A stretch of 45,460 nucleotides of DNA from an uncultured bacterium (GTDB lineage: Bacteria > Electryoneota > Electryoneia > Electryoneales > Electryoneaceae). The stretch spans positions 18,555 to 64,014 of the forward strand of contig CAYOKT010000004.1 of assembly GCA_964404605.1 (NCBI GenBank), read 5' to 3'. The translations under genes were made by a program, and so were the position numbers. Each line of letters begins with the position of its first letter. Positions within the stretch are counted from its first letter, which is position 1. Shown in pieces: positions 1 to 45,460 of the stretch. The notes below the pieces were generated by a model. That model had not been told where the DNA came from. It was given only the letters and a program-made list of their open reading frames with translations, and did no database searches.

Positions 1-12
1 ATCGCTCCCGGA

Positions 13-1053
13 CTACCGGCTGTCCGTTCTCGGGGTGCCGCTGGGGCGGATCAACTCCTCCGGGTCGGTCCGCGGCAGCAGCGTGGTGTCCTGCGGCTCG
101 GGGGGCGGCGCCTTGCGCACACCGCGCCTCAGCCGGCGGATGCCTTCCGGGCCGAGGGTCACGGTGACCACGCGGCCCTTTTCGCCCAGCTCGCCGAGGT
201 CGAGACCGTTCAGCTTCAGCCTCATCCCCCCGGCGTTGCCGAGGACGACGACAAACAGCGAGTCGGCCTCGTAGCTCCGGCTCATCCCCGGGATGAGGAC
301 GACATCGGCCACCGGCGTCTCCCCGCCGTCGGCGTTGATCCGGATGTAACAGGTGTCGATGCTCTCGGCCACGAGGTGCAGCCGCGCGGTGGAAGCCGGG
401 GCACCCGGCGCCACGGGGGCGCCCGCTTCGCCGGGCCCGGCCTGCACGCCCTCCACGCCGCCCGCCGCCGCTCCGGCTTCCTCGACCATCTGTTCATGCT
501 CCTGCACCACCTGGTCGAAGGGGATCTCCTCGGTCTTCTTGGTTCCTTTCGGCCAGAACAGCAGCAGAAGCACCACGAGCACGACCGCTCCCGCGCCCGC
601 CAGCCAGTACTCCGGCCGGCCCGGCAGTTTGCGGGAAAGGGCGGAGACCGATTCCCCGTCAAGGGTGAATGTCAACCCGGACCGGCCGCCCTTCCCGGCT
701 CGTGTCGGAAACCGCTTCGAGGCCCTCCCCGGTTTCACGGTATACCCCCGTTCCCGCTCCTCCCCCGCCGGCTGGACGGGGATGGGGGTCGGGGGAACTC
801 CCACGATGTTGTCGAACTGTTCGAGCACCTCGCCGACATTCATCCCGACGATGGTCGCATAGGTGCGGAGGAATGCCCGGATGTAGGCGATCGGGAGGAA
901 ATCCCACTCGCCGTCCTCGAGATGCTGGAGGTAGACCAGGGAGATCTTGCTCCTCTCCGCGACCCGGCTCAACTCCAGGTTGCGGAACTCCCGCGCCGCC
1001 TTCAGCTCGTCGCAGAACTTCTTTTTCGGGTCTTCAAAGGTGAGATCGTTCAT
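13..1053 (-). CDS. rodZ: RodZ-like cytoskeleton protein (N-terminal HTH, TM segment, C-terminal DUF4115)
   Basis: N-terminal LKAAREFRNLEL..KISLVYLQHLEDGEWDFLP..YIRAFLRTYA (HTH_25), one TM helix, C-terminal VVLGNAGGMRLKLNG (DUF4115); start overlaps the maf stop (ATGA). Confidence 0.88.
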   Translation of the reverse strand: MNDLTFEDPKKKFCDELKAAREFRNLELSRVAERSKISLVYLQHLEDGEWDFLPIAYIRAFLRTYATIVGMNVGEVLEQFDNIVGVPPTPIPVQPAGEERERGYTVKPGRASKRFPTRAGKGGRSGLTFTLDGESVSALSRKLPGRPEYWLAGAGAVVLVVLLLLFWPKGTKKTEEIPFDQVVQEHEQMVEEAGAAAGGVEGVQAGPGEAGAPVAPGAPASTARLHLVAESIDTCYIRINADGGETPVADVVLIPGMSRSYEADSLFVVVLGNAGGMRLKLNGLDLGELGEKGRVVTVTLGPEGIRRLRRGVRKAPPPEPQDTTLLPRTDPEELIRPSGTPRTDSR

Positions 1054-1649
1054 GCCGTTTCACCTCCGCCCAGCCACCGGTTCACGCGGTCGAGGACTCG
1101 CGCCAGCGGCAGACCGACGATGGTAAAGTAACACCCCTCCACGCGATCCACGAAACCGCCCGCCGCGCCCTGGATCCCGTAGCCCCCGGCCTTGTCCAAC
1201 GGCTCTCCGCTCTCGACATACCGGGCGATCTCCGCCTCTGTCAACTCGCGGAAATGCACCCGGCTGCTCTCATGAAAGGTATCGTGCAGCTCCCGCTCCA
1301 CCCAGTGCAGGCTGACGGCGGTGATCACCCGGTGCCAGCGGCCGGAGAGGGTGCGCAACATCCCGGCCGCCGCCCCACGGCCGGCCGGTTTGCCGAGGAT
1401 ACGGTCGTCCACGACGACGACGGTGTCCGCCGCGAGGAGCAGCCCCTCCTCCACCCCCGGCAGCGCGGCCTCCGCCTTCCGGCGGGCGTTCTCGAGGGCG
1501 ATCTCCTCCGCACCGGCGCCATCATCCGCCTCCTCGATCCGTACCGGGAGGATGAAGGGTTGCAGCCCCACCGCCTCGAGCAGCGCCTTGCGCCGCGGGG
1601 AGGTGGAAGCCAGGGTCCAGGGGAGATCGGCCCAGGTCAACGGAGCCAC
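1050..1649 (-). CDS. maf: Maf/YhdE-family nucleoside triphosphate pyrophosphatase
   Basis: ASTSPRR, ADTVV..ILGKP, DKAGGYGIQG and GLPL motifs. Start trimmed from the ORF-track 2012 to GTG 1649 (TTG 1640 is an alternative), overlapping the upstream UbiA stop. Confidence 0.92.
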   Translation of the reverse strand: MAPLTWADLPWTLASTSPRRKALLEAVGLQPFILPVRIEEADDGAGAEEIALENARRKAEAALPGVEEGLLLAADTVVVVDDRILGKPAGRGAAAGMLRTLSGRWHRVITAVSLHWVERELHDTFHESSRVHFRELTEAEIARYVESGEPLDKAGGYGIQGAAGGFVDRVEGCYFTIVGLPLARVLDRVNRWLGGGETA

Positions 1650-2518
1650 GCCCCGAGGCCGACGGCCAGCATCCCCGGCACCATGATCCACTTCAACCCC
1701 CGCTGCAATCGTCCCGGATTCACCCTGCCGGGCCAGGCCAGCGCCCCGCCCGCCCAGTACGCCAGCGGCAGTCCGACAAGGGGCAGTGAAACAGCAAGAT
1801 ACGGCCATCCGGCCCATCCGGTGAAATAGGGAACCGGGAGCCCCATGGCGGTCAGGATCATCACCAGCGCCGCGGCGCGCAGGGTCCAGCCGGGTCCGGC
1901 CGATGCGGCGAGTGTCCGCCGGCCGGCGGCCCGGTCGCCGGCAACATCCTCCACGTCCTTGATCCACTCGCGCGCGAGGTGGATCGGCCCCGCGAGCAGC
2001 GCCGGGGTCCACCCCGCCTGCAGGTTCCCCGCGGCGAGCGCTCCGAAGAGGAAGCTCGCCGCCGCGCAGACCGCCACGGCGAGGTTTCCCGGGGCGCCCA
2101 ACCCCTTCAGGAACAGGGCGTAGGCCGCGAGCAGCAGCGCGGCACCGGCGGCGAAGGCGGCCAGGGCGAGCCCCCCGGCGAGCGAGAGTGCGACCCCGAG
2201 GAGCATGAGAACAACGCCCGTTCCGCGCGCCCAGGCCTCCGGCAGCAACCCGGAGGGGACGGGCCTGCCGGGCCGGTTCACCGCGTCCTCGGTCCTGTCC
2301 TCGGCGTCGTTGAGCGCATAGGCTCCGGCCGCAATGAGCACCGCCGCGAGGGCGGCGAGCAGGGGCGGCCCCGGTTCGCGCGACCCGCCCTCGAGCATCG
2401 CCAGGGCGGCCCCGAGGAGCACCGCGAGGGCGGTCAGAAGCAGGTTGCCCGGCCGCAGCAGGCGGACATACACCGGCAGGGAGGCGACTCCCGGGCTGCG
2501 TTCCATCGTACCTGTCAC
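1637..2518 (-). CDS. UbiA-family prenyltransferase, digeranylgeranylglyceryl-phosphate (DGGGP) synthase-like
   Basis: LLRPGN at the N-terminus, first Asp-rich motif NDAEDRTEDAVNRPGRPVPSG, second motif REWIKDVEDVAGD..GRRTL, many TM helices. Confidence 0.85.
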   Translation of the reverse strand: MTGTMERSPGVASLPVYVRLLRPGNLLLTALAVLLGAALAMLEGGSREPGPPLLAALAAVLIAAGAYALNDAEDRTEDAVNRPGRPVPSGLLPEAWARGTGVVLMLLGVALSLAGGLALAAFAAGAALLLAAYALFLKGLGAPGNLAVAVCAAASFLFGALAAGNLQAGWTPALLAGPIHLAREWIKDVEDVAGDRAAGRRTLAASAGPGWTLRAAALVMILTAMGLPVPYFTGWAGWPYLAVSLPLVGLPLAYWAGGALAWPGRVNPGRLQRGLKWIMVPGMLAVGLGAWLR

Positions 2519-3636
2519 CGGCGCACCTTCAGGAGGATTCGCCCCTCTTCGACCTGCTCCACGACCAGCAGGACCGACCGGAGGGGGAGCCCGTCCAGCC
2601 GCCCGGCGAGATCCGCCTCGGTTCCCGTGAAGGAGACGCTCAACTGCATCGGTTCCCCGCCCAGGGATCCCATCTCCACTTTTCGCACGCCTTCGAGGCT
2701 CTTCACACGCCGTGCCAGCAACAACTTCTGGCGAAGGGCAAGCCCCTGGACCTCGAGCAGGATTCTCCTGCTCCCCCGGTGGAGCGGCACCAACTCGCTG
2801 ATGATGTCCGCGAGGAACGCCTCGGCGAGCGGACCGGACATGGGAAGGATCGCCTCGGCGGCGGCGGCGCTGTCCGCGCCCGGCTCCGTCTGGAGGCGAT
2901 AGGCGGCGAGCAGGCGGCCCTCGTCCACATCGTGCAGGCGGGCGAGCAGCACCGCCTCGACCACCTCATCGTTCTCCTCGAGTTCGAGGGCGTCTCCACC
3001 TGCTCCGGCGACCTCGACGACGATCAGCCCCTCCATGCCCGGCAGCCGGGAGGTGAGGTCCGGGGGCGAGTCCAGCTCGGCGGTGAGGTACGCCAGGGAA
3101 TCCGTGCTCAACCCCGGCGGCAGCACCTCCGCTCCCGCGACCGGCACTCCCCGGCGGCTCAATTCGCCGCGAAACCGCCCGGAGAACTCACTCCTCAGGG
3201 AATCCAGCTCCTCCCCGGCGACGATGGCCAGGCAACGGGGCAGCCGAACCGCCGCGAGCAGGCGGGAGCGGATCTCCGGCACGCCCAGGAGAGCGCCGAG
3301 CACCCCGCGCCGGGTGTCGCCCAGCCGCAGATGGTACCCGCCCCCGGGGAGCTGTTCCTCGGAGAGCGTCGTGAAGTGGCGGTCTCCCTGGAGGAGATCA
3401 TCGGGAAAGGGCAGGCTCGCGAGGGAATCGGCGGCCGCCTCACTCATCACGGCGCGCAACGCCACGCGGGCGAGATCGTGCAGCGCGGCGCGATACGCCT
3501 CCCGGCGGCCGGCGGCTTCGCCCGTTCCCTCCAGGTCCGAGGGGGGTTGGGCATGGATCGGAAAGGAGGTCAGAACGAGGCCGATCACGAACAGACAGGC
3601 GGCCCTCACCAGGATTCCCCTGCTCATCGTACTCAC
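2515..3636 (-). CDS. Exported hypothetical protein
   Basis: Signal peptide (ILVRAACLFVIGLVLTSFPIHA-Q), typical GC codon usage, stop overlaps the UbiA start; first gene of the leftward operon. Confidence 0.7.
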   Translation of the reverse strand: MSTMSRGILVRAACLFVIGLVLTSFPIHAQPPSDLEGTGEAAGRREAYRAALHDLARVALRAVMSEAAADSLASLPFPDDLLQGDRHFTTLSEEQLPGGGYHLRLGDTRRGVLGALLGVPEIRSRLLAAVRLPRCLAIVAGEELDSLRSEFSGRFRGELSRRGVPVAGAEVLPPGLSTDSLAYLTAELDSPPDLTSRLPGMEGLIVVEVAGAGGDALELEENDEVVEAVLLARLHDVDEGRLLAAYRLQTEPGADSAAAAEAILPMSGPLAEAFLADIISELVPLHRGSRRILLEVQGLALRQKLLLARRVKSLEGVRKVEMGSLGGEPMQLSVSFTGTEADLAGRLDGLPLRSVLLVVEQVEEGRILLKVRR

Positions 3637-3718
3637 TGCGACCCTCCCGGTCCTGCCGGTGCGGCCACCCCCCTCCCTCTCGAAGTATATTGGAAGGTGA
3701 GGCGGCGAGGCACCCTCC

Positions 3719-3746
3719 TTGCGATTGACTGATTGAGTACTAAATT
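3719..3746 (+). promoter_or_regulatory. Putative sigma70-type promoter of the pgs operon
   Basis: TTGCGA (3719-3724), 16 nt, TAAATT (3741-3746) in an AT-rich patch of the divergent intergenic region; the short palindrome ACTAA-A-TTAGT overlaps the -10 box. Confidence 0.4.
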
Positions 3747-3799
3747 AGTGACTTGCCGCGCAGGATGGCTGCATCTACCTGGCCCGGGACAAGCGCGTT

Positions 3800-4978
3800 A
3801 TGCTGGTCATTGTCGTGCTCACTGTGATGCTGCTTGGTTACGGCGTCTATGAATTCGCCGCGCACCGCCAGCGAGTCAAGCAGATCCCCACACGAATCCA
3901 TGTCAACGGGACCCGTGGAAAGAGTTCCGTCACCCGCCTGATCGCCGCCGGTCTCCGCGCCGGCGGCATCCAAACCTTCGCCAAGGTGACCGGTACGATG
4001 CCCCGGATGATCGATGATGAGGGGCTGGAAATCCCCGTCATCCGCCTGCACCCGGTCAACATCATCGAGCAGATCAAGGTGTTCCGCTTTTTCGCCCGGC
4101 GCAAGCCGGAGGCGGTGGTTATCGAATGTATGGCCGTGCTCCCGGAATACCAGTGGATCTGCGAGCACCAGTTCGTCCGCTCCACGGTGGGCGTGCTGAC
4201 GAACGCCCGGCCGGACCACGTGCGCGAAATGGGACCTTCGCTCGAGAATATCGCAAATTCGCTGGCGAACACCATCCCCGCGGGAGGGATTACCTTCACC
4301 TCGGAAACCCGCCCGGAGCTGCTCGACATCTTCCGCCGCCGGGCGGAGGAGAACGGCAGCGAGTTCCACGTCGTCCGGCACAACGAGATTGGTCTCGAGG
4401 AACTGCGCCGGTTCAATTATATTGAGCATCCGGCCAACGTGGCTCTCGCGTTGAGGGTTTGCGAACACCTTGGCGTCGAGCGGGAGACGGCGCTGGGCGG
4501 GATGCACAACAGCTTCCCGGATCCCGGCGCGCTGAAGGTGTACCGTGTCGTGCACGAGAGCGGGCGGAGGATCCTGTTCCTGAACGCGCTCGCGGCGAAC
4601 GATCCCGAGTCCACCCTGCAGGCGTGGGAACGCGCCTGGGCCCTGTACCCGGACACGGGGCGGACCATCGTGCTCTTGAACACCCGGGGGGATCGGTTTG
4701 ATCGCAGCGTTCAGCTTCTCGAGATGGCCGCCCTGCACATGCACTTCGATCTCATCATCTCCATGGGCGAGAGCACCGAGATGCTCAGCCCGCATTTCCG
4801 CCGTGTCGGTATTCCCGGACACAAGGTACACCGCATCGGCACGGTGACGGCGGAGGAGGCCTGGGAAACCATCTGGAACGCGGTCGAGGACGAGGCACTG
4901 GTATTCGCGATGGGTAACGCCGGGCACGGCGGATTGGCCGTGGCCGAGCTGTTCCGGCAGCGGAGGGACACGGCATGA
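3800..4978 (+). CDS. pgsB: Poly-gamma-glutamate synthase PgsB/CapB
   Basis: N-terminal TM anchor, IPTRIHVNGTRGKSSVTRLIAAGL, AKVTGT, NIIEQ, ECMAV, NARPDH..MGP, AANDPEST: characteristic CapB motifs. Confidence 0.96.
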   Translation: MLVIVVLTVMLLGYGVYEFAAHRQRVKQIPTRIHVNGTRGKSSVTRLIAAGLRAGGIQTFAKVTGTMPRMIDDEGLEIPVIRLHPVNIIEQIKVFRFFARRKPEAVVIECMAVLPEYQWICEHQFVRSTVGVLTNARPDHVREMGPSLENIANSLANTIPAGGITFTSETRPELLDIFRRRAEENGSEFHVVRHNEIGLEELRRFNYIEHPANVALALRVCEHLGVERETALGGMHNSFPDPGALKVYRVVHESGRRILFLNALAANDPESTLQAWERAWALYPDTGRTIVLLNTRGDRFDRSVQLLEMAALHMHFDLIISMGESTEMLSPHFRRVGIPGHKVHRIGTVTAEEAWETIWNAVEDEALVFAMGNAGHGGLAVAELFRQRRDTA

Positions 4979-5427
4979 TTGAGGTCGCGGTCGGGCTGGG
5001 GGTGGCCTTCAGCCTGATCTTCAGCGAAATCTTCGGTGTAGCCGCGGGCGGCATCGTGGTTCCGGGGTATGTCGCCCTGCAGTTGAACAACCCCTATGCC
5101 CTCCTGGGCACCTTCATCGTCAGCCTGATCACGTTCGGCTCGGTGCGGATGCTGTCGCTCGTCATCTTCATCTACGGGCGGCGGCGGCTGGTGCTCTCGA
5201 TCATGCTCGGGTTCATCTTCGGCTATCTTTTCCGTCACTATGTCGCTACGGAGATCTACCTTTTCGCCGACATCCGCCTCGAGGCGATCGGGTACATCAT
5301 CCCCGGCCTGATCGCCAACTGGATGGAACGCCAGGGCATGTTGCGAACCATCGCCGCGGTGACCATCGCCTCGGTGGTGGTCCGCCTCGCGGTGATGATC
5401 ATCATGGGAGGGCGGATCGTTGCCTAG
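4975..5427 (+). CDS. pgsC: Poly-gamma-glutamate biosynthesis membrane protein PgsC/CapC
   Basis: 150-aa hydrophobic protein with AGGIVVPGYVAL, IYGRRR and IGYIIPGLIANWMERQG motifs; ATGA overlap with pgsB. Confidence 0.96.
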   Translation: MIEVAVGLGVAFSLIFSEIFGVAAGGIVVPGYVALQLNNPYALLGTFIVSLITFGSVRMLSLVIFIYGRRRLVLSIMLGFIFGYLFRHYVATEIYLFADIRLEAIGYIIPGLIANWMERQGMLRTIAAVTIASVVVRLAVMIIMGGRIVA

Positions 5428-6547
5428 GAAATTCCGCCCTTCGATGCGGTCTCACCGCACCCTCGCAATCCTCACCATCGTGGCGGTTCTCAGCTACCTG
5501 TGGGCGAACAACGCCCGTGTGCAGATCACCGCGCCGCATTTCGAGGAGAAGCTGGCCGCGGCGCGCTGGATGAAGGCCGCGCTGGATACGCTGCGCGCCG
5601 CCCAGTACGCCCGCGGGGTCTTCCCCGACAAGATCAACGATCCGAACCTGACGGCGCTGATCGGGGAACGATATACCCTGATCACCACGGACACCGGCGA
5701 CCTGGACGCCAAGGCCACGGCGCTGAACCCGAACATGGCCGCGGTGATGGTGGAATATCTCCTCGAGGCGGGACTCAAGAAGGGGGACGTTATCGCGGTG
5801 GGGATGACCGGTTCGCTGCCGGGGATGAACCTCGCCCTCCTGGCCGCCTGCGAGACCCTCGGCATCATCCCGCTGGTGATCACCTCGGTCGGTTCCTCCT
5901 CCTGGGGAGCGAACGACCCGAACTTCACCTGGATCGACATGGAATCGCGGCTGGAGAGCGCCGGGTTGCTGCACAACCGTTCCTTCGCCGCCTCCATCGG
6001 CGGGGGCGAGGACGTGGGGCGGCGGCTCTCCCCCGCCGGACGGGAGCTTATCCGCATAGATATCCGGCGAAACGGACTGGAGCTTATCGAGGAGAACACC
6101 CTCGAGGAGAGTGTCGCCCGGCGCATGGCCCTGTTCGAGGAGAAGGCCGCCGGGCGGCCGATCAAGCTGTATGTCAACATCGGCGGAGGGCTGGCCTCCA
6201 TCGGACACTCGCGGAACACCCTGCTCATCCCGACGGGGTTGAACACCCAGCTCCCGGTCCTGAACTATCCGCGCCGCGGAGTGATCCACCGGTTCGCCGA
6301 CCGGGGAGTGCCGGTGCTCCAGGTCTCGAACATCGTAAAAATCGCCGCCGCCTTCGACCTCCCGCGCACACCGAACCCGCTCCCCGAACCCGGCGTGGGA
6401 TCCCTGTTCCGCGAGGTCCGTTACAACCTTCTCGTGGCTACCTTGGCGCTTGCCATCGTCGTGCTGACCCTCGTGGCGGTTCTCTACTTCGACCGCCGCG
6501 CACAACGCTTGGACCGGCCGGGTGTTGACCCGGACACTCTTATCTGA
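5420..6547 (+). CDS. pgsW: Poly-gamma-glutamate system protein PgsW
   Basis: DPNLTALIG..TLITTDTGDLDAK, GMTGSLPGMNLA, SVGSSSWGANDP, SIGGGED, YVNIGG; N- and C-terminal TM helices; directly follows pgsC. Confidence 0.9.
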   Translation: MPRKFRPSMRSHRTLAILTIVAVLSYLWANNARVQITAPHFEEKLAAARWMKAALDTLRAAQYARGVFPDKINDPNLTALIGERYTLITTDTGDLDAKATALNPNMAAVMVEYLLEAGLKKGDVIAVGMTGSLPGMNLALLAACETLGIIPLVITSVGSSSWGANDPNFTWIDMESRLESAGLLHNRSFAASIGGGEDVGRRLSPAGRELIRIDIRRNGLELIEENTLEESVARRMALFEEKAAGRPIKLYVNIGGGLASIGHSRNTLLIPTGLNTQLPVLNYPRRGVIHRFADRGVPVLQVSNIVKIAAAFDLPRTPNPLPEPGVGSLFREVRYNLLVATLALAIVVLTLVAVLYFDRRAQRLDRPGVDPDTLI

Positions 6548-6561
6548 GTAAGGTTTACCCG

Positions 6562-7494
6562 ATGTCTATGAATCCCCGCACGATTGCAGCCCGTTTAACG
6601 CTGGTCCTGTTGCTCCTTCCGCTCGCAGCGCCGCCCGCCGGCGCCGCACGGTGGAAAACCCTCCGCCCGGACGGCGGAAAGAAAACGACCCTCCTGGTCA
6701 AGGAAAAACCCTGGAACTACTGGCGGCTGAAGCCCGGCGAGGAGATGAATTTCACCGTGGACGTGCCCGGCCGGTACAGGGTGATCACCCGCGCGGAACT
6801 CGGCACCCGGATGAAAAAGGAGGCCACCTACACCTTTCGCATCGGAATCGATGACCCCGAGGGTATCCTCTACAGCAGGGCCACGATTCCCGCGAAAACC
6901 GTCCAGCGGAAGGGGAAGGCGAAACTGAAGATCGGCGCGAGACGCACCGTGGAGCTGGAGGTGCCCTCCGGCGCGGAGACGATCACCATTCGTCTCGGGC
7001 GGAAAGCACGGTACCCGGTGTACTTCCGCGTGCAGCGGGAGAACGACATCGCCGCCGGGCGGGTGAACTACGTGGCCATCACCCCGGAGAGTTACCTGGA
7101 CGCCCTGGGCGTTTTCGTGCATGAAGAGGGGGTCACCTATTACTTTATCGACAAGGAGGGCAGCCTGTCCCTGCACGTCAACGGTCCGACGACGCTCAAG
7201 GTGCTGGCCCGCATCCTGATGGACGATACGATGCGCGGACGGATCAAGCTGTCGGTGGCGGTGCACGAGGACGGCGTCCTCAAGAACACCTATGCACTCA
7301 GTACGTCACCGAGCCAGATCGCCGAGGTGCCGGAACGCGCGAATTTGCGCCCCTCGCGCGGTGAATCGTTCTATGTCGAAGTCCCGAAGGGGCGTCACCG
7401 CTACTCCTTCACCCTGCCGGAGAACAACCGGGAGGTGTTCCTCCGCTTCTTCCTCCCCGAGCAGGATCTCGCACGGGAGGCGAAGAGCGAGTGA
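6562..7494 (+). CDS. Exported hypothetical protein made of two homologous beta-rich domains
   Basis: Signal peptide (LTLVLLLLPLAAPPAGA), internal duplication of about 140 aa, 14 nt after pgsW. Confidence 0.8.
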   Translation: MSMNPRTIAARLTLVLLLLPLAAPPAGAARWKTLRPDGGKKTTLLVKEKPWNYWRLKPGEEMNFTVDVPGRYRVITRAELGTRMKKEATYTFRIGIDDPEGILYSRATIPAKTVQRKGKAKLKIGARRTVELEVPSGAETITIRLGRKARYPVYFRVQRENDIAAGRVNYVAITPESYLDALGVFVHEEGVTYYFIDKEGSLSLHVNGPTTLKVLARILMDDTMRGRIKLSVAVHEDGVLKNTYALSTSPSQIAEVPERANLRPSRGESFYVEVPKGRHRYSFTLPENNREVFLRFFLPEQDLAREAKSE

Positions 7495-8702
7495 GCGGGA
7501 AGCCGCCCTCCCGGGATTCAAGCGCGCCCGCACGGAGAGCCCGCAGGGGCACGGCGCGCCGCGCCCCCGCAACACATTCTCACGCGCCCGCGCCGCATCG
7601 CCCGCGCAGCCCATTCCCGTTGCTCGGGCTGTCCGGCCTGCTCCTTGCGCTGCTCACCCTGGCGGCCGGCGCCGCCCAGGCCCGGCCGTGGGACTGGCGC
7701 CGCGACACCGGCGTCCAGTTGCGCTGGCGGATCGGCTACGACAGCAACCTGTTCGACTACTCCGCGAGCGACATCGACCGCTTCCTCGACGGCCGTCTCC
7801 CGCTGGAAACCTCCCTCGCCACCTACGACGACCTGGTGCAGGAGTGGGCGGTCCGCCTGCGGTTCGTCAGCCCCGGCATCCACAACAGGTACAAGACCCG
7901 GTTGTACTACATCGCCGGCTACCGTTCCCACTGGAAGAACCGTTTCGACGACCGGGCCTCCCATTCCCTGCTCCTCCTGCAGCGGACGGTGCGGAAGGTG
8001 GACCTCATCGGCAGTTATTTCTGGATCCCCGACCGCTACCTGCGTGACTACTACGACCGCGATACCGGGCGCGTCTCCGCGACGAAGTTCAGCTATCACT
8101 ACGGCACCGCCGGGCTGAGGGTGCAACTGACACGCTCCCTGCGGGCGGAGATGCGGTATGAAGGCTATGCGGTGTATTACAACCCGCTGTTCACCGAGTA
8201 CGATACGAAGGGCCGCGGGCTGCGCGGGGAGCTCCGCTGGAGGACATCGGACGCCTTGAGCATCACGGTGGAACTCCGCCGCCGCTGGGCGGACAACACC
8301 GGCTACGAGGAATCGACCGGCCTCGCCGCGAGCGACTCGACCCTCGATGCGGAGTACGGGGACGGCAGCTACGGGGAGAGCTGGCTGCAGGTGGGAATCG
8401 ACTGGATGCCGGACCGGCTCGTGGCCGGCCGCGAGTGGAACCTCGGCGCATCCCTTCGGCTGCGCCACCGCTACTACACCAGCGCCCTGCCCCTCTCCGA
8501 GGACCCCTTCCACCGGGGGCGCGAACACCTCCAGCACCTCCTTAAGCTCTCCCTCCAAACCCAGGTATTTCCAGGGATTGACGCCGTCCTCGAGGTCGAG
8601 ATCGAAGGCCGGCGGACCGATTCACCCCTCGACCGCGTAATCGAGGTGAAGGACTACGACACCCGCCGCCTCTGGCTCCGCTTCAGCTACGATCTCTGGT
8701 AG
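7491..8702 (+). CDS. Putative outer-membrane beta-barrel protein
   Basis: Signal peptide ending AAQA, GYDSN motif near the mature N-terminus, alternating aromatic beta-strand pattern, C-terminal LWLRFSYDLW; GTGA overlap with the previous gene. Confidence 0.75.
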   Translation: MSGKPPSRDSSAPARRARRGTARRAPATHSHAPAPHRPRSPFPLLGLSGLLLALLTLAAGAAQARPWDWRRDTGVQLRWRIGYDSNLFDYSASDIDRFLDGRLPLETSLATYDDLVQEWAVRLRFVSPGIHNRYKTRLYYIAGYRSHWKNRFDDRASHSLLLLQRTVRKVDLIGSYFWIPDRYLRDYYDRDTGRVSATKFSYHYGTAGLRVQLTRSLRAEMRYEGYAVYYNPLFTEYDTKGRGLRGELRWRTSDALSITVELRRRWADNTGYEESTGLAASDSTLDAEYGDGSYGESWLQVGIDWMPDRLVAGREWNLGASLRLRHRYYTSALPLSEDPFHRGREHLQHLLKLSLQTQVFPGIDAVLEVEIEGRRTDSPLDRVIEVKDYDTRRLWLRFSYDLW

Positions 8703-8778
8703 GCGGAGCGGGCGCTCGTCCCCTCGCCCGCCGCGCGAAGACTTTTACAGAACCTCTCAGGAAACCTGGCGGGGGTGG

Positions 8779-8829
8779 CCCGGGACTTTTCGCCGCGGCG
8801 TAGCCTTGGCGAAGCCGGGCAGTCCCGGG
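8779..8829. repeat. REP-like nested palindrome
   Basis: Outer inverted repeat CCCGGGACT (8779-8787) / AGTCCCGGG (8821-8829) enclosing CGGC-GTA-GCC-TT-GGC-GAA-GCCG. Confidence 0.55.
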
Positions 8830-8837
8830 TCTCATCT

Positions 8838-9034
8838 CGCATACCCATTCCGATGACACTTCATGGCGGCGGGCCCTCCGGTCCCTGTTCTCCCGAAATA
8901 TTCCTGCGCCTGAACAAGCATGAACCCCTCTGCGCTCCCCGGTCTGATGCGCTATATTCCCTCCGCCGTGCTCACCAAACAGGCGCGAGGACTCGTCTTG
9001 AGCCGCATGCCCCTCCCGATGACACTTCATGGCG
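8838..9034 (+). repeat. 31-nt imperfect direct repeat, two copies
   Basis: cgcatacccattccgatgacacttcatggcg (8838-8868) and cgcatgcccctcccgatgacacttcatggcg (9004-9034); the last 19 nt are identical. Confidence 0.85.
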
Positions 9035-9057
9035 ATTCGCGGGAAGCCTCTCCCCGT

Positions 9058-11190
9058 GTGCGGCGGAGCCGGCGGAAGGGGCGGCGCCCGGGGCGCTTGC
9101 CGCTTCTCCCCGCGATATGCGGCCTTGTACTCCTCGCCCTCGTCCCGACGGGTGCTGTTCAAGCCGGGAACGATGACACTCCTTCTCTCGTCTCCTTGCG
9201 GGGGACCGTGGCGGGGCGGCCCACCACGCAAATGACGGGGGAATCTCCCCGGCCCCTGTCGCGGGCGTCCGCGACCCGCGCCGCGGAGGACACCACGGCC
9301 GCCGACACCCTCGCGCCGCCGGCAACCCCGCCCACCGCCCCGGTGGGACTCCCTCCCGCGGGCGAGAACGCCGCGGACTCTCTCGCCGAATCCCTGACGC
9401 CCCTGCGTGCACGCCCGCCGGAACTCCTCCCGGACACCCTCTCTCCCCCTCCGCCGCCCCCGGGTGTGGTCCGGATGGACCGCGACGACTGGACCGCGTT
9501 CGGGTACAAGGACACGGGCGACATCGTTTCGCTCCTCCCCGGCCTCTTCCCCCGCCACGCCAGCCTCTACGCCGAGCCGTATTACATCGCGCCGCCCGGA
9601 GGGAGCGGGCGCGACCTGCTGGTCCTCTACCGGGGGAGGCCCTACAACGACCCGGTCCACGGCGCGGCGAACTTCTCCCCCTACGCCGTTGAGGAGGCGG
9701 CCCTGCTGGACGCAGCGCCCGGTTGGGGGGGCAGCGGGCCCTCCTCGCCGGGACCGGTGCTCTCGCTCCATCCCCCGTTCGTGTACCCGACGACGCCGAT
9801 GACGCGCATCGTCTACCGCCAGGGGTTCTACGGCCTCGGGCACGCGGACTGGAGGATCGCCCAGAAGCTGAACCGCTCCTTCGCCTACCACTTCGGGCTC
9901 GACATCGGGGAATACGAGGGGCGCTATACCAATTCCCAGGCGGCGACGAGCCTGCTGCGCCTCGGCGCGCGCAGGGACTTCGGCCCGCTGGGCAGCCTCG
10001 AGATCGACTGGATGCAATCGCGCGTCCGGCATGGAGAACCCCTCGGAAGCCGTTCCCTCAGCCAGCACCGCAACGACCTGGACCTTCTCTGGGCCGTGGG
10101 GGATCGCGAGGACCCGGCCCGTCTCGAGACGGCGGGCTGGTACGTGCGCTCCCGGCGCGGCTACGGCACCGGCGAGGAGGACGGCAACCGTCTCGGCGGC
10201 AGGGTATCCCTCTTTCTTCGCGCCGGCCGCCACCATCTCGCCGGGCGCGTGGACTACGAGCGGCAGGCGGCCGCCTTCCAGCCGATCCGCGGTTTCGGAA
10301 CGCCGAAGGGGGAGCGATTCGTCGGGGGGGTCACACTCTCGGACCTGTACACCTCCCCCACCCTGCGCGCCGCGGCGGGGTTTCGCGGCGAGGTGGGGAC
10401 GGTGGGAAAGGTGAACAAGCCGGGCGAGAGACGGCTCCTGCCGATGGCCGGCGGCTGGGCCTCGTTCGACTGGGGCGGGCGTGGCGGACCCGGACTGATC
10501 GGCACCGCCACCCGCGGCTGGCGCTGGCCCGCGCTGGACGAGTCCTACGGCCGCTGGGTCGCCGACCCCCCGGAACGGCTGATGGATCCGGTCCCGCTGC
10601 CGGCGGACGCCGCGAGCTACACGGGGAACGGAGCCCTCGAACCGTTCACCGGCACCTACGCCGGGCTCGGCGCCCGCTGGCGCTTCGACGGGGGGAGGAG
10701 CGTGCAGCTCCTCGCCGGGCTGCGCCGTTGGGGCGGGCCGCCGGAGCCGCGGGAGACCGCCCCCGGCGTGTTCAGCATGAAACCGGGACCCTCACGCGGC
10801 GGGCCGGAGATCACGGGCTCGGGCCGGGTTCCCCTCTACGGGCCCTTCTCCCTGGCGGGCGCATGGACCTACAGCGAGGCGGGCGACCCGGAAGCCCCGA
10901 TTCCGGCTCAATGGGGCTATGGGGGGCTGCGCTTCGAGAACCTGTACTACGACGGTGAGCTGCGGATGCGCGTCTCGCTGAACGCCCGCTACTGGGGCGA
11001 GTGGACGACGACGGCGGGCAGGCAGCCGGCCGGGTGGGTGTACGACGGGGTCATCACCGCGAAAATCTTCGATTTCGAAGCCTACTGGGGCACGAACAAC
11101 CTCCTCGATTCGACCTACGCCTTCCTCCCCGGCCAGCCGATGATGCACCGCGACGAGATCTGGGGCGTGCGCTGGGTGTTGTGGGATTGA
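9058..11190 (+). CDS. Outer-membrane protein with plug-like domain and beta-barrel (TonB-dependent receptor / putative porin-like)
   Basis: Signal peptide LPAICGLVLLALVPTGAVQA, Pro/Thr-rich linker, plug-like GDIVSLLPG..LLVLYRGRPYNDP, many Gly/aromatic beta-strands, C-terminal WGVRWVLWD. Start uncertain: GTG 9058, ATG 9019 or ATG 8920. Confidence 0.75.
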   Translation: MRRSRRKGRRPGRLPLLPAICGLVLLALVPTGAVQAGNDDTPSLVSLRGTVAGRPTTQMTGESPRPLSRASATRAAEDTTAADTLAPPATPPTAPVGLPPAGENAADSLAESLTPLRARPPELLPDTLSPPPPPPGVVRMDRDDWTAFGYKDTGDIVSLLPGLFPRHASLYAEPYYIAPPGGSGRDLLVLYRGRPYNDPVHGAANFSPYAVEEAALLDAAPGWGGSGPSSPGPVLSLHPPFVYPTTPMTRIVYRQGFYGLGHADWRIAQKLNRSFAYHFGLDIGEYEGRYTNSQAATSLLRLGARRDFGPLGSLEIDWMQSRVRHGEPLGSRSLSQHRNDLDLLWAVGDREDPARLETAGWYVRSRRGYGTGEEDGNRLGGRVSLFLRAGRHHLAGRVDYERQAAAFQPIRGFGTPKGERFVGGVTLSDLYTSPTLRAAAGFRGEVGTVGKVNKPGERRLLPMAGGWASFDWGGRGGPGLIGTATRGWRWPALDESYGRWVADPPERLMDPVPLPADAASYTGNGALEPFTGTYAGLGARWRFDGGRSVQLLAGLRRWGGPPEPRETAPGVFSMKPGPSRGGPEITGSGRVPLYGPFSLAGAWTYSEAGDPEAPIPAQWGYGGLRFENLYYDGELRMRVSLNARYWGEWTTTAGRQPAGWVYDGVITAKIFDFEAYWGTNNLLDSTYAFLPGQPMMHRDEIWGVRWVLWD

Positions 11191-11253
11191 TGAGCTGTGC
11201 CGCCGCGTTCCGCGGGCCGTGGTGCGTCGTGATTGCACGCCGTCGGGGGGAGA

Positions 11254-12189
11254 TCAGGGTCTCTCCGGCACGTAGGAATACGAACCGGCGGGCGCGCACA
11301 GGGACTGCTCCCAGGAGGCGAGGTACTGCCCGCAGTTGCTGCCGATGGCGTTCTCCTCCCGCTCCCCGATGCTGACGATCACCTCGTACCCCGCCGATTC
11401 GAGGGAATCGATGGTCTCCCGCCACCCCGGATCGCTCTCCGCCAGCGGTTTCAGACCGTTCTCTGACGCGCGGCAGGTCGGGTTCAGGGGGGTGACCTTG
11501 ACCAGGAAGACGCCCGGATCGAAGTATTCCCGCAGAACCTTCGGCTCGACCGGCACCCGGTCGATCAGGGCGAAGTTCAAGGTGATCTTCCTGCCGCCCG
11601 TGGCATGGAACCTCTCGCCGTAGCGAGCCATTTCGCCGAACGTCCAGCATCTCACCGGGATCAGCCGTTCGCGCGCCGCCGGGCTGGTGCTGTGGAGGGA
11701 AAACTGGAATTGGAACCGGTCCGGATACAGTTCGCTCTTGACCCGCAACAGCGTCTCGAAGAAGCGATCTGTACCCCCGGGAGCCACGGTGGAGATGGAC
11801 GGCATCAGGCCCGGGGCATGGTATCTCTCCGGCAGGAGTTCGAGGACCTTCACCACGTCGGGGTTGAGCGCGGGCTCGCCCATCCGCGCAAACTGGATCT
11901 TCCACTTTTCACAGGGGACGGTTCCATCCGGGAAGCGCAGCCGGACGAGGTGGTCGATCTGGAACAGCATCTCGCCGGCGGACAGCCTGCCGCGGTAGGA
12001 GCGGCCGGCATCGCACAGCGTGCAGCGTATCGGGCAGCCGTACAGGGTGGAAACGATGTTGACCCATTTCTTCCCGCGCGGGTGGGGAGGCTCCAGGGAC
12101 TCCACGAATTCGACCCGCCCGCCGTTCTCCGTCTCAGCGATGTAGACCACCGCGAGATCGCTCCGCCCGGTTTTCGCGACGATCTTCAT
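11254..12189 (-). CDS. RlmN/Cfr-like radical SAM protein (short form, no N-terminal domain)
   Basis: GCPIRCTLC CxxxCxxC cluster motif, RMGEP, SLHS, PLNP and C-terminal NCGQ align with RlmN-family motifs. Confidence 0.85.
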   Translation of the reverse strand: MKIVAKTGRSDLAVVYIAETENGGRVEFVESLEPPHPRGKKWVNIVSTLYGCPIRCTLCDAGRSYRGRLSAGEMLFQIDHLVRLRFPDGTVPCEKWKIQFARMGEPALNPDVVKVLELLPERYHAPGLMPSISTVAPGGTDRFFETLLRVKSELYPDRFQFQFSLHSTSPAARERLIPVRCWTFGEMARYGERFHATGGRKITLNFALIDRVPVEPKVLREYFDPGVFLVKVTPLNPTCRASENGLKPLAESDPGWRETIDSLESAGYEVIVSIGEREENAIGSNCGQYLASWEQSLCAPAGSYSYVPERP

Positions 12190-13077
12190 CTACTTCGACT
12201 CATCCAGTTTGCGGGAGACCATCATCGCGGCCCTGATCCCGTCCCCCGCCGCGATGGCCGCCTGGCGGAAGGGACCGTTCTGCACGTCCCCGATCAAGTG
12301 GAGCAGACCGGCGGCCTGAAGATCGCGAACCCGGGGCCGCATCGAACCGGAGAGGAAACCCAGGTTCGCCTCGCGCCCGGTCGCCAGTAGCAGGTAATCG
12401 CAGGACTCCCGGACATCGCGCTCCTCGTCCCGCCAGGACAGGGACAAGCACTCCCCGCCCGTCACGATGTTCAAGAGAGTGCTGTCCTCGCGGTATTCGA
12501 TGTCCTCGTTCGCGGCCGCACGTTCCCACAGCAGGGGCAGGCAGGACCGGCGCCCGCCCCGGTTGTGGATCGTCACCCGGTTTCCGCGTCGGGCGAGGTT
12601 CAGCGCATAATCGAACGCCGCGTCCCCCGCGCCGACGATGGAGACCCGTTTCCCGCCCAGGGGGAGCAGCGGGTGGACCTCGTAGAACGCACGCACCCCG
12701 AGGGCGGCATCCAGGCCGGGAAAAGAAACCTCCCGCGGACGGGTGCCGGTGGCGACGACGGCGATCCGGCCGGTGTGCTCTCCCGCAGCGGTCCGAAAAT
12801 GAAAAGCCGCACCGTCGTGTTCCAGTGATTCGACCGCTTCTTGCACCGGCTCCACGCCCGCCCGGGCGAGGTGTTTCCGCAGCAGCGCCGCGAGGCGGGG
12901 GCCGGCGATTCCCTCCGCGAAACCGGGGTAGTTCTCCACCCGGTCCGCGTTCCTCAGCAGCCCGCCGGGAGTGTCCCTCTCGATCAGCAGGGGGGTGATC
13001 CCCTGCCGCCTGAGCTGGATCGCGGCCGCGATGCCCGCCGGGCCCGCGCCGACGATCACCACATCGTGCAGCTTCAT
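12190..13077 (-). CDS. FAD/NAD(P)H-dependent oxidoreductase, thioredoxin-reductase fold, no CxxC
   Basis: IVGAGPAG, ENYPGF, VATG, second Rossmann IVGAGDAA, LATG, LIGD..QAAIAAGDG. Confidence 0.88.
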   Translation of the reverse strand: MKLHDVVIVGAGPAGIAAAIQLRRQGITPLLIERDTPGGLLRNADRVENYPGFAEGIAGPRLAALLRKHLARAGVEPVQEAVESLEHDGAAFHFRTAAGEHTGRIAVVATGTRPREVSFPGLDAALGVRAFYEVHPLLPLGGKRVSIVGAGDAAFDYALNLARRGNRVTIHNRGGRRSCLPLLWERAAANEDIEYREDSTLLNIVTGGECLSLSWRDEERDVRESCDYLLLATGREANLGFLSGSMRPRVRDLQAAGLLHLIGDVQNGPFRQAAIAAGDGIRAAMMVSRKLDESK

Positions 13078-13730
13078 CCCTTGAACTCACCAGCGAGCGT
13101 TTCCATCGTCGTGGGGAAGGCGAAACCATGCGCGAGGTTCAGCAGGGAGGCGCGGTGCAGCTCCCGGTTGTAAGCGGCCGTCCCATCCACGGGGAAGAAC
13201 ACCTGCAGCCCCCGAACGAACGCGGAGCGGGCGGTCGTCTCGCAGCAGAGATTCGTCATCACCCCGGTGATCACCACCTGGCCGACCCCGCCGTCCCTCA
13301 GCCGTCGCAGCAGGGGCGTGTCGTAGAAAGCGTCATATTGCGATTTCACGATGACCGGGACGGCGAAACGCGCGAGTTCCGGCACGATTTCGCTCTCCGG
13401 GTCCTCCTCCCGGATCAGTCGCCGCCACCAGGAACCCATCATCGCGGCGTTCTCCAAGGTATTCAGGTGCCGGGTGAAATACACCGGCCTCCGCGCATCG
13501 AGGAACGCCTTCACCATCCTGCGGATTCCCGGCAGAACGGCAGGTGCGGAGGGAACGAACGCGTGGGAGTCGGGGCTGAGAAAGCACCGCTGCATGTCCA
13601 GCACGAGCAGGGCGGCCGTTTCGGGATGGAAGTCCGCAGGAGGGCGGCGAAACGCGATCCCGGCCAACAGGGACTCGGTCGTCCCGTCGATCGTCTCAGC
13701 GGTGAAATACGGTTCCCGCATACCGGTCAT
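13074..13730 (-). CDS. Isochorismatase-family cysteine hydrolase
   Basis: LLVLDMQ (Asp), VIVKSQYDAF (Lys), GVMTNLCCETTARSAF (Cys): the D-K-C triad. Confidence 0.92.
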   Translation of the reverse strand: MTGMREPYFTAETIDGTTESLLAGIAFRRPPADFHPETAALLVLDMQRCFLSPDSHAFVPSAPAVLPGIRRMVKAFLDARRPVYFTRHLNTLENAAMMGSWWRRLIREEDPESEIVPELARFAVPVIVKSQYDAFYDTPLLRRLRDGGVGQVVITGVMTNLCCETTARSAFVRGLQVFFPVDGTAAYNRELHRASLLNLAHGFAFPTTMETLAGEFKG

Positions 13731-13838
13731 TTCAATTGGTTCAGTGATTGTTCCGTGCGGTTCAACAGTGCGGGCCGCCGGACGAAGAGGCGGGCTGCGA
13801 AGATGCGGCTGCCTTGCCGAAGGACGACCCCCCCGGGC

Positions 13839-15233
13839 TCAGAACTTCCCCTGGTAGTAGGTCCCCTTCTTGATCCCGAAGCGCTCGACGAGGCCGGCCT
13901 TCACCAGGGTTTGCACGTAACGGCGCGCCCCGGAGGTCTTCGTGCGCAGAACGTCGGCGATGTCCTGCATGCGGAATTTCTGCTCCTTGCGGGAGAGGAT
14001 GAAGCCGACGATCTTTTCCGCTTTCCCCGGGGTGAAGTTGATCCCGGCGGCGAAGACCCGCTCCACGCCGTTCCGCAACCGTTCCGGGTCCGGTCTCGGC
14101 GAGACCGGCGGGTACGCCGCAACCAGCTCGAGGTTCTCCGGGTAGATCGTTCCCAGGGAGACCAGTTCGGCCCGTTCGAGGACATTGGCGAGCTCACGCA
14201 CGTTCCCCGGCCAGGAATGACGCTCCAGGATACGGAGGGTCTCCGGGTGAAGCTCCTTCGCCCGTATCTTGGCGCGCTGCGCGAGGAGGGCGAGAAAATG
14301 CACGCTGAGAACCGCCACGTCCTCCGGCCGTTCACGGAGGGGCGGAAGGTGGATGGGCAGAATGGCGAGACGGTAGTAGAGGTCAAGCCGCAGGCGCCCG
14401 GAAGCGACGAGGTCCTCAAGGGGCACCTGGGAGGAGGCGAGAATCCGGACGCCGATCCAGTCCTCTCCCGGTTTCTCCTCGTGATCCAGCCGCTCAAGCC
14501 ACTCCAGCAGCGCCGGCTGCACCTCCGGCGACAACCGTGAAATCTCGTTGAGATAAAGCGTTCCGCCGACGGCATCGCCGGGCAGCGGCACGGCGGACTC
14601 CTCGCGCCGCTCCTCGGGGGGCCTGCGGGTGCCGGTTTTCATCGAGGCGGTGATCATCTCCCTCGTCAGGAGGGAGGAGGGGAGATTCACAAAGGGCCCG
14701 GAGCGGCGCGACCCCGCCGCGTGGATCACCCTGGCGACAAGGTCCTTCCCGGTTCCGGTCTCCCCCAGCAGCAGCGTTGTCACCTCGCGCCGGGCGGCGA
14801 TGCGGACGAGGTTGACGACATCCCGCCAGGCCCGCGAGATGCCGATAAGCTGTTCCATGGGCCGGGCGTCCAATCCGAATTCCTCGGCCCACTCGCCGGG
14901 ACGCTCCGGGCGCTCGCGCAGGGGAAACGTCCCCAGGCGGTCGAGCCAGGACTCCCTGGGCCCTCCCCGGCGCATATAGGGTACGGCGGTCTCATGGAAC
15001 GCCGCGCCGGCGTCGCTCTCCAGCAAGTAGCGTTCGATGTCCTCCAGCAACTCGACCGAGGAGCGCAACCTGCTCGGAGGAGGGACCCGCCGTGAGCCAT
15101 CGTGCTTCCTGTACCAGTCCCATGCATCCATCAGGTTGGGATAACTTTTCGGATCCTGCCCCGAGAGGTACGCGGCCGAGTATCGCAACACATTATCGCA
15201 CCAGGACCGGAAGAGGTGATGTTGATCGATCAA
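13839..15233 (-). CDS. NtrC-type AAA+ transcriptional regulator, degenerate (no GAFTGA), with C-terminal winged HTH
   Basis: GETGTGKD Walker A, GGTLYLNEI, DLYYRL, LPPLRERPED, WPGNVREL; TTG start overlapping the upstream stop. Confidence 0.8.
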   Translation of the reverse strand: MIDQHHLFRSWCDNVLRYSAAYLSGQDPKSYPNLMDAWDWYRKHDGSRRVPPPSRLRSSVELLEDIERYLLESDAGAAFHETAVPYMRRGGPRESWLDRLGTFPLRERPERPGEWAEEFGLDARPMEQLIGISRAWRDVVNLVRIAARREVTTLLLGETGTGKDLVARVIHAAGSRRSGPFVNLPSSLLTREMITASMKTGTRRPPEERREESAVPLPGDAVGGTLYLNEISRLSPEVQPALLEWLERLDHEEKPGEDWIGVRILASSQVPLEDLVASGRLRLDLYYRLAILPIHLPPLRERPEDVAVLSVHFLALLAQRAKIRAKELHPETLRILERHSWPGNVRELANVLERAELVSLGTIYPENLELVAAYPPVSPRPDPERLRNGVERVFAAGINFTPGKAEKIVGFILSRKEQKFRMQDIADVLRTKTSGARRYVQTLVKAGLVERFGIKKGTYYQGKF

Positions 15234-16216
15234 GGTTTCTGCTCCCAGGCGACGACCACTCGATTCCGTCCGCTGTTCTTGGCTTCGTACAGGCTTTCAT
15301 CCGCCGCGCGCAGCAACTCCGTCGCGGTGGCATAATTCGGGTCGGGGTAGTACGATGCGCCGATCGAAATGGTCACCTGGCGCATCTTTCCCCCTTCGGG
15401 AGGCGTTTTCTCGCAGAACTGGAACTCTTCGATGTTCTGGCGAAGACGATCGGCGACGAGTTTCACCCCGTCCGGGGTGGTTTCCGGTAGGATGACGACG
15501 AATTCCTCGCCTCCATAACGGGCGGCGATATCGACCCGCCGGACGGTCTGTAGGACGAGTTGGCCGATTTCCCGGAGCACCACATCACCGATCAGATGGC
15601 CGTAATCATCGTTGACCAGCTTGAAATGGTCGATATCGAACATCAAACATCCGAGGTGAATCCGGTAGCGCTTCGCCCGCGCGAACTCACCATCGATCAC
15701 ATCCTCGAAATACTGGCGGTTGTACAACCCTGTCAGCCGGTCGGTGATCGCCTTGCCCCACAGCTCCCGGTTCTCGGCGAGGAGCGTTTCGCGGGTGGTG
15801 AGCAATTGGTGGAACCGGAGGGAGCGGGCGACACGAAACTTGAACTCCTCGATGCGGAAAGGCATGTATACGAGATCATCGGCGCCGAGTTCGAGGGCTT
15901 TCAGGCCGACCTCGTTGCCGAAGGCGGTGGCGATGATCACCGGAATGTCGGCATGAATGGCGCGGATGTTCGTGAGCAGGGTGATTCCATCCATCTCCGG
16001 CATGCGGACATCGGAGATGACAAGCTGATACGGCAACTTGTGCAGTTTCTTCAGGGCCTCGACGCCGTCTCCCGCCTCCGTGACCTCATACTGTCCCTCC
16101 TGCTCGAGAACATCTCTCATCAATTCCCGAGTGGCGGGGTTGTCATCCACGACGAGGACACGGATTTTCCGCCTCTCCTCCGTCGTTTTCTCTTTACGAT
16201 CCGCGGCCAGATTCAT
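15230..16216 (-). CDS. Response-regulator diguanylate cyclase (REC-GGDEF, WspR/PleD-like)
   Basis: VLVVDD, ISDVRMPEMDG, ATA receiver motifs; TDRLTGLYNR, DIDHFK, RRVD I-site, GGEEF. Start set at ATG 16216 (GGAGG RBS, ATGA overlap with nfi). Confidence 0.93.
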   Translation of the reverse strand: MNLAADRKEKTTEERRKIRVLVVDDNPATRELMRDVLEQEGQYEVTEAGDGVEALKKLHKLPYQLVISDVRMPEMDGITLLTNIRAIHADIPVIIATAFGNEVGLKALELGADDLVYMPFRIEEFKFRVARSLRFHQLLTTRETLLAENRELWGKAITDRLTGLYNRQYFEDVIDGEFARAKRYRIHLGCLMFDIDHFKLVNDDYGHLIGDVVLREIGQLVLQTVRRVDIAARYGGEEFVVILPETTPDGVKLVADRLRQNIEEFQFCEKTPPEGGKMRQVTISIGASYYPDPNYATATELLRAADESLYEAKNSGRNRVVVAWEQKP

Positions 16217-16932
16217 TTCGACGAGACCTCCAACCTTTTCCGATATTCGCCCGCGGCGCGATGCGCCGCCCGGATCGGTTCGGGAAGACGATAACGGCCC
16301 AGTGTGCGCATCACCCAACGTACGGCTTCTTCATGCCCGATTCGATGACCGGGGGAGACCCATACAGGTTTGACCCCGCGCCGTGTGCGAAGCACCGTCC
16401 CGATGCGCTCACCCCGATCGCGGCAAATCGACCGGTCCCCTCTCTCCGGGCCCGGTTCGCCGCATACTCCGACGAGACGACTCTTCGCGCATCCCACCGT
16501 GGTCCACCCGGTGACCAGCCCGAGGTGGCTCGCCAGGCCGATTCTCCTCGGATGGGCGATCCCCTGCCCATCCACGAGGACCAGGTCGGGCCGATGCGCG
16601 AGCTTCTCCGCCGCGCGCAGGAGAACCGGGATCTCCCGGTAGGAAAGGAAACCCGGGACATAGGGAAATTCGACCGGCGCCGACACGACGACGAGATCCT
16701 CGAGAACGAGACCCGGCCGGCGGAAGAGGGCAAGCGCGCCGATCATCAACTGCCGGTCCGGCGAGATCGAGGCGTCCGTCCCCAGGATCCACCGGACTTC
16801 CGATTCGCCCGGTCCCCCTTCGACAAGGACCCGCTCCGCAAGACGCAGTTGTTCGTCTCTCGCTTCTTCCATGGAGCCCGGGAGCCGCCAGGCGACAACC
16901 CCGGGCCGGAGAGCACCTCCGCGGGAGTTCAA
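16213..16932 (-). CDS. nfi: Endonuclease V (deoxyinosine 3' endonuclease)
   Basis: FPYVPGFLSYRE, LVDGQGIAHPRRIGLASHLG, VGCAKSRL, KPVWVSPGH, RLPEPIRAAH; start codon uncertain. Confidence 0.95.
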   Translation of the reverse strand: MNSRGGALRPGVVAWRLPGSMEEARDEQLRLAERVLVEGGPGESEVRWILGTDASISPDRQLMIGALALFRRPGLVLEDLVVVSAPVEFPYVPGFLSYREIPVLLRAAEKLAHRPDLVLVDGQGIAHPRRIGLASHLGLVTGWTTVGCAKSRLVGVCGEPGPERGDRSICRDRGERIGTVLRTRRGVKPVWVSPGHRIGHEEAVRWVMRTLGRYRLPEPIRAAHRAAGEYRKRLEVSSK

Positions 16933-17100
16933 CGTTTCAACATCGGTCTCGACGTCCCCCCGAGAACAAAACCGGGCTATCCACCACCGATACGCGCCGG
17001 GCTCAACCGCCTCCCGGCGGAAACACTTCCGATGATTACCGAATGTGACAGTCTCGTTCCGGCCACAGAGCCCCTATGTACCACATTTCGGCTTTTTGGG

Positions 17101-17129
17101 AAAATAGGTGTATCACGAACCCGGGTCAA
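17101..17129 (-). promoter_or_regulatory. Putative sigma70 promoter for the nfi-GGDEF-AAA+ operon
   Basis: Minus strand TTGACC (17129-17124), 17 nt, TATTTT (17106-17101). Confidence 0.55.
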
Positions 17130-17189
17130 ACCCCGATCGTCACCTTTTTTTCCGAAGCCGCCCCTCCCCGAGAGGCGTGGAACCACGGG

Positions 17190-18083
17190 TTATCCGCTGT
17201 CCTCCGAGGCGACCGGGTTCCCGAGCGTGCCGATCGGCGGGCAGGCGACCTCCACGAAGTCCCCCTCCGCCAGCGGGCCGACGCCCGCCGGTGTGCCGGT
17301 GGCGAGCAGGTCTCCCGGGCGCAATCCGACAGCGCGGCCCGCCGCCGCGAGAAGCTCCCCCGCGGACCACAGCCAGTCCTCCGGGCTCCCCTCCTGGCGT
17401 AATTCTCCGTTTACCAGCGTCCTGAACCGAAGAGCGGTCACCTCCCCGGGAGAGTCGGGGAAATAGAGAGCCGGGCCGCAGGGGGCGAAGGTGGGACGCC
17501 CCTTCGCCCGCAACCATGGCTTGCCCTCGCGCTTCAGGCGAGCCTGCACGCCCCGGTCGGTGACATCGTTCATCAGGGTCACGGCGAGGAGCGCCTCCAG
17601 CGCCTGTTCGGCATCCTCCCGGCCGGTCAGCCGGCGCCCCGTGATGAGCACCAGCTCGCCCTCGTACTCCACCCGCTCGGCATCCGCGGGGAGGAGGATC
17701 GGTTCTCCGGTGGCGATGAGCGCGGCGCGCGGCTTCAAAAAGAACACCGGCTCGGCGGGCACCGGGTTGTTCAGCTCGCGGGCATGGGCGGCGTAATTCC
17801 GCCCCACGCAGAGGAGGTCGCCCCCGCGCAGGGGGACCCGGAACCGGGCACCTTCAGGGTCGCGGGGCACGATGGCGCCCAGCGCATCCCGGACGGCTTC
17901 GACCGCCTCGCGGGGGTCCGGCGACCGGAAGAGGCTGTCGAGGTCCGGCGGCCTGTCATCCGGCAGGAGACCCCGCGCCCGAAGTCCGGCGAAGGTTTCC
18001 CCGAGGGGGAGCAGGACCTCCCCCTCCCCGATCGCCGCCGGTTCGCTCCGGCCATCCGCCCAACGCACCATCGCCAGCCGCAT
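17190..18083 (-). CDS. Fumarylacetoacetate hydrolase family protein
   Basis: CVGRNYAAHAREL, PVFFLKP, VEYEGEL, MNDVTDR, AKG, GDLLATGTPAGVGPL; start at ATG 18083 behind AAGGAGG. Confidence 0.92.
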   Translation of the reverse strand: MRLAMVRWADGRSEPAAIGEGEVLLPLGETFAGLRARGLLPDDRPPDLDSLFRSPDPREAVEAVRDALGAIVPRDPEGARFRVPLRGGDLLCVGRNYAAHARELNNPVPAEPVFFLKPRAALIATGEPILLPADAERVEYEGELVLITGRRLTGREDAEQALEALLAVTLMNDVTDRGVQARLKREGKPWLRAKGRPTFAPCGPALYFPDSPGEVTALRFRTLVNGELRQEGSPEDWLWSAGELLAAAGRAVGLRPGDLLATGTPAGVGPLAEGDFVEVACPPIGTLGNPVASEDSG

Positions 18084-18251
18084 CGCCACCTCCTTTAAAG
18101 CCGTCCGGACGACATGATACGGCAGGGAAGATAACAGCTTTCCGGCGCGGTTGGACACCCGGCGGATTCAGCGTCCATACCGCTTGATTATCGGGCGCGG
18201 GGTAACAGGGCTGTTGCCCGCACTCCGGGCGATTGTTTACCTTTTCCGGCC

Positions 18252-20039
18252 ATGAAGGTACCCCGCGCCGAAACGCCCGTCCCCCTCGCCCTGGTGGTCT
18301 TCGCGACGTCCTTCGCGCTGACACTCGCCGCCGGCCGCCTGACCGTCGCCGCCGGCATCGGCCCGGGCGCGGCGGCCGGATGGGCGGCTTCCGCGGCCGG
18401 GGCGGCGGACCCGGCGAGCGGTGCGCTCGCGCCGCTCTTCCGGCTGCTGGTCCACCTGGCGGGCCAGGCCGGCCCTGCCGGGAGTATCGCCGCGCGGCTG
18501 AACCTCCTCACCCTCTTCGGCCATGCCGTCTTCGCCGGCCTCATCGCCCTCTGGACCCTGCCCCGGCTGGAGGGAAGGCGGGTATGGGCGGCCCCGATGG
18601 TCGCCGCCTGGATCGGCGTTCTCGCGGGTGTGACGCGCACCGGCTGGGCGAGCGCGCTGATGGTCAACCCGGCGACCTGGTCCCTCGCCGCCCTCGCGGG
18701 GGCCGCCCTCCTGCTGGGTGCGCCGGGCGCGGGCGGGAATGGAAGGGAATTATCCCCACGGCGCTGGTTCCTCGCCGTCTGGCTCGCCGCCCTCGCGGCC
18801 GGTTTCCACCTCGCCGCGTGGCTGGCGTTCCCGGCCCTCGCGCTCCTCGCCTTCCGCGGGCGTCCTCCGGGGAAATGGATCCTCCCCGCCGCCCTGTTTG
18901 CCCTCGCCGCGGCGCACACCCTCTTCCTCCTGCCCCTGCGCGCCCCCGCCCACCCGGTGAGCGGGCTGCTGAACCTCGCCCGCGGCGTGCCGGAGGCCAC
19001 AGGCCCGGCGCTGCCCGGGTGGAGTGTGCTCTGGGCACTCACCCCCGCCGGGCTGCTCCCCGCCGCCTGGGGCCTGGCCCGTCTCCCGGCCGGGAATCGT
19101 GCCGCGCTGCCGCCGCTCGTGCTCGCGCTGGGGGGGATTCTCGCGGGCGCGTTGATCGGCGGGGAAGCCTCGGAGTACGCCGCGCTAATGGCCGCCGCCG
19201 GGGTCGCCCTGCTCGCTGGACTGGGCACAGCGGACCTGCTCGCGCGGCTTCCCGGGGGTTACGGGCTGCTTCTCTGGCTGGTGATCCCGGCGTTGTGGGT
19301 CCTCCACGGCCCCCGGGTCAGCCGGGCCGGGGACACGCTCTGGCGCACCCACACGGAGAATGTCTTCCGCACGGCACGCCTCGAATCGCTGATCTTCTCC
19401 TCCGAGGAGGCGATCCTCAACGTCCCTTACGACTACCTGCGCCGGGCGGAGCAGCTTCGCGCGGACCTGGCGGTCATCAACCCGAACCGCCTCGCCGACC
19501 CGGCCTACCTGCGCCTGCTAGAGAGTGCATATGCCGGCCGCCTCCGCCCGGTACGCGCCTCGTTCGACAGCCTGGCCGTCCTCGCCGCGGCGGACCGGCC
19601 GGATCCGCGTGAAGTACGGCGCGCGGCGGACCGTTTCGTCGCCGCGTGGATACGGTGGGAGGTGCCCCGCGCGGAGAAGACCGGCGGCGTCCTCCTCACC
19701 CACGGGTACAAGCCGCCCCTCGACGACTACCCCCTCGTCCCCGAGGGGCTGCTCCTGCGCGTCTACGACGGGCGGCACGACTATCCCTTCCACTTCGCGG
19801 GGCTCGACCTGCGGCCGATCCGCTTCACCCCCGGCATGGGACCCACGCGGCAGAGGATCGTCGCGCTGTACCCCATGATGTTCACGACGAGGGGAAACTG
19901 GATGATCGAGAAGGCCTACACGGCGGAAGGGTTCGACTACATCCGCTGGGCGTTGCGGATCGATCCCGGTTACCTGCCCGCGAAGCTCGCCGCCCGGCAG
20001 TTCAACATCCAGGGCCCGCCCCAGCACCTCGGGAAGTGA
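18252..20039 (+). CDS. Multi-pass membrane protein, divergent DUF2723/TMEM260 (GT-C)-like
   Basis: About 11 hydrophobic segments, then a periplasmic domain with Y..LRADLAVIN and PEGLLLRV, and a TPR-like tail (WALRIDPGY); family assignment tentative. Confidence 0.6.
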   Translation: MKVPRAETPVPLALVVFATSFALTLAAGRLTVAAGIGPGAAAGWAASAAGAADPASGALAPLFRLLVHLAGQAGPAGSIAARLNLLTLFGHAVFAGLIALWTLPRLEGRRVWAAPMVAAWIGVLAGVTRTGWASALMVNPATWSLAALAGAALLLGAPGAGGNGRELSPRRWFLAVWLAALAAGFHLAAWLAFPALALLAFRGRPPGKWILPAALFALAAAHTLFLLPLRAPAHPVSGLLNLARGVPEATGPALPGWSVLWALTPAGLLPAAWGLARLPAGNRAALPPLVLALGGILAGALIGGEASEYAALMAAAGVALLAGLGTADLLARLPGGYGLLLWLVIPALWVLHGPRVSRAGDTLWRTHTENVFRTARLESLIFSSEEAILNVPYDYLRRAEQLRADLAVINPNRLADPAYLRLLESAYAGRLRPVRASFDSLAVLAAADRPDPREVRRAADRFVAAWIRWEVPRAEKTGGVLLTHGYKPPLDDYPLVPEGLLLRVYDGRHDYPFHFAGLDLRPIRFTPGMGPTRQRIVALYPMMFTTRGNWMIEKAYTAEGFDYIRWALRIDPGYLPAKLAARQFNIQGPPQHLGK

Positions 20040-20059
20040 CCGATACGGAAGACGGGAGT

Positions 20060-20629
20060 TCAGCCAGCCGCACCCGGCGCCTCACCACTGGGAGCGAGAA
20101 GAAGCAGGCGGGTGTCGCCGAAGACCTTGTCGCGGACGGTGGACCAGCCGGGGGGGATGACGATCTCCCCGCGGGAGGAGGCCTCGAAGAGGAGCAACCC
20201 GTCTTCCGCGAGCCAGTCCCCCGAGATGACCGCCGCCAGCAACCTCTCGAGGGGAACAGCGGCGTACGGCGGGTCGGCGAGGATGAGATCGAAGGGAACC
20301 GGTGACCGTTCCGGGCGCTTGAGGAAGGCGAACACCTCGGCGGCGACCACCTTCGCCTGTTCCGAGAAACCGCAGCGCCGGAGGTTCTCCCGGATCACCT
20401 TCAGGGCGGCCCGATTTCTCTCGACGAACACCGCGGACCCCGCGCCGCGGGCGAGGGCCTCCAGTCCGAGCAGTCCCGCCCCCGCGAAGAGGTCGAGCAC
20501 CGCGGCGCCTTGCACCCGGTCCGCAAGCCATTGGAAAAGCGCTTCGCGCGCGAGCGACGATGTGGGACGGGTTCCCTCGGGCGGCGGAACCAGCCGCCGT
20601 CCTTTCCCCCTCCCCCCGGTCAGCCTCAC
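20060..20629 (-). CDS. rsmD: 16S rRNA m2G966 methyltransferase RsmD
   Basis: MRLTGG..KGRRL, TRPT..REALF, LDLFAG.G.LGLEAL.RGA, FDLILADPPY. Confidence 0.93.
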   Translation of the reverse strand: MRLTGGRGKGRRLVPPPEGTRPTSSLAREALFQWLADRVQGAAVLDLFAGAGLLGLEALARGAGSAVFVERNRAALKVIRENLRRCGFSEQAKVVAAEVFAFLKRPERSPVPFDLILADPPYAAVPLERLLAAVISGDWLAEDGLLLFEASSRGEIVIPPGWSTVRDKVFGDTRLLLLAPSGEAPGAAG

Positions 20630-22176
20630 GGCAGGGCGAGAATATCGATCCGGCCGTCCGGGCGGGTGTGGAGCGAGAAGCGGAAAGGCCGGCGGCGCAT
20701 CTCGTCGAGGGTGGAGAGGAGGCGGCGGACCCCCGCCCGGTTGGTGGTGGTCCCCCAGGCATGGGTCGGTTTCAGCCCGACGGCGGCGAGGGCCTCGGTG
20801 AACTGCTCCGCCGTCATCTCGCTCTCCCCGAACGAAGGAAGGTGGAAGGTGACAATGATACCGGGCGCTTCCGGGACGGGATCCCCCACCCGGACTTCCA
20901 TGCCCGGCAACGCATCGCCCGCCAGGTTGACCCAGCGGTCGACCTGCTCGAGCGGACCGCCGACCCCGCAGCGCAGCAGGTCCCCCTGGAGCATCACGCC
21001 GTACAGGTTCACACCCGCGCTGTCCGCCAGGTCATAGAACTCGGCGAGCAGCTTCGTGGAGCTGGGAGCCGCCCGCACCGCGTCGCCCTCCACCTCCTCG
21101 ACGGCGGCGGGTTGCACGGCGGCCCCTTCGGTCGCCTCGCCGCCCTCGCCGGCTCCCCCGCGGCGGAGGAAGAACACGACCAGGACCGCCGCCACGACAA
21201 GGACCGCCGCCCCGGCGAAAAGGGGCCATCGCTTCTTGCGCCGGAACCCGATGATCTCCTCTTCTTCCTCGGGCTCCTCTTCCTCTTCCGGGGGTTCTTC
21301 CTTCTCCCGCTCCCGCTCGCCAGGGCGCCCGGGTACGGCCTTCTCTTCCTCCTCCACCTCGACCGGTTTTCCCACCGGCTCGGGAGGTGCCACGACCTCT
21401 GCGGCTGGGACGGCGGGCGCTTCGGCCGCTCCCTCGGGGACGGGGGGCGCCTCGACCGCCTCCGCCGCCGCCACGGTCTCGGGCTCCTCGACGATCGGAA
21501 ATTCCGGGGCGGGCGGTTCCGCCGCGGGGGGAGCCTCCTCCCGGATCGCCGTTTCCGCCGGCGGCTCCTGCGGCGGAGGCGGGGCGGCGGGGCGCTTCCC
21601 CTCATGGCGCGCCCAGACACGGTACAGGGGCAGCAGATCCGCCCCCTCCTCCACCTCTTCATCGACGAGACCGGCATGGAGAGTGATCGTTCCGAGGGTC
21701 AGGCCCAGCTCGTCCGCGAGATCCTGCCAGTAGGCGATGAACTCCGGGCGGATGACGATCGCGTACGCCTGCCCGTCGATCGGCTGCCAGGCATAGATGT
21801 ACTCGTCCAGGGGGCCGGAGAGGCGCTGCTGAAGCTCCCAGGAGACCTGCTGGTCGGCTTCATCATCCTCCAGATCGCCGATTTCGAACAGCCAGGCGCT
21901 TCCCCAGGGAGGGGCGAGGACGATGTCAAGCCGATGCTCGGGGGGAAGAACCTCAACGCGGAAGGCGACAAGGGAATCACGGATAAGAGCGTTCAACTCC
22001 GGGTGGGTGACGGCGATGGGAGTGGGCGCCACCCCGAGAGCCTTGCGGGCGCATTCAACTGTCTCCCCTTCCCGCCGCTCTTCGAGGATGAGGTCCGTGT
22101 CGTCCCACCGGAGGCGGAACACAGCCGCCTGGGCCATGGCGGTCGCCGGTTCTCCGCTTATTTCTTCTCGCTCCAC
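20626..22176 (-). CDS. Hypothetical bitopic membrane protein (PilM-like N-terminal segment, Pro/Glu-rich linker, TM, C-terminal domain)
   Basis: QQVSWELQQRLSGPLDEYIYAWQP resembles PilM; acidic linker; RRKKR followed by a TM helix. Start uncertain (22176 or the ATG about 13 codons later). Confidence 0.65.
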   Translation of the reverse strand: MEREEISGEPATAMAQAAVFRLRWDDTDLILEERREGETVECARKALGVAPTPIAVTHPELNALIRDSLVAFRVEVLPPEHRLDIVLAPPWGSAWLFEIGDLEDDEADQQVSWELQQRLSGPLDEYIYAWQPIDGQAYAIVIRPEFIAYWQDLADELGLTLGTITLHAGLVDEEVEEGADLLPLYRVWARHEGKRPAAPPPPQEPPAETAIREEAPPAAEPPAPEFPIVEEPETVAAAEAVEAPPVPEGAAEAPAVPAAEVVAPPEPVGKPVEVEEEEKAVPGRPGEREREKEEPPEEEEEPEEEEEIIGFRRKKRWPLFAGAAVLVVAAVLVVFFLRRGGAGEGGEATEGAAVQPAAVEEVEGDAVRAAPSSTKLLAEFYDLADSAGVNLYGVMLQGDLLRCGVGGPLEQVDRWVNLAGDALPGMEVRVGDPVPEAPGIIVTFHLPSFGESEMTAEQFTEALAAVGLKPTHAWGTTTNRAGVRRLLSTLDEMRRRPFRFSLHTRPDGRIDILALP

Positions 22177-23465
22177 GAGAGGTCGTTGTTCTCCACGTTA
22201 CCGGGGCTCGCGATCGGTCCGACACTGAAGATGCGATCCAACAGGTTCTTCGGCGGGAGCGGGAAGGAGGTGTCGAACGGCGGCCGGATGGTGACCCCGA
22301 TCGTGTCAACCTTGGTCACCGAATACTCCTCGGTGTAGTTCATCCGGCGCAGCAGATCCTGTGTCTTCTCCCAACTCGTCCAGACGCGGATCAAGCTGTC
22401 ATACTTCGCCGTGAACAGCTCCCGCTTGATGCGCAGCTCGTCCCGGTAAGCGTCCACGGAGTCCACCGGAACCGTCACCTCCTTGTCCCCCTCGACCGTG
22501 ATCGGGCGCTTGGGGCGGATCATCGTAAGCTCCACGTCGAAGAAGTCGCTCTGGAGTTCGAGCTGCTGGGCGAAGAGGGTGGTGTCACGCTTGAGCGCCT
22601 CGTCCAGCTTCGAGCGGGCGCGGCGGGCGAGCTTGTTGATCAGGAGGTTCGTGATCAGCTCGTTGCCGGACACGGCTGAATCGGGCTCCCCCTTCACGAG
22701 CAGAACGTAGGTGATCTTCCCCTCGAGGCCGACCTTCGCGTTCAACCCGAGGCGGAACCGCTCGCCGCTGATCGGATCAATGGTGATATCGTCGACATCA
22801 CGATAGAGCAGGTATTCCGCGGAAGGTACGGTTTTCTCCGCGTACTCCAGGTCGTGACGCGCCAGGTGTCCCTTCGACCATACCATCCAGTAAATGTCAT
22901 GGAGCCCCTTGCCGCGCTTGTAATATTCGACGCCAAGGGGGTTGCCGGCGCTGTCGCGTTCGCAGGTCATCGCCACCTTGACCGGTTCGATGACATCGGC
23001 GAAAACCTCCTTCGGGACCATCGAGATGACGACGGAATCGGGCAGGGCGGTGTTCGTGTCCGTGGCTTCCACGACCGGCAGCGGGGCGCCGTCCCGGTAG
23101 CCCTGGAACTCCAGCCGATCGAAATGGTACAGGTCGACGAACCCGATGAGGAAGGAGTCGTACGGCGCGTCGTACAGGGAGAGTTTCTCGAATTCGAACA
23201 GCGCCCGTTTCACCTGGATGGAGTCGCTCTTGATGAACGAGACCAGGGAATCCAGGTCGGCGCTGTAGCCGCCCCTGACCTGATGATACCGTTGGACGAC
23301 CAGGTTCAGGTTTTCCATGCGCTCCCGGCAGTCCTCGGTCAGAACGGCCTGCTCTTCCCACAGTTTTTTCGGGTACAGGATGCTGGCCAAGAGGAATACA
23401 ACCAGCACGACAATGAGGATTCGCAGCGGCCAACTGCCTTTCGGCTGCATTTTCTCCTGGGCCAT
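22158..23465 (-). CDS. Hypothetical protein with N-terminal TM anchor and pilin-like helix
   Basis: LRILIVVLVVFLLASILYP, then CRERMENL..QRYHQVRGGYSADLDSL; GGAGG RBS upstream. Confidence 0.75.
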   Translation of the reverse strand: MAQEKMQPKGSWPLRILIVVLVVFLLASILYPKKLWEEQAVLTEDCRERMENLNLVVQRYHQVRGGYSADLDSLVSFIKSDSIQVKRALFEFEKLSLYDAPYDSFLIGFVDLYHFDRLEFQGYRDGAPLPVVEATDTNTALPDSVVISMVPKEVFADVIEPVKVAMTCERDSAGNPLGVEYYKRGKGLHDIYWMVWSKGHLARHDLEYAEKTVPSAEYLLYRDVDDITIDPISGERFRLGLNAKVGLEGKITYVLLVKGEPDSAVSGNELITNLLINKLARRARSKLDEALKRDTTLFAQQLELQSDFFDVELTMIRPKRPITVEGDKEVTVPVDSVDAYRDELRIKRELFTAKYDSLIRVWTSWEKTQDLLRRMNYTEEYSVTKVDTIGVTIRPPFDTSFPLPPKNLLDRIFSVGPIASPGNVENNDLSWSEKK

Positions 23466-23486
23466 CTGAAGCCTCCCCGGATTCCT

Positions 23487-24041
23487 TTATGGAGTCAGCG
23501 TAATGTAGGGTTCGAGCCGCGCCATCCGCTTTTCGCCGATGCCGCGCACCAAAAGTAAGTCCCTGGAACGGCGGAATGGGCCGTTGGTCTCTCGGAATTC
23601 AAGGATTCGCCGCGCGAGAACGGGGCCGATACCCGGCAGGCTCTCCAGCTCCTCCAGCCCGGCGCGGTTGATGTCCACCTTCCGCAGGGTGTCCGCCTCG
23701 AGTCCGGCGACCATCCCGGTTTCGCCCCCCTGCTCCGGGCCCACGTCCACCACCGTGGAGGGAGCGCCGGAAGGTGCGGCGGCGACCCCGCCGGACGCAA
23801 CCGCCCGGGGCGAAGACGACCCGTCGGGAGGAGAAGGAGCCTCGATCCGCTCCACACCGCTCAGGACGACAGGAGATTCATCCCGCTCCGCCCTGCGTGT
23901 GAGCTGCCGGGCAATCAACCCGACGATCAACAGGACGGCAAGGACGAGCAACGCCCGCCTCTCCGCCGGTGTTAGGGCGAAACGAACCCTTTTGGGGTCG
24001 GGTGCGGGTGTCACGGCCTCCTCCCTGTCGGGCCCGCGCAA
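23487..24041 (-). CDS. comEA: ComEA-family DNA-binding competence protein (HhH)
   Basis: LTPAERRALLVL TM anchor; VDINRA..ELESLPGIGPVLARRI..R..GPF..DLLLVRGIG helix-hairpin-helix. Confidence 0.88.
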   Translation of the reverse strand: MRGPDREEAVTPAPDPKRVRFALTPAERRALLVLAVLLIVGLIARQLTRRAERDESPVVLSGVERIEAPSPPDGSSSPRAVASGGVAAAPSGAPSTVVDVGPEQGGETGMVAGLEADTLRKVDINRAGLEELESLPGIGPVLARRILEFRETNGPFRRSRDLLLVRGIGEKRMARLEPYITLTP

Positions 24042-24075
24042 GGGCTCAACACCGCGGCGCGAGCCCTACAGCCGC

Positions 24076-25218
24076 CTATTCACCGAAGAGAACGCTCTTC
24101 ATCTTGTGGAAGAATCCCCCCTCGTCGTCCTCGGGAGGCCGGATTCCCTCGCTCCGGGAGAGTTCCTCGAACAGTTCGCGTTCGCGCGGAGTCAGCTTGT
24201 CGGGGATCCACACGGCGATACGGACCAGTTCATCCCCCCTGCGGGAGCTGTCCAGGTGCCGTATTCCCTTTCCGCGCAGGCGCAGGACCTTGCCGGACTG
24301 CACCCCGGGCGGGATGTCCACCTCGACCTTGCCGTTCAGGGTCGGCACCTGCAACTTCGCACCGAGGACGGCCTGCGGGATGGAGAGGGTCAGGTTGTAG
24401 AGGATATCCACGCCGTGCCGCTCGAACAGCTTGTGCCTCTTCTCCTCGAAGACGACGATCAGGTCGCCGGGCGGGCCGTTGAACGGACCCGCATGCCCCT
24501 CGCCGTCCAGCGTGATATAGTTCCCGCTCTCGACTCCGGCGGGAACGGGAATCTCCACGGTCACGGTGTCCTTCACCCGCCCCTCCCCGGCGCATGCGCC
24601 GCAGGGACGGGGAATCACCTCCCCGCGCCCGTGGCAGGCCGGACAGGTCGTCACCTGCACCATCTGGCCGAGGAAGGAGCGGGTCACCTGCCGCACCTCC
24701 CCATGACCCTTGCAGGTGGGGCACTTCTCCGGCTTCGTTCCCGGCTCGGCTCCGGTTCCGCCGCAGACCTCGCAGCGCACGTACCGGGTAACGCGAATCT
24801 TCTTCGTCACCCCCTCCGCGATCTCCTCGAGGGTGAGCGGCAGGTTGACCTGGAGATCGCGTCCGCGGAACGTGCGGGGCCCGCCGTGGCCACGCTGCGC
24901 GGTGCCGAACACGTCGCCGAACCCGAAACCGCCCATGAACTGGCGGAAGATCTCGAACGGGTCGACCTCGAAGCCGCCGAAACCGCCGGCGCCCGCACCG
25001 GACACGCCCGCATGGCCGAACCGGTCATAGCGGGCCCGTTTCTCCTCGTCGGAGAGGATGGCATACGCCTCGCCGACCTCCTTGAAGCGGGCCTCGGCGT
25101 CCGGTTCCTTGTTCCGGTCGGGATGATACTTCATCGCCAGCTTGCGGTACGCCTTCTTGATCGTCTCGGCGTCCGCACTCCGGTCCACCCCGAGGATTTC
25201 ATAATAGTCACGCGGCAC
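24076..25218 (-). CDS. dnaJ: Molecular chaperone DnaJ
   Basis: DYYEILGV J-domain with HPD, G/F region, four CxxCxGxG zinc-finger repeats. Confidence 0.98.
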
Positions 25219-25224
25219 GGCGGG

Positions 25225-25866
25225 CTATTCCTCCGCCTTGTCCGCCGATTCGGCGGCGACGACGACACGGCTGGGGCGGAGCAGCTTGCCCCCGAGAAGG
25301 TAGCCCGGCTGGTGCTCCCCGATCACGGTGCCGGGCTTCGCCTCATCCGAAGGCTGCTGCATGAGGGCTTCGTGCAGCTCCGGGTCGAAGGGCTCGCCCT
25401 CCGCCCGGATCCGCTCCAACCCCCGGCGTTCGAGAAGATTCAGCAGTTTCAGGTGTATCATCCTCGCGCCGTCCACCAGCGGGCCGCTCTCATCGGCCTC
25501 TTTCGCGCTGTCGATCAAGCGCTCGAGATCGTCGATCACCGGCAGCAGGTCCGTGATCAGGCTCTCCGTGGCCGTGAGGATGAGCTGTTCCAGTTCGTTG
25601 TTCCGGCGGCGGCGGAAGTTCTCGAATTCGGCGCGGGCGCGGAGCAACTGGTCCCGCAGCTTCTCGTTCTCCTCGACCAGCACCCGGACCTGCTCCTCGG
25701 GATCCCGCGGGGTATAGGTATCAGCATCAGCCTGCGGGGCGGCCTGCGCGGTTTTCGCTCCCGATGCCGCGGCTGAAGCATCCGCCTCTTTCCCACGCGC
25801 GGCGGCGTTGCTCACGCTCTTCCCCTCGCCGCCGTGCTCCTCTCTCTTCGTGGACTTGCGTGCCAT
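25225..25866 (-). CDS. grpE: Nucleotide exchange factor GrpE
   Basis: LLRARAEFENFRRR, LLPVIDDLER, FDPELHEAL, GYLLGGKLLRPSRVVV. Confidence 0.96.
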   Translation of the reverse strand: MARKSTKREEHGGEGKSVSNAAARGKEADASAAASGAKTAQAAPQADADTYTPRDPEEQVRVLVEENEKLRDQLLRARAEFENFRRRRNNELEQLILTATESLITDLLPVIDDLERLIDSAKEADESGPLVDGARMIHLKLLNLLERRGLERIRAEGEPFDPELHEALMQQPSDEAKPGTVIGEHQPGYLLGGKLLRPSRVVVAAESADKAEE

Positions 25867-25882
25867 GATTTCCGTGTTTCGT

Positions 25883-25910
25883 AAAAGGGGCCGGGAAATA
25901 CCCCGGTCCC
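25883..25910 (-). terminator. Terminator-like hairpin between hrcA and grpE
   Basis: On the mRNA strand GGGACCGGG-GTATTT-CCCGGCCCC followed by TTTT. Confidence 0.45.
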
Positions 25911-25993
25911 GTTCATTCCATGCCGTTCCGCAGGGCTTCCGCCGTAGTGTAAGGAATGAAAGACTCCGCTTCCTCCCCCGGACGGTATCCTGG

Positions 25994-27040
25994 TTACTCG
26001 TAGAGCTTCTGGCCGATCGCCGACGCGGCGAAATTGACCAGCGAGACGATCCGCGGATAGTCCATCCGCGTGGGGCCGATGATGCCGATGTTCCCCTCCG
26101 TTTCTCCGAGGCTGTACGCGGCCGCGACGACGCTGCACCCCTGCAGTTCGTCCGGCTCCAGCTCGTCGCCGATCGTCACCCGCACGCCCCGGGCGGGCTC
26201 GTGCGCGCCCTGTTCGAGGAGGTGAATCACCACGTCGCGGTTCTCGACCATCTCGATCACCGCCCGCATCATGTCCACATCGGCGAACTCCGGGTGCTCG
26301 AGCACTTTGCTCGTTCCATCCACCCGGACGGTGTCGACGCGTTCGATCTGGAAGATGCTGTCCGCCGAGCCCACCATCTTCCTCAGCAGGGGTTTCCGGC
26401 TCTCCGTGGTCCCGGCGATCCGTTGGGCGATGGTGTTGCGGATCTCGGCCAGCTTCAGCCCGCTCAAGCGCTCGTTCAGCAGCCTTGCGGCGGCCTGGAC
26501 CTCCTCGTCCCGGATCTCCGAGACGACCTCGAGGAGGATGCTGCGCACGAACCCGCCCCGGATGGAGAGGACCACGAGGATGCGGCCGGTAGCGATGCGG
26601 ACGAGATCGATCTTGTATAGGATCCCCTCCGCCAACCGGGGGGAGAGCACCACCGAGATGAGGGTGCTCGCCTTCGCGAGGGCGTTGCCCGTATTTTCGA
26701 GGAGATCGTTCACCCCGGCGATGTCCTGCTCCTCCAGCGCCTCCGAGATCGCCTTCCGATCCACCTCGTTGAGGTCGGCCTTCTCCATCAAGTCGTCGAC
26801 ATAGTAGCCGTAGCCGCGAGTGGTCGGCACCCGCCCCGCCGAGGTGTGGGGGTGGGTCAGCAGGCCCATCTCTTCCAGGTCCGCCATCACGTTACGGATC
26901 GTCGCCGGCGAGAGATTCAGTCCGCTCTGCTTCGCCAGTTGACGCGAACCGACCGCGTGAGCGGTGGTGATATACTGGCGAAGCAGCGCCGTGAAGATCG
27001 CCTTCTGCCTCTCGGACAGTTCCGGGTAACGACTACTCAT
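25994..27040 (-). CDS. hrcA: Heat-inducible transcription repressor HrcA
   Basis: LSERQ.., VGSRQL, SPATIRNVMADLEEMG..HPHTSAGRVPT..GY, IGIIGPTRMDY; start at ATG 27040. Confidence 0.97.
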   Translation of the reverse strand: MSSRYPELSERQKAIFTALLRQYITTAHAVGSRQLAKQSGLNLSPATIRNVMADLEEMGLLTHPHTSAGRVPTTRGYGYYVDDLMEKADLNEVDRKAISEALEEQDIAGVNDLLENTGNALAKASTLISVVLSPRLAEGILYKIDLVRIATGRILVVLSIRGGFVRSILLEVVSEIRDEEVQAAARLLNERLSGLKLAEIRNTIAQRIAGTTESRKPLLRKMVGSADSIFQIERVDTVRVDGTSKVLEHPEFADVDMMRAVIEMVENRDVVIHLLEQGAHEPARGVRVTIGDELEPDELQGCSVVAAAYSLGETEGNIGIIGPTRMDYPRIVSLVNFAASAIGQKLYE

Positions 27041-27077
27041 GCCCTGCAACCTCAGACATAACTTCCAAACAATCAAG

Positions 27078-27104
27078 GTATACGCAGCCGCGAAGGGGAG
27101 TCAA
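27078..27104 (-). promoter_or_regulatory. Putative sigma70 promoter of hrcA-grpE-dnaJ
   Basis: Minus strand TTGACT (overlapping the ftsX stop), then after 16-18 nt TATACC/TACCTT; boundaries approximate. Confidence 0.45.
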
Positions 27105-27958
27105 GCAGGACGGCGGGGGTCGGGGTACCCCGGGGCCGCCGTCTTCGCCGCCAAAGCGCCGAAAAGCAGGGCGACCAGGACGGCGGCCCCGGCATCCGGC
27201 AGCCTTGGCATGGGGATCCACCCGCCGCGTGCGAGCAGCCACTGCAGGAGACTCGCGGCGAGCGCCCCGGCCGTTCCCCCGAGGAACCCCGCCGCCACCC
27301 CGGCGAAGAGGAACGGCACCCGCACCTGGGCGGCGGTGCCGCCCACGAGGACCACGGCGCGCGCCCACGCCCGGGCGGAACGGCCCGCCACACGGAAGGT
27401 CTGCAGGGTGAAGATGAGGGCGAGCAGCCCGACCCCGATCACCAGCGCCAGCAGTCTCCCGCCCCACCGTGAAGCGATGCCCTCCATCCGGGCGAGAAGC
27501 TCCCCTTCATAGGTTACTTCATCAACCTCCGGCCGGGTTTCAATCTCCGCCGCCTCCCGGGAGAGACTCTCGACGGAGAGCGAGGCGGGATCATAGTGGA
27601 TCACCAGGGAAGCGGGCAGCGGATTCTCCCCGAGCAGGTCGAACAACTCCCCGCCATATTCCCTCGCGAAGCGTTCGGCCGCCTGCTTCTTGTCGATGAC
27701 ATCCACCGCGATCACCCCGGGGCGGGAGCGGACCCATTCGGCCAGGGCCGGGGCCTCCTTCTCGAACCCGGGACGGAGGAACGCTTCCAGCTCGAAGCGC
27801 GAGAGGAGCTCGGCGTGCGCCTGCGACAGCGCCCTCTGGCCGCCGCGCAGCGAGAGGCCGAAGAACGTGAGGACGGCGAGCATGGCCACGGTGAGCACCC
27901 CCGCGATCCCGGCGCGGCGCAGCACCGCGAACCCCTCCCGGAGAACGAAGGCGATCAT
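27101..27958 (-). CDS. ftsX: Cell division permease FtsX
   Basis: N-terminal TM, periplasmic domain with LGENPLPASL, VLVGGT..VRVPFL and C-terminal TMs; directly downstream of ftsE. Confidence 0.85.
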   Translation of the reverse strand: MIAFVLREGFAVLRRAGIAGVLTVAMLAVLTFFGLSLRGGQRALSQAHAELLSRFELEAFLRPGFEKEAPALAEWVRSRPGVIAVDVIDKKQAAERFAREYGGELFDLLGENPLPASLVIHYDPASLSVESLSREAAEIETRPEVDEVTYEGELLARMEGIASRWGGRLLALVIGVGLLALIFTLQTFRVAGRSARAWARAVVLVGGTAAQVRVPFLFAGVAAGFLGGTAGALAASLLQWLLARGGWIPMPRLPDAGAAVLVALLFGALAAKTAAPGYPDPRRPA

Positions 27959-27959
27959 C

Positions 27960-28616
27960 CTACCGTCCCTCCACCAGGCGGCCGCGTTCCAGCCTCACCC
28001 GCCGCACAGGGTAGCCGTTATACCGTTCCGGGTGATTGGTCGCGATCAGGAGGGAGGTCCCGCGATGATGGATGCGGGCGAGGAGTTCGACGATGCCGTC
28101 CGCCGTCGCTTCGTCCATCATGGCGAGGGGCTCGTCCGCGATCAGCGCCTCGGGCTCGGCGACCAGCGCGCGGGCGATGGCGAGGCGCAACCGCTCGCCA
28201 TGACTGAGCTGACGCGGCTGCAAGTCGAGGTGCCCGTAAAGCCCCACGCGATTGAGCACGCGCAAGGCGGCCGTTTTCGTCTTCGCCCGCGGCCAGCCCC
28301 GCACTTCCCCGACGAGGGTCACATTCCGGTAGACATTCCGGTCATCGACCAGGGAGAGGTCCGCGTCCACGATACCGAGCTGACGGCGCATCCCCGGCAG
28401 GTCTTTCGGGCGAAGGGAGGAGAGGCGGTAATTTCCGACCACCACCTCCCCGCTGTCCGGGCGGTCATCGGCGTACACCATGCGCAGGAGAGTCGTCTTG
28501 CCCGCCCCCGCCGAGCCGACGAGGACCACCCAGTCCCCCTTCTCCACGCGGAGTGAAATATCCTCGATGCCCCGGCCGCGGGGGAAATGCCGTGAAACAC
28601 GAATCAATTCGATCAT
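27960..28616 (-). CDS. ftsE: Cell division ATP-binding protein FtsE (divergent motifs)
   Basis: GSAGAGKTTLLRMVYADDRPDSG, LPGMRRQLGIV, DRNVYRNV, ALIADEP; paired with ftsX. Confidence 0.82.
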   Translation of the reverse strand: MIELIRVSRHFPRGRGIEDISLRVEKGDWVVLVGSAGAGKTTLLRMVYADDRPDSGEVVVGNYRLSSLRPKDLPGMRRQLGIVDADLSLVDDRNVYRNVTLVGEVRGWPRAKTKTAALRVLNRVGLYGHLDLQPRQLSHGERLRLAIARALVAEPEALIADEPLAMMDEATADGIVELLARIHHRGTSLLIATNHPERYNGYPVRRVRLERGRLVEGR

Positions 28617-29401
28617 GAAGGAACCGCGACGATATGCACTCGATCGCTTTCCTCGCTGCCGGGCATGAAGCTCATGCCGTCATACACGGAGAGGAGACGG
28701 AACCCCTGGTCCTCGAGCATGTCGACCATCTCCAGCACCGGCCAGATGCGCTGCTGGTGGTGCTCGATGTAGCACTCCTTCTCCCCGTCGGGGTACAGCT
28801 CGAACACGTTGTGCTGGATACGTTTCTTGGGATCGTAATTCGAGCGGCGGATGAAGTACCCCCCGGTGATCTTGTCCTGGTCCTCGTAGCCGGTGAAATT
28901 GGTGAGACTGTTCTGCTCGGTGCTCAGGTCGAAAATGAACATCCCCTCGTCCTGGAGGGTGAGACGGACGGCGGTGAGAAAGAGGTTCACATCATCCACG
29001 GTCATCAGGTAATTGACCGAATCGTAGAGGCAGAGCACCATGTCCTGGTTGTCGAGGGGCGGCTTTTTCCGCATGTCCCCGACATAGAAGTCGATCACCT
29101 TTCCGCGGAGCATGGAGGCGCGGCGGGCGCGCTCCACCATCTCCCTGCTGCCGTCCACCCCGACCACGTGATACCCGCGGTCGGAAAGATGCATCAGCAG
29201 TTTCCCCGTCCCGCAAGCGAAATCGAGGATGGAATGGTACTGCTTGTGGTAGTATTGGGTGATTCGCGTGATGTACATGGACCACTTCAGGTAGTCCACG
29301 TGGGTCATCACTTCATCGTACCATTGCGCGAGAGCGGTATAGGGCTCCACTTCCACGCGCACCCGCGGGCCGGGATCGAATTTGGATCGCAACAATGTCA
29401 T
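28613..29401 (-). CDS. Class I SAM-dependent methyltransferase
   Basis: YTALAQWYDEVM..VDY..W, ILDFACGTG, GVDGSREM, CLYDSVNYL; start trimmed to ATG 29401. Confidence 0.9.
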   Translation of the reverse strand: MTLLRSKFDPGPRVRVEVEPYTALAQWYDEVMTHVDYLKWSMYITRITQYYHKQYHSILDFACGTGKLLMHLSDRGYHVVGVDGSREMVERARRASMLRGKVIDFYVGDMRKKPPLDNQDMVLCLYDSVNYLMTVDDVNLFLTAVRLTLQDEGMFIFDLSTEQNSLTNFTGYEDQDKITGGYFIRRSNYDPKKRIQHNVFELYPDGEKECYIEHHQQRIWPVLEMVDMLEDQGFRLLSVYDGMSFMPGSEESDRVHIVAVPS

Positions 29402-29602
29402 CGCTCGTTCCAACCCAGGTTGACGATCAGCGCCCGGGGCGACGACACTCGGGCCTCTCCCCGGCAAGCTCCGCCGCCGGCCGAAGCGCTCGATCTCTCC
29501 ACCGGCGGTGGGGATGAACAAAGTTAACAACCGGTGAACCGCCACGCCGCCCCACCCCCCTCCCCGGCAGGGTGTACGGCGGCCGGACGCGGGCTTTCGC
29601 TG

Positions 29603-30403
29603 TCATCCAGCCGCGGGCGGCGTGGAATCCAGCCGAAAGAGCCGCACCGCGTTCTCCGTGGTCGCCACCGCCACCGCCTCGAGGGAAATGTTACGTGTTT
29701 CGGCATGCACCGCCGCAATATAGGGAAGGAAAGCGGGTTCGTTCTCGCGTCCGCGCCGCGGAACGGGGGCCATGAACGGGCTGTCCGTCTCGAGCAGAAG
29801 CCGGTTCAGCGGCACCCGGAGAGCCACCCGCGGCCGGTCCGACTTGCGAAAGGTCAGGTTCCCGGTGAAGGAGAGATAAAACCCGCGCCGGAGGACCTCT
29901 CCGGCGGTTTTCGCGGAGCCGGCGAAGCAGTGGAAGACCCCGCCGGGAGCGTTCAACCCGTCGTACTCTTCTTCCGCAAGAACCTCGAGCAGCCGCTCGC
30001 CGGCCTGGCGGTCGTGGAGCACCACGGGCTTGCCGATGCGCTTCGCGATCGCCAACTGGGCGCGCAGAAAAGCCTCCTGCACCGCCCGCGGACAGTGGTC
30101 GCGGTAGAAGTCCAGGCCGATCTCCCCCACCGCCACGCAGCGCGGATCGCGGGCCAACCGCTCCACGGCGGCGAGGTCGCCCTCGCCCGCCTCGGCGGCG
30201 TCGTTGGGATGAATCCCCGCGGCGAAAAAGACACCGGGGTACCGGCGTGCATGCTCTCGTGCGCGGCGGGAGCTTTCGAGGTTCGTCCCCAGGTCGATGA
30301 TTCGGCTCACCCCCGCCTCGCGGGCGCGCCGGACGATCTCCTCCACCCGCCCCTCGCAGGTCGGCCAGGTCAGGTGGGCGTGAGTGTCGATCATCTCAAC
30401 CAT
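29603..30403 (-). CDS. tatD: TatD-family metal-dependent DNase
   Basis: IDTHAHL, AGIHP, VGEIGLDFY, LHDR, FHCF, LLETDSPFMAP. Confidence 0.95.
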   Translation of the reverse strand: MVEMIDTHAHLTWPTCEGRVEEIVRRAREAGVSRIIDLGTNLESSRRAREHARRYPGVFFAAGIHPNDAAEAGEGDLAAVERLARDPRCVAVGEIGLDFYRDHCPRAVQEAFLRAQLAIAKRIGKPVVLHDRQAGERLLEVLAEEEYDGLNAPGGVFHCFAGSAKTAGEVLRRGFYLSFTGNLTFRKSDRPRVALRVPLNRLLLETDSPFMAPVPRRGRENEPAFLPYIAAVHAETRNISLEAVAVATTENAVRLFRLDSTPPAAG

Positions 30404-30476
30404 TCCGCCTCCCGGAGAGACAACAGGTGCAACCCGCGACCCCTTTCGCCTGTCTTATGGTCGGATGGAGGATACG

Positions 30477-30707
30477 ATGCATGATACACGTGAACACCCA
30501 ATGACCCGTTTCCCCGAGATACTCGACCTGCTGCGCGCCGAGGGCATCCCTTTCCGGCTGTCCGATCCCGGCGGGGCGGTGACGCTCCGGGAGGTGGAAA
30601 CATCGCCGGACACCCTGCGCCGGCTGGGATTCCGCGTGGGTAAGGGCTTCGGGTCCATCCGTTACCTGGTCTACTTCGACGGCAAGTTCTGCGGCGTGAT
30701 CCGGTAA
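30477..30707 (+). CDS. Small hypothetical protein (76 aa)
   Basis: GGAGG RBS at 30467-30471 before ATG 30477; fills the gap between tatD and the ABC exporter; protein-like composition. Confidence 0.55.
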   Translation: MHDTREHPMTRFPEILDLLRAEGIPFRLSDPGGAVTLREVETSPDTLRRLGFRVGKGFGSIRYLVYFDGKFCGVIR

Positions 30708-30831
30708 AGCCGGACTCGCGCAACTCCGTTTCCCGAGTGACAGCCGCACCCCTCCAGTGGCTGTCGGCCCACCCGCGGGATTCGGGCGCCGCCCGGATAG
30801 GACATCCGGGCGGTTTTCTCGTCCCCGACGA

Positions 30832-32655
30832 TCATTCCCCGACCTGCATCTCCCACACCTCGCGGTAGAGACGGCTCTCCGCGAGCAGGGTTTCGTGCGT
30901 CCCCTCGGCGAGCAGCTCTCCCTTCTCGAAGAGGAACACCCGGTCGGCCCGGGTGATCGAAGCGAGGCGGTGGGTGGCGGTGATCACCGTACGGCCGGTC
31001 CCGACCTCGTCGAGGGTGCGCTGGATCTCCTCGGCGACATCGCTGTCGAGGGCGGAGGTGGGTTCGTCCAACAGCAGAATCGGCGGGTCCGACAGGAGGG
31101 CGCGGGCGATGCTGATCCGCTGCCGCTGCCCGCCGCTCAAACGCCCGCCCAGGTCGCCGAGGGAAGTATCGTACCCCCCGGGCAGCGCCTGGATGAACTC
31201 GTGCGCCTGCGCCTTTTTCGCCGCCTCGACGATCCGTTCGCGGGGGCAGTCGGGGCAGGCATAGGCGATGTTCGCCGCCACGGTGTCGTGGAAGAGCACC
31301 ACCTCCTGGGTCACGATGCCGAACAGGCGCCGCAACTCGGCGATGCGGAGTTCACGGAGATCCCGGCCGTCGAGGAGGATGCGCCCCTCCGACGGGTCGT
31401 AGAACCGCGGCAGCAGGTTCAGCAGGCTGCTCTTGCCCGAACCGGAGCGGCCGACGAGGACGACCTGCTCGCCGGGGTGGATCGCCAGGGAGACATCCTT
31501 CAGGGCGGGCGGGCGATCCGGCTGGTACCGGAGGGTGACGTGCTCGAGGCGGAGTTCACGGGTGAACCCGCTTACGGGCAGGGCGCCGGGCGCCTCCCGC
31601 ACCTCGTCGCGCGCATCCATCAGCTCGAAGACCCGCCCCGCCGCGCCTTCCGCCACGCGCAGGTTCGCCCCCACCTCCCCCAGGCTGACGAGGGGTTGCA
31701 GGAGGCCGAACAGCAGGACGAGGAAGCGGACGAAATCCCCCGGCTCCAGCCACGCCCCCGACAGCACCCTTCCACCGGCGACGAGGAGAATGCCCGCGAT
31801 CACGAAGATGCCGACCATCTCCTCGATCGGTGGGATGGCCCGCCGCATCCGCTCGCGCCCGAGGGCCTGGCGGAAGTGCTCGTCCGTCGCACGCTGGAAG
31901 GCCTCCTTCTCGTACTCCTGCCCGCCGTACGCCTGCACGATGCGCATCCCGTAGAGGGCTTCGTTCAGCCTCGCGACCACCTTGCCGACCCGTTCCTGCG
32001 TCCTGCGGGCCTTGCGCTTCAGGCTTTCGCCCGCCAGCGCGACCAGCAGGGCCGAGAGCGGGGCGATCAACAGCGCGGCGAGGGTCATCTTCCAGGAGAT
32101 CGCGAGGAGAAGAAGCAGGAAGAGGAGAGCGCTGAAGGGGTCGCGGAGGAGCTTGCCGAAGCTGTCGGCGAGCCCGGCGTTGAGGGTCGCGATGTCATTC
32201 ACCGCCGCGGCGACGAGATCCCCGCTCTTGCGCTGGTGGAAGAACCCGAGGTCCTGCCGGAGCAGGTTCGCGTAGAGATCGTCCCGCATGGCCTTCGCCA
32301 CGCGCTGTTCGATGGACGCGGAGAGAAGGGTTTGAACATAGAGGGACAGGTTCTTGATGAAGAACGCCCCGACGATGAACAGGATCGCATTCCGCAGGGT
32401 TTGCAAGCGGTCTTCCGCGAGCACGAGCTGGGCGCTGTAATGCTTCAGGGTCTCCGCGATCGCGCCGGGCGCCCAGGGGTTTTCCGGCAGCGCCGGCACG
32501 GTGAGGGAACCGCTGAAGAGCGCCTGGAGGAAGTCCGCGGCCAGCCACAGGCCGACGCCGGAGAAGGCCACGAAAAGCAGGCTGGCCGCCACGCCGGCCG
32601 CGACCCGCCAGGCATGGGGACGGACATATCGCAGATATCGCAGGAAAAACGACAT
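30832..32655 (-). CDS. ABC transporter ATP-binding/permease protein, MsbA-like exporter
   Basis: TM domain fused to an NBD with GRSGSGKS, LSGGQRQRISIARA, LLLDEPTSALD, THRL; start trimmed to ATG 32655. Confidence 0.92.
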   Translation of the reverse strand: MSFFLRYLRYVRPHAWRVAAGVAASLLFVAFSGVGLWLAADFLQALFSGSLTVPALPENPWAPGAIAETLKHYSAQLVLAEDRLQTLRNAILFIVGAFFIKNLSLYVQTLLSASIEQRVAKAMRDDLYANLLRQDLGFFHQRKSGDLVAAAVNDIATLNAGLADSFGKLLRDPFSALLFLLLLLAISWKMTLAALLIAPLSALLVALAGESLKRKARRTQERVGKVVARLNEALYGMRIVQAYGGQEYEKEAFQRATDEHFRQALGRERMRRAIPPIEEMVGIFVIAGILLVAGGRVLSGAWLEPGDFVRFLVLLFGLLQPLVSLGEVGANLRVAEGAAGRVFELMDARDEVREAPGALPVSGFTRELRLEHVTLRYQPDRPPALKDVSLAIHPGEQVVLVGRSGSGKSSLLNLLPRFYDPSEGRILLDGRDLRELRIAELRRLFGIVTQEVVLFHDTVAANIAYACPDCPRERIVEAAKKAQAHEFIQALPGGYDTSLGDLGGRLSGGQRQRISIARALLSDPPILLLDEPTSALDSDVAEEIQRTLDEVGTGRTVITATHRLASITRADRVFLFEKGELLAEGTHETLLAESRLYREVWEMQVGE

Positions 32656-32736
32656 GGCGCAATATACGGAAGCGGGCGCCTGCCGCACCGCCGCGAACCG
32701 CGGGAACCCGCGCCCGCAAACGGCGGCCGGACAGCC

Positions 32737-33510
32737 CTACCGGGCGGCGCCGCGCCCCGGCGCGTTCAACAACCGCTCGCTGTCGAGAAGGCTAAGGCTT
32801 TCCAGCGGCGGCCAGCGGTCGAACGCCTCCCGGTAGGCCGCATCCAGAACGCGGCTGATCTCACCGGGTTTCCCGCCGGCCAGGCGGAGACGGCGCGCGC
32901 GCTCATAGTCGCCCTGCGCGAGAGCGCTCATCGACTTCCACGAGCCGAGCCCCATCCGCAGGCTCCCGCCCCCCCGTGGAGGAGAGGCGAAGAGGGTCCC
33001 GGAGCGGGGGGAGAAGTACACCGCGTCGCCCGGCTCCCCCTCGATCTCCAGTTGCAGGCCGTAACCGAGGTGCTGCAAGGCCCGCAGCCGGAAGCGCAGA
33101 AAGAGATTGACCGCCTTCTCCCCGCTCCGGGCGAGGGCGCGCAGGTATTCCACGGTGTCGGTGAAGAGTTCCGGGTAGGCCTCCTCGCCGGTCAGCGTTC
33201 GGCCGAGGACCTCGAGGGCGGCCTGCGCCCAGGCGAGGCGCTCCAGGTCGTCATGGATCGGCCCGAAGGTTTCCAGCAGCGACACATCGCGCAGCAGTTG
33301 CAGGTCCGAACGGGTCGAGGGCGCCCAGACGAACTCGAGCAGGGTGACCGGCACAAGGGGCACCGGCGCTCGTTTCCCCCCGGCGCGCGCTCCCTTGGCA
33401 ATGAAAGCGACGCGGCCTCGCTCCCGGGTGAAACCATGAACGACGAGGCTGGTGTCGCCCTGGCGGAACCGTCGCAACACCAGCGCCTCGCTTTTAATCA
33501 ATTTCACCAC
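32737..33510 (-). CDS. recO: DNA repair protein RecO
   Basis: SEALVLRR..GDTSLVVHGFTRERGRVAFIAKGAR OB-fold N-terminus, F.LR.L..LGY; start at GTG 33510 or 33507 behind GAGGA. Confidence 0.88.
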   Translation of the reverse strand: MVKLIKSEALVLRRFRQGDTSLVVHGFTRERGRVAFIAKGARAGGKRAPVPLVPVTLLEFVWAPSTRSDLQLLRDVSLLETFGPIHDDLERLAWAQAALEVLGRTLTGEEAYPELFTDTVEYLRALARSGEKAVNLFLRFRLRALQHLGYGLQLEIEGEPGDAVYFSPRSGTLFASPPRGGGSLRMGLGSWKSMSALAQGDYERARRLRLAGGKPGEISRVLDAAYREAFDRWPPLESLSLLDSERLLNAPGRGAAR

Positions 33511-33823
33511 GACTTCCTCACGGTTCGCTCGTCCTCCACCGCTCTTCCCCGCCGCCGCCGATATCGCTGCCCGGAAGGTAGTGCGCCGCCGCACCGGATA
33601 TCGAGAGACCCGGCTTGCAGAGCTGCAGGGGTTCGGCCCGGCGACACGGCGCCCGCGGCCGATCGATGGCCGTAAACCTGCTGAATCATGATACATGGGT
33701 CTGCCCAATGGAAAAGTGAATGGCCCGTCTTGCTTGCGAGCATCGCATGTGTTAGGTTTCATGGGTCTCAGCGATACGAAGGCGGATGAACCGGTAAGGG
33801 GTGGTCCCCGCGGACGGGAGAAG

Positions 33824-34111
33824 ATGCTGACGATCACGACGGAAGATAACACCCTCGTTCTCCAGGGCCGGTTGGACACGAGCACGGTGGACGATCTTCG
33901 CAGGGCGCTGGACAAGCTCTCCGGCGACATCACCGTCGACCTGGGGAAACTCGAATACATCAACAGCGCCGGGCTCGGACTCCTCCTCGGGGCGTATCAG
34001 CGTGTCAGCCAGGAGGGCGGATCCGTCCGAATCTTGAACCCGACACCCTATATCCGCGAATTGTTCTCCATCACCGGGCTCGACCACCTGCTCCTCGTCA
34101 ACCAGGATTGA
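33824..34111 (+). CDS. STAS-domain anti-sigma factor antagonist (SpoIIAA/RsbV-like)
   Basis: LQGRLD, VDLGKLEYINSAGLGLL (phosphorylatable Ser), ELFSITGLD; start at ATG 33824 behind GGGAG. Confidence 0.9.
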   Translation: MLTITTEDNTLVLQGRLDTSTVDDLRRALDKLSGDITVDLGKLEYINSAGLGLLLGAYQRVSQEGGSVRILNPTPYIRELFSITGLDHLLLVNQD

Positions 34112-34266
34112 CTTCGCAACCCTCCTTATGCACCTCTCCCCGCTGCTCCGGTTCACCGCGGGATGACCCCTCATGCTGACCCGGATAATCCCTGAACCCC
34201 TTGCAGCGCGCCACGTTCCGGGATCGGTCACATGGGAAGAAAACTCCAAAATTCCAAAAAGCCGTG

Positions 34267-34296
34267 TTGCATACCCCTGGTGAAACGGTGTAAGTT
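34267..34296 (+). promoter_or_regulatory. Putative sigma70 promoter upstream of the ExeA-like gene
   Basis: TTGCAT (34267-34272), 18 nt, TAAGTT (34291-34296), preceded by A-tracts resembling an UP element. Confidence 0.4.
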
Positions 34297-34433
34297 TGCC
34301 AGCTAAGACCGGTCCATTTATCCCCGGTTCCTCGTCCCACACCGGTCGGACTGTCGCAGGGGCTGTCGAATCGAAGCTGCTGTATGAACTCGAGGAATCC
34401 GCGCTTCAAAGTGCCATAGACCCGGAGTGGAGG

Positions 34434-35252
34434 GTGTATCTAAGTTACTGGGAGCTGAGGGAAAAACCCTTCGAGAACACGCCTGACCCCCGGTTCTTCT
34501 TCCAATCCCGCCAGCACCGTGAAGCGCTGATACGCCTGCTGTACACGGTATATGAAGCCAAGGGCGCCGCTCTGGTCACGGGGGAATACGGATGCGGGAA
34601 AACGACGCTGATCCGCACCCTGATCAACGAGATCGACCCGAAGAAGTATCACGTCGTCCTGCTGAACAACCCCCGTTGGAGTGCCGAGGACCTGCTGCGG
34701 GAAATCCTCTACCAGCTCGGAGCCGGCGAGCTGCCCGAGCGGAAGCGCGACGTCCTGAGTCAGATCAACGATCGGCTCTACCAGGTTGTCCAGGAGGGGC
34801 GTCACACGGTGGTCATCGTCGACGAGGCGCAGGTGATCGACGACCTGGAGACCTTTGATGAGCTCCGTATGCTGCTTAATTTCCAGTTCAACGACCGCTT
34901 CATGCTCTCCCTCATCTTTTCGGGGCAACCGGAACTGCGGCCGAAGATGCGCGAAATGCCGCAGCTTACCCAGCGCATCGCGGTGAAATACCATCTCGTG
35001 CCGCTGCACGCGGAGGAAACGGAACGCTATATTGATTACCGGCTGGCGCTTGCCGGGAGCATGCGGAACCTGTTTGACCAGGGAGCGACCGACTTGGTGT
35101 ACGAGTTCACGAAAGGTGTCCCCCGAACGATCAACAATCTCTGCGACCTTGCCCTGGCGCTGGCCGCGGGCAACCGACTCGAAGCGATCGATACGACCGT
35201 GATTCAGAATATCATCGACAGCGAGACGGCGGGAGGGGCATTTTCATGGTGA
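34434..35252 (+). CDS. ExeA/GspA-family AAA ATPase (cytoplasmic domain only)
   Basis: Y..YW.LREKPFENTPDPRFFF..HREAL, VTGEYGCGKTT, IVDEAQ, GQPEL, QRIAVKYHL, TKGVPRTINNLCD; start at GTG 34434 behind GGAG/GAGG. Confidence 0.9.
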   Translation: MYLSYWELREKPFENTPDPRFFFQSRQHREALIRLLYTVYEAKGAALVTGEYGCGKTTLIRTLINEIDPKKYHVVLLNNPRWSAEDLLREILYQLGAGELPERKRDVLSQINDRLYQVVQEGRHTVVIVDEAQVIDDLETFDELRMLLNFQFNDRFMLSLIFSGQPELRPKMREMPQLTQRIAVKYHLVPLHAEETERYIDYRLALAGSMRNLFDQGATDLVYEFTKGVPRTINNLCDLALALAAGNRLEAIDTTVIQNIIDSETAGGAFSW

Positions 35253-36424
35253 GGATGAAAGACGTTCTCCGTTCTGTGGACGAGGTTCAACGCCCCCGGC
35301 AGGGTGTGGCTCCCGGTGACGGTAGCGCCCCGGCCGTCGGGGAAGAGCCCCTGTCATTCCCCACCCTTCCAGCCGCCGCCGGAGCGGCCGCGGTCCGCCC
35401 GAGTCCCGCTCCTCCTCCCGTGACGGTGGAAGAGCCCGCGGAAAACCTGATACGGGAGGATGCCCTCCCGCCGACGGACACGGTTTCAGGCCGTGGTTTC
35501 GCCTCCACTCCCCCGCAGGCTGCCCAAGCGGCATCCGCGGCGAAGACCGACCTGTACAACGAAGCCACACAAACCGTCGAGGAACTCCTCCGCATTGCGG
35601 GCGCGCGGGAGCCATTCCACCTCGATGCCGTCGAGCGCCAGGCGGGGCGCTTCGTGAATTCGCTGGAGAAGGGCGATCAGTTGTTCATCCAGGCCCTCGC
35701 CGCCCGCCGGGTGGTCAACTCGATGGCGCAGCACTCGATCAACGTGGCGATCGTCGCGATCAAGATCGGCATGGGGCTGAAATACCCCCGCGAGAAGCGC
35801 ATCGAACTGGGCATCGCGGCGATGGTCCATGAGGTCGGGATGACCCGGGTTCCCCGTGAAATTCTCGACAAGCGGGGAGGGCTTTCGGCGAGCGAGTTCG
35901 AGGAGATCAAGAAACACCCCCTGCACGGCAGGGCGATCCTGGAACCCCTGCTGGACGAATATCCCTTCCTGCCGGAAGTCATCGCCCAGGAGCACGAGCG
36001 ATGGAACGGCAACGGGTATCCGTTCGGGCTGAAGGATGGTGAGATCCATGAATATGCGCAGGCGATCGGCCTGGCGGACACCTTCATCGCTCTCACCCAC
36101 CTGCGCCATTATCGCGATAACTTCATCGCATACAAGGCGATCCAGTCGATCATCGAGCGCCGCAATATCGATTTCTCCGCCAGGACCATCAAGGCGCTGA
36201 TCGAAGTGGTCAGCATCTTCCCGGTGGACAGCCTGGTCAAGCTGAACGACGGCTCCATCGCCCGGGTGATCAGCACGAATCCCGCCTTCCCGGTGCGGCC
36301 GGTCATCGAGATGATCGCGGATCCCCGCGGGGGGAGGCTGCCCTCCCTGAAGGAGATAAACCTATCCAACGAACCGATGATCTATATTGTCAGTCCAGTA
36401 CTCGATGAGGCTGCCTACGTCTGA
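35246..36424 (+). CDS. HD-GYP domain protein with degenerate metal-binding motifs
   Basis: HSINVA, HEVG (in place of HDIG), KKHP, QEHERWNGNGYPFGL, LADTF, FPVDSLVKLNDG..RPVI C-terminal domain; overlaps the end of the ExeA-like gene. Confidence 0.88.
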   Translation: MVRMKDVLRSVDEVQRPRQGVAPGDGSAPAVGEEPLSFPTLPAAAGAAAVRPSPAPPPVTVEEPAENLIREDALPPTDTVSGRGFASTPPQAAQAASAAKTDLYNEATQTVEELLRIAGAREPFHLDAVERQAGRFVNSLEKGDQLFIQALAARRVVNSMAQHSINVAIVAIKIGMGLKYPREKRIELGIAAMVHEVGMTRVPREILDKRGGLSASEFEEIKKHPLHGRAILEPLLDEYPFLPEVIAQEHERWNGNGYPFGLKDGEIHEYAQAIGLADTFIALTHLRHYRDNFIAYKAIQSIIERRNIDFSARTIKALIEVVSIFPVDSLVKLNDGSIARVISTNPAFPVRPVIEMIADPRGGRLPSLKEINLSNEPMIYIVSPVLDEAAYV

Positions 36425-36443
36425 GCACCGAAACAAGAAGGGT

Positions 36444-37115
36444 ATGGACGAAGCCACCAGGAAGAAACTGGAAGAGCTTCACAAGAAGGTCGTGCAGGAA
36501 GTTCCCCGGAAGGCCAACGGCCCTGTCGAGGAAACCTCCGCCAGGGGAGGAACGCCCGAGACGGGAAAGCTGTTCCATAAGCAGGGCGGCAAGCTGCCCC
36601 CTCCCCTGACCAAGGAGGAGATCCGCGCGAAGCAGATGCAGGAACTCAAGGCGCGTGTCCGCCGGCGCGAGGCGATGTTGAAGGGCAGGGATGTCGACAA
36701 GAAAAAGAAAAAAGAGGTGGCCTTCGTCGTCTATCATCCCAACCATTTCCGGGCGAAACAGATCGGGGCGTACGTCCAGCGGATGGGCTTTCCCCTCTAC
36801 ATGGTCTGCTCCGATCTCCGCTCGCTTATTCGGAGCGTGCTCGATTACATCAACGATCCCGATCTCATCCGCACGGTGTTCGCCGTGGAAGATGATCAAC
36901 TGCAACTCCTGAAGGACGAGCTTAACAGCGAGGAGCTGGCCGCGGTCCGGCAACGGATCCCCGGCCTGACCCGGCTGCCGGTCTTCGTCTTCCTCGCCCC
37001 GGAGAAGCCGCCGCTCATCCCGAAGGGAATGGAACCGAAATGGGTGCTTCCGATGCGGCAGAATCCCACCATGAACGCGGCAAAAGTTAAAGCCGCACTT
37101 GAGATCCGCACCTGA
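36444..37115 (+). CDS. Hypothetical protein (charged N-terminus, possible pseudo-receiver C-terminal domain)
   Basis: ATG 36444 behind AGAAGGG; Lys/Glu-rich helical N-terminus followed by an alternating beta/alpha region. Confidence 0.7.
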   Translation: MDEATRKKLEELHKKVVQEVPRKANGPVEETSARGGTPETGKLFHKQGGKLPPPLTKEEIRAKQMQELKARVRRREAMLKGRDVDKKKKKEVAFVVYHPNHFRAKQIGAYVQRMGFPLYMVCSDLRSLIRSVLDYINDPDLIRTVFAVEDDQLQLLKDELNSEELAAVRQRIPGLTRLPVFVFLAPEKPPLIPKGMEPKWVLPMRQNPTMNAAKVKAALEIRT

Positions 37116-37136
37116 TCCTCACAGCGGCCCCCCGAG

Positions 37137-38546
37137 ATGACACCCTCACAGCCGCCCGCGGGCGGGCGATCCGCATCTTCCCTGCAGCTGGACCAGTTTG
37201 ACGCCGGTGCGCGCCGGCATTCCGGCTACGGCGCGGCACTGGAACACCTCTACGGCCGCCTCGACCTCGAACGCCTCGACCCCGCCCGCCAGGCCACCGT
37301 CAACCGCGACATCACCGCTTTCCGGGCGTTCCTCCGCGGCCTCGGCGATCCCCACCTGGGCCGGCCCACGGTGCACATCACCGGCACCCTCGGCAAGGGC
37401 TCCGTCCTCGCCTCCCTCGAAGCGATCCTCCGCGCGGCGGGGGAGAAAACCGGCGCGACGGTCTCCCCGCACCTCGTCGAAGTGCGAGAGAGGATCCGGA
37501 TCGACGGGGAGAGCCTGTCGCGCGGCCGTTTCGCCGAACTGTACCAACAGCTCCGCCCCGCGGCCGACCGGCGGCCCGCCGGCGGCCATTTCCGCACCGT
37601 GTTCGAACTGCTGACCGCGCTGGCGTTTCACACCTTTCGGGAGGAAAAGGTCGACATCGCCCTGGTGGAAGTCGGGATGGGCGGCAAGCTGGATGCGACC
37701 ATCGTCGTCGAGCCGATCCTCTCGGTGATCACCCGGATCGGGCTCGACCACACGCACGTCCTCGGCGGGACGCGGGGCGAGATCGCCGCCGACAAGGCGC
37801 ACGTGATCAAACCCGGTGCGCCGGCGGTGTTCGCCGCGCAGACCGCCGAGGCGCTGGAGGCCCTCGACCGGCGGGCCGGGGAGACCGGCAGCGAAACCTG
37901 GGCGCTGGGACGGGAAGCCGAGTTTATCGTGAAGGAGGTCACCCCGCAGGGAACCCGCTTCGACCTCACGACGCCGTCGGGCACACACCGGGATCTCTTC
38001 ACCTCCCTCCCCGGCCGGCACCAGGCGGAGAACGCCGCCACGGCGGTGCTCGCCGCCGACCGGATGGCGGCGGACGGCCGGGTTCTCCTCGATGAGGGAG
38101 CCATCCGCGCCGGGCTCGCGGAGACGAAATGGCCGGGTCGAGGCGAGTTGCTCCGCCGTGAACCGCCCCTTCTGCTGGACGGGGCGCACACCCCCGAGGC
38201 GGCGCGGGCCCTCGCGCGGATGGTCGCGGACCTGTGGCCCGGCGCCCCCCTGCGCCTGCTCCTCGGCTTCAACAAGGACAAGGACATCGAGGGGTTCCTC
38301 GACGCCTTTTCCCACCCTCCAGAGCGCGCCCTCGCCACCGCCGCCCCCACCCCCCGCGCCCTGCCGGCGGAAGAAGCGGCGGAGCGGATGCGCCGCCGCG
38401 GCTGGAGAGTGGACATCATCGGGGCCGACGAGGCGCTCGGAACCGCCCTGGACGGCGCCGATCCCGGAGAAGTCACCGTGGTCGCGGGCAGCCTGTACGT
38501 GGTGGGCATGGTGCGACGCCAGTGGTTGCACGGTTCACGGCGGTAG
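37137..38546 (+). CDS. folC: Bifunctional folylpolyglutamate synthase / dihydrofolate synthase
   Basis: HITGTLGKGS, SPHLVEVRERI, TVFELLTA, VEVGMGGKLDAT, IGLDHTHVLG, WPGR, LDGAHTP, AGSLYVVG. Confidence 0.93.
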   Translation: MTPSQPPAGGRSASSLQLDQFDAGARRHSGYGAALEHLYGRLDLERLDPARQATVNRDITAFRAFLRGLGDPHLGRPTVHITGTLGKGSVLASLEAILRAAGEKTGATVSPHLVEVRERIRIDGESLSRGRFAELYQQLRPAADRRPAGGHFRTVFELLTALAFHTFREEKVDIALVEVGMGGKLDATIVVEPILSVITRIGLDHTHVLGGTRGEIAADKAHVIKPGAPAVFAAQTAEALEALDRRAGETGSETWALGREAEFIVKEVTPQGTRFDLTTPSGTHRDLFTSLPGRHQAENAATAVLAADRMAADGRVLLDEGAIRAGLAETKWPGRGELLRREPPLLLDGAHTPEAARALARMVADLWPGAPLRLLLGFNKDKDIEGFLDAFSHPPERALATAAPTPRALPAEEAAERMRRRGWRVDIIGADEALGTALDGADPGEVTVVAGSLYVVGMVRRQWLHGSRR

Positions 38547-38589
38547 CCTACCTTATCCCGTTGATCGACAACCTGCACGGAGACGGAGG

Positions 38590-39681
38590 ATGACTTCCCA
38601 CAACGAGGGACGGTTCACACGACGGTTGGGAACGCTCGCCGCCCTCGGGGCGGCGGCGCTGCTGCTGGGTTGCGGAAAAGCCAATGAGCCCGCGGTGCCG
38701 ACACCGTCGCCGGCGGCCTACGAGGTCGTCTCCACCATCGGCACCTGGGGTTTCGCGCAGAGCCTCGACCTGGTGGGGGATACCCTCTTCGTCGCCGAGA
38801 ACTCCGCCGGAGTGGGGGTGTACGACTTCTCCACCCCGTCTTCGCCCGTGCGGGTGGACACCGCGCTGCTCCCCGCCCGCGCCCGCCTCGTCCGCGCCGA
38901 ACCGGCGATGAACGCCCTCTTCGTGAACAGCCCGGACCTGACCCGCATCCTCTGGTATGACTCGCTGCGGTTCGACTCGGACAACATCCTCGGCAGCCAG
39001 GGGGTGCGCGACCTGGAGACCCGCGTGCGCCGTGACATGGTGGAAACCCAGTTGGGGAATTTGTATGACACCCTGGTCGTGCAGGCCCTGATCGCCGACA
39101 TCAGCGACGGGGTGCAGGTTGCGACGGTGTTCCACGACGAACTCGACGTGGTCTTCTTTGGCAACCTTATCAAGATCCGGTTGAACTACTTCGGCGCCCA
39201 ACCCCTCGGGGTCGCCCAGACCGGCTCCCTGGATACGATCGCCGTCGGCCTCGGGGATGTGGGGGTCGGGCTGGCGGACATCGAGAAGAGCACCGCGCCG
39301 GACGGCGTGTGGCTGGGCTTCGCCGACACCCCGGGCGAGGCGACGCACTTGGCCTGGCAGGACGGGTTCCTCTACGTGGCGGACGGGATCGCGGGCCTGT
39401 CGGTGATCGACGCGACCGATCCCTCCGACCCAAGCCTGGCCGCCAACTGGGATACCACCGGCCTCGACCATGCGATCGAGGTGGCGGTGGACGGGAGCCG
39501 CCTCGCCCTCGTGGACGAGTTCGACGGGGTCTACCTGTTCGACGTCAGCGACCCGGTTCACCCGGTGAAAAAGGACTTCTTCGAGGTCCGCGAACCCACG
39601 GACGCCGTGTTCCTGGACGACGGGCTCCTGATCATCAGCTCCCTCGAGCAGGGGTTGACCGTACTCCGGCTCCATTTCTGA
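38590..39681 (+). CDS. LVIVD-repeat (beta-propeller) lipoprotein
   Basis: Lipobox ALLLG-C; repeats DTLFVAENSAGVGVYDFSTPSSP, FLYVADGIAGLSVIDATDPSDP, ALVDEFDGVYLFDVSDPVHP; start at ATG 38590. Confidence 0.85.
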   Translation: MTSHNEGRFTRRLGTLAALGAAALLLGCGKANEPAVPTPSPAAYEVVSTIGTWGFAQSLDLVGDTLFVAENSAGVGVYDFSTPSSPVRVDTALLPARARLVRAEPAMNALFVNSPDLTRILWYDSLRFDSDNILGSQGVRDLETRVRRDMVETQLGNLYDTLVVQALIADISDGVQVATVFHDELDVVFFGNLIKIRLNYFGAQPLGVAQTGSLDTIAVGLGDVGVGLADIEKSTAPDGVWLGFADTPGEATHLAWQDGFLYVADGIAGLSVIDATDPSDPSLAANWDTTGLDHAIEVAVDGSRLALVDEFDGVYLFDVSDPVHPVKKDFFEVREPTDAVFLDDGLLIISSLEQGLTVLRLHF

Positions 39682-39790
39682 GGGGAGTGAGCGGCGGGAC
39701 GCCGCGGCAACCGGGCCGCCTCTTCCGGCGAACCGGGTTCCCCGCCGGGGCGAAACGCGGGCGGTACGAGTCCATCGGGTTCGCACCCCC

Positions 39791-39819
39791 TTGCATGGCC
39801 CGCCCCGCCGCGTTACCCT
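39791..39819 (+). promoter_or_regulatory. Putative sigma70 promoter of the HAD fusion gene
   Basis: TTGCAT (39791-39796), 17 nt, TACCCT (39814-39819). Confidence 0.4.
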
Positions 39820-39854
39820 ACCGTACTTCCACGAACAGCAGCGGGTTTCACGGC

Positions 39855-41243
39855 ATGATCCACCCAGATCTCTACGGCGTACGGACGCTGATCTTCGACA
39901 TGGACGGGACCCTCGTCCAGAGCGGCAAACTCGCCCTGCACGCCCTGCGTGAGGGGCTGGCCGAGTTCTACCGCCGGCGGGGGAAAGAGGCGCCGGAGAA
40001 GACGGATAAGGAGCTGCTCGCCGGCATCGGGCAGGTCTCGGATGTCTTCTACCGGTCCCTCCTGCCCGAATCTCTGCGGGGGGAGTGGCGCGAGTTCCGC
40101 GCCCTCATCTTCGAAAGCGAACGGCGCTACCTCGAGACCCACCGTCTCGCCTACCCCGGAGCGGTGAAGACCCTGGCCGAGCTTCGCCGCCGGGGCTACC
40201 GCCTCGCGGTGGCGACCAACGGCAACCGCGAGTACGCCGAGGCGATGATGGAGACCCAGGGGCTCGCGCGCTTCTTCGACCGGGTCGCCTGCATCGAGGA
40301 TGTGCCGGGCGGGGGAACGAAGGAGGAGGTGATCGCCCTGCTGGTCCGCGAGCTGGGCGGCGACGCCGCGATGATCGGGGACCGGGTGTACGACATCACG
40401 GCGGCGCGGAAAAACGGCCTGCCGGCGGTCGGCGCGCTGTACGGGTACGGCAGCCGCGAGGAGCTGGGCGAGACGGCGGACTGGGTCCGGGACATCCGCG
40501 AGCTTCTCTACCTGTTCGACCCCCTCAAGGAATTGGCGGAGGCGCTCGCGGATGAGATCAACAGCGCGCGCCGCCTCGACCGGGCGATGATCGTCGCCCT
40601 CAGCGCTCCCCACCCGGCCCTGACCGCGCCCCTGCTTCCGCCGCTGCTCATCTCCCTCAGCGAGATCAACCTGCCCGCCACGGTGCTCAGCCTCGACCGG
40701 CACCGCACGGACCCCTCCCCGGAGGTGGCCGCGGACGCCCTGGGATGGTTGAAATCCGCCTATCCCTGGGAGAGGCTGTGGGGCGATTTCCTCGCGCCCG
40801 AGCGGGACTCACGGCTGCTCGAGGCGGCCTGGACGGTGACCCGCGGGCGGGAATCCGGGCGCGAACGGCCCTACCGCGCCCGGCCGGGAACACTCCTTCT
40901 TGTCGAAGGGCCGATGCTCCTCCGGTCCCCGCTGGGCGGCCGCTTCGACCTGCGCTATACCGTCCGCGCCCGGCCGGGAACCGTCCGCCGCGCCCTGCGC
41001 GCCCTGCTCCGCCATCGCGCCGCCGGGTATGGAGAAACCCTTCCCCCGGTGTTCGAACCGTTGCGCGGCGTGCTCCTCTCGGAAGATGAACTCGACCTGT
41101 GGGAACGCCGTTTCCACCCCGCCTGGCGGGCGGCCGGGGCGGAGCGACTCGAGCGGGAAGCGGCCGACCGGGTCCTCGACGGCGGCCTCCTCGCCACCGC
41201 GGCGGCGCGCCCCCTCCCGAAACCGGGCCGCCTGGAGCACTAA
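39855..41243 (+). CDS. HAD-superfamily phosphatase fused to a degenerate uridine-kinase-like domain
   Basis: IFDMDGTL, ATNG, K, MIGDRVYD HAD motifs I-IV; C-terminal half with LSLDRH and LLLVEGPMLL..FDL typical of the UDK/PRK fold; start at ATG 39855. Confidence 0.82.
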   Translation: MIHPDLYGVRTLIFDMDGTLVQSGKLALHALREGLAEFYRRRGKEAPEKTDKELLAGIGQVSDVFYRSLLPESLRGEWREFRALIFESERRYLETHRLAYPGAVKTLAELRRRGYRLAVATNGNREYAEAMMETQGLARFFDRVACIEDVPGGGTKEEVIALLVRELGGDAAMIGDRVYDITAARKNGLPAVGALYGYGSREELGETADWVRDIRELLYLFDPLKELAEALADEINSARRLDRAMIVALSAPHPALTAPLLPPLLISLSEINLPATVLSLDRHRTDPSPEVAADALGWLKSAYPWERLWGDFLAPERDSRLLEAAWTVTRGRESGRERPYRARPGTLLLVEGPMLLRSPLGGRFDLRYTVRARPGTVRRALRALLRHRAAGYGETLPPVFEPLRGVLLSEDELDLWERRFHPAWRAAGAERLEREAADRVLDGGLLATAAARPLPKPGRLEH

Positions 41244-41270
41244 ATCGGACCCAAAGGTCCGATTTAGTGC
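41237..41270. repeat. Perfect 15-bp inverted repeat between convergent genes
   Basis: GCACTAAATCGGACC-CAAA-GGTCCGATTTAGTGC; overlaps the HAD gene stop codon. Confidence 0.85.
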
Positions 41271-41313
41271 GCAACGCAGTTCAACCCTGTCGCGGACCGA
41301 TTCCCCCAGCGGG

Positions 41314-42216
41314 CTACTTCGCGAAGAAGGCGACGACCTTCTGCGCCAGCTCGCGCCCGACCCGCGCCTGCGCCTCGGTGGTGGAGGCGCCGATGTGAGG
41401 GGTCGCCGAGACCTTCGGATGCCGCACGAGGGCTTCCTTCGGCGTCGGCTCGTCGAGGAAGACATCCACGCCCGCGCCCGAGAGCTTGCCGCTGTCGAGA
41501 GCCGCGACCAGGGCATCCTCATCCACCACGCCGCCGCGGGCGCAGTTGACCAGGTAGGCGCCGTCCTTCATCTTCGCCAGTTCATCCGCGCCGACCAGGG
41601 GCTTGTCCAGCGAGGGAACATGCAGGCTGACAAAGTCCCCCTCCCCAAGCGCCCTGTCGAAGTCGCGGGTGAATTCCACCGCCAGCCCGCCGGTATCGAC
41701 ATCGATAACATCATAAGCCACGACGCGCATCCCGAGGGCGAGGGCCTTCTTCGCCAGCGAGCGGCCGATGCGCCCGAACCCGATGACGCTCAACGTTTTC
41801 CCGGCGAGCTCCACCCCCTTGTACTGCTTCTTGTTCCACTCACCCTTGCGCATGGTGACATTCGCCGCCGCGATATGGCGGGCGAGGGCGAACATGTGCC
41901 CGAGGACGAGCTCCGCCACGCTGTCCGAGGAGGCCGCGGGGGTGTTGATGATCTCGATCCCCTTCGACTTCGCGTACTCGACATCGATGTTGTCCAGCCC
42001 GACACCGCCGCGCCCGATCAACTTCAGCGACGGGGCGGCATCGATGTGCTCCCTGCGCACCTTGGTCGCGCTGCGCACCAGGATCGCATCGTACTTCCCC
42101 AGCTCCCCGGCGAGGGACTCCTGCGGCACCTTCTCCATCGCCAGCTCATGACCGGCATCGCGCAGGATCTGCTCCCCCTCCCCGGAGATACCGTCGTTCA
42201 CCAGGATTTTCGCCAT
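41314..42216 (-). CDS. serA: D-3-phosphoglycerate dehydrogenase (short form, no ACT domain)
   Basis: VRSATKV, GRGGVGLDNID, VAEL, IGFGRIG, NCARGGVVDE, DVF..EP, TPHIGASTTEAQ; start at ATG 42216 behind GAGGAG; adjacent to serC. Confidence 0.9.
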   Translation of the reverse strand: MAKILVNDGISGEGEQILRDAGHELAMEKVPQESLAGELGKYDAILVRSATKVRREHIDAAPSLKLIGRGGVGLDNIDVEYAKSKGIEIINTPAASSDSVAELVLGHMFALARHIAAANVTMRKGEWNKKQYKGVELAGKTLSVIGFGRIGRSLAKKALALGMRVVAYDVIDVDTGGLAVEFTRDFDRALGEGDFVSLHVPSLDKPLVGADELAKMKDGAYLVNCARGGVVDEDALVAALDSGKLSGAGVDVFLDEPTPKEALVRHPKVSATPHIGASTTEAQARVGRELAQKVVAFFAK

Positions 42217-42387
42217 GATCACTCCTCGCTTTTCCCGCCGGCCGCCGGACCGCACCGCACCCGGCAGGACGGAATTGTATTCGCTTCCAGTGAAATCCGC
42301 CGTCAACCCACGCCCCGCTCACTGGCGGCCTACCGCGCCTTACCGGTGCTGAAGCGCAGCGCCCGGCCGGCCCCGCGGGCGGCCCAC

Positions 42388-43482
42388 TCAGGCCGGGTTG
42401 TCTTTCATGAAGCGCTCCATGAAAGCCACCAGGTCTTCGATCGCCTCCGGCGGGGTGGCGTTGTACATCGACACGCGGCAGCCGCCGACGCTGCGGTGTC
42501 CCTTGAGGCCGTTGAACCCCGCCGCCTTGCCTTCGGCGATGAATTTCGCCTCCAGCTCCTCGGTCGGCAGGCGGAAGACGGCGTTCATCCAGCTCCGGCT
42601 GTTCTTCTCGATGGGGCAGCGGTAGTACCCGCCCTGCTCATCGATGAAGCCGTAGAGGAGATCCGCCTTGCGGCGGTTGCGCTCCTCCATGCCGGCGAGG
42701 CCGCCGTTCTCCTCGACCCACTTCAACACTTCGCCGAGGATAAATATCGCAAGCGTGGGCGGGGTGTTGAACAGGCTGTTCTTCTCCACGTGCGTGGAGT
42801 AGCTGAGCATCGTGGTCACGCCTTCGTTCGCCCTGGCGAGCAGGTCGTCCCGCACGATGACGAGGGTCACGCCGGAGGGCCCGAGGTTCTTCTGCGCGCC
42901 GGCGTAAATCAGGCCGAACGGGGCGGGGTCGATACGGTGCGAGAGGATGTCGCTGGACATGTCCGCGACCAGGGGCACATCGCCGGTGTCCGGGTAGTCG
43001 AAGTACTCCGTGCCCTTGATCGTGTTGTTCGAAGTGATGTGGACATACTCCGCGCCCGGGGTGAGCTTCAGCTCCTCCTGCCGTGGGAGGCGGACATAGC
43101 CCTCTTCCTTCCCGCTGAAGGCGACATTCACCTCGCCGAAGAGCCTGGCCTCCTTGATCGCCTTGACGGACCAGGAGCCGGTGTCGACGTAGTCGGCCAC
43201 CTTGCCCTCCCCGAGGAAGTTCATCGGGATCATCGCGAACTGGAGGCTCGCGCCGCCCTGCAGGAAGAGGACACGGTACCGTTCATCGAGCCCGAGGAGC
43301 CGCTTCACCAGCTCGATGGCGCCGTTGTGGATCTCATCATATTCCTTGGAACGATGGGACCACTCCATCAGCGCCATGCCCGTTCCACCCTTGTTGAACC
43401 AGTCCGCGTGGACCCGTTCGAGCACCTCCAGCGGCAGCGCCGCCGGCCCGGCGTTGAAGTTCCAGATGCGCCCGTACTTCAT
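42388..43482 (-). CDS. serC: Phosphoserine aminotransferase
   Basis: NFNAGPAALP, MEWSHRS, FLQGGASLQF, DMSSD, YAGAQKNLGPSG, NTPP, GHRSVGG.RVSMYNA. Confidence 0.97.
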   Translation of the reverse strand: MKYGRIWNFNAGPAALPLEVLERVHADWFNKGGTGMALMEWSHRSKEYDEIHNGAIELVKRLLGLDERYRVLFLQGGASLQFAMIPMNFLGEGKVADYVDTGSWSVKAIKEARLFGEVNVAFSGKEEGYVRLPRQEELKLTPGAEYVHITSNNTIKGTEYFDYPDTGDVPLVADMSSDILSHRIDPAPFGLIYAGAQKNLGPSGVTLVIVRDDLLARANEGVTTMLSYSTHVEKNSLFNTPPTLAIFILGEVLKWVEENGGLAGMEERNRRKADLLYGFIDEQGGYYRCPIEKNSRSWMNAVFRLPTEELEAKFIAEGKAAGFNGLKGHRSVGGCRVSMYNATPPEAIEDLVAFMERFMKDNPA

Positions 43483-43556
43483 ATGCCTCTCCTTTTTCCA
43501 GGATCGATCGTACCCTGTCCGGCCCCGGTCAACGACGCCCGGAAGCCGGCGTGTGT

Positions 43557-44228
43557 TCAGCTTTGCCGCCCTCGCCCCACCCGGAAGACGGCTTCCACTT
43601 TCGCGTGCCGCTCCAGCGGGGAATCCCCGTGCCGGTGCAGGGGGCCTAACCCCTCGCGGTAATGGACCATCTCATACCCGGCGAACAGGCGCGGTAGTTC
43701 GCCCGGCTCGAGCCAGGTCCGCACCTCGCCTTCCCCGCTGCGAAAGGAGTGAGGCCCGATCTCCTCCCACTTCGCCCGCGTCCGTCGATAGCCGTCATCC
43801 AAGGTCGTGAACGCCGTGACGAAGAGATAGCCGCCTACCATGATCCAGTCGTTGAGACGCCCGGGGAGAGAGTCGATCTCCTCCCGGGTAAGGACCTGCA
43901 GCAGGCCGAAGAGCAGGATCGCGGAGAAAGAGTGTTCGGACGCCTCGAACGATGCCAAATCGTCGTGAAAGATTCGGATCGGCCACTCCCGTTCCTGCGC
44001 GATCCGTGCGATCGTGTCCACCGCCACCCGCGAAGGGTCGAGCGCCACGACGGGCAGCCCGAGTTCCGCGAGGAAGAGGGCGTTCCGCCCCTGTCCCGCA
44101 CCGACATCCAGCACCGGGCGTGAGGGGTCGAGCAGGTGAACATACGATGCCAGGAGAGGATCCGGGTCACGACCGAAGTAGTCCGGAAACTCCCGGTACA
44201 CCGCATCGAAATCGATCGCTTCACTCAT
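43557..44228 (-). CDS. Class I SAM-dependent methyltransferase (TehB-like)
   Basis: VLDVGAGQGRNALFLA, ALDPS, LEPGEL..LF, C-terminal HRHG..ERH; overlaps the end of DUF1015. Confidence 0.85.
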   Translation of the reverse strand: MSEAIDFDAVYREFPDYFGRDPDPLLASYVHLLDPSRPVLDVGAGQGRNALFLAELGLPVVALDPSRVAVDTIARIAQEREWPIRIFHDDLASFEASEHSFSAILLFGLLQVLTREEIDSLPGRLNDWIMVGGYLFVTAFTTLDDGYRRTRAKWEEIGPHSFRSGEGEVRTWLEPGELPRLFAGYEMVHYREGLGPLHRHGDSPLERHAKVEAVFRVGRGRQS

Positions 44229-45460
44229 CGATCATGTGCACCACGAGCCCGCTGCGCAGCTTGGGCTCGAACCAGGTGGATTTCGGCGGCATGATCTTGC
44301 CCGCATCGGCGATGGCGAGGAGCTGCTCCACCGTCGTCGGATGCAGGCTGAACGCGACCTTCATCTCCCCGGAATCCACCCGCCGCTCCAGCTCGCCCAG
44401 TCCCCGGATGCCGCCGACGAAGTCGATCCGCTTGTCCTTCCGGGGGTCCTCGATGCCGAGGATCGGACCCAGAAGGTTGTTCTGCAGGATCGCGACATCG
44501 AGACTCCCGACGGGGTCATCCGGGTCGTAGCCGTCCTTCGGCTCGAGGCGGTACCACTTCCCCGCGAGGTACATGCCGAAGACTTTCGGCCGGTTCGGCG
44601 CGAGCGCTCCATCCGCCTTCGCGACGTAGAAGCTCTTCTCAACCTTTTCGAGGAACTGCTCCAAACTCAGCCCGTTCAACTCGCTGACCACGCGGTTGTA
44701 GGGCAGAATCTTCAACTGGTCATGGGGAAAGATGACCGAGAGAAAGTAGTTCCACGGCTCCCGGCCGGTGAAGTCCGGGTTCTCCACCCGCCGTTTTTGC
44801 GCGATCAGGGTCGCGGATGCGCTGCGGTGGTGGCCGTCCGCGACATACAGCAGCGGCACCTTGCGGAACAGGTTGGAGATCATCTCCCTGCGGAGCCGGG
44901 AGGCGATGACCCAGAAGGTGTGACGGATGCCGTCCTCGCCGGTGAAATCGTACTCGGGCTCGGTCTCCTGGATGGTCGCCAGCTCCTTGTCGATCTCCGG
45001 GCGGGCGCGGTAGGTGAGGAAGACCGGCCCGGCCTGCGCGCCGAGGGTCTCGATGTGGCGGATGCGGTCGCGCTCCTTCTCCTCGCGGGTCAGCTCGTGC
45101 TTCTTGATCTTGTCATCGATGTACTCCTGCACCGAGGCCCCGGCGACAAGCCCCACCTGCCGGTGATCGCCCCAGGTCTGGGCATAGAGATAGTAGCAGG
45201 GACCGGCATCCCGCCGGAGAACACCCTCCTTGATCAAACGCTGCAGGTTCTCCCGCCCCTTAGCATAAACCGCGTCGTCATAGGGATCCGTCTCCGGCGG
45301 CAGGTCGATCTCCGGCTTGTTGACATGCAGGAAGCTGAGCTCGTTGCCCCTTGCCATCTCCCGCGCCTCCTCGCTGGAGAGGACATCATAGGGCGGGCTG
45401 GCGACGAGATGCGCGACATCCCTGCGCGGGCGAAGGCCGGGAAACGGTGCGACGGTCGCC
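44221..45460 (-). CDS. DUF1015-family protein (ParB-like fold); start lies just outside the window
   Basis: The frame stays open to the window edge (ATVAPFPGLRP..VASPPYDVLSSEEAR); IKKHELTR, YVADGHHRSASA, ILPYNRVV, MPPKSTWFEPKLRSGL. Confidence 0.93.
   Translation of the reverse strand, partial: ATVAPFPGLRPRRDVAHLVASPPYDVLSSEEAREMARGNELSFLHVNKPEIDLPPETDPYDDAVYAKGRENLQRLIKEGVLRRDAGPCYYLYAQTWGDHRQVGLVAGASVQEYIDDKIKKHELTREEKERDRIRHIETLGAQAGPVFLTYRARPEIDKELATIQETEPEYDFTGEDGIRHTFWVIASRLRREMISNLFRKVPLLYVADGHHRSASATLIAQKRRVENPDFTGREPWNYFLSVIFPHDQLKILPYNRVVSELNGLSLEQFLEKVEKSFYVAKADGALAPNRPKVFGMYLAGKWYRLEPKDGYDPDDPVGSLDVAILQNNLLGPILGIEDPRKDKRIDFVGGIRGLGELERRVDSGEMKVAFSLHPTTVEQLLAIADAGKIMPPKSTWFEPKLRSGLVVHMIDE

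Follow-up and report, generated by a model that had tools for sequence, protein, structure and literature searches.

Poly-γ-glutamate (PGA) systems are known from Bacillus as PgsBCA(E)/CapBCA(D)E, in which the B and C genes are followed by one for PgsA, a protein anchored in the membrane that exposes a domain outside the cytoplasm. The published capsule-finding model describes the PGA system without an outer-membrane part (PMC5542703). The exopolysaccharide systems AlgK-AlgE, PgaA, BcsC and PelBC share a common logic, with an inner-membrane synthase, a periplasmic polymer handler and a barrel encoded in one operon; their pores have 16-18 strands and their TPR repeats sit in a periplasmic partner or are fused to the pore. 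The locus described here starts with B and then C, as in Bacillus, but its third gene is pgsW (TIGR04332) instead of pgsA, and two further genes follow that the Bacillus system lacks and that Bacillus, with its one membrane, does not need, one for a secreted protein of 310 residues (P310) and one for a β-barrel. The order of parts follows the exopolysaccharide logic, although the substrate would be a polyamide, the barrel is predicted to have 14 strands and the periplasmic partner is usually a pair of jelly rolls resembling carbohydrate-binding modules (CBMs). We think it rather likely that pgsB-pgsC-pgsW-P310-barrel is one operon for PGA synthesis and for passage of the polymer through the periplasm and the outer membrane.

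The window, meaning the whole stretch of DNA that was analysed, comprises 45,460 nt of an Electryoneaceae genome (GenBank GCA_964404605.1, contig CAYOKT010000004.1, positions 18,555-64,014, forward strand). The relevant features are the following.

3637..3799, no strand: putative promoter region of the operon, between the opposite-strand ORF 2515-3636 and pgsB
3800..4978, + strand: pgsB, poly-γ-glutamate synthase ligase subunit (TIGR04012; Mur_ligase_M match)
4975..5427, + strand: pgsC, synthase membrane subunit (TIGR04011; PF14102 CapC)
5420..6547, + strand: pgsW, "poly-gamma-glutamate system protein" (TIGR04332)
6562..7494, + strand: P310, predicted secreted 310-aa tandem jelly-roll protein (signal-like segment; structure model)
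7491..8702, + strand: predicted 14-stranded outer-membrane β-barrel, proposed conduit (structure model)
8920..11190, + strand: 756-aa signal-bearing protein, a neighbour outside the PGA system (ORF map; ortholog survey)

The ORF map and the profile matches bear out the five co-directional genes that a preliminary description of this DNA had reported. pgsB and pgsC overlap by 4 nt, pgsC and pgsW by 8 nt, a gap of 14 nt separates pgsW from P310, and P310 and the barrel again overlap by 4 nt, after which 217 nt lead to the sixth gene. The genes flanking the block on either side lie on the opposite strand, and the upstream genes with Pfam matches are all on the minus strand. We infer, rather than see, a promoter at 3637-3799, because no sigma-70-type consensus was seen in this intergenic region. 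The short overlaps and the 14-nt gap are signs of an operon, and so is the genome's lack of PgsA.

The names given to the first three genes hold, each product scoring above its NCBIfam cut-off. PgsB matches TIGR04012 with 416.4 bits (E 8.5e-125, cut-off 222.7), its residues 2-384 aligning to positions 1-379 of the 380 in the profile. PgsC reaches 121.9 bits against TIGR04011 (cut-off 96.45) and 113 bits against PF14102 CapC (E 1.5e-32, cut-off 27), and PgsW, whose gene adjoins pgsC, reaches 322.3 bits against TIGR04332 (cut-off 100). The reported lack of CapA/PgsA and of CapD was confirmed as well. A search for PGA_cap (PgsA/CapA, PF09587) gave zero matches across the window's own genome, which is 96% complete, while the same search was positive in 7 of 14 reference genomes used as a control; no CapD-type gene lies within the locus, the only gamma-glutamyltranspeptidase (CapD family) gene of the genome being on another contig.

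PgsW thus occupies the place of PgsA in the operon. Its N-terminus is basic and includes a hydrophobic segment (judged by eye); a domain of about 300 residues, a strong C-terminal transmembrane helix at 337-355 (from a hydrophobicity scan) and a basic tail follow, a layout from which we infer an N-in/C-in topology with the domain in the periplasm. Polysaccharide co-polymerases also have two membrane helices around a large periplasmic domain, and in this respect PgsW recalls the Wzc/Wza-type pairs; neither PgsW nor P310 is related to these in sequence. No PGA_cap signal appeared at E<=1 in 28 aligned PgsW members, and no PDB relative of PgsW was found by sequence profile. The PgsW family may, by a lead from the Atlas, extend into Spirochaetota, Aminicenantota and Bipolaricaulota, phyla beyond those surveyed here for the barrel.

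The preliminary description had made its proposal depend on the downstream genes accompanying pgsBCW in other genomes, and for P310 and the first barrel they do so strongly. In the window's phylum, 38 loci from other genomes were compared, and 35 keep the complete five-gene order; two of the remaining three are interrupted by contig ends and the third belongs to a genome with its barrel on another contig. Among 80 loci, overlapping with these 38, from genome contigs found with the barrel profile (metagenome-assembled genomes labelled Cloacimonadota, Neomarinimicrobiota (Marinisomatota), Bacteroidota, Gemmatimonadota, Zixibacteria and Calditrichaeota, among others), the five genes stand together in 71. 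A survey started from PgsW gave P310 and barrel in 41 of the 43 metagenome loci that extend 2.3 kb or more downstream, the other two having P310 and no adjacent barrel. Presence and absence are also shared. PgsW is found in 77 of 79 genomes of the window's phylum and the barrel in 39 of 41, and the same two genomes, of one genus of the window's family and 92-94% complete, are without PgsB, PgsW, P310 and barrel, the four genes searched. In Cloacimonadota the barrel is present in 114 of 121 genomes, and all seven without it also lack PgsW. Five of 201 sampled Bacteroidota genomes have PgsW; four of these have the barrel, and in the three newly found cases its match starts 1.1-1.3 kb past the end of the PgsW match on the same contig and strand.

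Gene fusions point the same way. Three Cloacimonadota genomes have, at the DNA level, pgsB-pgsC-pgsW followed by a single uninterrupted frame of 640-654 codons in which the barrel comes after the two P310 domains, with no evident second signal peptide at the junction. Among the best 150 of 943 barrel-family representatives, eight join P310 domains to the barrel, five have PgsW and barrel in one protein, and one (P0137) carries TPR repeats fused to the barrel, as PgaA and BcsC do. Two further database proteins, one from NCBI, are PgsW-P310 fusions. The fusions that contain PgsW are known from protein sequences alone, and each of the five PgsW-barrel fusions, when looked up, stood alone in its 90%-identity cluster and came from one contig.

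These observations bear on whether P310 and the barrel are an unrelated envelope module that happens to adjoin pgsBCW. The barrel can indeed be unlinked from pgsBCW. Two Cloacimonadota genomes have pgsBCW without detectable P310 and a barrel elsewhere, adjoining hisS; in one genome of the window's family the barrel lies on another contig; and in one Bacteroidota genome a divergent pgsBCW is followed by a DUF6305 protein in place of P310 and barrel. The P310-barrel module is therefore not obligatory for pgsBCW. A chance neighbourhood is nevertheless hardly credible, given a gene order that several phyla share at protein identities of 21-30%, the barrel's occurrence in 0 of 196 sampled Bacteroidota genomes without PgsW, its concordant absence in the two and seven genomes above, and fusions with both neighbours. 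Conserved order, shared presence and absence, and fusions together uphold the linkage of P310 and barrel to pgsBCW.

The same cannot be said of the gene at 8920-11190, which had been counted as a second barrel gene of the export machine. Its product had no tblastn match in any of the 38 homologous pgs loci and zero Pfam or NCBIfam matches. An ortholog is present in every one of 15 other family genomes, each time at another site, and the two genomes without a PGA system are among them; we reject the gene as a member of the system.

P310 has a signal-like hydrophobic segment at residues 8-26 (hydrophobicity scan), and its structure model (pLDDT 91.6) consists of two tandem jelly-roll domains, at about residues 29-165 and 167-305, in line with an internal repeat visible by tblastn and with the periplasmic tandem-domain protein of the preliminary description. 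The modelled domain 1 superposes on CBM35, CBM36, CBM6 and CBM51 structures with Z 9.1-10.3 (103-115 residues aligned, rmsd 2.8-3.3) and domain 2 on CBM structures with Z 7.4-7.6, while the best Foldseek matches are tandem CBM51 and CBM22; each domain, of about 130 residues, can be assigned from the model to the CBM-like β-jelly-roll class. BcsB, the cellulose synthase subunit, has a similar jelly roll at residues 53-185 (Z 8.1). With 5-17% identity, the resemblance to CBMs and BcsB is one of fold, and such scores are common for jelly rolls. CBM35 and CBM36 bind their ligands via calcium, and BcsB guides its polymer through the periplasm. P310 itself had zero Pfam or NCBIfam family matches; a Poly_export (PF02563) match, seen in a single one of 37 homologs (E 0.027), is noise. 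We propose, from the modelled folds, that P310 would act as a polymer-binding adaptor in the periplasm.

The product of 7491-8702 is a predicted β-barrel, as previously suggested. Its model (pLDDT 91.4, pTM 0.85) has 14 strands with alternating long and short connections, and the C-terminal residue is W, an aromatic residue also standing there in 21 of 37 homologs; together with a signal-like segment, these features of the model are those of an outer-membrane β-barrel. Read from the GTG at 7491, the gene overlaps the P310 stop codon; the true start could instead be a TTG in the same frame at position 7620, where the signal-like segment begins. Homologs are named only "hypothetical protein" in their source records, 8 of 37 have an OMP_b-brl Pfam match (best E 9.8e-5), and no description of the P310 and barrel genes was found in the literature searched. 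The best Foldseek matches are OmpG of E. coli and CymA of Klebsiella oxytoca, 14-stranded monomeric channels that align over almost the whole barrel (CymA: Z 23.8, 292 residues, rmsd 3.6; OmpG: Z 20.3, 243 residues, rmsd 3.0). At 9-10% identity and with no Pfam or PDB sequence match, this is a shared fold and not demonstrated common descent. PgaA (Z 14.7), PelB (13.9), BcsC (13.4) and AlgE (10.9) all score below CymA, OmpG and FadL, and with 14 strands and no TPR partner the barrel was rejected as a relative of these pores. The analogy to AlgK/AlgE or PgaA drawn in the preliminary description therefore survives as operon logic and not as kinship of the pore.

The barrel had also been called rich in Arg, as for a polyanion channel. 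It does contain 44 R in 364 residues, but also 49 D+E, for a net charge of +2, and across homologs the net charge of the whole protein varies between -27 and +12. Counting inward-facing strand residues, a crude measure, gives an estimated lumen charge of +8 for the window's barrel and a mean of +1.8 (range -5 to +8) over 37 aligned sequences that include it; by this count the lumen is not consistently electropositive in the family. Among 143 representatives with a median of 22% identity to the window's barrel, 17 positions are at least 85% conserved, and most of them are placed by the model in extracellular loops or at extracellular strand ends; conservation is unusually high, and the residues polar (Arg, Lys, His, Asp, Glu), in loops L1 and L4-L7 and the strand ends next to them. 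The conserved loop acids E197, D199, D252 and D299 (construct numbering) would not be expected in a plain polyanion pore.

In outer-membrane proteins the extracellular loops tend to vary most, and enzymes of this membrane that have their active site at the outer rim are known, OmpT among them. Conservation of these acids and of H302 in the 143 representatives could accordingly mark an enzyme acting on PGA at the cell surface, such as a hydrolase or a transpeptidase that cuts the polymer back, frees it or controls its length, instead of or besides a passive pore. We regard this as quite unlikely: no known outer-membrane enzyme ranks above generic barrels in the comparisons, the top-ranking structures are two channels, CymA and OmpG, and substrate-specific channels likewise have conserved loops that fold inwards.

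Under the operon reading that we favour, PgsB and PgsC, from their family membership, would polymerise glutamate at the inner membrane, where PgsW, replacing the PgsA of Bacillus, would be held by an anchoring helix at either end and would take over the growing chain with its periplasmic domain. P310 would bind the polyanion and link PgsW to the barrel, a link that the fusions support; the CymA/OmpG-like barrel would be the outer-membrane pore, and its conserved polar loops and strand ends may form a specific constriction or gate. Gene context makes P310 and barrel probably the route by which PGA leaves the cell. The periplasmic scaffold and outer-membrane pore first suggested agree with the predicted folds and with the co-occurrence; the electropositive lumen, the likeness of the pore to AlgE/PgaA and the place of the 8920-11190 gene in the system fail or are weakened.

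P310 and barrel might instead retain a capsule, tethering PGA to the outer membrane much as CapD mediates its attachment to peptidoglycan in Bacillus anthracis; the barrel could then deliver P310 to the cell surface in the manner of Slam or an autotransporter, and P310 would hold the polymer there. The polymer-binding type of the P310 folds and the lack of a CapD-type gene in the locus would suit this, and so would the position of P310 N-terminal to the barrel in fusions, which is an autotransporter layout too. Slam barrels have 14 strands, the number predicted here; SlipAM occurs in 19% of the members of one Atlas neighbour cluster, and the N-terminal TPR region of P0137 has a sub-threshold TPR_Slam match. 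Yet SlipAM (PF04575) is absent at E<=1 from the Pfam matches of all 37 barrel homologs, on which ground we rejected the barrel as a Slam translocon. In the PgsW-P310 fusions a hydrophobic segment directly follows the PgsW helix and tethers P310 to the inner membrane, which places P310 in the periplasm unless the segment is cleaved. No lipoprotein cysteine was seen by eye in the signal regions of P310 homologs, and a retained polymer would still need a path across the outer membrane. We judge retention in place of export unlikely.

Other families of the phylum have a stand-alone PgsW paralog. A gamma-glutamyltranspeptidase gene adjoins it in three of four loci examined, and in two of these three a DctM-like transporter and an AstE/AspA-like hydrolase are encoded nearby; PgsW-type domains therefore also serve apparent PGA breakdown. 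That neighbourhood, and the fact that CymA and OmpG are uptake channels for sugars, would fit a P310-barrel pair that brings PGA or its fragments from outside back into the periplasm, to be reused or to regulate synthesis by feedback. This is very unlikely in our view, since barrel and P310 are absent from all 11 stand-alone paralog loci fetched and accompany the synthase genes, are translationally coupled to pgsW and, in some proteins, are fused to a synthase-linked PgsW. The barrel also differs from CymA and OmpG in its gene context and in the polar loop residues conserved within its own family.

The preliminary description had proposed a close-packed, co-directional block of pgsB, pgsC, pgsW and two downstream genes for poly-gamma-glutamate (PGA) synthesis and export. 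The ORF coordinates and the NCBIfam cut-offs bear out the block itself, as do its junctions: pgsB and pgsC overlap by 4 nt, pgsC and pgsW by 8 nt, and P310 and the barrel gene by 4 nt, with 14 nt between pgsW and P310.

Genes of the PGA locus in the window
3800-4978, plus strand: pgsB, above the NCBIfam curated cut-off for PgsB
4975-5427, plus strand: pgsC, above the NCBIfam curated cut-off for PgsC
5420-6547, plus strand: pgsW, above the NCBIfam cut-off for 'poly-gamma-glutamate system protein'
6562-7494, plus strand: ORF of the secreted 310-aa protein (P310)
7491-8702, plus strand: ORF of the 403-aa barrel protein
8920-11190, plus strand: sixth gene, a 756-aa ORF 217 nt past the barrel gene

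The 5' neighbours with family matches (RodZ-like, Maf, UbiA) and the 3' neighbours (radical-SAM-like, thioredoxin-reductase-like, isochorismatase) lie on the minus strand, so that the PGA block is bounded at each end. The lack of PgsA/CapA is likewise confirmed, with no match to the corresponding domain (PGA_cap, PF09587) across the organism's own genome (96% complete), whose sole gamma-glutamyltranspeptidase gene is on a different contig from the PGA locus. A promoter scan of the locus found no sigma-70-type promoter, and a terminator scan returned terminator-like sites at a frequency no better than chance. A start of the barrel gene at GTG 7491, which overlaps the P310 stop, would put about 40 Arg/Pro/Ala-rich residues ahead of a signal-like segment; barrel homologs start near their signal peptide, and translation may really begin at an in-frame TTG at 7620, within the stretch 7491-7622.

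The phylum of the window, Electryoneota, which a paper on Antarctic MAGs places in the FCB superphylum, is represented by 79 species genomes in the collection, under MAG labels that include Ca. Hatepunaea, Ca. Tariuqbacter, LCP-89 and some 'Calditrichaeota' and 'Zixibacteria'. Of 41 genomes of this phylum, 39 have a barrel homolog; for the 38 that lie outside the window, about 15 kb of surrounding DNA was compared. The five genes occur in the same order in 35 of these 38 loci, and two further loci are cut by contig ends. Since barrel identity to the window's protein falls to 24-30% in other families of the phylum, the kept gene order does not reflect recent shared sequence. A barrel-alignment scan with one genome per species, which overlaps the 38-locus set, gave the complete five genes in 71 of the best 80 of 104 relatives, among them about 30 Cloacimonadota-labelled MAGs, two Neomarinimicrobiota, one Bacteroidota and one 'Gemmatimonadota'; seven of the remaining loci are cut by contig ends and two, from Cloacimonadota, have the barrel alone. 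A metagenome search started from PgsW was analyzed for the best 80 of at least 580 loci: where at least 2.3 kb lies downstream of pgsW, P310 and the barrel are both present in 41 of 43 loci and P310 without the barrel in the other two, and the 37 cut loci carry whatever fits ahead of the contig end. The two downstream genes thus co-occur with pgsB, pgsC and pgsW (pgsBCW), as the preliminary description had anticipated. Some five-gene contigs carry ill-fitting labels, namely Puniceispirillum or Alphaproteobacteria (L073, L084, L086, L088) and, for a 6-kb contig (L101), Bathyarchaeota archaeon; an 'archaeal' contig of that size with a cluster for a bacterial outer-membrane barrel suggests a binning or labelling error.

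Joint absence follows the same pattern. PgsW is present in 77 of the 79 Electryoneota genomes, and the two without it, from one genus (completeness 92-94%), are also without PgsB, P310 and the barrel. Among 201 Bacteroidota genomes drawn evenly, one of them the genome that prompted the sampling, PgsW occurs in five, of which four have the barrel, while none of the 196 genomes without PgsW does; in the three newly found cases the two matches share contig and strand, and the barrel match starts 1.1-1.3 kb past the point where the PgsW match ends. Of 121 Cloacimonadota genomes, 114 have the barrel, and all seven without it (genome completeness not given) are without PgsW as well. We regard it as very probable that pgsB, pgsC, pgsW, P310 and the barrel are one functional system; P310 and the barrel together with pgsBCW form one evolutionary unit across several phyla, and there is only a very slight chance that the two are mere neighbours of pgsBCW.

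The exceptions make the P310-barrel module common, not obligatory. They comprise the two metagenome loci with P310 alone; an Electryoneota genome (G008) in which the barrel, adjoining a flagellin gene, is on a different contig from pgsB-pgsC-pgsW-P310; two Cloacimonadota genomes, one a complete chromosome, with pgsBCW, no detectable P310 and the barrel adjoining hisS; and one Bacteroidota genome (G239). In the last, a divergent pgsB-pgsC-pgsW (L239, G239:C60:19000-27530, locus coordinates 2521-8530) is followed by a DUF6305 protein, a 431-aa ORF of no recognised family and an AstE/AspA-like gene, with P310 and the barrel missing; this set may represent another kind of accessory module. Checked as hidden homologs, the ORFs of 301 and 431 aa that follow pgsW in G239 are neither P310 nor barrel, and a 315-aa ORF after pgsW on a Cloacimonadales chromosome (L148) was rejected as P310 (hhalign probability 0.1; Pfam DUF2971). 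A lead from the Atlas indicates that the PgsW family may reach further phyla beyond those surveyed and outside the FCB group (Spirochaetota, Aminicenantota, Bipolaricaulota).

The sixth gene does not share this history. It had been described as a second barrel of the same machine, and its place in that machine has to be given up: none of the 38 homologous loci has a counterpart. Each of the family's 15 other genomes, the two without the PGA system included, has an ortholog (38-49% identity), and where this shares a contig with the PGA cluster the distance between them is tens to hundreds of kb. Its product is an independent envelope protein of no recognised family.

Natural fusions indicate which parts of the system touch. 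In three Cloacimonadota genomes, pgsB-pgsC-pgsW is followed at the DNA level by one uninterrupted frame of 648, 654 or 640 codons, with both P310 domains ahead of the barrel and no evident second signal peptide at the junctions. A profile search of 1.84 billion representative proteins gave 943 barrel-family members at E<=0.001 (654 at 1e-10), and the 150 best contain eight fusions of a P310 domain to the barrel, six of which start with a signal-like segment and have no further hydrophobic segment before the barrel. Five others among the 150 combine PgsW with the barrel in a single polypeptide, and three of these have a P310-like domain in between; each of the five is a singleton 90%-identity cluster from a single contig. 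Two further proteins, one from NCBI with two member sequences, fuse PgsW to P310. As protein records, the PgsW-containing fusions are suggestive. An apparent three-gene fusion in a Bacteroidota MAG (G082:C78; L104 6712-10098) was discarded, as translation of its apparent 1128-codon open frame gives in-frame stops between pgsW, P310 and barrel. One of the 150 (P0137, 668 aa, from JGI, source name 'Flp pilus assembly protein TadD') has TPR repeats over about 250 aa ahead of the barrel, which is the architecture of PgaA and BcsC.

Fusion to either neighbour implies that P310 works attached to PgsW or to the barrel. The PgsW-P310 fusions, in which the second PgsW helix leads through a short basic loop to a hydrophobic segment and then P310, place P310 in the periplasm. 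This bears on an alternative that we consider unlikely, namely that the module keeps a capsule at the outer membrane, possibly with P310 displayed on the surface.

The P310 model (pLDDT 91.6) consists of two jelly rolls, and its pTM of 0.64 is in keeping with a loose coupling between them. The first domain superposes on CBM35/36/6/51 modules (Z 9-10) and, at Z 8.1, on a jelly-roll domain of the cellulose synthase subunit BcsB; domain 2 reaches Z of about 7.5. The N-terminus of PgsW is basic and includes a hydrophobic segment (by eye); a domain of about 300 aa, a strong C-terminal helix and a basic tail follow, a layout that suggests cytoplasmic ends and a periplasmic domain. PgsW gives no PGA_cap signal. 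P310, the barrel and the sixth gene match no Pfam or NCBIfam family, and profiles from the barrel, P310 and PgsW alignments had no meaningful sequence match in the PDB.

A second, stand-alone PgsW paralog of about 300-360 aa occurs in four families of the phylum, its surroundings free of pgsB, pgsC, P310 and barrel (L133, G020:C3; L135, G021:C1; L138, G069:C1; L141, G017:C1; further loci L134, L136, L137, L139, L140, L142 and L143). In three of four loci examined it adjoins a gamma-glutamyltranspeptidase gene, and two of them also have a DctM-like transporter and an AstE/AspA-like hydrolase. These loci look like a PGA breakdown or uptake cluster, which hints that the PgsW domain itself handles PGA.

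The barrel, whose homologs public records call 'hypothetical protein', was modelled from a 37-sequence alignment (pLDDT 91.4, pTM 0.85) with 14 strands and alternating long and short connections. Its closest structural matches are the 14-stranded channels CymA (Z 23.8 over 292 residues) and OmpG (Z 20.3), whereas the exopolysaccharide pores PgaA, PelB, BcsC and AlgE follow at Z 14.7-10.9. The analogy with AlgE or PgaA drawn beforehand stands for the general plan, a synthase-linked system with an outer-membrane barrel, but not for the fold. Uptake or sensing, another function we weighed for the module, is improbable.

Arg richness had been taken as a mark of a polyanion channel, which fails as a general argument: the window's barrel has 44 Arg against 7 Lys, with Arg in place of Lys in a high-G+C genome, and the whole-protein net charge of aligned homologs runs from -27 to +12. 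An electropositive lumen had also been foreseen. Counted roughly from the strand residues that face inward, the charge is +8 for the window's barrel, but it averages +1.8 over the 37 aligned sequences (range -5 to +8), so by this measure the lumen appears not to be generally electropositive. A few basic residues are fixed despite this variable charge.

Conservation was analyzed over 143 barrel-family representatives (median identity 22%; cut-off at least 85%). The positions retained are Y44, N47, S52, D74, D75, N111, P141, R146, F195, E197, D199, D252, D299, H302, R305, R335 and K348, numbered on the segment 7608-8702 of the window (add 39 for the ORF starting at 7491). Most lie in the loops of the long connections and the adjoining strand ends, an unusual placement; in the model these connections would be extracellular loops, given the usual topology with both ends periplasmic. 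The Asp, Glu and His conserved in the loops would also suit a barrel acting enzymatically on PGA, a reading to which we give a low probability.

On balance we favour, with moderate confidence, a route in which PGA is made by PgsBC, taken by PgsW, bridged by P310 and released through a barrel gated by its loops. The chain would be made at the inner membrane by PgsB and PgsC, as their family membership indicates; PgsW would stand in PgsA's place, its periplasmic domain meeting the emerging chain; P310 would bridge PgsW and the barrel, as the fusions suggest, and, going by its fold, may bind the polymer; and the barrel would be the outer-membrane passage, with the conserved loops as a specific constriction or gate. 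More tentatively, PgsW-P310-barrel may be an unrecognised trans-envelope secretion apparatus for a polyamide, made of three families without known relatives, FCB-wide and in some lineages a single polypeptide, in which the Asp/Glu/His/Arg loop cluster of the barrel is a metal-dependent gate or chain-releasing catalytic site and not a passive constriction.

Judged from sequence, the system would be a case of synthase-linked polymer secretion with an outer-membrane barrel, built from unrelated parts and serving a polyamide. It offers two concrete candidate proteins for the crossing of the outer membrane by PGA. The barrel family is a large one, with 943 representative clusters at 50% identity, and is almost universal in the candidate phylum of the window and in Cloacimonadota, a group of key importance in anaerobic digesters; proof of such a route could matter for PGA production in two-membrane hosts. 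The papers searched on PGA with the outer membrane or Gram-negatives describe no outer-membrane exporter, and those on PgsW and PGA systems yielded no description of the P310 or barrel genes, for which reason we take the system as a new variant. In the passages of a 2017 capsule survey that concern PGA (PMC5542703), the model consists of CapB and CapC with CapA, CapE and CapD optional, and no outer-membrane component. A 2026 ISME J paper on Cloacimonadota (PMC13082233) reports the PGA gene K01932 in 99% of digester genomes and gives the operon as three genes; its main text contains neither 'outer membrane' nor 'export', and the operon figure (S10) in its supplement could show more genes.

About 5 kb downstream of the PGA cluster, on the minus strand, lie two genes, of which one (13839-15233) encodes a sigma-54 activator-like ATPase and the other (15230-16318) a response regulator that carries a GGDEF diguanylate cyclase domain; a sigma-54 activator is also found near one stand-alone PgsW paralog (L141). 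A second Mur-ligase-type gene (Mur_ligase_M and Mur_ligase_C) at 37137-38546 on the plus strand, followed by a gene for an LVIVD-repeat protein, probably belongs to ordinary cell-wall or folate metabolism.

Follow-up and report, generated by a model that had tools for sequence, protein, structure and literature searches.

Does an RlmN-like radical SAM protein that has lost one of its two catalytic cysteines still methylate RNA, or does it do something else? RlmN and Cfr are class A radical SAM methylases of 23S rRNA A2503 and tRNA A37. One cysteine is the methyl carrier (C355 in RlmN, C338 in Cfr) and the other is the resolving cysteine (C118 in RlmN, C105 in Cfr). To our knowledge these two are the only known class A radical SAM methylases; both have RNA as their substrate and depend on two cysteines. 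The window analysed here, a 45,460-nt stretch of DNA from an uncultured bacterium of the Electryoneaceae, encodes a relative without the resolving cysteine, next to genes for a flavoprotein and a cysteine hydrolase. An earlier note on this DNA had concluded that the relative is not a standard RNA C-methyltransferase.

Organization of the cassette

All three genes are on the minus strand, in the order cysteine hydrolase, flavoprotein, radical SAM protein. The first (13074..13730) encodes an isochorismatase-family cysteine hydrolase of 218 aa, identified with Pfam PF00857 and a checked translation. The second (12190..13077) encodes an FAD/NAD(P)H flavoprotein of 295 aa with the thioredoxin reductase (TrxR) fold, which has no redox-active CxxC and is recognized by Pyr_redox_2. 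The third (11254..12189) encodes an RlmN-fold radical SAM protein of 311 aa without the N-terminal RNA-binding domain, assigned with AlphaFold2 and Foldseek. There is an ATGA stop/start overlap (13074..13077, minus strand) between the hydrolase and flavoprotein genes, read in GGATGAAG, and at the flavoprotein/radical SAM junction the stop codon is followed directly by the start codon (TAGATG, 12187..12192, minus strand), leaving a gap of 0 nt. The open reading frames and the direct reading of both junctions show that the three genes are translationally coupled, as the earlier note had it.

The 108-nt spacer upstream of the cassette (13731..13838, minus strand) has no recognizable promoter or riboswitch. 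It contains no sigma-70-like site, no convincing terminator and no exact match to the sigma-54 consensus, which was sought as a promoter downstream of the neighbouring activator. Sigma-54 matches with up to three mismatches numbered 42 against 74 expected, and none is inside the spacer. A search of positions 10500-17500 of the window with Rfam gave no credible RNA and only two sub-threshold chance matches, and a search for RNA leaders in 12 cassette loci found only tRNAs and one rRNA.

The radical SAM protein has an RlmN fold without the resolving cysteine

The AlphaFold2 model of the radical SAM protein has a pLDDT of 88.4, with low confidence (about 53-62) in residues 271-311, the region of the Cys286 loop. 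Foldseek shows that it has the same fold as RlmN and Cfr (TIGR00048 and TIGR04432; PDB 3rfa, 5hr7, 6fz6 and 9p0p), with TM scores of 0.57-0.72 (6fz6, 0.72; E. coli RlmN 3rfa, 0.69; Cfr 9p0p, 0.57); the next fold, PFL-AE, scores 0.50. At the level of sequence the resemblance is weak. The Pfam/NCBIfam scan gives the protein only a weak match to TIGR00048 (RlmN), 32 bits where the cut-off is 290, and the score against TIGR04432 (23.3 bits, cut-off 550) is also below that of the curated family.

Like RlmN and Cfr, the protein has CX3CX2C, GEP and SLH motifs and, at the C terminus, a mobile loop with the CGQ cysteine. We aligned it with E. coli RlmN (NC_000913) and with the RlmN copy of the window's own genome. 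Within NIVSTLYGCPIRCTLC (12013..12060, minus strand), read from the translation and the alignments, RlmN C118 aligns to Ile45 (NIVSTLYGC), which is followed by the CX3CX2C cysteines C52, C56 and C59. RlmN C355 (AACGQ in E. coli) aligns to Cys286 in the GSNCGQ loop (11326..11343, minus strand). The protein starts near RlmN residue 77-90 (about position 77 of the TIGR00048 model), and the N-terminal helical domain of RlmN has no counterpart in the alignment.

These features are shared by the family. Among 124 aligned members the cluster cysteines are present in all 124, as the CX3CX2C motif, and Cys286 in 123. Position 45 is Ile in 67, Leu in 38, Met in 12, Val in 3, Thr in 3 and Asn in 1, and in none of them is it Cys. 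No other column of the 124-sequence alignment has Cys in 25% or more of the members, and so no substitute for the resolving cysteine was found. Asp60, which immediately follows the third cluster cysteine, and Arg102 are invariant. Isoelectric points (family median, 5.7; E. coli RlmN, 6.6) are uninformative on RNA binding.

The earlier note had read Ile at the first catalytic cysteine of RlmN, a missing N-terminal domain and a retained C-terminal methyl-carrier cysteine from this sequence alone, and the alignments bear out all three. The fold and the kept cysteine of the CGQ loop speak for class A ancestry of the protein, although retention of Cys286 does not by itself imply methyl transfer. 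Two partners, an obligatory flavoprotein and a hydrolase, set the protein apart from RlmN and Cfr, as does its coexistence with a canonical RlmN. Because three defining features of RlmN/Cfr fail and a canonical RlmN is encoded in the same genome, the data support the view that this is not a standard RlmN or Cfr. The need of RlmN and Cfr for both cysteines, on which the note had relied, agrees with the available text of a review (PMC9692996).

The flavoprotein and the hydrolase

The flavoprotein scores above the Pfam cut-offs for Pyr_redox_2 (78.8 bits) and Pyr_redox_3, and has two Rossmann-type FAD/NAD(P)H domains with conserved GxGxxG/A motifs. This two-domain fold is shared with TrxB (TIGR01292) and with the TrxR-type ferredoxin-NADP reductase (PDB match, E 7e-12). 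The curated TrxB score is not reached (142.4 bits, cut-off 343), and in the alignment with the best PDB match, TrxR 2q7v (E 8e-33), AFYEV replaces CATCD. There is no CxxC and no invariant cysteine among 60 aligned orthologues. The conserved motifs are GxGDAAFDYAL and LPLLWER, and the family-specific LPLLWER segment, which further distinguishes the protein from TrxB, lies at the modelled interface with the radical SAM protein.

The hydrolase matches the isochorismatase family PF00857 with 133.7 bits (gathering threshold 27), and reaches none of the NCBIfam equivalogue cut-offs (BiuH, 49.7 against 370; RutB, 46.4 against 378; YcaC, 28.2 against 310; PRK11440, 49.1 against 195). Like other isochorismatase-like hydrolases (EntB/PhzD, RutB, BiuH and nicotinamidase) it has the full-length domain and the Asp-Lys-Cys triad. 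Cys162, in the CC motif MTNLCCET (13236-13259, minus strand), is present in 41/41 orthologues and Cys163 in 37/41, and Asp45 and Lys129 are in columns at least 90% conserved across the same 41. We take Asp45-Lys129-Cys162 to be the catalytic triad of the cysteine-hydrolase branch. The closest solved relative is EntB (2fq1, E 2e-18), which has Gly in the printed alignment where the hydrolase keeps the nucleophilic Cys. In comparison with its PF00857 relatives, the hydrolase has in addition a conserved 38-aa N-terminal extension and SHA..PS, T.H.N and WW motifs.

The trio is a conserved unit

Relatives of the radical SAM protein were confirmed in at least 506 species-level genomes, and the family falls into 158 clusters at 50% identity (E <= 1e-30). 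In the best 80 loci of the 506 confirmed relatives, with neighbours counted by tblastn, the flavoprotein gene is upstream on the same strand in 69/71 loci with at least 950 nt of upstream sequence. The hydrolase gene is likewise upstream in 47/59 loci with at least 1750 nt, and is not adjacent in the other 12. All 10 loci from the same taxonomic family that have enough upstream sequence encode the full trio, and the genes that flank it in the window are shared by none of these 10. Five genomes with hydrolase-less cassettes were searched and an orthologue-grade hydrolase (156-172 bits, 43-45% identity) is encoded elsewhere in four; the neighbours of these unlinked hydrolases are mutually unrelated. 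There are natural fusions of the flavoprotein with the radical SAM protein (P0124, P0132, P0154 and a 698-aa ORF in locus L059) and of the radical SAM protein with the hydrolase (P0121-P0123, P0161, P0164, P0177, P0194 and P0203). The trio is therefore a conserved unit, and the linkage on which the earlier note's interpretation depended holds in other genomes.

Clustering of neighbouring ORFs in the 80 loci gave no conserved fourth gene; the largest additional cluster was of ABC ATPases, in 14 loci. XdhC-like genes occur in 5 cassette loci and MobA-like genes in 3. No ligand-indicating riboswitch, regulator or fourth gene conserved with the cassette was found. PADLOC gave no match to a defence system for the radical SAM protein or the hydrolase, and a search of IMG/VR with family patterns gave no family member. 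There is one weak plasmid match, inside a relaxase/recombinase island. We found no paper on the cassette family in the literature, and no substrate, product or activity reported for any member.

A predicted complex of the radical SAM protein and the flavoprotein

Complexes of the radical SAM protein and the flavoprotein were modelled with custom alignments and with ligands included. Three runs scored 0.70, 0.00 and 0.66 (median 0.66), and the best control scored 0.01; this mark is reached by 116/157 solved complexes and by 2/215 mismatched pairs. Partner pLDDT was at least 90, and the agreement of contacts between runs was at least 0%. The run at 0.00 counts against the interpretation that we favour below. 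On the radical SAM side the predicted interface includes P53 and R55, both within the CX3CX2C loop, and on the flavoprotein side it includes residues 175-222, which contain the conserved LPLLWER. The model puts the contact on the NAD(P)H domain rather than at the flavin and so does not fix the distance from FAD to the cluster, which is a weakness of the same interpretation. Taken together, the fusions and the control-passing model support a direct partnership between the two proteins.

Genome profiles

A canonical RlmN is present in 33/34 cassette genomes of the phylum and in 75/79 phylum genomes overall. We rejected the possibility that the cassette replaces RlmN, because 33 of the 34 genomes that have it keep the canonical enzyme. 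A role as a substitute for ThiC (thiamine C2-methyl pyrimidine) was also rejected: although ThiC is absent from the window's genome, across the phylum it is found in 12/34 cassette genomes against 3/45 of those without the cassette. The window's genome encodes TGT (437 bits) and QueA (403 bits) and, with a best score of only 21 bits, no QueC. In the phylum neither the queuosine-salvage profile (QueC in 9/34 cassette genomes against 5/45 others, TGT in 31/34 against 42/45) nor that of ThiC discriminates. With regard to a possible role as a folate-independent thymidylate synthase, the window's genome also has a tandem ThyX-like ORF, at 71 bits (below the cut-off of 87.9), and no ThyA.

Relatives outside the cassette

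The nearest radical SAM proteins outside the cassette form a clade with an FCD...TCGN signature, which consists of P0223, P0243, P0261, P0237, P0214 and a gene of Bacteroides phage Versailles. They score 150-165 bits against the cassette profile, and the phage members are 27-33% identical. Like the cassette protein they have no N-terminal domain, a residue other than Cys at the C118 position, Asp60 and a cysteine in the C-terminal loop. In contrast, they have no flavoprotein or isochorismatase partner, and their loop has TCGN in place of SNCGQ. P0223, P0243 and P0261 are fusions of the radical SAM protein with a QueT S-component and an MTA/SAH nucleosidase (223.9 bits, cut-off 169), and some members of the clade stand alone in phage replication modules. 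A search of 301 cellular genomes of one class gave no Versailles-type protein at E <= 1e-70, and a second search of the same class gave only matches of 33-35% identity.

The fusions to QueT and the nucleosidase point to a free purine-like base as the substrate in this distant branch. According to the available text of two papers (PMC11130926, PMC12632869), a queuine-salvage cluster in C. difficile contains the transporter QrtT/QueT, the nucleosidase QueK and the radical SAM protein QueL (CD1684), and QueL converts queuine to preQ1 with no methylation. The clade is possibly the queuine lyase (QueL) family, to which it is likened by gene and fusion architecture alone. Apart from the trio and the ABC ATPases, the 80 cassette loci showed no gene family in common, such as QueT or a nucleosidase, although the clustering and the spot Pfam assignments of some neighbours could miss these.

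Other phage radical SAM proteins have no N-terminal domain and keep both cysteines, as in Salmonella phage Arash and Stenotrophomonas phage ANB28; the ANB28 gene sits among tRNA genes. Further phage relatives are in replication or nucleotide-metabolism modules. Genes of the Arash/ANB28 type show that loss of the N-terminal domain alone does not exclude an RNA substrate. Asp60 was considered as a strict covariate of the loss of C118 and this was rejected, because in a Moorella phage protein position 118 is Gly and position 60 is Ala.

What does the cassette do?

The reading we favour, tentatively, is that the trio is a radical SAM system complete in itself and driven by NAD(P)H. Its target would not be the ribosome or tRNA, and would most likely be a free small N-heterocyclic metabolite of the purine/7-deazapurine type with an amide-type group. 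A small-molecule substrate is suggested by the absence of the N-terminal domain, by the partner from a family of small-molecule hydrolases and by the pointers from those relatives that are fused to QueT and a nucleosidase, have no C118 and keep Asp60. In such a system the flavoprotein would dock on the cluster-binding loop and pass electrons from NAD(P)H via FAD to the [4Fe-4S] cluster. Cys286 would, as in RlmN, be methylated by one SAM; a second SAM would then supply the 5'-deoxyadenosyl radical that turns Cys286 into a Cys-S-CH2 radical, and this Cys-S-CH2 radical would add to an sp2 carbon. With no Cys118, the adduct might be resolved by another base, for which the invariant Asp60 is a candidate, or reductively. 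The hydrolase would convert an amide group of either substrate or product. The available text of the review cited above states that class A turnover requires a further one-electron reduction whose source is unidentified (PMC9692996), and the flavoprotein may also provide this second electron. Eukaryotic TYW1, fused to a flavodoxin-like domain according to the available text of its source (PMC8941971), provides a precedent for a radical SAM enzyme with a built-in flavin reductant. TYW1 differs in that its flavin domain has the flavodoxin fold and binds FMN, in belonging to another radical SAM family and in acting on tRNA. A more specific proposal, which we consider improbable as it stands, is that the family is a new radical SAM one-carbon transferase, in which the flavoprotein instead of a second cysteine reduces the Cys-S-CH2-substrate adduct or a thiyl. 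The result would be NAD(P)H-driven C-methylation of a free purine/7-deazapurine-like base, followed by trimming by the hydrolase.

The same observations can be read without methylation. The protein may be a radical lyase, isomerase or reductase, in which the 5'-deoxyadenosyl radical takes hydrogen from a small molecule and Cys286 is a hydrogen-atom donor or redox cysteine whose thiyl is re-reduced via the flavoprotein, perhaps in salvage or degradation of a queuosine-related or purine-like base. This is unlikely on balance, but several observations favour it: the resolving cysteine that class A methylation uses is absent in 124/124 members, an obligatory reductant partner would suit a thiyl that is reduced at every turnover, the nearest relatives outside the cassette are fused to the QueT transporter, the available text on C. 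difficile QueL (PMC11130926, PMC12632869) offers a precedent for queuine conversion to preQ1 without methylation, and the window's genome has TGT and QueA and no QueC. However, QueL and the QueT-fused clade are linked by analogy of architecture only, and we found no paper that names both QueL and RlmN. In addition, the QueC and TGT profiles in the phylum do not discriminate, and the GSNCGQ loop is nearer to AACGQ of RlmN than to TCGN of the QueT-fused clade.

The protein could instead be a C-methyltransferase of nucleic acid (tRNA, rRNA or DNA), with its partners replacing the N-terminal domain and the resolving cysteine. This would be in keeping with the RlmN/Cfr fold and CGQ loop, with the Arash and ANB28 relatives, which keep both cysteines without the N-terminal domain (in ANB28 among tRNA genes), and with the other phage relatives in replication or nucleotide-metabolism modules. 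We nevertheless regard it as rather improbable, given the missing C118, the canonical RlmN alongside in 33/34 cassette genomes and the absence, by Pfam, of an RNA-binding domain from all three proteins; moreover, we know of no role for isochorismatase-family hydrolases in RNA modification. Less probable still is that the radical SAM protein matures one of its partners, either the hydrolase (for example at the CC motif) or the flavin of the flavoprotein, so that the product would be a modified enzyme or cofactor and not a metabolite. Such a maturase would fit with the stoichiometric pairing, with the fusions and with the physical contact that the model predicts, and Cys162 of the hydrolase is invariant and Cys163 nearly so. 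Against this, the hydrolase is non-adjacent in 12/59 loci, the flavoprotein is contacted in the model through its NAD(P)H domain rather than at the flavin, and we know of no precedent for a maturase role among RlmN-fold enzymes.

In summary, a stripped-down relative of RlmN is at the centre of this trio, a widely shared set of enzymes. The family has kept the methyl-carrier cysteine, lost the resolving cysteine and gained an obligatory flavoprotein, and so would represent either a second way to complete class A chemistry or an RlmN scaffold turned to small-molecule work. For the second electron source of class A enzymes, unidentified according to the available text of the review (PMC9692996), it offers a natural test case, and the QueT-fused relatives provide a concrete and cheap list of candidate substrates. 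If the one-carbon transferase reading is true, hundreds of anaerobic bacteria and archaea would make or salvage an unrecognized modified nucleobase or cofactor.

The cassette as a unit of three genes

The cassette consists of three ORFs at 11254-13730, all read on the minus strand. Domain assignment by Pfam and NCBIfam places the 218 aa hydrolase (13074-13730) in the isochorismatase family (Pfam, 133.7 bits), where it reaches no named equivalog, and the 295 aa flavoprotein (12190-13077) in the thioredoxin-reductase fold (TIGR01292, 142 bits versus a cut-off of 343). The 311 aa radical SAM protein (rSAM; 11254-12189) matches Radical_SAM only weakly, and RlmN likewise (32 bits versus a cut-off of 290). 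The genes had been described from the sequence alone as coupled, and both junctions read as stated: the hydrolase stop and flavoprotein start overlap as ATGA (junction GGATGAAG), and the flavoprotein and rSAM genes meet at TAGATG with a gap of 0 nt.

Of the candidates that were scored, 4357 are rSAM homologues at E <= 0.001; identity is 55-63% in the top 120. A species-level scan (one genome per species) gave at least 600 pattern matches and at least 506 confirmed relatives. The best 80 of these were kept and span Chloroflexota, Calditrichota, Zixibacteria, Ignavibacteria, Aminicenantes and Clostridia as well as the archaea Methanogenium and Methanomassiliicoccales. Linkage was scored by tblastn on these 80 loci. 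Of the 71 loci whose upstream sequence extends for 950 nt or more, 69 have the flavoprotein gene there, in the same orientation; loci L072 and L073 lack it, and in L041 and L081 the distance exceeds 400 nt. Upstream sequence extends for 1750 nt or more in 59 loci, and 47 of them have the hydrolase gene there. Where the cassette lacks a hydrolase, an orthologue-grade copy is found elsewhere in the genome in four of five cases (156-172 bits, 43-45% identity, nearly full length), and the neighbours of these copies differ and are unrelated between genomes. In one such genome the copy (L101:5986-6636) lies between the genes for adenylosuccinate lyase and SAICAR synthetase.

Within the taxonomic family of the window the trio is complete in all 10 loci with enough upstream sequence; the three genes that the earlier note describes as coupled are linked in other genomes too. 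Clustering of all neighbouring ORFs of the cassette loci found no fourth conserved gene, and the flanks in the window (sigma-54 activator, GGDEF regulator, endonuclease V and two large proteins without a Pfam match) are shared by 0/10 same-family loci. The unit is therefore exactly the three genes. An XdhC-family gene directly follows the rSAM gene in five loci (L043, 2048-3088; L058, L061, L063 and L066) and a MobA-like NTP-transferase gene is just downstream in three (L042, 7611-8213; L052 and L056); Pfam confirmed one member of each group. Both families are usually tied to the molybdenum cofactor.

The sigma-54 activator adjacent to the cassette (13839-15233, minus strand) lacks a receiver domain, and its C-terminus carries a MarR/IclR-like winged helix where a Fis-type HTH is usual. 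A response-regulator diguanylate cyclase (15230-16318, minus strand) lies upstream of it with a 4-nt overlap. In other genomes the cassette has no link to either gene, and no recognisable promoter tying the cassette to the activator was found. The two large proteins (403 aa, 7491-8702; 756 aa, 8920-11190; plus strand, the second convergent with the cassette) each end in an aromatic residue and may, at a guess, be outer-membrane proteins. The cassette matches no known defence gene and no known riboswitch was found upstream of it. It was not found on plasmids or, using the family's own patterns, in viral contigs.

The radical SAM protein has an altered catalytic set

The rSAM was aligned to E. 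coli RlmN (annotated K-12 record) and to the RlmN of the same genome. Ile45 occupies the position of the resolving cysteine (C118, E. coli numbering), Cys286 in GSNCGQ aligns with the methyl-carrier cysteine C355, and the N-terminal domain of RlmN has no counterpart, all as the first reading had claimed. The family alignment holds 124 sequences: the protein of the window, four fusions and 119 of the 120 listed homologues. Position 45 is I in 67, L in 38, M in 12, V in three, T in three and N in one, and Cys in none. Asp60, Arg102 and the three cysteines of the cluster motif are kept in 124/124 and Cys286 in 123/124, the lone gap being a truncated protein. No further column reaches 25% Cys in these 124 sequences, and at the sequence level there is no replacement for the resolving cysteine. 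The structure model (pLDDT 88.4) is confident apart from the C-terminal loop that bears Cys286. Its closest solved folds are the RlmN-type 6fz6 (TM 0.72) and E. coli RlmN (0.69), followed by Cfr (0.57) and PFL activase (0.50).

The cassette is not the RlmN of the cell: a canonical RlmN that keeps both cysteines is encoded in the same genome. RlmN is present in 75 of 79 genomes of the phylum Electryoneota and the cassette in 34, and 33 of these 34 have both. The absence of Cys at the C118 position and the canonical RlmN alongside it uphold the view that this is not a standard RNA C-methyltransferase. The genome's own RlmN (G000:C10:49640-50665; L001:1195-2547) scores 282 bits, slightly below the curated cut-off of 290, and its 450-aa ORF extends about 100 residues 5' of the probable start.

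The partner proteins and their coupling to the radical SAM protein

The best match of the flavoprotein is to thioredoxin reductases (2q7v, E 8e-33), but it has AFYEV where these have CATCD. Among 60 aligned orthologues there is no invariant Cys, and the motifs GxGDAAFDYAL and LPLLWER are conserved. The hydrolase is nearest by sequence to EntB-type isochorismatases. Cys162 is present in 41/41 orthologues and a second cysteine, Cys163, in 37/41; Asp45 and Lys129 fall in columns conserved at 90% or more. We take Asp45, Lys129 and Cys162 to be the catalytic triad.

Natural fusions join the flavoprotein to the rSAM (cluster representatives P0124, P0132 and P0154, and a 698-aa ORF in locus L059) and the rSAM to the hydrolase (P0121-P0123, P0161, P0164, P0177, P0194 and P0203). 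We modelled the rSAM and flavoprotein as a complex with FAD and a 4Fe-4S cluster. Three runs gave 0.70, 0.00 and 0.66 (median 0.66, versus 0.01 for the best control). Of 157 solved complexes 116 attain this mark, as do 2 of 215 mismatched pairs; the calibration is rough here because our own alignments were used and ligands included. Contacts shared between runs are at least 0% and partner pLDDT at least 90. The predicted interface includes P53 and R55 of the rSAM, within the CX3CX2C loop, and residues 175-222 of the flavoprotein, in its NAD(P)H domain and including the family-specific LPLLWER. The model supports binding as a prediction, and the interface at the cluster loop fits a reductant docked over the cluster, though via the NAD(P)H domain.

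Wider relatives

Phage relatives of the rSAM (17 records, 27-33% identity; PHROG 24834, function unknown) split into three kinds. Those of Salmonella phage Arash (L085:3920-4849) and Stenotrophomonas phage ANB28 (L087:3881-4840) lack the N-domain and keep both catalytic cysteines ('mini-RlmN'); the ANB28 gene sits inside the phage tRNA gene cluster. In Bacteroides phage Versailles the relative is encoded in a replication module; its C118 position is Ile, Asp60 is present and the loop reads TCGN. That of Moorella phage MTATph1 (L084:4836-5798) has Gly at the C118 position and a split gene: a TAA closes the core ORF, and beyond it come a ribosome-binding site and a distinct ORF of 40 aa with GAACGQL. 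The methyl-carrier loop is thus predicted to be a separate small protein. This split gene adjoins a thymidylate synthase gene. Additionally, the Subdoligranulum plasmid OY725877.1 carries a 327-aa radical SAM gene (L103:4731-5714; unannotated in the record), 28% identical to the cassette rSAM and flanked by relaxase and serine recombinase genes of a mobilizable replicon.

Searched with the family profile, 1.84 billion cluster representatives yielded 158 matches at E <= 1e-30, 605 at <= 1e-10 and 2467 at <= 0.001, and 14 long or odd representatives were scanned for domains. P0223 fuses a QueT transporter (QueT-type ECF S-component) to the rSAM, and P0243 and P0261 are QueT-rSAM-PNP_UDP_1 fusions; P0243 ends in an MTA/SAH nucleosidase domain (223.9 bits versus a curated cut-off of 169). 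The rSAM domains of these fusions are of the Versailles type: FCD follows the cluster motif, the loop is TCGN or TCGK, and the C118 position has no Cys. Of the candidates scored for this type, 6433 proteins belong to it at E <= 1e-20, a large family. PMC11130926 and PMC12632869 describe a C. difficile queuine-salvage cluster of nucleosidase QueK (CD1682), transporter QrtT (CD1683) and radical-SAM enzyme QueL (CD1684), which converts queuine to preQ1. The fusions resemble this cluster in architecture only, and our literature search found no paper naming both QueL and RlmN. Because the S-component is of the vitamin/nucleobase type, the fusions argue for an imported free base, not RNA, as the likely substrate of the QueT-fused branch, whether its enzyme is QueL or otherwise.

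Gene content of the genome and phylum

In the window's genome, which is 96% complete, TGT and QueA are present and QueC and ThiC are absent. With TGT and QueA but no QueC, the organism probably relies on salvage for its queuosine precursors, and it probably takes up an external thiamine pyrimidine. Across the 79 phylum genomes TGT is present in 73 and QueC in 14, so most have TGT without QueC. Split by cassette, QueC (9/34 versus 5/45) and TGT (31/34 versus 42/45) are not discriminating. A role as ThiC substitute is ruled out, as ThiC occurs in 12/34 cassette genomes versus 3/45 others. Relatedness makes the genomes non-independent, so no statistics are attached to these counts. Outside the window, a 650-aa open frame (G000:C13:28780-30087) has two ThyX-like stretches (best 71 bits, below the cut-off of 87.9). 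ThyA was not found in this genome, and its thymidylate synthase may therefore be a tandem ThyX.

Proposed working of the cassette

The likeliest of the readings is that the trio forms a self-sufficient three-component radical SAM system whose substrate is a small molecule and probably an N-heterocycle of the purine-like kind, bearing an amide-type group. The flavoprotein would be the reductant of the rSAM. A class A (RlmN/Cfr) mechanism on Cys286 is the simplest reading of the kept CGQ loop: a methyl would be moved to Cys286, hydrogen abstraction and addition to an sp2 carbon would follow, and the adduct would be resolved by another base (candidate Asp60) or by reduction. According to a review (PMC9692996), class A enzymes need one more electron, whose source is unidentified; this could come from the dedicated flavoprotein.

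The main rival also uses Cys286, as hydrogen donor in a non-methylating lyase or isomerase; it would be strengthened if the QueT-fused clade were QueL. An RNA or DNA methylase would share the RlmN fold and the methyl-carrier cysteine, and is less likely. Less likely too is a maturase acting on a partner protein, although both partners occur fused to the rSAM. The earlier observation is confirmed and its interpretation supported in part: the 124-sequence alignment, the linkage and the fusions back a non-canonical RlmN-like enzyme with partner proteins, and the small-molecule pathway is a proposal.

A full-text search on the gene combination and on RlmN paralogues, with subscription papers mostly outside its scope, found nothing on the cassette family. 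The cassette rSAM belongs to a widespread, uncharacterised family of RlmN-fold enzymes whose catalytic set is altered and whose partners are obligatory, and its function is testable with a few candidate substrates.
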